Assembly (NCBI GenBank): GCA_050613775.1
Contig: JBODTK010000016.1
Span: 248,001 to 312,000 of the forward strand
Source: Neocallimastix sp. 'constans'
Taxonomy: Eukaryota
DNA: 64,000 nt
Direction of reading: 5' to 3'
Numbering within the stretch: the first letter of the stretch is position 1; each line of letters opens with the position of its first letter. The notes beneath the pieces are model-generated. The model did not search any database. It saw only the letters and a list, made by a program, of their open reading frames with translations, and was not told where the DNA came from. The translations under genes and the position numbers were made by a program. This document shows positions 1 through 64,000 of the stretch, in pieces.

Positions 1-14714: not shown

Positions 14715-16649
14715 TTGATGTTGATTTATCGTGTCTTTATTTTCAATTGATTTCCAACCTTCAATAATTTTATCATAACTTCTAATATCTGCTAACATTG
14801 AATGTCTTTTATCTTTAAATAATAATAATGACAATAATAAAATACATATATATACGTTATTTAAAGAAAAATAAATAAATAAGATGTAAAAAAAAAAAAA
14901 TATAAAATATAACATATAACCAAATAAATAATAAATAATAAATAAATAAATATAATATTTATATAAATGTATATATATATAAATATTGAATAGTTAATAA
15001 TCTTAATATTTAATTTTATTATTTTATATAAGGACTATATATATAAGATTATTTATTATATATAAATTTAAATATTAAATAAGGAATGTTAACTTACTGT
15101 TATTAGAATTTAATAAAGATTTATTTCTCTGAGGAGAATAATTAAATAAAATATTACTATTACTTCTATTTCTAATACTTTTATTATTTGTTGTATAATT
15201 TAAATTATATTTCCTTAGAGAAGAAATATCATTATTGCTATCTATATTGGTACTATTTTGAATTTTTTGAGGGAAAGAAAAACGTCTATGATCCATTGAT
15301 TGAATATTTTTAATATTTTTATTGATATCCATTCGACCATAATTATTATTACCAGCATTATCAAAACTTTCATCATTATCACTACTAAAACTTTTATTTA
15401 TGGTATCATTATTAGTAGTAATATTTAATTGGTTTATGGCAGAATTAATAATACCATTATTGACTGTATTTAATTTATTATTATCAGAATTATTGTTTAT
15501 TTTTGATGATGGAGATGAGGCGGATGATATTATAAAACTATTATTATTACCATTGTAGTTACTATTGGTATTGCTATCACTATTCCAATCAATATCTGAA
15601 TTTGAACTTACAACGGTGATATCGGTATAAGGACTTGGGGGATAACTACTGGGTGGGGTAGGATAGGAATTGATATTAGAGGAGGAATCTGAAATAAGTC
15701 GTTGTAATTGACTATTGGTTTGTTTTAATTTTTCAATTTGTTGCTCTTGCTGTTTTTGCTTCTCAGTAAGGGAAACATTTTGAATTTTTAGGTTCATATT
15801 TTCCTGTTGAAGTTTTTTATTTTTCTCTTTTAACTCTTTTAGTTCAATTCGTAATAATTCCAATTCATTGGATTGCCATATTGATTCCCCATTGTTAAAA
15901 GTTTCATTTAATAAGAAATCAATATTTTCATTATTTTCATTATTTTTATTTGATTCATTCTTCTTATTATTATTTTTCGATTTTTCTTTTGAATTAGAAT
16001 TATTTTCTTTCGTATCAGATAATTTTGTCGTATTTGTTTTTTTATTATTTAATACTAATTTTGAAAAAGAAATTGCATCTTGAAGCATATTTTTACCATT
16101 AAGTTTTTGTGAATTTTCTGATTTTCTTTGGTTTTCCGTCTTATTATTATATTTATGGGAAGAAGACAAAGTAGAAGATATACTATTACTACTGTCATTT
16201 TTCTTTGAATTTAATGATTTACTATTATTTAGGTCGGAGGTTGAAGAACTATTAATAATGTCACTAGAAAAGGCAACTTTTTGTTTACTATGGGAATGAC
16301 GATGATGTCTTTTTTTACTATCTGCTGTATAAGAAGAAGGTAAATCAACATTTGCTCTATTAAAACTTTGATTTAACATTTTATTTCCTTCTGCTAACAT
16401 TTCATTAATTTTTTCTTGAAAGGCATCGAGCCTTGAAGATAATGTATCATTAAAATCAAAATCCTCCATTTCGAATAATAAATCCTTCTTATTTTCATAA
16501 GAAATACTTTTATTTTCTGTTTTTATTTCATTATGAGTTTTAAAAGTATTTTCATCAAACCATTCATTGTCACTTTCAGTTTCAAGTGACATTAATTCTT
16601 TAACTTTATTTCTTTTATATGTTTCTCTATCAATTTTTGATGTTTTCAT
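13657..16649 (-). CDS. Hypothetical Asn/Ser-rich coiled-coil protein, at least 3 exons
   Basis: Three co-oriented ORFs (15075-16649, 14337-14915, 13657-14121) joined by GT-AG introns; heptad segment LELLRIELKELKEKNKKLQQEN. A possible acceptor at ~16675 suggests a further upstream exon. Confidence 0.6.
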
Positions 16650-18081
16650 TGATATTAGTTGAGTAGAATATCCCTTTTTTTTTTTTTTTTTTTTTTTTTT
16701 GTTATTATTTAACTTATTAATTTGTATATATATATATATATATATTTATTTTATTTTATTTTATTTTATTTATTTATTTATTTATTTATTTTGATAAATT
16801 TTAAATAAATTTAAATGTTGCCAATTTATTTATTATTTATATTTAGTTGATATTTATAATATTATAAAATGTTATAAGTAAACTGAATATATACTATTTT
16901 TCCTCCTATAAGAAAAAAAAAAAAAAAAAAAAAAATTGAATTGTATCAATAATTAAATAATATACATATTTTTATTTATTAATTTTTTTTTTTTCTCAAG
17001 ATAATTGTTTAAATTTAAAATTGAATATACAAATAGTGATAAATAATGTAAAAATACTTTTTATTTTTCTTAAGATATATACTTTTTATTTCTAAAAAAA
17101 ATAAGATAAAATAAAATAAAAAAAAAATTCACTACTCAGTATTGTATTTTCTATAAATATAAAATGTGTGTCTTTGGGAAATTACAGATTTTAGAAATTA
17201 CTTCGTTTCTTTTTACAAAATAAAGTTTAATATAAATTATCATTGAAAATAAGAAGATAAAATAATAAAATAAAATATATATAAAGAAGTATTTATATAT
17301 GACTATGACAAGATATATTTTAACATATATTATTTAATAATTAATAATATATAATTATATAGGGTAAAGTACAATTCAAATTATTTTTTTTATTTTAATA
17401 AGTTTATATATATTACTACATAATTTTAAAAAAGAATATATATAAAATAGTATTTATATATATATCTTATTTATTTATTATTTATTATTTATTATTTATT
17501 ATTTATTATTTATTATTTATTATTTATTATTTATTATTTATTTTTTATTTTTTATTTTTATTATTTATTATTTATTATGTATTATTTATTATTTATTTAC
17601 AAATCACTACCAATAAAAAATAATTAATTAATTATTTTTTTTTGGTAGTGATTTGCATATTAAAAATTTATATGAAAAATTATTTATTCATTTATTCATT
17701 TATTAATATAATTATATAATATTAACAGATGCTCTAATTTTTTTCTTATCAAATTCTACATATTAATATTATTAATAATAATAAATGACTGTACAATTAA
17801 AATAAATATAAAATAAAATTAAATAGAATATATTTATTCAATTTTTTATATTAAATTTTTTTATTCATTAATAAAATTTTAATTAAATCAAAATATACTT
17901 TATTTTTAACTTATAATTTATATAATTTGCTGAATAGAATATACCAATGAAATTGAAAAATGACTTTCATTTCAAATTATGATAACATAAATCCTAAAAT
18001 TTATAATTCATGAGGCAATTATTAAAATAATTTTAATTATTAATAAAATTTTTTTTTTTTTTTTGGTAAAAAATTGTTAAA

Positions 18082-18275
18082 AATAATAAATAATAATAAA
18101 TAATAAATAATAAATAATAAATAATAAATAATAAATAATAAATAATAAATAATAAATAATAAATAATAAATAATAAATAATAAATAATAAATAATAAATA
18201 ATAAATAATAAATAATAAATAATAAATAATAAATAATAAATAATAAATAATAAATAATAAATAATAAATAATAAT
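18082..18275. repeat. (AATAATA)n 7-mer tandem repeat
   Basis: Long near-perfect run; the complementary (TATTATT)n run is at ~17470-17595. Confidence 0.9.
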
Positions 18276-18548
18276 AATTAATAATAATAATTAATAATAA
18301 TAATTAATAATTAATAAGAGTATTTATTAATAAATAGTTTTTATCTTAATAATACTTTATAATAATTTGTAAAAATTTATTCATTTTTATAATTCAATAT
18401 ATATGTTCTTAATGCGTTTATTGTATTGAAAAAAAAAGCATATATATATCAATATCTTTTAAATTATTAAATAAAGCATTTATCAAATATCAATTTATAA
18501 ATGAAAATCTATTTCATAAAATATAAATTAATTCTTATTTCAACACAC

Positions 18549-18579
<31 letters not shown>

Positions 18580-19259
18580 CTTTAAAAATAACCCTATATA
18601 AAATTATTTTTATCTATAATAAAATTATATTATTTGATTAATATAACGAATTTTAGTTATGAATTATATATATTATTTTATTTAAATTTATTTAAATTCA
18701 ATATACATATAAAGAAATTTGTAAAAAAAAAAAAAAAAAAAAAGAATATTTATATTTTTATTATTATGTATTGTTTTTCAATATAGTATTATAATTTTAT
18801 TTTGATGTATAAGTTATAATAATATATATATATTTTTTATTATAATGTTTGTTTAGTATTTAATATAGGATAATTTATTGTATGATATGTTTATATATAT
18901 TGATAAAGTTATTCAATGAAATTGAGATTAAAAATAATATTTATTAAAGAAAATAATAATAAATAAAATAATTATAAATTATTAATAAATTATAAATAAT
19001 TATTATATTTGAAAATATAAAAATAAAAAATATTTTAAGAGATAATATATAATTGATATAATTATTATACATATATAAAACAATTTTTTTTTTTAAAGAA
19101 AGTTATATTAATAGTTTTTTTTTTTTGAAATGATAGATGAATAAATAAAGTATTATATAAAAGTTTTTGTTTGTAGATTCATAGTTATATATATAAATAT
19201 TTTAATGGATATAAATCCATTTATAATAAGATATTTTCTAATATAACATATATATTTAT

Positions 19260-19309
<50 letters not shown>

Positions 19310-19606
19310 ATTTTTCTTATTTCAAAACAAACTTTTTTGAAATTTATGGTAAATAAAAATCATATATAATTAATAATTAAAAAAAAAAAAAATAAAAAAA
19401 TAAAAAAATTATAATAATATAATAAATATTTATTATGATTTTTCATAATAAATAATGTGCTTTATTATATGTATAAACCAAATCATTATTATAATAATTA
19501 AAAGATTTCATTAATAATATTATTATTGGATATAAAGATAGTTTCTTTTGATATATTAGTTTCTTTCTTTTCCTTTCATTCTAATGAGAAATATCGAAGA
19601 AAAAAG

Positions 19607-19645
<39 letters not shown>

Positions 19646-19804
19646 TTTAATTAAAAATATCATAGAAAAAAAATTTTTTTTTTTTTATTTTACTTTACTT
19701 TGATTTACTTTATTATTCTTTTATTTTACTTTTTGTTTACTTTTCCTTTCATTTACTTTTACTTTTTATTAAAATTATTATTATTATTATCATTACTTTT
19801 CCTT

Positions 19805-22195
19805 TTAAAGATATCGTACAATTTCCATATGATCATATTTAAAAGCTAAAGATTTTGCAGTTTCACCATTTTGATTATTAATTCGTTTACTGGCTCCACG
19901 GTTTACTAAATTAATAACTACATCAAGATATCCATTTTGAGAGGCATACATTAAGGAAGTAAATCCAGCTTTATTTTGATCATTAATTAAGGCACCCTTT
20001 GATAATAAATAGAATAGAATAGTTTTATGACCTTGTTTAGCCGCTAACATTAAGGGGGAATTACCTTCGATATCTTTTTCATTAATATCTGAACCATGAT
20101 CAATTAAATATTTAACGATTTCTAAATGTCCATACTTTGAAGCCAATTGAAGCGGAGTCATTTCTTTACCATTTCTCTTAGTAATTGTCATTCCACCATC
20201 TTCCATTAAAAATTTAACTACATCACTATGTCCATATTTACAAGCAAGTTGTAAGGCATCCTTTTTATGATAATTATTAGTATTATTATTCATGGAAAAA
20301 AGATCTGCACCATGTTTATATAAAAATTGAACAATGGGAAGATGACCGTATTTACAAGCATACAGAATAGCGGTTTTCTTATTTTTACATTTTTCATGAA
20401 TATTTACTCCATGAGTATATAAAAATTTTACAATATCTAAATGTCCACCATAACTAGCTAAAATTAATGGATTCTCACCTTGTTTATTTTTACAATTCAA
20501 TTTTGTACCTCGTTCATAAAGATATTTAATGATATCCAAATGACCATATTGTGCGGCTGCCATTAATGCCATCTCTCTCGTCTTTGATTTTTTCATTATT
20601 TTCGTTTTAGATTGTTGATAGAGATATTCCATGATATTTTTATATCCCATTTGAGAGGCATAGACAAGGGCATTTTTACCTGAACAATCTGTTATATCAA
20701 TTTTAGCTCCATGCTTCACTAAATATTGTACAGTTGAAAAATGACCATGTTGAGCGGCTAACATTAAAGCCGTCATTTTCTTTTTATTCTTCTTATGAAT
20801 ACTTAACCCCCGTTTATGAAGGTATTGTAGTACATTGAGATGACCATACTCAGCAGCAATCATTAAAGCATTACAACCTTGATCATTCTTTTCTGAGATG
20901 ATAGCTTCTTGATCACAGAGATATTGAACAATTTCTATATGACCATTTTGGGCAGCAAACATTAAGGCTGACCATCCATATTTATCTTTACCAAAAATTT
21001 TTTGGAATTTTGCTTTTATTCGTGAGAAAGTATTGTGTTTACCATGACTACTGCTAGTATTAGTTGTAGTAGTATTAGTATTAGTAGTAGTAGTAGTAGT
21101 AGTAGTAAAATTGGTAGTAGTTGAAGTAGAAGTAGTTATATTTGTATTAGTATTTATAATTGTATTAATATCATTCTCTTCATGGAAAAATTTTTTACTT
21201 TTTATGTTAATATTTGCTCCATGATTTAATAGATATTTAACAATAGAAAGATGGCCATTTTGAGAAGCAAACATTAAAGGGGTATAACCAATAGAATTGA
21301 ATTTATTTACATTAGCTTTTTTATCCACTAAAAATTTAACAATTTCGAAAAATCCTTCTTTTGATGCAATAACTAACGAAGTATTTCCCTCCTGATCTTT
21401 TCTATTAATGTAAACGCCATTATTAACAAGATACTTAACCACATTTACTCTGTTATATTTCGTAATTTTTGGTAATACACTATACTTATTATAGAGTTGA
21501 AGAAGTGGTATATTGAAACTATAAAGTATAATATCACACATAATATCAATATTCCAATGATTAATGGCTTGCTCTACCATATTTTTAGTAATTTTTAATT
21601 GAAGTTTATTTTTATCTATCCAAAGAATTAAATCTTGAGGACTCATTCCTCTCCTTGATTTTGAAGCCATCAAACCTTCCATAATAAATTTTTTATTAAA
21701 AGAATATTGCTCAAATATAATTTTTAAAAATTCTGAATGACCATCTTCAATAATATAACTTAAAAGGCAACTTCCTTCTTTATTTTTATAATTAATATCA
21801 ATTCCATGGTGAATAAGATATAGTAATATTTTTCTATTTAATATTTTATTTTGATAGAGATAAAATAAAACATTTTCTTTATTACTATTACAATAATTGA
21901 TATTTGCTCCTCGTTTTAATAAGATATCCGTAATATAAAAATTATTTTTTTCTAACGATAAGAATAATGGAATTTTATTCCTATTAAATTCATAATTTAC
22001 ATTTTCATACTGATTAATTAGAAATTTAATAATTTCATTGTTGCTATTATGTTCTATAGAATAGGTTAACACATCAAATGAGCTATCATTAATTTTATTA
22101 TTAATAGATATATTATTGTAATAGAAGTATGTTTTAAAATCATTAATTGAATTTCCTTCAATTAATAATTTCATTAAGATTTTTTCTTCATTCAT
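19805..22195 (-). CDS. Ankyrin-repeat protein (796 aa, intronless)
   Basis: Many G-x-TPLMxAxxxGHxxIVKYLxxxGA repeats; a Thr-rich insert lies between two repeat blocks. Confidence 0.92.
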   Translation of the reverse strand: MNEEKILMKLLIEGNSINDFKTYFYYNNISINNKINDSSFDVLTYSIEHNSNNEIIKFLINQYENVNYEFNRNKIPLFLSLEKNNFYITDILLKRGANINYCNSNKENVLFYLYQNKILNRKILLYLIHHGIDINYKNKEGSCLLSYIIEDGHSEFLKIIFEQYSFNKKFIMEGLMASKSRRGMSPQDLILWIDKNKLQLKITKNMVEQAINHWNIDIMCDIILYSFNIPLLQLYNKYSVLPKITKYNRVNVVKYLVNNGVYINRKDQEGNTSLVIASKEGFFEIVKFLVDKKANVNKFNSIGYTPLMFASQNGHLSIVKYLLNHGANINIKSKKFFHEENDINTIINTNTNITTSTSTTTNFTTTTTTTTNTNTTTTNTSSSHGKHNTFSRIKAKFQKIFGKDKYGWSALMFAAQNGHIEIVQYLCDQEAIISEKNDQGCNALMIAAEYGHLNVLQYLHKRGLSIHKKNKKKMTALMLAAQHGHFSTVQYLVKHGAKIDITDCSGKNALVYASQMGYKNIMEYLYQQSKTKIMKKSKTREMALMAAAQYGHLDIIKYLYERGTKLNCKNKQGENPLILASYGGHLDIVKFLYTHGVNIHEKCKNKKTAILYACKYGHLPIVQFLYKHGADLFSMNNNTNNYHKKDALQLACKYGHSDVVKFLMEDGGMTITKRNGKEMTPLQLASKYGHLEIVKYLIDHGSDINEKDIEGNSPLMLAAKQGHKTILFYLLSKGALINDQNKAGFTSLMYASQNGYLDVVINLVNRGASKRINNQNGETAKSLAFKYDHMEIVRYL

Positions 22196-22910
22196 TTTGG
22201 TAAGGATTAATTTATTATAATTATTATGATGATTTAAATTATATAATTATTGTTTAAATTACTTATTATAATATATTAAAAAAAAAAGGATGGTTTATAA
22301 AAATATAAAAAAATAAAAATAAAAATAAAAATTAAAAGTTTATTATAATATTGAATATCAAAATTTTATCATTTTTAATTCATTATTAATACTATAATTA
22401 AAAAAATATTTTTTGTATCGATAATTTGATAATTCAATTTAAAAATCTATTAAAAAAAAAAAAGTTTTGATTTTTGAATTATTATTATTTTTTTTTCTAT
22501 CTTTGAAATATATATATTTAGTATATACTTTATTATATACTTTATATACTTTAAATATATAAAGTATATAAATAAATTTATTAAATAAACTTTTTTTTTT
22601 GATATACTTTTTGATATACTATTTAATTATTTTGTTTAAGATTATTAATTATTTATAAAGTAATTTTAATATACAATTTCACATTTTTTATTTTTACAGA
22701 AAATTTCATTTCATCTTTTATATAATTTATATCTTTTCTTTAATTGTTATTTATTTTTAGTTCTTGTATAAAGAAATATAAATTAATAGGAATAAAAGTA
22801 TTTTTTATTTAACTATTGCTACTAATAGTTGTTAGAATAAATAAAATATTATATTATTAATATTTTAATTTTATATATATCAATTGTTAATAATAACAAC
22901 AACAATAATT

Positions 22911-22987
<77 letters not shown>

Positions 22988-25259
22988 TAATAATAATAAA
23001 TAATATTAATAAATAATAATAATAATAATAATAATTTTTTTTTTAAATTTTAAAAATTGGAAATATATAAGAAAATATTTTTTTTTCAAATGTAAATATT
23101 ATTATTTTATATTTAATTATCTAATATTATAATTAAATAATTAAATAAATGTTTTATAATTTTAATAATTAACAATACGAAGTTAAATAATTATATATTA
23201 AAGTTGATTTATATTATATATTAGAATAAAAACAAATAAATATTATTTTTTAGTAATAAAAATAAATTCTTTTTTTTTTTTTATTTTAATATATTTGAAT
23301 AAAATTAAAATAAATTTAATAGTTAAATTAATAATAAAATATAATTAAAATAAAATAAAAGAATTGTGCTTATGGTATATGAAATAAAAATTTAAAAATT
23401 TAATTATATATGTATTATATATTTATATATAATATATAAATAAAAATAAAAAGTTTAAAATTTCATATTAACCAATAATTTTGTGTGATTTTTTTTTTAT
23501 AAAAATGACTTTGAGATAATAAAAAGTTAAAAGGAATTCAGTTACTTATTTAATATAGAATATACATATTATATTATAATCTATTCATTACTAATTTAAT
23601 ATAGAGTATATATATATTATTATATTATAATCTATTCAATATTGAATTAAAGGATAAGACCTAAATATTGTTTTTTTTTTTATTTATTTATTTTTATTAT
23701 ATATTAAATTATAAAAATTAAAATATATAATCTTCTAAAATTAAAAGAGAAAAAAAAAATTAACTATTTTCATATAGACTTCTTTTTTTTTTCATTTTTT
23801 ATTATTATTAATTCTAAAAAAAAAAAAAAAAAAAAATTAGAATATAATATATATAATAATTATAATTAAAAAAAATTATAGTAAAGAAAAAAAGAAAAAT
23901 ATAAATAGAATTTAATATGAATTTGGAACATTTTAAAATTTAATGAAATTCTAAATAAAGCTTAAAAATCATAAATATATATATATATAAAATAAAACCA
24001 TGAAATAAAAAATTATTGAATATATTATATATAAATATAAATATAATTTTTAATAAAGATTATTATAAAATTTTATTTATTATTTATTTTTTGTCATTTT
24101 TTTTTTTACAGAACAGTATATATAATTCAGTAAAATTTTAGGTTTTATATAGAATATAAATAAATTAATAAAAAAAAATATTAGTAAATTAAAGACAACT
24201 TTTCTTTTTAATTAGCTTTAATTTATTTTTTTTTCACTTAAACTTTAAATATAAAGTTAATCTTCAATAGAAAAATAAATTATAATAATAATTTGCTTAT
24301 TTATATATATATTTTGATGTCGTTTATTAACTTCAAATTAATAATTGATAGTGTCTTTTTGAATATTAAAATTTTAAAAATCAATATTGAAGTAATAGTT
24401 TTAAATTTTTAAACCAAATGCCTACTATAAAATTATAGTACAATTTTCATATAATTATCATTAACCATTAAATAATTTTCAAAGTAGTTCTATATATATT
24501 AAAAAATAAATAAATAAATAAAAAATGAATTTCCTTATTTTTTAGAAGTTAAAGATGATTCCTTTTTTAGAAATTTTTTATATTAGAAATTAATTAAAAA
24601 AAAATTTTTTTTATGAACATTCTTTTAATTAACTGAAAACGTGCAATAATTTTACATATATAATTTAATATATATATATATATTTTTTTTTTGATGGCTT
24701 TCTCCAAATATAAATAATATTATTAATAACAAGTAATAATAAATAATAAATAATTAAAAAATAAATATATAAAAAAAAATAAAAAACAAATAATCAAAAT
24801 TAATCATCAATAATTAATAATAAATGCTAAATATAAATAATAATAATAATCATGATAATAATTTTATGACAAATGATAAATAATAAATAATAAATGAAAA
24901 TTAATGAATTGCAAAAAGATATTCCTGCTGAAATCTTCTCTAATTACAAATAATTTGTTAATACAGTTAAATCATAATTCATAATAAATTAAATGTATAT
25001 TGTTAAAAAAAAAAAAAAAAAAAAAGATATGAATAAATTATTATAAAAATAAATAAATTTTTATTTAAATAGTTTTATTCATTCCTAATAATAAAATATA
25101 TATTGGTGAAAAAAAAAATTTTTTTTATTTTTTTATTTTACTACATATTTTTATTAATTTAATACATATTTTTATTCATTAAGAGATTTAAATTACAGAT
25201 ATTTTTAAATATATTATTATTATATATATATATAATTGAACAAATAATTTAATTATTAT

Positions 25260-25680
25260 AAAAGGATTTTAATTAACGCCTTAATGGTATGCCATATAAC
25301 ACCTACAGTAATAACTATTGGGGCATTATTAAAAGATGGATACCCATTATATATATGTGTCTCCATATATTTTTTATATTAAAGCATTGAACTGATATTA
25401 ATAAAAGAAAAAAAAAAAAAGAAAGAAAATAATATTTTTTTCATAGAGGTCCATTTGATGCCAAACTGATTTCTAAAATAATAATATAATAATAAGAAGA
25501 AAAAGACCAATATTAATAGATAATCCTGTTGCTATTGTTATTGTTGTTGTATAATTAATCTTGTTATTTTTTTTTTCTTTTAACTTCTGATATATCTCAT
25601 ATATAATTTTTTCGATGAAATTTTATGATATTTTTTACTTGTTTTTTTTTTTTTTTTTTAATAATAAGTCCATCACAAAA
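25260..25680 (-). pseudogene. Possible decayed membrane-protein gene fragment
   Basis: Short minus-strand frames give hydrophobic peptides (ITIATGLSINIGLFLLIIYYFRNQFGIKW; IWRHIYNGYP...VITVGVIWH) in a locally less AT-rich stretch; no intact ORF. Confidence 0.2.
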
Positions 25681-25761
25681 TTTATTTAAATGAATTGATT
25701 TAACTAATTTTTATGTATATAATAAAGTCTAATAATAAATGAAATAAAAATTATTCAATTT

Positions 25762-26075
25762 CTTTTTTTTAATAGACTAGGAATAAATTTAATCTAATAA
25801 TATTTAGATCCTAGTAAAAATGTATAGTAAAGAACTAAACTAAGGACAAAGGAAACTAGAATACGAGTTTTAAAGTAGAAAGATACGTCGCAATTGGATA
25901 AAAATTTAAAGAAAGAGCAAAAGAGTAAATTTTTTAATTATTTTAATATTCATCTTAGCAATAATTGACTCTAAATTCAATGCTTCATTGAAAGGTATTC
26001 CAAGATATGCATATTGATTAGTGCTTGGTAGATGGTTCATGCCTAAATTAAATGTAAGATTTTCACAATTTCCTT
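25762..26075 (-). mobile_element. Decayed LINE family-B fragments (post-RT region plus 3' tip)
   Basis: ~25820-26070 encodes ENLTFNLGMNHLPSTNQYAYLGIPFNEAL, homologous to 36400-36610. 25773-25805 (tagactaggaataaa) matches the family-B 3' end at 35163. Confidence 0.75.
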
Positions 26076-26077
26076 AA

Positions 26078-29016
26078 TTTTTTTTTAATAGCAGCATTAT
26101 TGCGAACTTTAACTTTTTTATTTATTCATTCATTAAATACATATATATTTTTTAAAAAGAAACACAAAATTAATAAAAAAACATCATTTATCCAATTGAA
26201 TATAAATTAATTTTTTAATTAGTGTATTGTGAAATTATAGTAATATTCAAAATGAAGTGTATAAATAAATTCAGAATAAAGTATATGTGCAAAGATCCTC
26301 ACCTCCTGATTACTTATTCCTGATTAAGGTTTGAATTGACTATCTGAAAGAAATTATGGTCTTCTCCTTCAGAGGCATTGGCCCTGCTGGACTGTCTTAC
26401 TGTATTTTCAGCGTTGACGCTCCTGGTTAGTTTGCGCTTATACCGTCGGAATAGCAACCCTTGTCGAGTACTAGCCAGAGGCAAAATTTCTGTAAGGAGA
26501 GCCGCAGATTGCACCAAGAATGGAGTTTTTGAATAATCACCAGAATTAATTTGGTTCTTAAGCAAAATATCCCATTCCTTTGTATAATTTAAATCAATAA
26601 TATTTGCATCTCTTTCACCAAGAAGGAAGTTATATAATCGGTACCATGCCACATATATATTTACACACTCTTGATTCAGAAAATTACTTAAATTAACACA
26701 ATTTTCACCAATTGAATTATTCACTACATTATTAGTAACAATATTATTATTTTCACTATCATTAATTCTACAATTATTATAATAATATTATTTCTATTGC
26801 TATTATTATTAATATTATATAATTCGTTACTACTATCAGAATCAGAACTTGATTCTATATTATTCATATCTGTGATAACATTTAGAAAACCAATGTTCCA
26901 ATCGAGGACTACTATTTTTTCTATAACAACAAGGGCATCTTTCTAGACAGTCTTCTTCAATCATTTTAGCAGCTTTGGCATCACGAGCATCGAATTTATA
27001 TCCGCATCTGGAAAGAAGTACCCATCGGAAACCAATGCTAAATTCAGGATACTTGAAGTTGAACTTTAGGTTGTCTCTAGTTTTCTACGAGCAGTTTATG
27101 ATAAGATGCAGAAGGATAATCAACAGAATAAGTACTTGATATTTTATTTAGTATACTTGAATTGATTAACGCATGATCAATATCTGATGAATATCTACCT
27201 CTAGTCTATGAAATAGATGAACCATTAATCGGAAGAATAAACCAATTATCAAGGTTACCGTTGGTTAATTTATCCTGTAAATCAGCGATGTTCATGTTAA
27301 TGTCCCCAAGAAGAATAGATAGATGATTAGTGTGATTCTGAAGCCATGTGAAAACTTCAGAGAATGCATATCGAACTTGTAATGAGTGTTTCTTAGTGGG
27401 AATATAGACAATACTTACAGAACACTAAGAGTAATTCCATAGAATATATGTTGTTAAAGAAACAAGATGGGTATAGGAATTATCTTCAAGTACTACTTGA
27501 CATGAGAAATGATACCCAAGATATAAACCTCTGCAACCTGGAGTAGTTGGATCCATTTCGTTTCTGGAAATATTTATAGTTTGGAAGTGTGGCTTTACAT
27601 GGATTTCTAGCATCATTGATACATTTACCTGTTTCCTGAAAACATAGAAATAATGGTTTAAAAATTGTGTAGAAGTACTCAATACTATCTCTTTTCACAA
27701 AATTTCATCCATTGGTATTCCAACTAAAACAAAAAGAAAACTTTCCTGTATTAGAATATTATATTGGATTTTAAGAATTAAGATTAGGAATATTGGGAGC
27801 ATTGAATTCATGATTGCCATTTATAACATTTACTAAATTATTTGAACTGAGATTTGCTGAGTTTGTATTATTGGATGTGTTATTAAATATTAAATTTTGT
27901 TTTAAATGCCAAAAAGTAACAACTTCTACGATATGAAATTTTAACTCCTGATATTGATTTTTCAAATACTTCTTCAAATTTTTCGTGGTTGAAATTTGGA
28001 GTGTATATTTTTATCCTGAAGAAACTATAATTAAATTTAGTAATTCTTTTTACTGACAAAATATTATCCTTGAATTTTTTTTTATTTAGAATGAATAAAT
28101 TCCTTCATTTTAGCATTGGTCTATATATGTATACCACGGATAAAAGTCAACCTTGTGTTGTCAATAGATGTTCCATAACAGCGAGAACCTCGGTGAAATA
28201 TCTTTTTCATAATGAACTAAAAAATATAAATTAAAAAAAAATGAAACAAATAGAAAACTAAAATACTAAAAGCTAAGAAATATAGATATAAATAAAAAAT
28301 ATAAAAAAAAATAAAATAAAAAAATTTAAATGAAAAAAAAAAATACTATGAAGTTTTTATCTTTGTGTAGTAATTGATAAAATTTAAATAAAATAAACAA
28401 CTTAAGAATTTCGTAGTAATGTATAATCACCTCTTTTCTATTTTTATTCTGTTATCTTTTGAGTTTCTGAAATTCTATTCGATATGTAAACTTTTGAATG
28501 ATAAAATAATTTTCTTTAACGTATTCATCAATAAACTGAGATGAAAATGTAAAAAATGTTTGTAGTGATAGACTATAAAAGGATTCTCATCCATTAAATA
28601 ATGTCTTAAACACAAGCTTTGGAGTGAATCAATATCCTACATTTCTATTTTACAATAGCTACATGAGAGTTTAAATAATACAATAGAAAAATACATATAC
28701 AAAATAATACTAAAGTAAAAAAATACAATAGATTCATTACAATGATAATATGTAGAAACTACATGATATTATTAATTATACAACTCCAATGTTACTACAT
28801 ATCCAGTTTAAAACAATATAAAACATCAAGTTCACTTTCTACAGTCTTCCTGTATTCCAAATTTCTCTCTTCGTACTAGAAGCCGCTTTAGAAAGGATAA
28901 CCATCGATTATCATCAGAATCACAGAAAGCTGTAATTAGTATACCTGATATAGGCTATTCCTTTTCCATCAACCCTCCATGGACCTGGAAAAACAGTCCA
29001 CATCATTGGGGACAGA
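26078..29016 (-). mobile_element. Internally deleted LINE (family E): 5' hairpin, 5' UTR, N-terminus, APE endonuclease, C-terminal Cys domain; RT missing
   Basis: ORF start ~28210 (MKKIFHRG..CYG, similar to family-A PFHRVFYCFG). Endonuclease motifs KRDSIEYF..LCFQETG, LGDINM and IDH, then a jump at ~27090 to FRWVLLSRCGYKFD..CPCC..EHWFSKC. Several stops and frameshifts. Boundaries approximate. Confidence 0.75.
28965..29016 (-). ncRNA. Kink-turn (box C/D-like) hairpin at the apparent 5' end of LINE family E
   Basis: Minus strand CUGUC-CCC-AAU-GAUG-UGGAC-(11 nt)-GUCCA-UGGA-GGG-UU-GAUGG: 3-nt bulge, tandem G.A/A.G, closing stems. Confidence 0.6.
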
Positions 29017-29129
29017 CTCTATCGACTGATGAAATTGTTTAGATTTAATAGAAAATTTAATTGGCATGATTTTACCACATATATTTTTGTATTCACGAAG
29101 CAACTTTAAAAAATCATCAAGGTTTTCAA
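29017..29129 (-). mobile_element. Short LINE endonuclease-RT linker fragment
   Basis: Translates IENLDDFLKLLREYKNICGKIMPIKFSIKSKQF, similar to family-A ENVDNYLEQFNKYEKLCKLIKKTKSKFRSARF. Confidence 0.55.
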
Positions 29130-30773
29130 TTTTTTTTTTTTTAACTGTAGAAAATTTGTTTCATCTTTATTAATTAAATAGTTGATAAAATACATGTAAT
29201 AAAAAGAAAAAAAAAGATAAAAGAATAAACAAAAAAAAAACATAAAATAAAATAAAATAAAATAAAATAAAATAATAGTATAATGTATTCTAGTTTCATT
29301 TAATTAATATCTATAAGACTTCACAAGGGTATTATTATACTGTAGCATAATAATTAATTTTGATTTCACAATGTTAATCATAATTTTAAGATACTAAATT
29401 ATGATTTTCATTGGTTGCGCTAGCCCTGCTGGCCTGTCTTACTGTTTCTTCAGCATTGACGCTCTTGGTATTAGTAGTACGATTCGATTTGAACCTATTG
29501 AACAAAGACCATTGCTGGCCAATAGCAATAGGTATAATCGATTGGAGAAGTGCCGCAGTAACCACCAAGAATGGAGTATCAGAATAAGCACCTAATTTCA
29601 TCTGGCACTTAAATAGATCCTTCCATTCCCTTGTACTGTTATTAATACTTCGACTTCCAAGAAGGAAATTAAACACTTTTTCACACACACTAGAATCAAT
29701 ATACACATTATTTTCAATACTATTACTAACATTACTAAAAATACTATTACTAATATTACTATAACTATTATTACTATTACTATTATTACTATTACTATTA
29801 TTACTATTACTATTATTACTATTACTATTATTACTATTACTATTATTACTATTACTATTATTACTATTACTATTATTACTATTACTATTATTACTATTAC
29901 TATTATTACTATTACTATTATTACTAATACTATTATTACTATTACTATTATCATTATTACTATTAACTATATCATTTGTTAGGTTGCCACGGTAAAAAGC
30001 ATTATATAAAAATAAAATTTTATCATTAACTGTACTACGACTATGATTGAAAAAAGGACAATCAATTAACCAATGATTTATCCACCACAACATCTAGATT
30101 CGCCTAAAGGAATTCCAAGTTCTGAAAAATCATTAAAAATGTCATTAATAAAAAGATTGAAAAGAATTGGTGATAGTGGACAACCTTGTCTAACTCCTTT
30201 CATAATATTAAAAGATTCCGAATATTGATCATCAATTTTAACACTGGCTTTGGAAGTCAAATATAGATTTCTTATAAATTGATAACATTTACCTCTAATA
30301 CCTAAAGCATCTAATTTATATAAAATATTACTTATTGGAACAGAATCATATGCCTTTTTTAAATCTAGAAAAGCAAGGTAAGTTTCTTTATTATCATTTT
30401 TACGCCTTTGACAAATTTCTAGAATTGAAATAAATAAACTAACACATTCTTCTTTTGTACGAAATCCAAATTGCTCTGACCTAATAAAATTATTTTTAAG
30501 ACCATATTCAGAAATTCTTTTGGAGACTATTTTCGAAATGAGTTTAATACCATTGTTAATCAAAGAGATACCTCGATAACTGTCACAATCAGATAGATCA
30601 TCTCCTTTTTTAGGAATAGATATAATACTTGCTTCATTTCAAGAGCTAGGAAATTCTCCATTCCAAATTCTTGAGTATATCTTCTGTAAACAATTTAAAC
30701 CAGAAGAAGAATTATTTACTGAATTTTCGTTATCCGGAGGAATTAAAACTTTATAAAATTCAATAGGAATTCC
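29130..30773 (-). mobile_element. Deleted LINE (family C): partial RT, C-terminal domain, 3' UTR, poly(A)
   Basis: DGIPIEFYK, YRGISLIN, EQFGFR, FLDLKKAYDSV, KGVRQGCPLSPILFNLFIND; breaks at CCGG (30078) and joins HWLIDC. Poly(T) on + at 29130-29142. Confidence 0.85.
29760..29960 (-). repeat. 15-bp coding minisatellite encoding (NSNNS)n inside LINE family C
   Basis: Tandem ttactattattacta units; the ORF track shows NSNSNNSNSNNS repeats. Confidence 0.9.
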
Positions 30774-30970
30774 ATCCCCTCAGAAACCATACAGCTTCGG
30801 TTCCATCATTGGGGTCAGTAGGTAAATTAAAATCACCAACCAACATTGAAGGATGAGAAGAGTGACTATTTAACCACGACAAAATTTCAATTCTAGCAGC
30901 TCTAGCATGAAGGTTATGGCCACTACGAGGTACGTACGCATTACCAATAGAACATTTAGTGAAATTCCAA
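30774..30970 (-). repeat. ~197 bp direct repeat, left copy (family-D endonuclease piece plus K-turn hairpin); partner at 38106-38302
   Basis: Colinear with 38106-38302; the first ~95 nt are identical and there are ~7-8 substitutions in the remainder (by eye). Confidence 0.9.
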
Positions 30971-31148
30971 TTTTTTTTTTTTTTTTTATAGATAGGGAAG
31001 AGAATATACTTCCAAAACTTTATTAAATTTTATTTTAAAAAATACATGTAGGTGAAAAGTACATTTGAAATTAAAAATAAAAAATTAAAAAATAAAAAAA
31101 TAAAAAAATAAAAAAGCTCGAAAATACTATGTATTTCGGCAAGTTGTA

Positions 31149-34100
31149 CTATGCGGGAATTTTTCCTTTCCTAACAAATAAAAAAGAAATAAAACCTAGA
31201 AGTAACATCTTTAAAATAGATAGTATGATGTCCACTAAACTCTCCCCGGATTCATCATTTATTGAACTACTAGGGCAAGATTCATCCTTCGTAGAAATAG
31301 ATGCTGATCCTGTATTATCATTATGCCTTATCAGTACGACGTCGACGCTCTTGGATAAGTTTGGTATTATGCAATACCTATCAAATAATAGCTCAAACGA
31401 ACTACTAATGATAGGTATTGCACTTGTTAAGAATTCCGCCAAGCCCACAATTTTTGGAACAGGTGACTCAGATGAACCTTTGAAAAGTAGTTCATTTAAT
31501 TGTCTCTGTTCCCCACTATCGAAATGTAGCTCATTTAAAACTAAAGTCCCACCAAGAAGGAACAAGTGTATATAATGATTGATATAATCTTCAAAATTAG
31601 AAATAGAGTCATAGGAAGAAAGAGGATTAAACGCTCTAATCTTCCTAAGGAATAAAACATAGAGGTCATCGATGAAATTTAAAGAATTCCATCTAAAAGA
31701 TGCAAGAGCATCGCATTTAAAAATCCAATGTTCAAAAGATTGTTTATCTTCGCCACAACAGGGGCAAAACTTGGGACAATCTTCCGAAACTCTACCCATT
31801 CTAATAGCAATAGTAGTATTGTATTTATAACCACAGCGTAAACGTATAATCCACGAAAACCCTAAGTTGAATTGGGGATATTTTAAGCTAAGCATAATTA
31901 TAGCTTTATTGTTTGAGAACTTATTACAATCGTAATTTTGACCTTTAATACCTTGAAATTTGGAAACTGATTTCCAGTAACGTTCTAAAATATCGTCATA
32001 TTTTTCACATTTATATTTTTTGATTTTTTATACAGTGTTCTAGATTCTTTAGTCCAGGAATAATGATGCATTTTGGGAATAGATTTAATAATATCCTTTA
32101 TAATACAGTTTGATTTACTCCATTTTGCAAATGATTTAATCTGTAATTCTGCGCAGACACCAGCAATAGGAGGAATGCTTAGATCTCGAGATAAAGCATA
32201 AGTACTCATAGTAGAATTATATCTAATATAGTCATTGTCTTCTGAACTTGTTTTACCATTTTTAGTGAATGAGCCGATACACCAAAATAGACCAGTATTA
32301 ATTAATGTTTGAATTCTGGCCGTTCTAGATTTGTTTGAACCAAGTAAAGGAGAATAAAAAATTACTTTACTAATAACAAAAGATTGAAGAACTTTTTTCT
32401 TGTATGCAATAGGGATAAGTTTATTTGAGAAGAAATGTGTAAATGAAAGAAGGGATTTTCTAACTTTAAAATGCATGTGAGATATAATGTGTTCTAGTAA
32501 GAGATCATCAGAAAAAGGAATACCAAGATAAATATAACTAGACACTTTAGGAATAGCATTCATTCCTAAATAGAAGGTTGGGTCACTATAGTTTGGAGGA
32601 GATTGGAAGTTCATTGGTTTTATAACCATAGTTGCACATTTTTCAATACCAAAAGTCATTTCATTTAAATTAGCCCATCTATGTACCTTTTTTAATAATT
32701 TTTCTAAATTTTTTGCACTTGGAGCAATGAGAACAACATCATCAGCAAAGAGTCCACCACAACATTTTTTTCTTCCAATATTAACACCATATTTTTCACA
32801 ATCATTTAATATATCATTGATGAATAAATTGAATAAGATCGGTGATAATAGACAACCTTGACGAACACCTCTTTTAATAGGAAATTCATTTGATAACATT
32901 GAAGCAAATCGAGCACGAGCTTTAGATGAAGTATATAAATTACATAGAAAATCAAAACATTTACCACGTACTCCATAATGATATAATTTAGTAAGAATGT
33001 TAAAAATAGGAACTGAATCATAAGCTTTTTTAAGATCTAAAAAGGCTAAATATGTGAATTTTCCTTGAAATTTTCTTCTTTGGCAAATTTCTCTAACGGA
33101 AATGAATAAATTAATGCATTCTTCACGGTTGCGAAAGCCAAATTGTTCAGGTCTAATGAAATTGTGTGAGAGTGCGTAAGTAGATATTCTATCTGTTATA
33201 ATTTTTGAAATGATTTTCAGTCCAACATTAATGAGAGAAATACCTCGATAATTACTACAATCTGATAGGTCACCTTTCTTAGGGATTGATACAATAGAAG
33301 CTGAGTTCCATTTTTTAGGAAAAGACCCATTCCATATTTTATTAAAAATCAATTTAAGACACTTTCCAGCAGCAGGATGTGTTTCTAGTAATTCTTCATT
33401 GCAAAACAGAGCTTTGTAGAATTCAATCGGGATACCATCGGGGCCGGGTGCTTTGTTGTTTTTCATAGATGAAATAGTTTTTTTAATATCGTCAATCGTA
33501 ATAGGATCGTTGATATTCCAAGTAGAGGATCTAAGACTAATATTCCTTAAAGCATGAATCCAGAAGTTACGATTAAGGCTGTGACCTGAGGGATCAGAAG
33601 CTAGATCTTTATAATATTCAGCCCATCTATCTAATTGTTTAGTAGGAGAGATAATATCTTGACCAAATTTAGATTTTATGCAAGTAGGGGAGGTAGATGA
33701 ATACGATGGTTTAGCCATTTTTTTTAAACATCTCCAACCATTTTTGAAATCTTTATTCAAAAAATAATTACCAATTTTTACTATATTAGCCTTAAATCTA
33801 GCAGAACGAAATTTGCTCTTTGTTTTCTTGATTAATTTGCAAAGTTTTTCATATTTATTAAATTGTTCAAGGTAATTATCAACATTTTCACAGTTAAAGT
33901 AAGGCTTAATATTTCGAAATGCAATATGTTTTTCATGAGACAGTTTTTTAATGTAATAAGGACAGTGAAAAGCAGATCCCTTTAAATTTGTTGGAATGAA
34001 AGCCTTAATATTCTTCCCGATATTATTTGCTGTATTGATAAATTTTTCTACCATTTCATCAGCCGTGAGCGAATTGTAATGAGAATCGAGGTCATTTGCT

Positions 34101-34996
34101 AAGATTGAAAAATAATTATGTGATAAAATATCTGAACTTTTTGTTTTACAAATATGTGTAGACCATTTAGAAACTTTAGCAGACCTTATAAAGCCATCGG
34201 AGAGAACTTTGTTGCAAGAAAGTATAATAGGTTTATGATCAGAAATACCATAAAATGAAGTGCAAACCGAGGTTTTATTAAAATGAGCTGCCAAAGCCTC
34301 ATTATATATGACATGGTCAATGCAAGATGATCTAGTACCTTTGGCATAAGTAAATTGATTACCATATAAGGGAGCAATATACCAATTAGGAAAATTATTT
34401 GAAATGTATGTTTTGATGTTCTTTAATGACATGTTAAAATCACCAACTAGGACAGCAGGAACGTTTTTTCTATTGTGAAAACGTAACCATTGAGAAAGTT
34501 CATCAAAAGCAGCTAGTCTTTCTTCCTTCCATTTGCTTTGAGGGAAGTAGATATTACCAATAGTACATTTTTGATTCCAGAAAGAAGTAATATTTACTGA
34601 AATGATATATTTGTATAAAAACCGTTCTTGAAAGAAAGAGCACGAAGAATGAACACCAATAAAGAGTCCTCTCATACCAGGGATTTTAGGATTAGCTCTA
34701 AGGAAAACTGAGTTGTAATATGGAATTAATGGTGATGAAACATCTTTTGGAAGATATTTACTTTTTCCAGTTTCTTGTAAACAGATACATATAGGTTTGA
34801 AAATAGAGTTGAGATATAAAATACTATCACGTTTTTCAGTATTCCAACCGTTAATACTCCAACTAACACAGAGATTAAAGAAAGAAGAATTTGAATTTAG
34901 ATGGCTAGAGAAAAAATCTTTCGCCATAGGATTAAGCTCAACATCAATGTTATTAGATTTTCTTGACTTGTTCATTTGTTTAAGTTTATTACACAA
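31149..34996 (-). CDS. LINE endonuclease/reverse transcriptase polyprotein with one frameshift at ~32010-32030
   Basis: SWSINGW, CLQETG, VGDFNM, IDH and SDH (APE); KAPGPDGIP, YRGISL, QFGFR, FLDLKKAYDSV, RGVRQG and LFADD (RT); CPCC..HWIFKC in the downstream frame. Confidence 0.92.
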
Positions 34997-35150
34997 GGTC
35001 CAGGTAATTTTAGCCGTTTCAGGAATTTTATCTCTTAAGAAATCTAAAACATCGAAAAATTTGAGATCATTTTTGTATTTATTAACCCTAATAATGAAGT
35101 ATGAGCCGTACCTTGGAGAAAAAAGTTTTTTAACATATGGAATAATTTCA

Positions 35151-37169
35151 TTTTTTTTTTTTTAGACTAGGAATAAACTTTATTTAATAATATTTTTTTT
35201 TTTAAAAAAATACATGAAGTTTAAATACATGAAATTTTTTTTTTTTTTTATATTAATATTAAAAAACTACGTTATGAGATTCGAGGACGAAATGGCCTCT
35301 AACTCTTCCCATTCATCGAAGATAACTCCATGTGGATGAAAATTATCATTCGAATCTGTATCAGAATTTCTTCTTTGCCTTATCGTTACGACGTCGACGC
35401 TCTTGACAACGGTAGGTCTAACACTATACAAATCGATCATGGTGTAAAAATCACCAATCACAATAGGCATAACGTTAGTAAGGAATTCCGCAAGCCCCAC
35501 AAAATATGAAATCGGGAAAGAAGACTCGTTCGAAGGTGATTGAAAAATATTATTAATAAATCGCCTTCTTTCCCCCGAGCCGATCTTTAAGATTTCAAAT
35601 ACTGCATTTCCGCCAAGAAGGAGACACAGCACGTAAAAATTGATATTATCATCAAAATCTTCCTCTTTATCATCAGGAATGTTCAATGATTTCTCATGAA
35701 CAATAAGAGAAAAATTAATAAAAATTTCATCAACAAAGGGAATGAAATGTTGCCTAAATTCTTCAAATTTAGGACATAAAAGTATCCAGTGTGTAAAACT
35801 AGGTATGCTGTTACTCTCACCACAACAAGGGCAGTATGTTGGGCAATTTTCTGATACTAGATTACTTTTAACATACGTTTTTACATCAAATTTGAATCCA
35901 CATTTAATTCGTCCAATCCAAAAAAAACCAAGAGAAAATTGTGAATATTTAAGTGATAGACGTTGAATAATTTTTTTAAAACCAAATTTAAATTTCTTGT
36001 ATTTTGTAGATCTGATCGCAGGAGTGCTTGAATAATGAATATTTTCCCAGTAAAACTTCCTTATTTCTCCAGGAAGTTTATTGTTGAGCTTGTGTACTGC
36101 TAAACTTCGTGCTTTTTTCGTCCAGAATAGTGAGAAAGTGTAGGTATATTTTTGACTAAATGAGAAATAATACAAGAAGAATCTTTCCACTTTTTAAAGC
36201 ATCGAATCATCGCCTTAGCACAAAAACTAGCTATAGGAGGTATAGAAAGTTCCTTAGACATATTGTAAATTGAAGTATTGGAGGTTTTATTTTTAAACCC
36301 GAAACTCCAATACAAACCTCGATTAAAAGCAGTTTGAACTTTTTCAGTATTCTTTTTATTTGAACCAAGTAAGGGAGCATAATAAAGAACTGAACTAAGG
36401 ACAAAAGAAACTAGTATACGAGTTTTAAAGTAGAAAGGAACATTCCTATTGGTTAAAAATCTAAAGAAAGAGTTAACTGTATAATTAATTTTACTATTCA
36501 TCTTAGCAATAATAGGTTTTAAATCCAACGATTCATTAAAAGGTGTACCAAGATATGTATATTGATTAGTGCTTGGTATATAGTTCATACCAAGTCTAAA
36601 AGTAGGATTTTCATAATGTCTTGAAGGTATAAAATTCTTTGGTTTAACAACTAGTGTAGCGCATTTATTGATTCCAAAGGTCATTTCATTTTTAATACCC
36701 AAATCATGAGCGATATTCAAAAGGTTTTTAAGTGAAGATTTTGTAGGAGCTAATAATACAATATCATCAGCAAATAATCCACCACAACACTTATTCTTTT
36801 CAGTAATCACACCATAACTTTTACATTTATCAAAAATATCATTGATAAATATATTGAATAAAATAGGTGAGAGAGGACACCCTTGGCGAACATCACGGTG
36901 TATTGGAAATTCTTTTGAAAGTTTACCATTAAAGTTTGCACGAGCTTTCGAGGTAAGGTATAGATTAGTAATGAATTGAAGGCATTTACCACGAATACCA
37001 AGATTATTTAGTTTAGTAAGTATATTGTAAATTGGAACTGAATCATAAGCTTTTTTAAGGTCAAGAAAGGCAAGAAAGGTAAATTTATCCTTAAATTTTC
37101 TTCTTTGACAAATTTCACGAATGGATACAAATAAACTAATACATCTTCTTTATTTCTAAAACCAAACTG
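35151..37169 (-). mobile_element. 5'-truncated, frameshifted LINE family B nested in family A
   Basis: Begins at QFGFRNKED; FLDLKKAYDSV, LFADD, CPCCGE..HWILLC, stop at 35267, then AATAAA...CTAGTCTA(A)n. Confidence 0.88.
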
Positions 37170-37404
37170 TTAGATGGCTAGAGAAAAAATCTTTCGCCAT
37201 AGGATTAAGTTCAACATCAATGTTATTAGATTTTCTTGACTTGTTCATTTGTTTAAGTTTATTACACAAGGTCCAGGTAATTTTAGCTGTTTCAGGAATT
37301 TTATCTCTTAAGAAATCTAAAACATCAACAAATTTGAGATCATTTTTGTGCTTATTGCCGTACCTTGGAGAAAAAAGTTTTTTGGCATATGGAATAATTT
37401 CATT
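37170..37404 (-). repeat. ~235 bp direct repeat of family-A N-terminal coding sequence; partner at 34897-35152
   Basis: Colinear with scattered substitutions; the left copy carries an extra in-frame 21 nt (aaccctaataatgaagtatga). Confidence 0.9.
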
Positions 37405-37875
37405 GTAGTTAGGGATCTTACTAATAACTTGAGCCATTAGATTGCTAGGGTACCAAGAATTAAGGTTATGGATAAAGATAAGGCTATAATTATTCATATG
37501 ATTACCGAAGCAGTAGAAGACACGATGGAAGGGAGTAGTATTAACTGAGCTGGAATCATCCATGTTTAGAGTTTGATGATAACAGAACTGACTTAATTTC
37601 TATTTATAGTGAATTGATTAAAAGGATTGTATACCAAAGAATTATATATAAAATATTAACATTTAAGTTTACTGAATATAAAAGTTAATTGTTTCACATG
37701 AATTGAATTTCCTAAGATATATTAAAAAACAATGTTAGTGGAAAAATTATTTATTCAATAAAATATAATGTAAAATAATAAATTTATTTAAAGTGAAAAT
37801 ATTTTAAAAGGATATGAAATTAAAAACCTAAAATAAAAATTTATATAGAGATATAAAGAAAAATATATAAAGATA

Positions 37876-37925
<50 letters not shown>

Positions 37926-38102
37926 AGAAAAATTTTAGAAATATAAGAGAAAAAATAAAAAAACAATATTGTTAGTAGTATAGTGTAAAAAATTCTTTTG
38001 ATTGAAAAATTGATTTAAAAAACTACAGTTATGATTTATATAAAAAATAAAGATTGCACTAAAAATTGAAAAGTAATTTAGATTTTATTATTATACTAAT
38101 TG

Positions 38103-38150
38103 CTGATCCCCTCAGAAACCATACAGCTTCGGTTCCATCATTGGGGTCAG
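38103..38150 (-). ncRNA. Kink-turn (box C/D-like) hairpin at the apparent 5' end of LINE family A
   Basis: Minus strand CUGA-CCCC-AAU-GAU-GGAACC-gaagcuguau-GGUUUC-UGA-GGGG-A-UCAG: near-consensus box C (AUGAUGG), perfect box D (CUGA), G.A/A.G/U.U/G-C core. A G.U pair works only on the minus strand. Confidence 0.7.
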
Positions 38151-38476
38151 TAGGTAAATTAAAATCACCAACCAACATTGAAGGATGAGAAGAGTGACTA
38201 TATAACCACGACAATATTTCATTTCTAGCAGCTCTAGCATGAAGGCTATGACCACTATGAGGTACGTACACATTACCAATAGAACATTTAGTGAAATTCC
38301 AAAAATTATAAGTATACAAGGAAATAATATACTCATAAGTGTTGTTTTCAAGAGAGGCTTGACAAGAATTATGAAAACCTATATAAAGTCCTCTTTTACC
38401 AGGAATTTCATTATTAGCTTTTTTGAACAAATGTTTATAGTTTTTTATTAGAAAAATATAAATCTTTTTAATAAAT

Positions 38477-38478
<2 letters not shown>
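38151..38478 (-). mobile_element. LINE family-D APE endonuclease fragment
   Basis: IPGKRGLYIGFHNSCQ...CSIGNVYVP...MLVGDFNLP, homologous to the family-A and family-E endonucleases. Confidence 0.8.
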
Positions 38479-38556
<78 letters not shown>

Positions 38557-38639
38557 GGCAGCAAACTTGTTTCATCTTTATTAATTAAATATTTGATAAA
38601 ATACATGTAATAAAATAATAATAAAAAAAAAAAGATAAA

Positions 38640-38670
<31 letters not shown>

Positions 38671-39862
38671 AGACAGGGAAGAGAATACACTTCCAAAAAC
38701 TTTATTAAATTTTATTTTAAAAAATACATGTAGGTGAAAAGTACATTAGAAATTAAAAAATAAAAAATTAAAAAATAAAAAATAAAAAATAAAAAAGCTC
38801 GAAAATACTATGTATTTCGGCAAGTTGTACTATGCGGGAATTTTACCCTTCCTATCAAATAAAAAAGAAATAAAATTTAGAAGTAACATCCTTAAAATAG
38901 ATAGTGTGGTGTCCACTAAACTCTCCCCGGATTCATCATTTATTGAGCTACTAGGGCGAGAATCACCCTTCGTAGTAATAGATGATAATCCTGTATTTTC
39001 ATTATGCCTTATCAGTACGACGTCGACGCTCTTGGTTAAGTTTGATATTTTGCAATACCTATCAAATAATAGCTCAAACGAACTACTTATGATAGGTATT
39101 GCATTTGTTAAGAATTCCGCCAAGCCCACAATTTTTGGAACAGGTGACTCAGATGAACCTTTGAAAAGTAGTTCATTTAAATGTCTCTGTTCCCCACTAT
39201 CGAAATGTAGTTCATTTAAAACTAAAGTCCCACCAAGAAGGAACAAGTATATATAATGATTGATATAATCTTCAAAATCAGAAATAGAGTCATAGGAAGA
39301 AAGAGGATTAAACGCTCTAATCTTCCTAAGGAATAAAACATAGAGATCATCGATGAAATTTAAAGAATTCCATCTAAAAGATGCAAGAGCATCGCATTTA
39401 AAAATCCAATGTTCAAAAGATTGATTACCTTCACCACAACATGGGCAGGACTTTGGACAATCTTCTGAAACTCTACCCATTCTAATAGCAATAGTAGTAT
39501 TGTATTTATAACCACAGCGTAAACGTATAATCCACGAAAATCCTAAGTTGAATTGGGGATATTTTAAGCTAAGCATTATTATAGCTTTATTGTTTGAGAA
39601 CTTGTTACTATCGTAGTTTTGACCTTTAATACCTTGAAATCTGGAAACTGATTTCCAGTAACGTTCTATAATATCGTCATATAAGATAAAAAAATAAACA
39701 AAAAATAAAACACAAAATAAAAATAAAATAATGGTATAATATATTCTAGTTTCATTTAATTAATATTTGTAAGACTTCACAAGGGCATTATTATACTGAA
39801 GTATAATAATTAACTTTGACTTCGCAATGTTAATCATAATTTTAAGATACAAAATTATGATC
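38479..39862 (-). mobile_element. Family-C 3' UTR fragment with long poly(A), split by a family-A insertion
   Basis: 38553-38643 plus 39683-39862 together align with the uninterrupted family-C 3' UTR at 29143-29405. Confidence 0.85.
38644..39682 (-). mobile_element. 5'-truncated family-A LINE copy with a 12-bp target-site duplication
   Basis: Close copy of 30971-32000. AAGATAAAAAAA occurs at 38632-38643 and 39683-39694. Confidence 0.92.
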
Positions 39863-40479
39863 TTTAATAAATAATAATTTGATAATTTTAAATCCATACA
39901 CAATAAAATTTAAAAAAAAAAAAAAAATAATAAATAAATAAATAAAATTTACTAAGCAAAACAAGTATTAATATAAAATTTACCAAACAAGTATTAACAC
40001 TATTATTTTTACTTTCTTTTTTATTTTTTAAATAATTATTTCTTTATTTAATTTTTTTATTTTTTTTTTCTTTCATTTTATTTTTATTTTTTTTTATTAA
40101 TTTATTTTTTTTTATTTTTTTTTTTTTTTTTTTTTAATTATATATTTATTCAATTATTATTATCTTTTATTTTTTTTTCTTTAGTTATTTAAAGAAATAA
40201 AATAAAATAATGATTGCTTGTTTATTCGCTTATTTGAACTTTTAAATATTTATACTTTTTTTAATAAATATTGTATATAATTTCCGATATATAATTATAT
40301 ATAAATTCCATTAATATATAATTCTATATCTAATTAAATAATATTTTTATCATTTTCTATAAATAAATAATTTAATTATAAACGTTTTTAGCTTGTTAGT
40401 CAATTTAATTTCATCAATGAACATCGTATTATTTTTTTTCTTTCTTCTTTTTTTCTAAATTTATTTCATTTTAAATAAT

Positions 40480-41137
40480 TTAGAAAAGGAAGTAAAGAGT
40501 AGAGCAAACGAGACCAACTAAACCGGTAATAGCAGTACGTGGGGAAGCAGCACTGACAGTAGCATTGGCAGTGTTGTTAACGGCGTTAGCAGTATTGTTA
40601 GCAGCAACGACAGTGTTGTTAGCAGCATTAACAGCGCTAGTAGCAGCAGCTCCAGCAGCTTCGGTGGCAGTGGCAGCAGCACCATTGGCAGCATTAGCGG
40701 CAGTATTAGCGGCATCAGTAGCAGTACCAGCAGCGGCACCAGCGGCAGCAGCAGCAGCACCAGAACCAGCACCTAAGAATTCAGTATCAATACAGTTGTT
40801 GTAACAGCTGATAGAACCATCACACTTACTAATACAAGATTCAACATTGTTAACTTGTTGAACAGTTGGAGCTGGAACATTGAAACAGTGAGCGATACAA
40901 ACAACATCATCACCACAGTTCTTGGACTTAACACATTCTATTTATATTTTATTAAGTTCAAAATTGTGATTTTATTAACATTTTAGAATTCATTAATAAC
41001 TTCATATTTTATTTTAATTTATTTTTATAGAATTTTATTTTTTCTTTTTATTTATTATTCTTTAATATACCTTCGGCGGTTTCGGCAGAAACAGCTAAAG
41101 CAGCAGCGGCAGCTAATAAAACGTAGTTGAATTTCAT
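40480..41137 (-). CDS. Small secreted, probably GPI-anchored 8-Cys protein with an Ala/Asn/Thr-rich stalk (174 aa, 2 exons)
   Basis: Exons 41071-41137 and 40480-40937 splice in frame: signal MKFNYVLLAAAAALAVSA, ECVKSKNCGDDVVCIAHCFNVPAPTVQQVNNVESCISKCDGSISCYNNCIDTEF, hydrophobic tail TAITGLVGLVCSTLYFLF. Not in the ORF track. Confidence 0.88.
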
Positions 41138-43807
41138 TTTCTCTATTTAATATTTATTAAAAAAATTTATATTTTTTTTTATATATGTATAAAATTTCAA
41201 TGTTAAGAAATTATATTGTTTATATACCTTTTTTTTTATTTATTATTTTTAAAAATATAAATTAATATTTAATTTAATTGTTTAAATTTCATAGGTTGTT
41301 TTTTTTTTTTTTTTTTTAATATTATAAAAAGATAAAATCATTTCAACATGAACTTTAATAATATAAATTTTAATTATTATTAAACTTTACAAAAAAAAAT
41401 AATAATATGTTAATAATTAATAAATAGAATATATTAAAAAATATATTTTTTATATTAAATATATTAATGTTTTAAATCATCTATAATATAATAAATATAT
41501 AAAATTATATATTATTATAATTATTAAATCTAAATAAATAGAAGAAAATTATATTAAAATATTAGCATTTTATGATAAATTTTATACATATAGAAAAATA
41601 ATATATTAAATAATCTAGTGTAATATATATTTTAAATGCATTTTTTAAATATAGTATTTATATCAAATCATATATTAAAATATGGAAATAATATAAAAAA
41701 ATGTAGTATAATTTAATGTTTACATTAAAATACAAATGAAATGTAATTAATCTGAAACGAAAAGTAAATTTTAATATAATTTTTCTTATTGTATATTCTT
41801 TTTTTTTTTTATTAACAATATATTAAAATGTATTATTTTTTATTATTTATTTTACTATTGATAATATATTAGTATTGTAAATAAACTTTCATTTTTAAAA
41901 AAATAAATAATAAAAAAATACTATAAACTTTCTTTAAAGGGAAATTAAATTAAGTTTGATATCCATTTAAAAAAAAAAAAAAAAAAAAAAAAAGAAAAGT
42001 GTGACAAAAATTTTTTTTTCATATTTTTTTTTTATGATTAAAGATAAATAATATATAATATATATTTTATATATATATAACATATATATATAATTTTATT
42101 CTAATCTAATCGTATTGATGACAATCTAATTTATTATTTTATTCTATATATATATTATATATATATCTAATACTATTTATTAAAAGTTATTTATTTTATT
42201 TATTAATATAATAAAAAATTTTTATATATTTAATATTGATTCCATTTATATATAAGGCTTAGTCAATTGTTGGACATGTAAGAGCATTGAATAATAATAA
42301 TACCAAAAAGTAGTAATAATAAGTATTAAAAATAAATAATAATAATAGTAATAATAATATAATAAAAATAAATATTAGTAAATAAACATTATAAATGAAA
42401 ATAAAATAATAATAATAAAAAAAATAATAATTAAAAAAATAATAATTAAAAAAAATCATTATAACATTAATAATAATAATCATTTTAAAATTCTGTGATA
42501 CGTAATTCATCTTTCATTTGATTTTTTTTTTAACTTAACAGATATTACTTTTAGAAAAACTATTATTATTCTGCATTATTTAAATAGATAAATTATTAAA
42601 AATTTGCACTGATGAGTTATTTCAATATATTCTGGATAATATACAAAATGAAAATATAAGAAACTTTTTATCATCGGTTTAAATACATTATAAATAAATT
42701 CATTCAATTCTCTTTACATAATTTATATAGGTATGAAGAAGTTCAGTAGCAGAAACACGTTTCATATATACGTTTACATCTTTCATTCATTATTTAACAT
42801 TTATACAATAATTATTAATCATTACTATTAACTATCATTCATATATAATTCATTAATTAATTAATTATTTATTTATATATTTATTTATTTACTTTTGTTC
42901 ATTTATTTAATTAATTAATTTATAAATTAATTTATTATACATTTGTTTGTTTATATATATATATATTATTTAGGTCAAACTTTAATAATTATTCATACAT
43001 TAATTATAATTTTAATTCATTTATTAATTGTTATTCGTACATTGAATTATTTAATAGCATTTGTTAAAACTCAAAACATTTAAAGTTTAAAGATTCAAAA
43101 CATGAATTAGATTGATTAATCATTAAACTATAATGAAAATCAACCAATGGGAAGACTTGAAATGAATGTATTACAAAGTACAAATTTAATTTAATTTTAA
43201 TTAGCAATAGTAATAATAGTATTAAATAATATAAAAATAATTAATATATAAATAATAAATAATAAATAATAAATAATGTATAATAATTAATAACAAAGAT
43301 TGAAATTTTTTTTTAAAAAAAAAAATATAAAAAAAACCAAAAAATAATTAATAATACATATTAATAAAATAATAAAATAAAGTAGTATTAATTTTTGTAA
43401 TAATAATGGTAAAGTAGTAATAATAATACATTAAGTGGAAGAAGAAAAAAAAAACAAAAAGATAATAATAATATTAAATAAATAAATAAATATTTATTTA
43501 AAGATAAACCTCATCCATAATCAATCAAATATTTTTAAATTGTGTTTCATAGTTTCATATACATTTTTTTTTTAAAGTAAAATTATTAATATTTAAGTAG
43601 GATACAAAAAATAATTTATCGAAAATAAATACGTAAATCTTTTGTGGATTTTTTTTTTTTTTTATTAATAAAAAAAAAAAATAATTAATGAAACATTTAT
43701 TATATATATATCATTATATTAACCAATACCAATATCAATGATAATAATGATTAAATAAATTTAAATATGACATTGTTAATAAAGAAAATTTAGTTAAAGA
43801 TGAAATA

Positions 43808-43950
<143 letters not shown>

Positions 43951-45044
43951 TTTAAATGTAGAAATTGATTTTCAAATTATTATTATTATTATTTTTTTTA
44001 TAGATATACAAGTAAAATAATGATAATATAATACATAAAAAATTTTAAATATTAAAGAAAACAAATTTTTTTCTTGTTATTCATAAAATCAGATTTGTTT
44101 AGATTAAAATAATAAATTATTAATTTTTATATTTGATTTTTCTTATCGCTTTTTAATATATATAATTAATATTTTGTATATATGTCTTTCATATGTTTAT
44201 AACAATTTATGGATTATTTAGGCTTTTCATATGTTATTTATATATATATAAATGTTTTATTCTTTGTAATATTAATATTTACTATTTATTCAGTTAAAAG
44301 TTTGTTTATTAGAAATTATATTTCTATATATATCTTTTATAACTGTATCTGTTAAAATCATTAATTAATCCATATTAACTTCATAATTCCATAAAAAAAA
44401 AATTTTTTTTTTTTATTATTCCACATTTTTTTTTTTTTTTTGAGAAATTCATTTTTTTTTTAAAACAAATAATTATTAATAGTATATTAATTATAGCATA
44501 TTCTATAAAAAAAAAATTCAATTTGTTATATATTTTAGGTTTTTTTTTTTATAATTTTTTTAAATTTTTTTTTATATTAATATATATAAATAAATATTTT
44601 CTATATTTTCTAAAAAAAAAATAATAATTCATAAATATTAAACGTATTAAATTAAGTAGGTATTTACTTTTTATTTATTATTTTATTTATTGTGACCATA
44701 ATTATAAATACTGGAGTTATATTGAATTTATATTAATTAAAGTAGACTTTAAAAGTTTAAAATGAAATATACATGATATTTTTTTTTTTATTTAATTTTA
44801 TATAAATAAAGTTTCAGTAAAATAAAATAATAAAAAATAAAAAATAAAAAATAAATAAATAAATAAAAAAAAAAACCGAATTAAAAATATTAAAATATAT
44901 ATATATATTTTTTATTCAAATTAAAAGTTTACATAATCATTATTATTATTAATATCATTATTGTTAACTATTATTATATTTTTTTTTTTTTTAGACCAGA
45001 AATAAAATTTATTTAAAATATATAAAATAAAGATTGAAATTATG

Positions 45045-45082
<38 letters not shown>

Positions 45083-45493
45083 CGGTAAATAAAATTTAAT
45101 GTTTATTAGTAGAGTATACTGGATTGATTATTTTATATTGAATATATAACAATATATAAATTTAAAAATAAAAATAAAAAATAAAAAAAAAAAATTATAA
45201 TAAATTAAATAAATATCTAATATTGTAATAATAATATATTTATTTATTTTTTATTTTTTATTTTTTATCTTATTTTTATTTCTTATTTTATTTTTTATTT
45301 TTTATTTTATTTCTATTTTTTATTTTCTATTTTTTATTTTTTAATTTTTTAATTTTTTAATTTTTTATTTTTTATTTTTTTATTTTCTTATTTTTTATTT
45401 TTTATTTTTTTTTTTTGTATAAATTATTAATTAATAGGTTTAATTTTAAAAAAAAAAATTTTTTTTTTATTTTTATTTTATTATTATTTTCTT

Positions 45494-46428
45494 CTATAAT
45501 TCTGAGGTTTCTTCCTCCTCTTCCTCATTTAAAAGTTCATCAGGTAATATTTTATTATTGGAGTAGAAAAAGAAATCTTCTTCTGCTTTCTCCTCTTCCT
45601 CTTTAGTTATTGGTAAAAATGATTCCCTTTCTTGCAATTCTAATGCTTTTTGTTGCTCTATAGCTTTTCTAATTCGTTCTTCCTTTTCTATTCTTTCTTG
45701 TTCTTTTTTCTTAAGTTCTTCCTTCTCTTCTTCTTCCTCTTCCTCTTCTTCTTCTCTTTGTACTTCTTTTTTTACTTCTTGTTCTTCGTTTTGTCCTTCT
45801 CTTTCATTGTTTTTTCTTTCATTATCAGCTATTCTTTTTTTTATTTTTTCCTTTTCTTCTTCTTCCTTCTTTTGAATATTTATAGCTTTTTCCATTTGTT
45901 TAGCCATATCAGATATAATTTTCTTTTCTTTCATAATTTCTTTTTCTTTTTCTTTTTCTTTTCCTTTATTTTTTTCTTCTTCTTCTTCTTCTACATAATT
46001 GGAACGAAGAAGTGCTGCTTCTGAATCACGCAATAAACTCTTAATCGCTTCTACTAAATTACTGGCACATATCACTAATTGTTTATCCCCATCCATATCA
46101 AATCGACTACCAGATTTAACGGCTACTACTACTTTAAGTTGCTGTCCTATCGTATTAATACGTTCTACTGTATTAAGCAGTTGATGTTTAAGTCGTTTAT
46201 CGGTGCAAGTTTCACTAATTTTTTGAGCATAGTTTAAAATTTTAACACAATCCATCATTTCTTGTGCAGTACGAATTAACATTTTTTTTGCTTGAGGTTT
46301 ACTACGAATAATTTGATTGTAGTAGGAAAGTTCATCTAATTTTTGCGCAATGACATTAGCCTTATCAATAATTGGATTATTTTCTTGTTTCCATTTTGAT
46401 GCTGCTAATTTCAAATCATAAGCGACAG

Positions 46429-46479
<51 letters not shown>

Positions 46480-46679
46480 TTTATTTTATTTTTTTTTAAA
46501 TATATAAATATATATTATATTTTTATATTATATAAGTTAGTATGTTAGTATAAATCAGTCAATAAATAAATATGCTAATAAATAAAAAATAATTATATAA
46601 TAATTATATATATATATATATAATTATTTTATATTATTTTATATTTAATATAAATATTATTATAAAAAAAAATAATAAA

Positions 46680-46714
<35 letters not shown>

Positions 46715-46735
46715 TAAAAATAATAATAAAAATAA

Positions 46736-46772
<37 letters not shown>

Positions 46773-46826
46773 GAAATAAAAATAAAATAATAATAATAAT
46801 AATAATAATAATAGAAATAAAAATAA

Positions 46827-46857
<31 letters not shown>

Positions 46858-49636
46858 GAAATAAAAATAAAATAATAATAATAATAATAATAATAATAGT
46901 AATAGAAATAAAAATAATAATAATAAATAAAAAAGTTTATATTACTTTAATTGGATTATTGGTAGCTTCATCTTTATTTAATGGTTGTACAATGAGATTA
47001 CTATCAGCTAATGGTGATTGATAAATAAAACTCAAATTATTAACACTGAAACTTGTATTACTGGTGGAGGAGATATTGGAGGTGGTAGAAGAGTTTAAAG
47101 AATTTTGACGTAGATTAGGACGAGTAGTAGTTGAAATCGGAGAACGTGGAGATAAGGGGGAAAGAGAGGATAATGATGATGATGATGATAATGGGGATTT
47201 ATGACCTTTACTTTTACCTCCTTTATTATTACTATTTAAGGCTAAAGAACTTGGGTTAAGTAAATAATCGGTTTGAGAAGACCGTTTCATTGCTGAAGGT
47301 GGAGTAGGTGGAAGTTCTTTAGAAATGGCATATCGACGATTAATACGAATAATTTGATCCAAGGTTTCAACCTCTTTTTTTAATTTAGTTAAACGATTTT
47401 TAATTTCTGAAAATTTTAATCTTTCTAATTCATCTCTTTGTTGAGTAGGTAATGGCATTTGACTAAGATCAGCAAAAGTCATATCGGATATAAGTCTGGA
47501 GGTATCTCCTGAACTTGTACTAATAGCTTCATTTAATTTTTCAAAGGTTTCTCTAGTAGAATCCTTAATTTCACGGTTATTCATATTTTTACCAATAAAT
47601 TTCATTTCTTAATATTTATTTTTTTATTTATTTTATTTTATTTTATTTTATTATTTTTTTTTTTATAGTATTTAAATTATATATATATTTTTAAAAAAAA
47701 AAAAAAGAATATAAATTTATATAAAAATATTATTTATTTAAATTTAAGAATTAGTATATTTATAATTAAGTATTTATATGTATTATTTTAATATTTAAAT
47801 AATTTATGTTTAATAATATATATTTATGAATAATAATTAATAATATATGATGTATTAAATAAAAAATAAATATGACATATATATAAAAAATCTTACCATT
47901 TTTTATTTCTTTAATTGATTTTTTCAATCGATCACGATAGGAATTATCCTCAGTATTGATACATTCATTCTTTGAAATATCAATTAATTGATTTACTGTA
48001 GCTAAGATTGATTTATATTCTACAGGTAAATCTTCAATATTATTATCTTCATTTTTACAGAGTGCCTTAATATGTCCATTAATATTTAAACCTAACAAAT
48101 AATTAAATAAATAAAATTATATTATTAGTATAAATTTATTAACATAAATTATACTCGGGTTATATATATATTTACAAAATTATTAAATAAATAAATAAAT
48201 AAATAAAAAAGAATTTATACAATTAAATAAATGATTAAATTATATAAATAAATATAACAAATATAATAAATATAAAAAATATATTATATATAATAAATAA
48301 ATTAATAAAATAAATTCTTTACTTGAACTGTCAAGAAGATCTTTCATCGAAAATACTCCTTCTTGATTAATAATATAGGACTTCACGTCATTGACAAGAT
48401 ATTCCCATGTATTAATTATATTATCATAAAATAAATTAAAATTGCTTTCTTCCTTATGCTGACCGATAGCATAACTCGTCTTTAAGAGAAGAGGATAAAA
48501 TTGACCAATAATACTTACTTTTTTAAAAATAACATCTTTATGAATTTGTAAATTTTCATTTGAGAGTAAATTAACAACACGTTCTAATATAAAAATAAAT
48601 TGATTTTTATAAATTTTTAAAGCATGGACTATGGGATAATCTTCTTCTTCTTCGGTTATTCCTGGTATTGTTTTATTAATATTATGAATTAATTCCATTA
48701 TTGATTCATTTTCATTTCCATTGTTATTTTTATTATTGATATTTGTATCTTTATATTTTTTTAAATATTGCATTTCCTTTTGACTTTCGATATAGAGTTG
48801 AAGTTGTTGTTCATGATAAGGTTGTAAAGTGGCTTCCTTTAATGTTCCTGCTTTGGCTTCACTTACAAAACTTCCAAAAAGAGAATCCATATTAGTGGAA
48901 TTAGCCATTTCATCTGAAATTACAACAATAGAGGATATTACACATTTATTAAATAAATCTTTAAGATAAAGTAGATATTCCGTACGATATTCTAATTCAG
49001 CTACTAATTGATTTCTTAATGAATAAGGATAATTACTATTTTGACAATTTTTTATTAGATCTATAAAATCTACTTCTTTTCTTTTTAATAATCCAATTGT
49101 AGCACTAATATTTTGTTTTTGATTTGGGTCATATATAATTGGAAGTTGTTCTTTTTTTATTTAATAATAAATAATAATAAATAATAATAAATAAATATAA
49201 ATATAAATATAATATTAATATAAATATAAATATAAATATAAATATAAATATATGTTGAATATGAATATATATATATATAAATTTATATATATCAACAATA
49301 ATATTATTATTAATCACGTCAATAATAATATTAATAATTATAACAATAGTAACAGTAACAAAAATAGTTCATTTATAGAATTATTTTACCTTTTATATAA
49401 TTTAATACTGAATTATAACTAGATAAATACTTTTCTAATAAATCAAAAGCATTTTTATATTGTTTTTTAGAATGTAATTGTTGAAATATATATTGATAAT
49501 TATGTACATTTTCCATCATTTGAGTCAATGATCCTCCCTTATTTATTTTTATAATTATTGAAATAATGTATTTAACAAAAAAAAAAAAAAATATTTGTTT
49601 ATACATATACATGTAATTTAATTAAATAAATCAATG

Positions 49637-49678
<42 letters not shown>

Positions 49679-49722
49679 TATTATAGATAGAATAAAAAAA
49701 AAAAAAAAAAAATAGATATTAT

Positions 49723-49764
<42 letters not shown>

Positions 49765-50915
49765 CAATAATAATAAATAATATCATATAAAAAAAATTTA
49801 AAAAAAAAAAAAAGATTATTCTTTTTTACTTTTGAAGTTTCTATGGTTTTTGAATCGTCATCACTAACAATATTATCAATATCTTGACAAGTTCTCTTTA
49901 AAATATTACAAATTATACATTTTGAAGTAGTTATACTATCCGAATCAAAATTTTTAAGAATAGCTTTGTAGGAATTTAAAAGCAAAGGCGTAATTTTAGA
50001 TATGGTATTAACAGATATACGTAAACGAAGTTGAGATTGATGTGATAAAAGTTCAGGTATTCTATTATTTACTTGAGCAGCTAACGCCATAGAGCACTGA
50101 GAAAGTTGTCGTAATGTAGAAATAGAATCCTGTACGGATTTTTCTTGATTTGTTGAATCAATAAGTTCACGTATATATTGAGATATTGCTTTAATTTTTC
50201 GAATTTCAGTTTCATCATAAATGTCTAGAACATTAGTTATTCCTGATAATATTGTTTGAATTGCTACTACAAGCATATCTCGACCTTCTTTACTTTTTGT
50301 ATCCTGCTTTAATAATTCAGCTGATTGAAGTAATAATTTTGAGGCTTCCATTACTTAATAATATAAAATAAAAATTAAAAAAAAAAAAAATAATAATATT
50401 TTTTTTTCAATAATGAAATTTAAATTTAATTTTAATTCAAAATAAATATACATTGTAATTTTTGTATTTAATATAGTATTGAATATCATATATATTAACA
50501 TAAATTATAATTGAATTATATTATATATAAAACGATAATAATATATATAAAAATTAGAAAAAAAAAAAATATTTAAAAAAAGGTTATGATTATAAATATA
50601 TATATAAATAAAATAAATAAAATTAAAAAATTAATAATTATCATTTATAAATATATATATATTTTTTATTGAAAATCAACCTTCGTTGCAGCCTTCAGGC
50701 ATTTTTTGTTGTAGTATAACATCTTCTTTTATACTATTCATATAAGTATAGCCAACTTTTACAACTTGTTCGATTTGTTTTGATACTGCATTTGCAAAAT
50801 TTGTTATATCCGGAAAATCTGAATTATTCTCTGTAACTTCTTCATTTAATATTATTAATTCTGATATTATTTCAACAATTGGAGATAATATTTTTTTCTT
50901 GGTTATTGTATTCAT
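45494..50915 (-). CDS. Vinculin/alpha-catenin family protein, multi-exon
   Basis: N-terminus TITKKKILSPIVEIISELIILNE and vinculin-tail motifs CTDKRLKHQLL..ERINTIGQQLKVVVAVK and LVICASNLVEAIKSLLRDSEAA; Pro/Ser linker; Glu/Lys-rich C-terminal extension. Confidence 0.85.
46680..46925. repeat. Compound intronic minisatellite (AAT)n-AGAAATAAAAATAAA
   Basis: Repeated units in the last vinculin intron. Confidence 0.75.
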
Positions 50916-53675
50916 TTTTATTATATTTATTTTTATTTATTCATATAAATATATATATATATAAGCCTTCTTAATAGATAGAATAGATATAAAATTTTAG
51001 TACTTTAGATATATTAATAATTTCTTTTCTTCTTTCTTTTTTTTTTTTTTTTTTTTTTCTGTATGTTTATTTTGTTTAATGAATTTATTTCTAAGTTTTT
51101 TTTTTTTTTTATTATGATGGAAAAGAATAATTAATTTATTTTAATAAATTTGATTGAATCTTTCTATAAGTTTATTATTATTAATAATATTGTTTATAGA
51201 TTATGGTATATATAATAAATAAATAAATAAATTAATAAAAAAATATTGATTATTTTATTATTAAAAAAATATTTGTTTTAATATTCCTAAAATTTGGTAT
51301 ATATAGTGAAATTAGGAATAATTATAATGTTTTCGTAATTTATTTTATTTATTACTATTGTTATTGTTATTATTACTATTATTTTATTTTATTTTTTTTT
51401 ATTTTTTATTTTTATTTTTTTTTTTTTTTTTTAATAATTTTAAGGTTTATTAATATTTATTTTTAATTAATGTCGTATTATTATTTTAATTGTAAGATTT
51501 AATTTTTGAACTATACAGTTATACTTAATAAATATAATTAATAATTAAAAGAAATTTACTTTCAATTTTAAAATTTCTTTTTAATTACTAATTATATTCA
51601 TCAATTCGTTAATTTTTATCATAAATAATTAAGGAGGAAAATAGTAACTGTTATCAATAATAAATTTATTTTTATTTATATATAAGGAAAAAAAAAATTT
51701 TTTTAAATTAAAAATTTTTTTTTTAATATGATCTTTTATATGGTACTACATAAATTAATTTTTTTTCTTTGTGCTTTATATTGCGGTGGCAAGTTTAATT
51801 GTAAATTACAATAATTTTTTATAAATTTTTCTATTATTATTAAATATAGAATATAAATAAAAAAATATCAGAATTTATGTAATATTTATTTATTATTTTA
51901 TTATTATAGCTATTATTGTATTTTTTATCATTTTTTATTCTGCGAATGATTTTATTATTATTTTTATTATACAGATATTACATATGTATATTATAGTATA
52001 AATATGAAAAATTTAATAAATAATGATTTAAAATTTAATAATTAATACTTAATTTAATATTTAAAAAAATTTTTTTAGGTATTTATTAAATAAAAGAAGG
52101 ATAATCATAAAATATTTATCATTAATCTTTTCACAATTTCAAATAAAATGATGTTTTATTTTTAGACAAATTACTTTTTTTTTTTTTTTACTTAATATTT
52201 TTTAATATTAAAAAATTTTTTTTTTGGTTTAAAAATTAGTTTCATATGTATAGTTTCTATTGAAGAAATTCCTTTATATTTAAAAGTACATTTAATTATG
52301 GTAATGGTTAATATTATTTGTAAATTAATATCATTTTAATTTTCCAATTAATACTTTTTAAATTGAAACAAATACTAATAAAAATATAAAATTTAAAAAT
52401 AAAAGTATAAAATCTGAAATATATATAAAAATAGTTGTAAAATTTAATCTTTTATTTTTAATTAAAATATTTTTATAAAATAAATATATGAATATACATA
52501 TATATTTTTACAATTCATAATATTTCAATATTTAAAAGAATATCGGCCTTTTTTTTATAATATATAATTGATGTTTAATTTTTTTTTTTTACCTTTATTT
52601 TATTATTATTATTTTGAATAAGTTTTATAGTTTTTTTTTTTTTTTTTTAACAAAATTTATATTAATTTAAGGTTACACAATTTAAAATAAAGAGTTACCA
52701 TCATCTTAAAATTAAAAACTTTAATTATTAATAAACATTAATAATATAGTATTTTTTATTAAATATTTAATATTATTAAATATTTTAATATATTAAAATT
52801 ACTTTTTTTTACTTTTTTTTTTTTTTTATTTTATTTTTTATTTTTTTTTAAAGTTTTTGAATTTTTAAATTTTTAAAATTTTTAATTTCTTAAAAAAATC
52901 ATTTACTAATCTTTTTTTTCTTTATTTTGGCTTTATTTTTTTTTAAAAGGTTAAAAAAGCTTAAAAATGAAATCATTTTATTATTATTAATTTTTTAATC
53001 TTGATATAGAATGTTATTATTATCTTTTTATTTTAAAATAATTTAAAATACTATATATTTTTATTAAAAAATATATGATTATTTAGATATTTAAATAATT
53101 GTTAATAAGCATTATAACATTTTAATAATGTTTGTAAAATCCATTTGAAAATATTTAAACAAATATATATTATTATTACTATTATTATTTCTATTTGTCA
53201 AAACAAATTAAAAAGAAAAAAGAAAACAAAAAACAGAAAATAAAATAAAAGTTTTTAAATTAAAAATAGATATTAAATATTGAATAGTAAATTTTATAAT
53301 AATAATATAATATAACCATTTATTTTGAAAATTTAAATTATATATAAATATATTATTATTATTATCAAAGATATCATAAAAGAAAATTAAAACTATATAA
53401 AAATATTAATATAAAATCTTAAAAATATTTTTATTAATATATTTTAAAAATTAATAATACATTTATATCAAACTATCATTAAATCAATATATGTAATAGA
53501 ATTTATATAGCAAATTCAATAATATATTTATTTTTATAATTCTTCATTAAAAAATAAAACAAACAAACAAATAAACAAGAAAGAAAACAAAACATAATTA
53601 AAAAAAATTAAACAAAATAAAATAAAATAATATCTCAAAAAATTTTTGAAATTAATAATATATATTTATAACTTT

Positions 53676-53710
<35 letters not shown>

Positions 53711-53713
<3 letters not shown>

Positions 53714-64000: not shown

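What the first reader, a model, noticed from the sequence alone, without database searches (positions are those of the whole stretch)
38103..38150. LINE retrotransposons apparently headed by a box C/D-type kink-turn hairpin
Seen: ~540 nt upstream of the family-A start codon, exactly where the adjacent endonuclease fragment stops, the minus strand reads CUGACCCC-AAU-GAUGGAACC-10 nt-GGUUUCUGA-GGGGAUCAG. This folds into a canonical K-turn (C-stem, 3-nt bulge, G.A, A.G, U.U, G-C) and is a GC-rich island in very AT-rich DNA. The outer CUGA pairs with UCAG in the element's own UTR, which argues that it belongs to the element. Established: such K-turns bind L7Ae-family proteins (Snu13/15.5K) and protect snoRNA ends; R2 and some RTE elements define their 5' ends with HDV-like ribozymes. 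Inference: these LINEs may use a minimal snoRNA-like module as a 5' end protector or processing stop after read-through transcription, or for RNP assembly or localisation. I know of no description of this, but I could not search the literature.
Basis: partly seen in the sequence, partly recalled or inferred. Interest (0 to 1): 0.85.

Follow-up and report, generated by a model that had tools for sequence, protein, structure and literature searches.

The report
Kink-turn caps on gut-fungus LINE retrotransposons

Summary
The K-turn hairpin is real (38146-38108, minus strand) and recurs at 30814 and, with a different stem, at 29011. Shuffles gave none. Public contigs show that repeat copies begin sharply at the C-stem, behind varied flanks. 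Related gut-fungus LINEs gave two more K-turn heads. Across four head types all 24 stem positions pair, with changes on both sides, against about half in cross-family swaps. Of 7 LINE families with enough upstream DNA, 3 carry K-turn heads (one link uncertain) and 4 a different C-run-led hairpin with a covarying kissing loop. Both types occur in both protein clades, and heads stack.

Only this family has a box D; the other three heads have 3n=G, the riboswitch-type K-turn predicted to fold without protein. No Rfam, HDV, twister or hammerhead match was found, and ten literature searches found no description.

Best reading (0.45): a swappable 5'-end module that stops 5'-3' exonucleases on read-through RNA, as in SPA lncRNAs or xrRNAs. 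Rivals are an internal promoter with a structured leader and an unknown ribozyme. No RNA end, binding or cleavage has been shown.

The parts
38108..38146 (-). K-turn head, type A (copy 1): C-stem 38146-43/38111-08, bulge 38142-40, G.A/A.G pairs, U.U, 7-bp NC stem, loop 38129-22; 5' tip of the family-A LINE
   Evidence: boundary at 38145/38146 and no substitution rows inside
37564..38107 (-). AT-rich 5' UTR of family A, with a branch-point-like TACTAAC at 37977 and a TTTTAG|G at 37833
   Evidence: 85% identical to L179/L181, where it runs into an open APE-RT ORF
37156..37563 (-). N-terminal part of the family-A ORF (predicted ferredoxin-like, RRM/ACT-type domain), broken off and joined to an RT fragment of another family
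35267..37149 (-). RT-to-3'-end portion of another LINE family, followed by a poly(A) signal and tail (35184-35151)
38147..38460 (-). Endonuclease fragment of a different LINE family (best match P0020), ending at the head; includes the 'outer CUGA'
38479..38582 (-). Poly(A) signal and A tail of an upstream LINE 3' end, 436 nt before head copy 1
31149..35152 (-). 5'-truncated family-A LINE without a head (APE + RT ORF 35161-31985, then 3' part)
30776..30814 (-). K-turn head, type A (copy 2), identical to copy 1, with the same upstream junction; joined directly to an RT fragment (deletion or switch derivative)
30081..30775 (-). RT fragment (best match P0020, from the DGIPIEFY motif on) behind head copy 2
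28973..29011 (-). K-turn head, type C (copy 3): different stem sequence, U.G at 3b.3n; sharp repeat boundary at 29010-29012
28508..28972 (-). Body of module C (structured first ~230 nt, fold z -2.8), 88% identical to the UTR of the unrelated LINE family in L153/L165
29013..29125 (-). Short LINE ORF fragment (EN-RT linker region) between an A tail and head C
27131..28210 (-). Decayed LINE ORF (N-terminal domain and endonuclease) starting 801 nt after the start of head C

Best explanation
The hairpin is the conserved 5'-terminal RNA module of a single-ORF APE-RT LINE family of anaerobic gut fungi, and it likely defines the element RNA's 5' end by stopping 5'-to-3' exonucleases on read-through transcripts. 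Shown: copies start at the base of the C-stem; K-turn geometry is kept while the stem sequence turns over; sister families carry an alternative C-run-led kissing-loop head at the same place; heads stack and are shared between families. Inferred steps: (1) Pol II reads into the element from an upstream gene or LINE; (2) cleavage at the upstream poly(A) signal leaves an uncapped RNA; (3) Rat1/Xrn1 trims it until it meets the folded head, which would be held by Snu13 in family A (U.U, CUGA) or by Mg2+ and a loop-to-downstream pseudoknot in the 3n=G heads; (4) the trimmed, polyadenylated RNA is the template for target-primed reverse transcription, so full copies begin at the C-stem; (5) template switches onto other LINE RNA pieces would give the stacked and swapped heads.
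For: Boundary: contigs leave the window at 38145 (X4 3 contigs, flank agreement 0.6; X15 1) and at 29010-29012 (X1 7, X4 12+10, X16 1+2; agreement 0.51-0.62 where several) (loose-end tables cut by 78 and 533 rows). L153/L165 and L174/L175 diverge right before the C-run. Conservation: 0 substitution rows in 38108-38146 against 25 rows in 37964-38107. Covariation: 24 of 24 NC positions pair in four head types against a mean of 3.1 of 6 in 12 cross-family swaps. Enrichment: 5 sense and 0 antisense K-turns in 10 upstream regions against a shuffle mean of 0.005-0.01. Geometry: all three window heads lie 160-436 nt after a LINE poly(A) signal on the same strand; L179/181 lie behind an S26e gene on the same strand. 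RNA-library contigs run across the boundary into the flank. Precedent: XRN2 trims to a snoRNP in SPA lncRNAs (PMC12084880, passage). The boundary lies 4-6 nt before the box-C-like AUGA, as for trimmed C/D snoRNA ends (spacing rule recalled, not from a call).
Against: No RNA 5' end was seen: only contigs were available, and contigs in RNA libraries may be DNA carry-over. A promoter or a ribozyme would give the same sharp boundary. Exonucleases usually leave several unpaired bases before a block (recalled), whereas only 0-2 conserved ones precede the stem. Four of 7 families lack a K-turn. The loop-to-downstream pairing in K-turn heads is weak: own-sequence shuffle p 0.03-0.12, and the cognate pair was best in only 2 of 4. 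Nearness to poly(A) signals is expected in any nest that inserts into A tails. Head E in L167 is followed about 65 nt later by an A run and may belong to a separate short insertion. How an uncapped RNA yields protein is unexplained.
Confidence: 0.45

Rival explanations
1. The element has an internal Pol II promoter that starts at the C-run. The K-turn or kissing-loop head is a structured leader used for RNP assembly, nuclear or nucleolar routing, control of splicing or translation, or 5' joining during integration.
For: Internal promoters give precise 5' ends in many non-LTR elements (PMC3774820, passage). Swappable, stackable 5' modules recall mammalian L1 promoter replacement (recalled). A branch-point-like TACTAAY lies in 8 of 11 UTRs, and 15.5K-bound K-loop RNAs suppress splicing of their host intron (bioRxiv 10.64898/2026.08.03.742641, abstract). 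The ORF has a predicted RRM/ACT-type N-terminal domain.
Against: The conserved unit starts with C, and no extra G appears at the junctions inspected. Primary sequence is not conserved between families beyond the C-run and GAGG; pairing is.
Confidence: 0.27
2. The heads are an undescribed self-cleaving ribozyme, or two related ones, that cut just 5' of the C-run. The K-turn is an architectural bend that positions the loop for a pseudoknot, as in riboswitches.
For: HDV-like and twister ribozymes do this job in R2, R4, L1, RTE and Perere-3 elements. Three of 4 K-turn heads have 3n=G, which allows folding in Mg2+ alone, as in riboswitch K-turns (PMC4382518, Results). Type-II heads have a covarying loop-loop contact and a purine-rich GGA-like stretch after the first stem. 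Everything conserved lies downstream of the boundary.
Against: No invariant candidate catalytic nucleotides are shared by both types. Family A has only about 45 nt of conserved structure. No match to Rfam ribozymes or to my HDV, hammerhead and twister descriptors at the boundary.
Confidence: 0.18
3. The heads are host small RNAs (a C/D snoRNA or a U4 5' stem-loop piece) copied onto LINE 5' ends by template switching and carried as passengers.
For: snRNA-headed chimeras and SINEU elements exist (PMC4494074, passages). Family A matches box C and D closely, and junctions here are often chimeric.
Against: There are four different stems in four modules. The head is more conserved than the UTR behind it. 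There is no room for an unpaired guide, no Rfam snoRNA or U4 match, and 3b.3n is never the G-C or G-U typical of U4.
Confidence: 0.07
4. The hairpin acts in DNA, as the terminal hairpin of a Helitron-like element on the plus strand or as a recombination hot spot.
For: It is a GC-rich hairpin at a repeat terminus in AT-rich DNA, and many junctions fall at or in it.
Against: The G.U and tandem G.A pairs exist only on the LINE sense strand (5 sense, 0 antisense). The plus-strand end is not CTRR. The head is co-oriented with APE-RT ORFs.
Confidence: 0.03

Closest known systems
5' ribozymes of non-LTR retrotransposons (HDV-like in R2, R4, L1Tc, RTE; twister T-variants in Perere-3)
   Same: A structured RNA at the exact 5' boundary of a LINE, upstream of an APE-RT ORF, plausibly releasing it from a co-transcript (PMC3774820, PMC8501958; passages read).
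   Different: No HDV, twister or hammerhead fold was found at the boundary. The module is a K-turn hairpin or a kissing-loop pair, and cleavage is not shown.
SPA lncRNAs (5' snoRNA-capped, polyadenylated)
   Same: A K-turn-bearing 5' end downstream of a poly(A) signal; XRN2 trims up to the RNP (PMC12084880, one passage).
   Different: Here it is a 39-nt hairpin rather than a full snoRNA, on a mobile element in fungi. Three of 4 heads lack box D.
Box C/D snoRNA terminal motif and U4 5' stem-loop
   Same: Standard K-turn with a C-G closing pair, a purine-led 3-nt bulge and tandem G.A/A.G pairs; family A has AUGAUG/CUGA with U.U and G-C.
   Different: No guide region, no C'/D', no Rfam match; the 3b.3n pair is mostly 3n=G.
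Plant-virus and flavivirus xrRNAs (recalled, not tested)
   Same: A compact stem-loop with a possible pseudoknot at an RNA 5' end.
   Different: No sequence match; a K-turn as the bend; resistance not tested.
SINEU and snRNA-LINE chimeras
   Same: A small-RNA-like head on a retroelement, with stacked, 3'-truncated head extensions (PMC4494074, passages).
   Different: The heads here match no known host RNA, sit on autonomous LINEs and covary between families.
klRNAs/ktRNAs (intronic 15.5K-bound compact C/D RNAs)
   Same: Compact orphan C/D-motif RNAs near splice signals (bioRxiv 10.64898/2026.08.03.742641; abstract and passages).
   Different: Mammalian introns; klRNAs lack a C-stem; the passages seen report no link to LINE 5' ends.

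Membership tests
Standard K-turn | C-stem, 3-nt bulge, tandem G.A and A.G pairs, NC stem | tested here: met
   7 of 7 tabulated heads (4 types; window copy 2, identical to copy 1, not tabulated); NC pairs 24 of 24
Standard K-turn | Kinked fold and L7Ae/Snu13 binding | not testable with these tools
   needs FRET or gel shift
Box C/D snoRNA | [quoted passage not shown] | tested here: inconclusive
   Family A has box C at 6 of 7 and a perfect box D; types C, D and E lack CUGA
Box C/D snoRNA | Unpaired guide before box D, internal C'/D', known family | tested here: not met
   39-nt hairpin with the region before box D paired; no Rfam hit at the heads; no rRNA was at hand to test complementarity
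U4 snRNA 5' stem-loop | 3b.3n G-C or G-U, within the U4 scaffold | tested here: not met
   3b.3n is U.U, U.G or A.G (rule); no U4 hit
HDV-like LINE ribozyme | Nested double pseudoknot beginning at the boundary, with a catalytic C in J4/2 | tested here: not met
   A loose descriptor on 9 heads hit 4, with P1 in variable flank or starting inside the head, and none in the other 5; Rfam none
Twister / hammerhead | Twister P4/T2 core; hammerhead CUGANGA...GAAA core | tested here: not met
   0 of 9 heads; Rfam none
SPA-type 5' end / xrRNA | Uncapped RNA end at the structure; stops Xrn1/XRN2 | not testable with these tools
   only contigs were available
APE-type non-LTR retrotransposon | APE and RT in one ORF, poly(A) 3' end | tested here: met
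   Pfam RVT_1 in 7 of 7 locus ORFs and endonuclease in 6 of 7; window ORF; tails
RTE clade | Placement in an RT tree with named reference clades | not tested
   No named clade references were at hand; named relatives include Orpsp1_1 models and Batrachochytrium, Ectocarpus and Trachipleistophora proteins at 34-43%

The most novel reading that the evidence does not exclude
LINEs of anaerobic gut fungi define their RNA 5' end with an undescribed family of interchangeable RNA devices: a K-turn-bent pseudoknot and a kissing-loop pair built on the same C-run/GAGG stem. These act as a new class of exonuclease-resistant RNA or a new self-cleaving ribozyme, and are swapped and stacked between lineages by template jumping.
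Probability: 0.35. Interest if true: 0.9.

Novelty: new variant of a known kind. Interest (0 to 1): 0.72.

Why it matters
How non-site-specific LINEs make a defined RNA 5' end is only partly known; promoters and HDV or twister ribozymes are the described solutions. A K-turn or kissing-loop head would be a third solution and, as far as these searches reach, the first K-turn tied to a retrotransposon. It supplies short, natural, covarying RNAs (39-110 nt) that can be tested at once for Xrn1 resistance, Snu13 binding and self-cleavage. Any positive result gives either a new xrRNA or ribozyme class or a compact 5' stabiliser for retroelement-based gene writing.

Tried and rejected
No genome is held for the window, so no genome-wide count or target-site-duplication analysis was possible; junctions fall in A runs. 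Rfam found 0 hits in the window at E<=5, 2 weak unrelated hits in L153 1-1000 and 6 weak hits, none at a head, in six loci. Pattern scans of viral contigs (32 and 120 stretches) gave no LINE-linked hit among 151 loci; the protein scan gave 0 of 56. In genome contigs 1 of 13 loci had a 5' end, and the four host MAGs held only that head. Of 17 metagenome loci, 8 had only 80-383 nt upstream and were left out of the head count. The N-terminal query covered only one of the two subgroups, so the RGSRCYG subgroup was not sampled. The count of structure pairs on the MAFFT alignment A3 gave no support (33% paired, 498 of 500 shuffles as high). That alignment is out of register because the hairpins differ in length, so I relied on the structure-anchored count, in which positions 4-7 were preselected by the descriptor and only 8-9 were free (8 of 8 paired). 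The loop-to-downstream pseudoknot in K-turn heads is only suggestive. For type II, the cognate kissing pair was strictly best in 2 of 5, tied in 1, within 0.1 kcal/mol of the best in 1 and beaten in 1. No L7Ae-like match was listed for the LINE N-terminal domain; top rows were ferredoxin-like (the wide search was busy), which is inconclusive for exclusion. The tblastn step printed nothing and was replaced by Pfam. Contig depth (module C about 10 times the ORF at 28210) is not a copy number, and may reflect other families sharing module C or a stand-alone short element. Template jumping is not proven: copy 2 (endonuclease and RT pieces of one family on either side of the head) also fits a nested insertion followed by deletion. 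Rejected: SECIS (stem too short, wrong position; recalled criteria) and the hairpin as part of the endonuclease frame. Earlier findings: three look-ups returned nothing.

Full report
Setting. The window is 18% GC and its LINE proteins match Orpsp1_1 gene models and gut metagenome proteins, so it comes from an anaerobic gut fungus (Neocallimastigomycota; inference). No whole genome is held. From about 25.8 to 39.7 kb lies a nest of LINE pieces, all on the minus strand and separated by poly(A) signals and tails. The elements have one ORF of about 1,350-1,400 aa: an N-terminal domain, APE endonuclease, RT and a C-terminal CPCC motif. The N-terminal 100 aa are predicted as a beta-alpha-beta-beta-alpha-beta fold (mean pLDDT 75.7) whose best matches are ferredoxin-like ACT/RRM-type domains.

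Observation. The 48 nt are as written. A generic K-turn descriptor found three hits in the window: 38146-38108, an identical copy at 30814-30776 inside a duplicated segment, and a different one at 29011-28973. Forty shuffles gave none. Rfam had no match.

Where the element begins. Contigs of four public runs were laid on 37930-38470. Native copies of the upstream endonuclease family continue in frame past 38147 (8, 1, 1 and 1 contigs), as in P0020, so the outer CUGA is endonuclease coding sequence. Contigs carrying hairpin and UTR leave the window at 38145 with differing flanks (X4 3 contigs, agreement 0.6; X15 1; another X15 record ends at 38146). No substitution row falls in 38108-38146, against 25 rows in 37964-38107; one X19 contig departs inside the hairpin at 38120. 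For copy 3 the boundary is 29010-29012 in 7 (X1), 22 (X4) and 3 (X16) contigs with unlike flanks, and X1 and X4 each hold one contig with a head-to-tail repeat of the first 122 nt. The loose-end tables were cut (78 and 533 rows hidden). All are contigs, so they cannot show RNA ends.

Other families. A protein scan of genome contigs gave 13 loci, one of which (L153, a fungal contig binned into a bacterial MAG) has 1 kb upstream of the ATG. An N-terminal alignment scanned on metagenome contigs gave 17 loci, 9 with more than 600 nt upstream. These 10 loci represent 7 families, 41-73% identical in protein. L153 and L165 begin with a new K-turn head (type D) and have module C, 88% identical to window 29010-28508, stacked 190 nt behind it; their flanks differ right before the C-run. 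L167 has a fourth head (type E), followed by an A run, so its link to the ORF is uncertain. L179 and L181 are family A cut inside the hairpin, with the UTR (85% identical to the window) running into an open APE-RT ORF. In the 10 upstream regions the descriptor found 5 sense and 0 antisense K-turns, against 0.005 and 0.01 per set in 200 dinucleotide and 200 block shuffles.

Covariation. Anchored on the G.A pairs, all four types keep C-G at -1, a purine-A-(U/A) bulge and G at 4b. Positions 4-9 pair in 24 of 24 cells, with G-C, A-U, C-G and U-A exchanges, against a mean of 3.1 of 6 in 12 cross-family swaps. Positions 4-7 were required by the descriptor. The tool count on a MAFFT alignment gave no support, but that alignment is out of register. 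The 3b.3n pair is U.U in A, U.G in C and D, and A.G in E and in the L153 form of C. By the rule of PMC4382518 (Results read), 3n=G K-turns fold in Mg2+ alone, as in riboswitches, whereas archaeal box C/D and U4 K-turns need protein. Only family A has CUGA.

A second head type. L166, L172, L173 and L174/L175, and a truncated copy stacked in front in L165, begin with a C-run hairpin paired without a K-turn. A second hairpin follows, whose 6-nt loop is complementary to the first loop, and the pairing letters change together (CCGUAU/AUACGG, CCGUA/UACGG, GUACU/AGUAC, CUAGG/CCUAG, GUAUCAC/GUGGUAC). L174 and L175 diverge just before the C-run. The two head types are interspersed on the protein tree, each present on both sides of a 100/100 split (9 rows, two as outgroup), so heads have been swapped or re-evolved. 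Neither type matched Rfam or HDV, hammerhead and twister descriptors at the boundary. A loop-to-downstream pseudoknot can be drawn for each K-turn head, but support is weak (p 0.03-0.12).

Mechanism. What is shown is position, conservation and structure. I infer a 5'-end-defining module. The exonuclease-block model fits three things: the boundary 4-6 nt before the box-C-like motif (spacing rule recalled); the position 160-436 nt after upstream poly(A) signals, or behind an S26e gene in L179; and RNA-library contigs that cross the boundary. It parallels SPA lncRNAs (PMC12084880, one passage) and snoRNA trimming by Rat1/Xrn1 (PMC10557570, passages). An internal promoter or an unknown ribozyme predicts the same DNA pattern, so I give 0.45, 0.27 and 0.18. 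LINE-derived pieces lie directly upstream of the head at both window junctions, in L165 and in L179, but not in 6 other locus flanks. This and the stacking fit template jumping (discussed for SINEU in PMC4494074, passages), but copy 2 also fits nested insertion plus deletion.

Literature. Ten full-text searches combined kink-turn, kink turn or K-turn with retrotransposon, non-LTR, Snu13, L7Ae or xrRNA, and gut-fungus names with LINE or ribozyme. I saw no description of a K-turn at a LINE 5' end in the listings. I read passages of PMC5579392, PMC8501958, PMC3774820 and the klRNA preprint (abstract and passages); for PMC5689011 only the search listing. No supplements were read, and subscription journals and Repbase are outside the library, so prior annotation there cannot be excluded.

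Verdict. The feature is real, lineage-wide and under structural selection. It is a new variant of a known kind (structured LINE 5' ends), with a fair chance of being a new RNA device. Interest 0.72.

Noticed in passing
L174:74-150, L175:107-183, L172:152-222, L173:152-215, L166:47-160, L165:49-140: A second LINE head type: C-run hairpin plus a second hairpin with a covarying kissing loop, no Rfam match. It deserves its own follow-up as a candidate ribozyme or xrRNA. L165 and L172 also share a third hairpin with a GCGCAA loop.
   Followed up: partly
window 37977-37971 and 37833; UTRs of L153, L166, L170, L172, L173, L174: Branch-point-like TACTAAY in 8 of 11 LINE UTRs on the sense strand (2 antisense; shuffle mean 2.8, 0 of 300 as high; motif chosen after seeing the data). 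The AG acceptor motif tested was not enriched (4 of 11; 66 of 300 shuffles).
   Followed up: partly
window 28508-29011; L153:270-771; L165:391-893: Module C is shared at 88% by unrelated LINE families and has much higher contig depth than the ORF behind it; it may also exist as a stand-alone short element.
   Followed up: partly
L167:45-177 and L167:495-790: Head E is followed by about 65 nt and an A run, like a 130-nt K-turn-headed mini-element; the UTR then holds a GC-rich tandem repeat, and the ORF has a low-complexity repeat insert.
   Followed up: no
window 37563-37240; L153:995-1324: The N-terminal domain of the single LINE ORF has no Pfam match but is predicted to be ferredoxin-like (RRM/ACT-type), as if an ORF1-type RNA-binding domain were fused to the APE-RT.
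   Followed up: partly
L152-L155: Fungal LINE contigs are binned into rumen bacterial and archaeal MAGs of GTDB (contamination).
   Followed up: no
L174:1-57: The contig start looks like sequencing-adapter sequence (recognised from memory).
   Followed up: no
L001:1501-1535: A viral contig holds a similar K-turn-like hairpin, with no LINE nearby.
   Followed up: no
window 40480-41136 (minus): An intron-containing gene for a small secreted-looking Ala/Asn/Thr-rich protein lies just upstream of the LINE nest on the same strand; a possible source of read-through.
   Followed up: no
window 57216-57271, 56861-56932: Short matches to LINE 3' ends outside the main nest.
   Followed up: no
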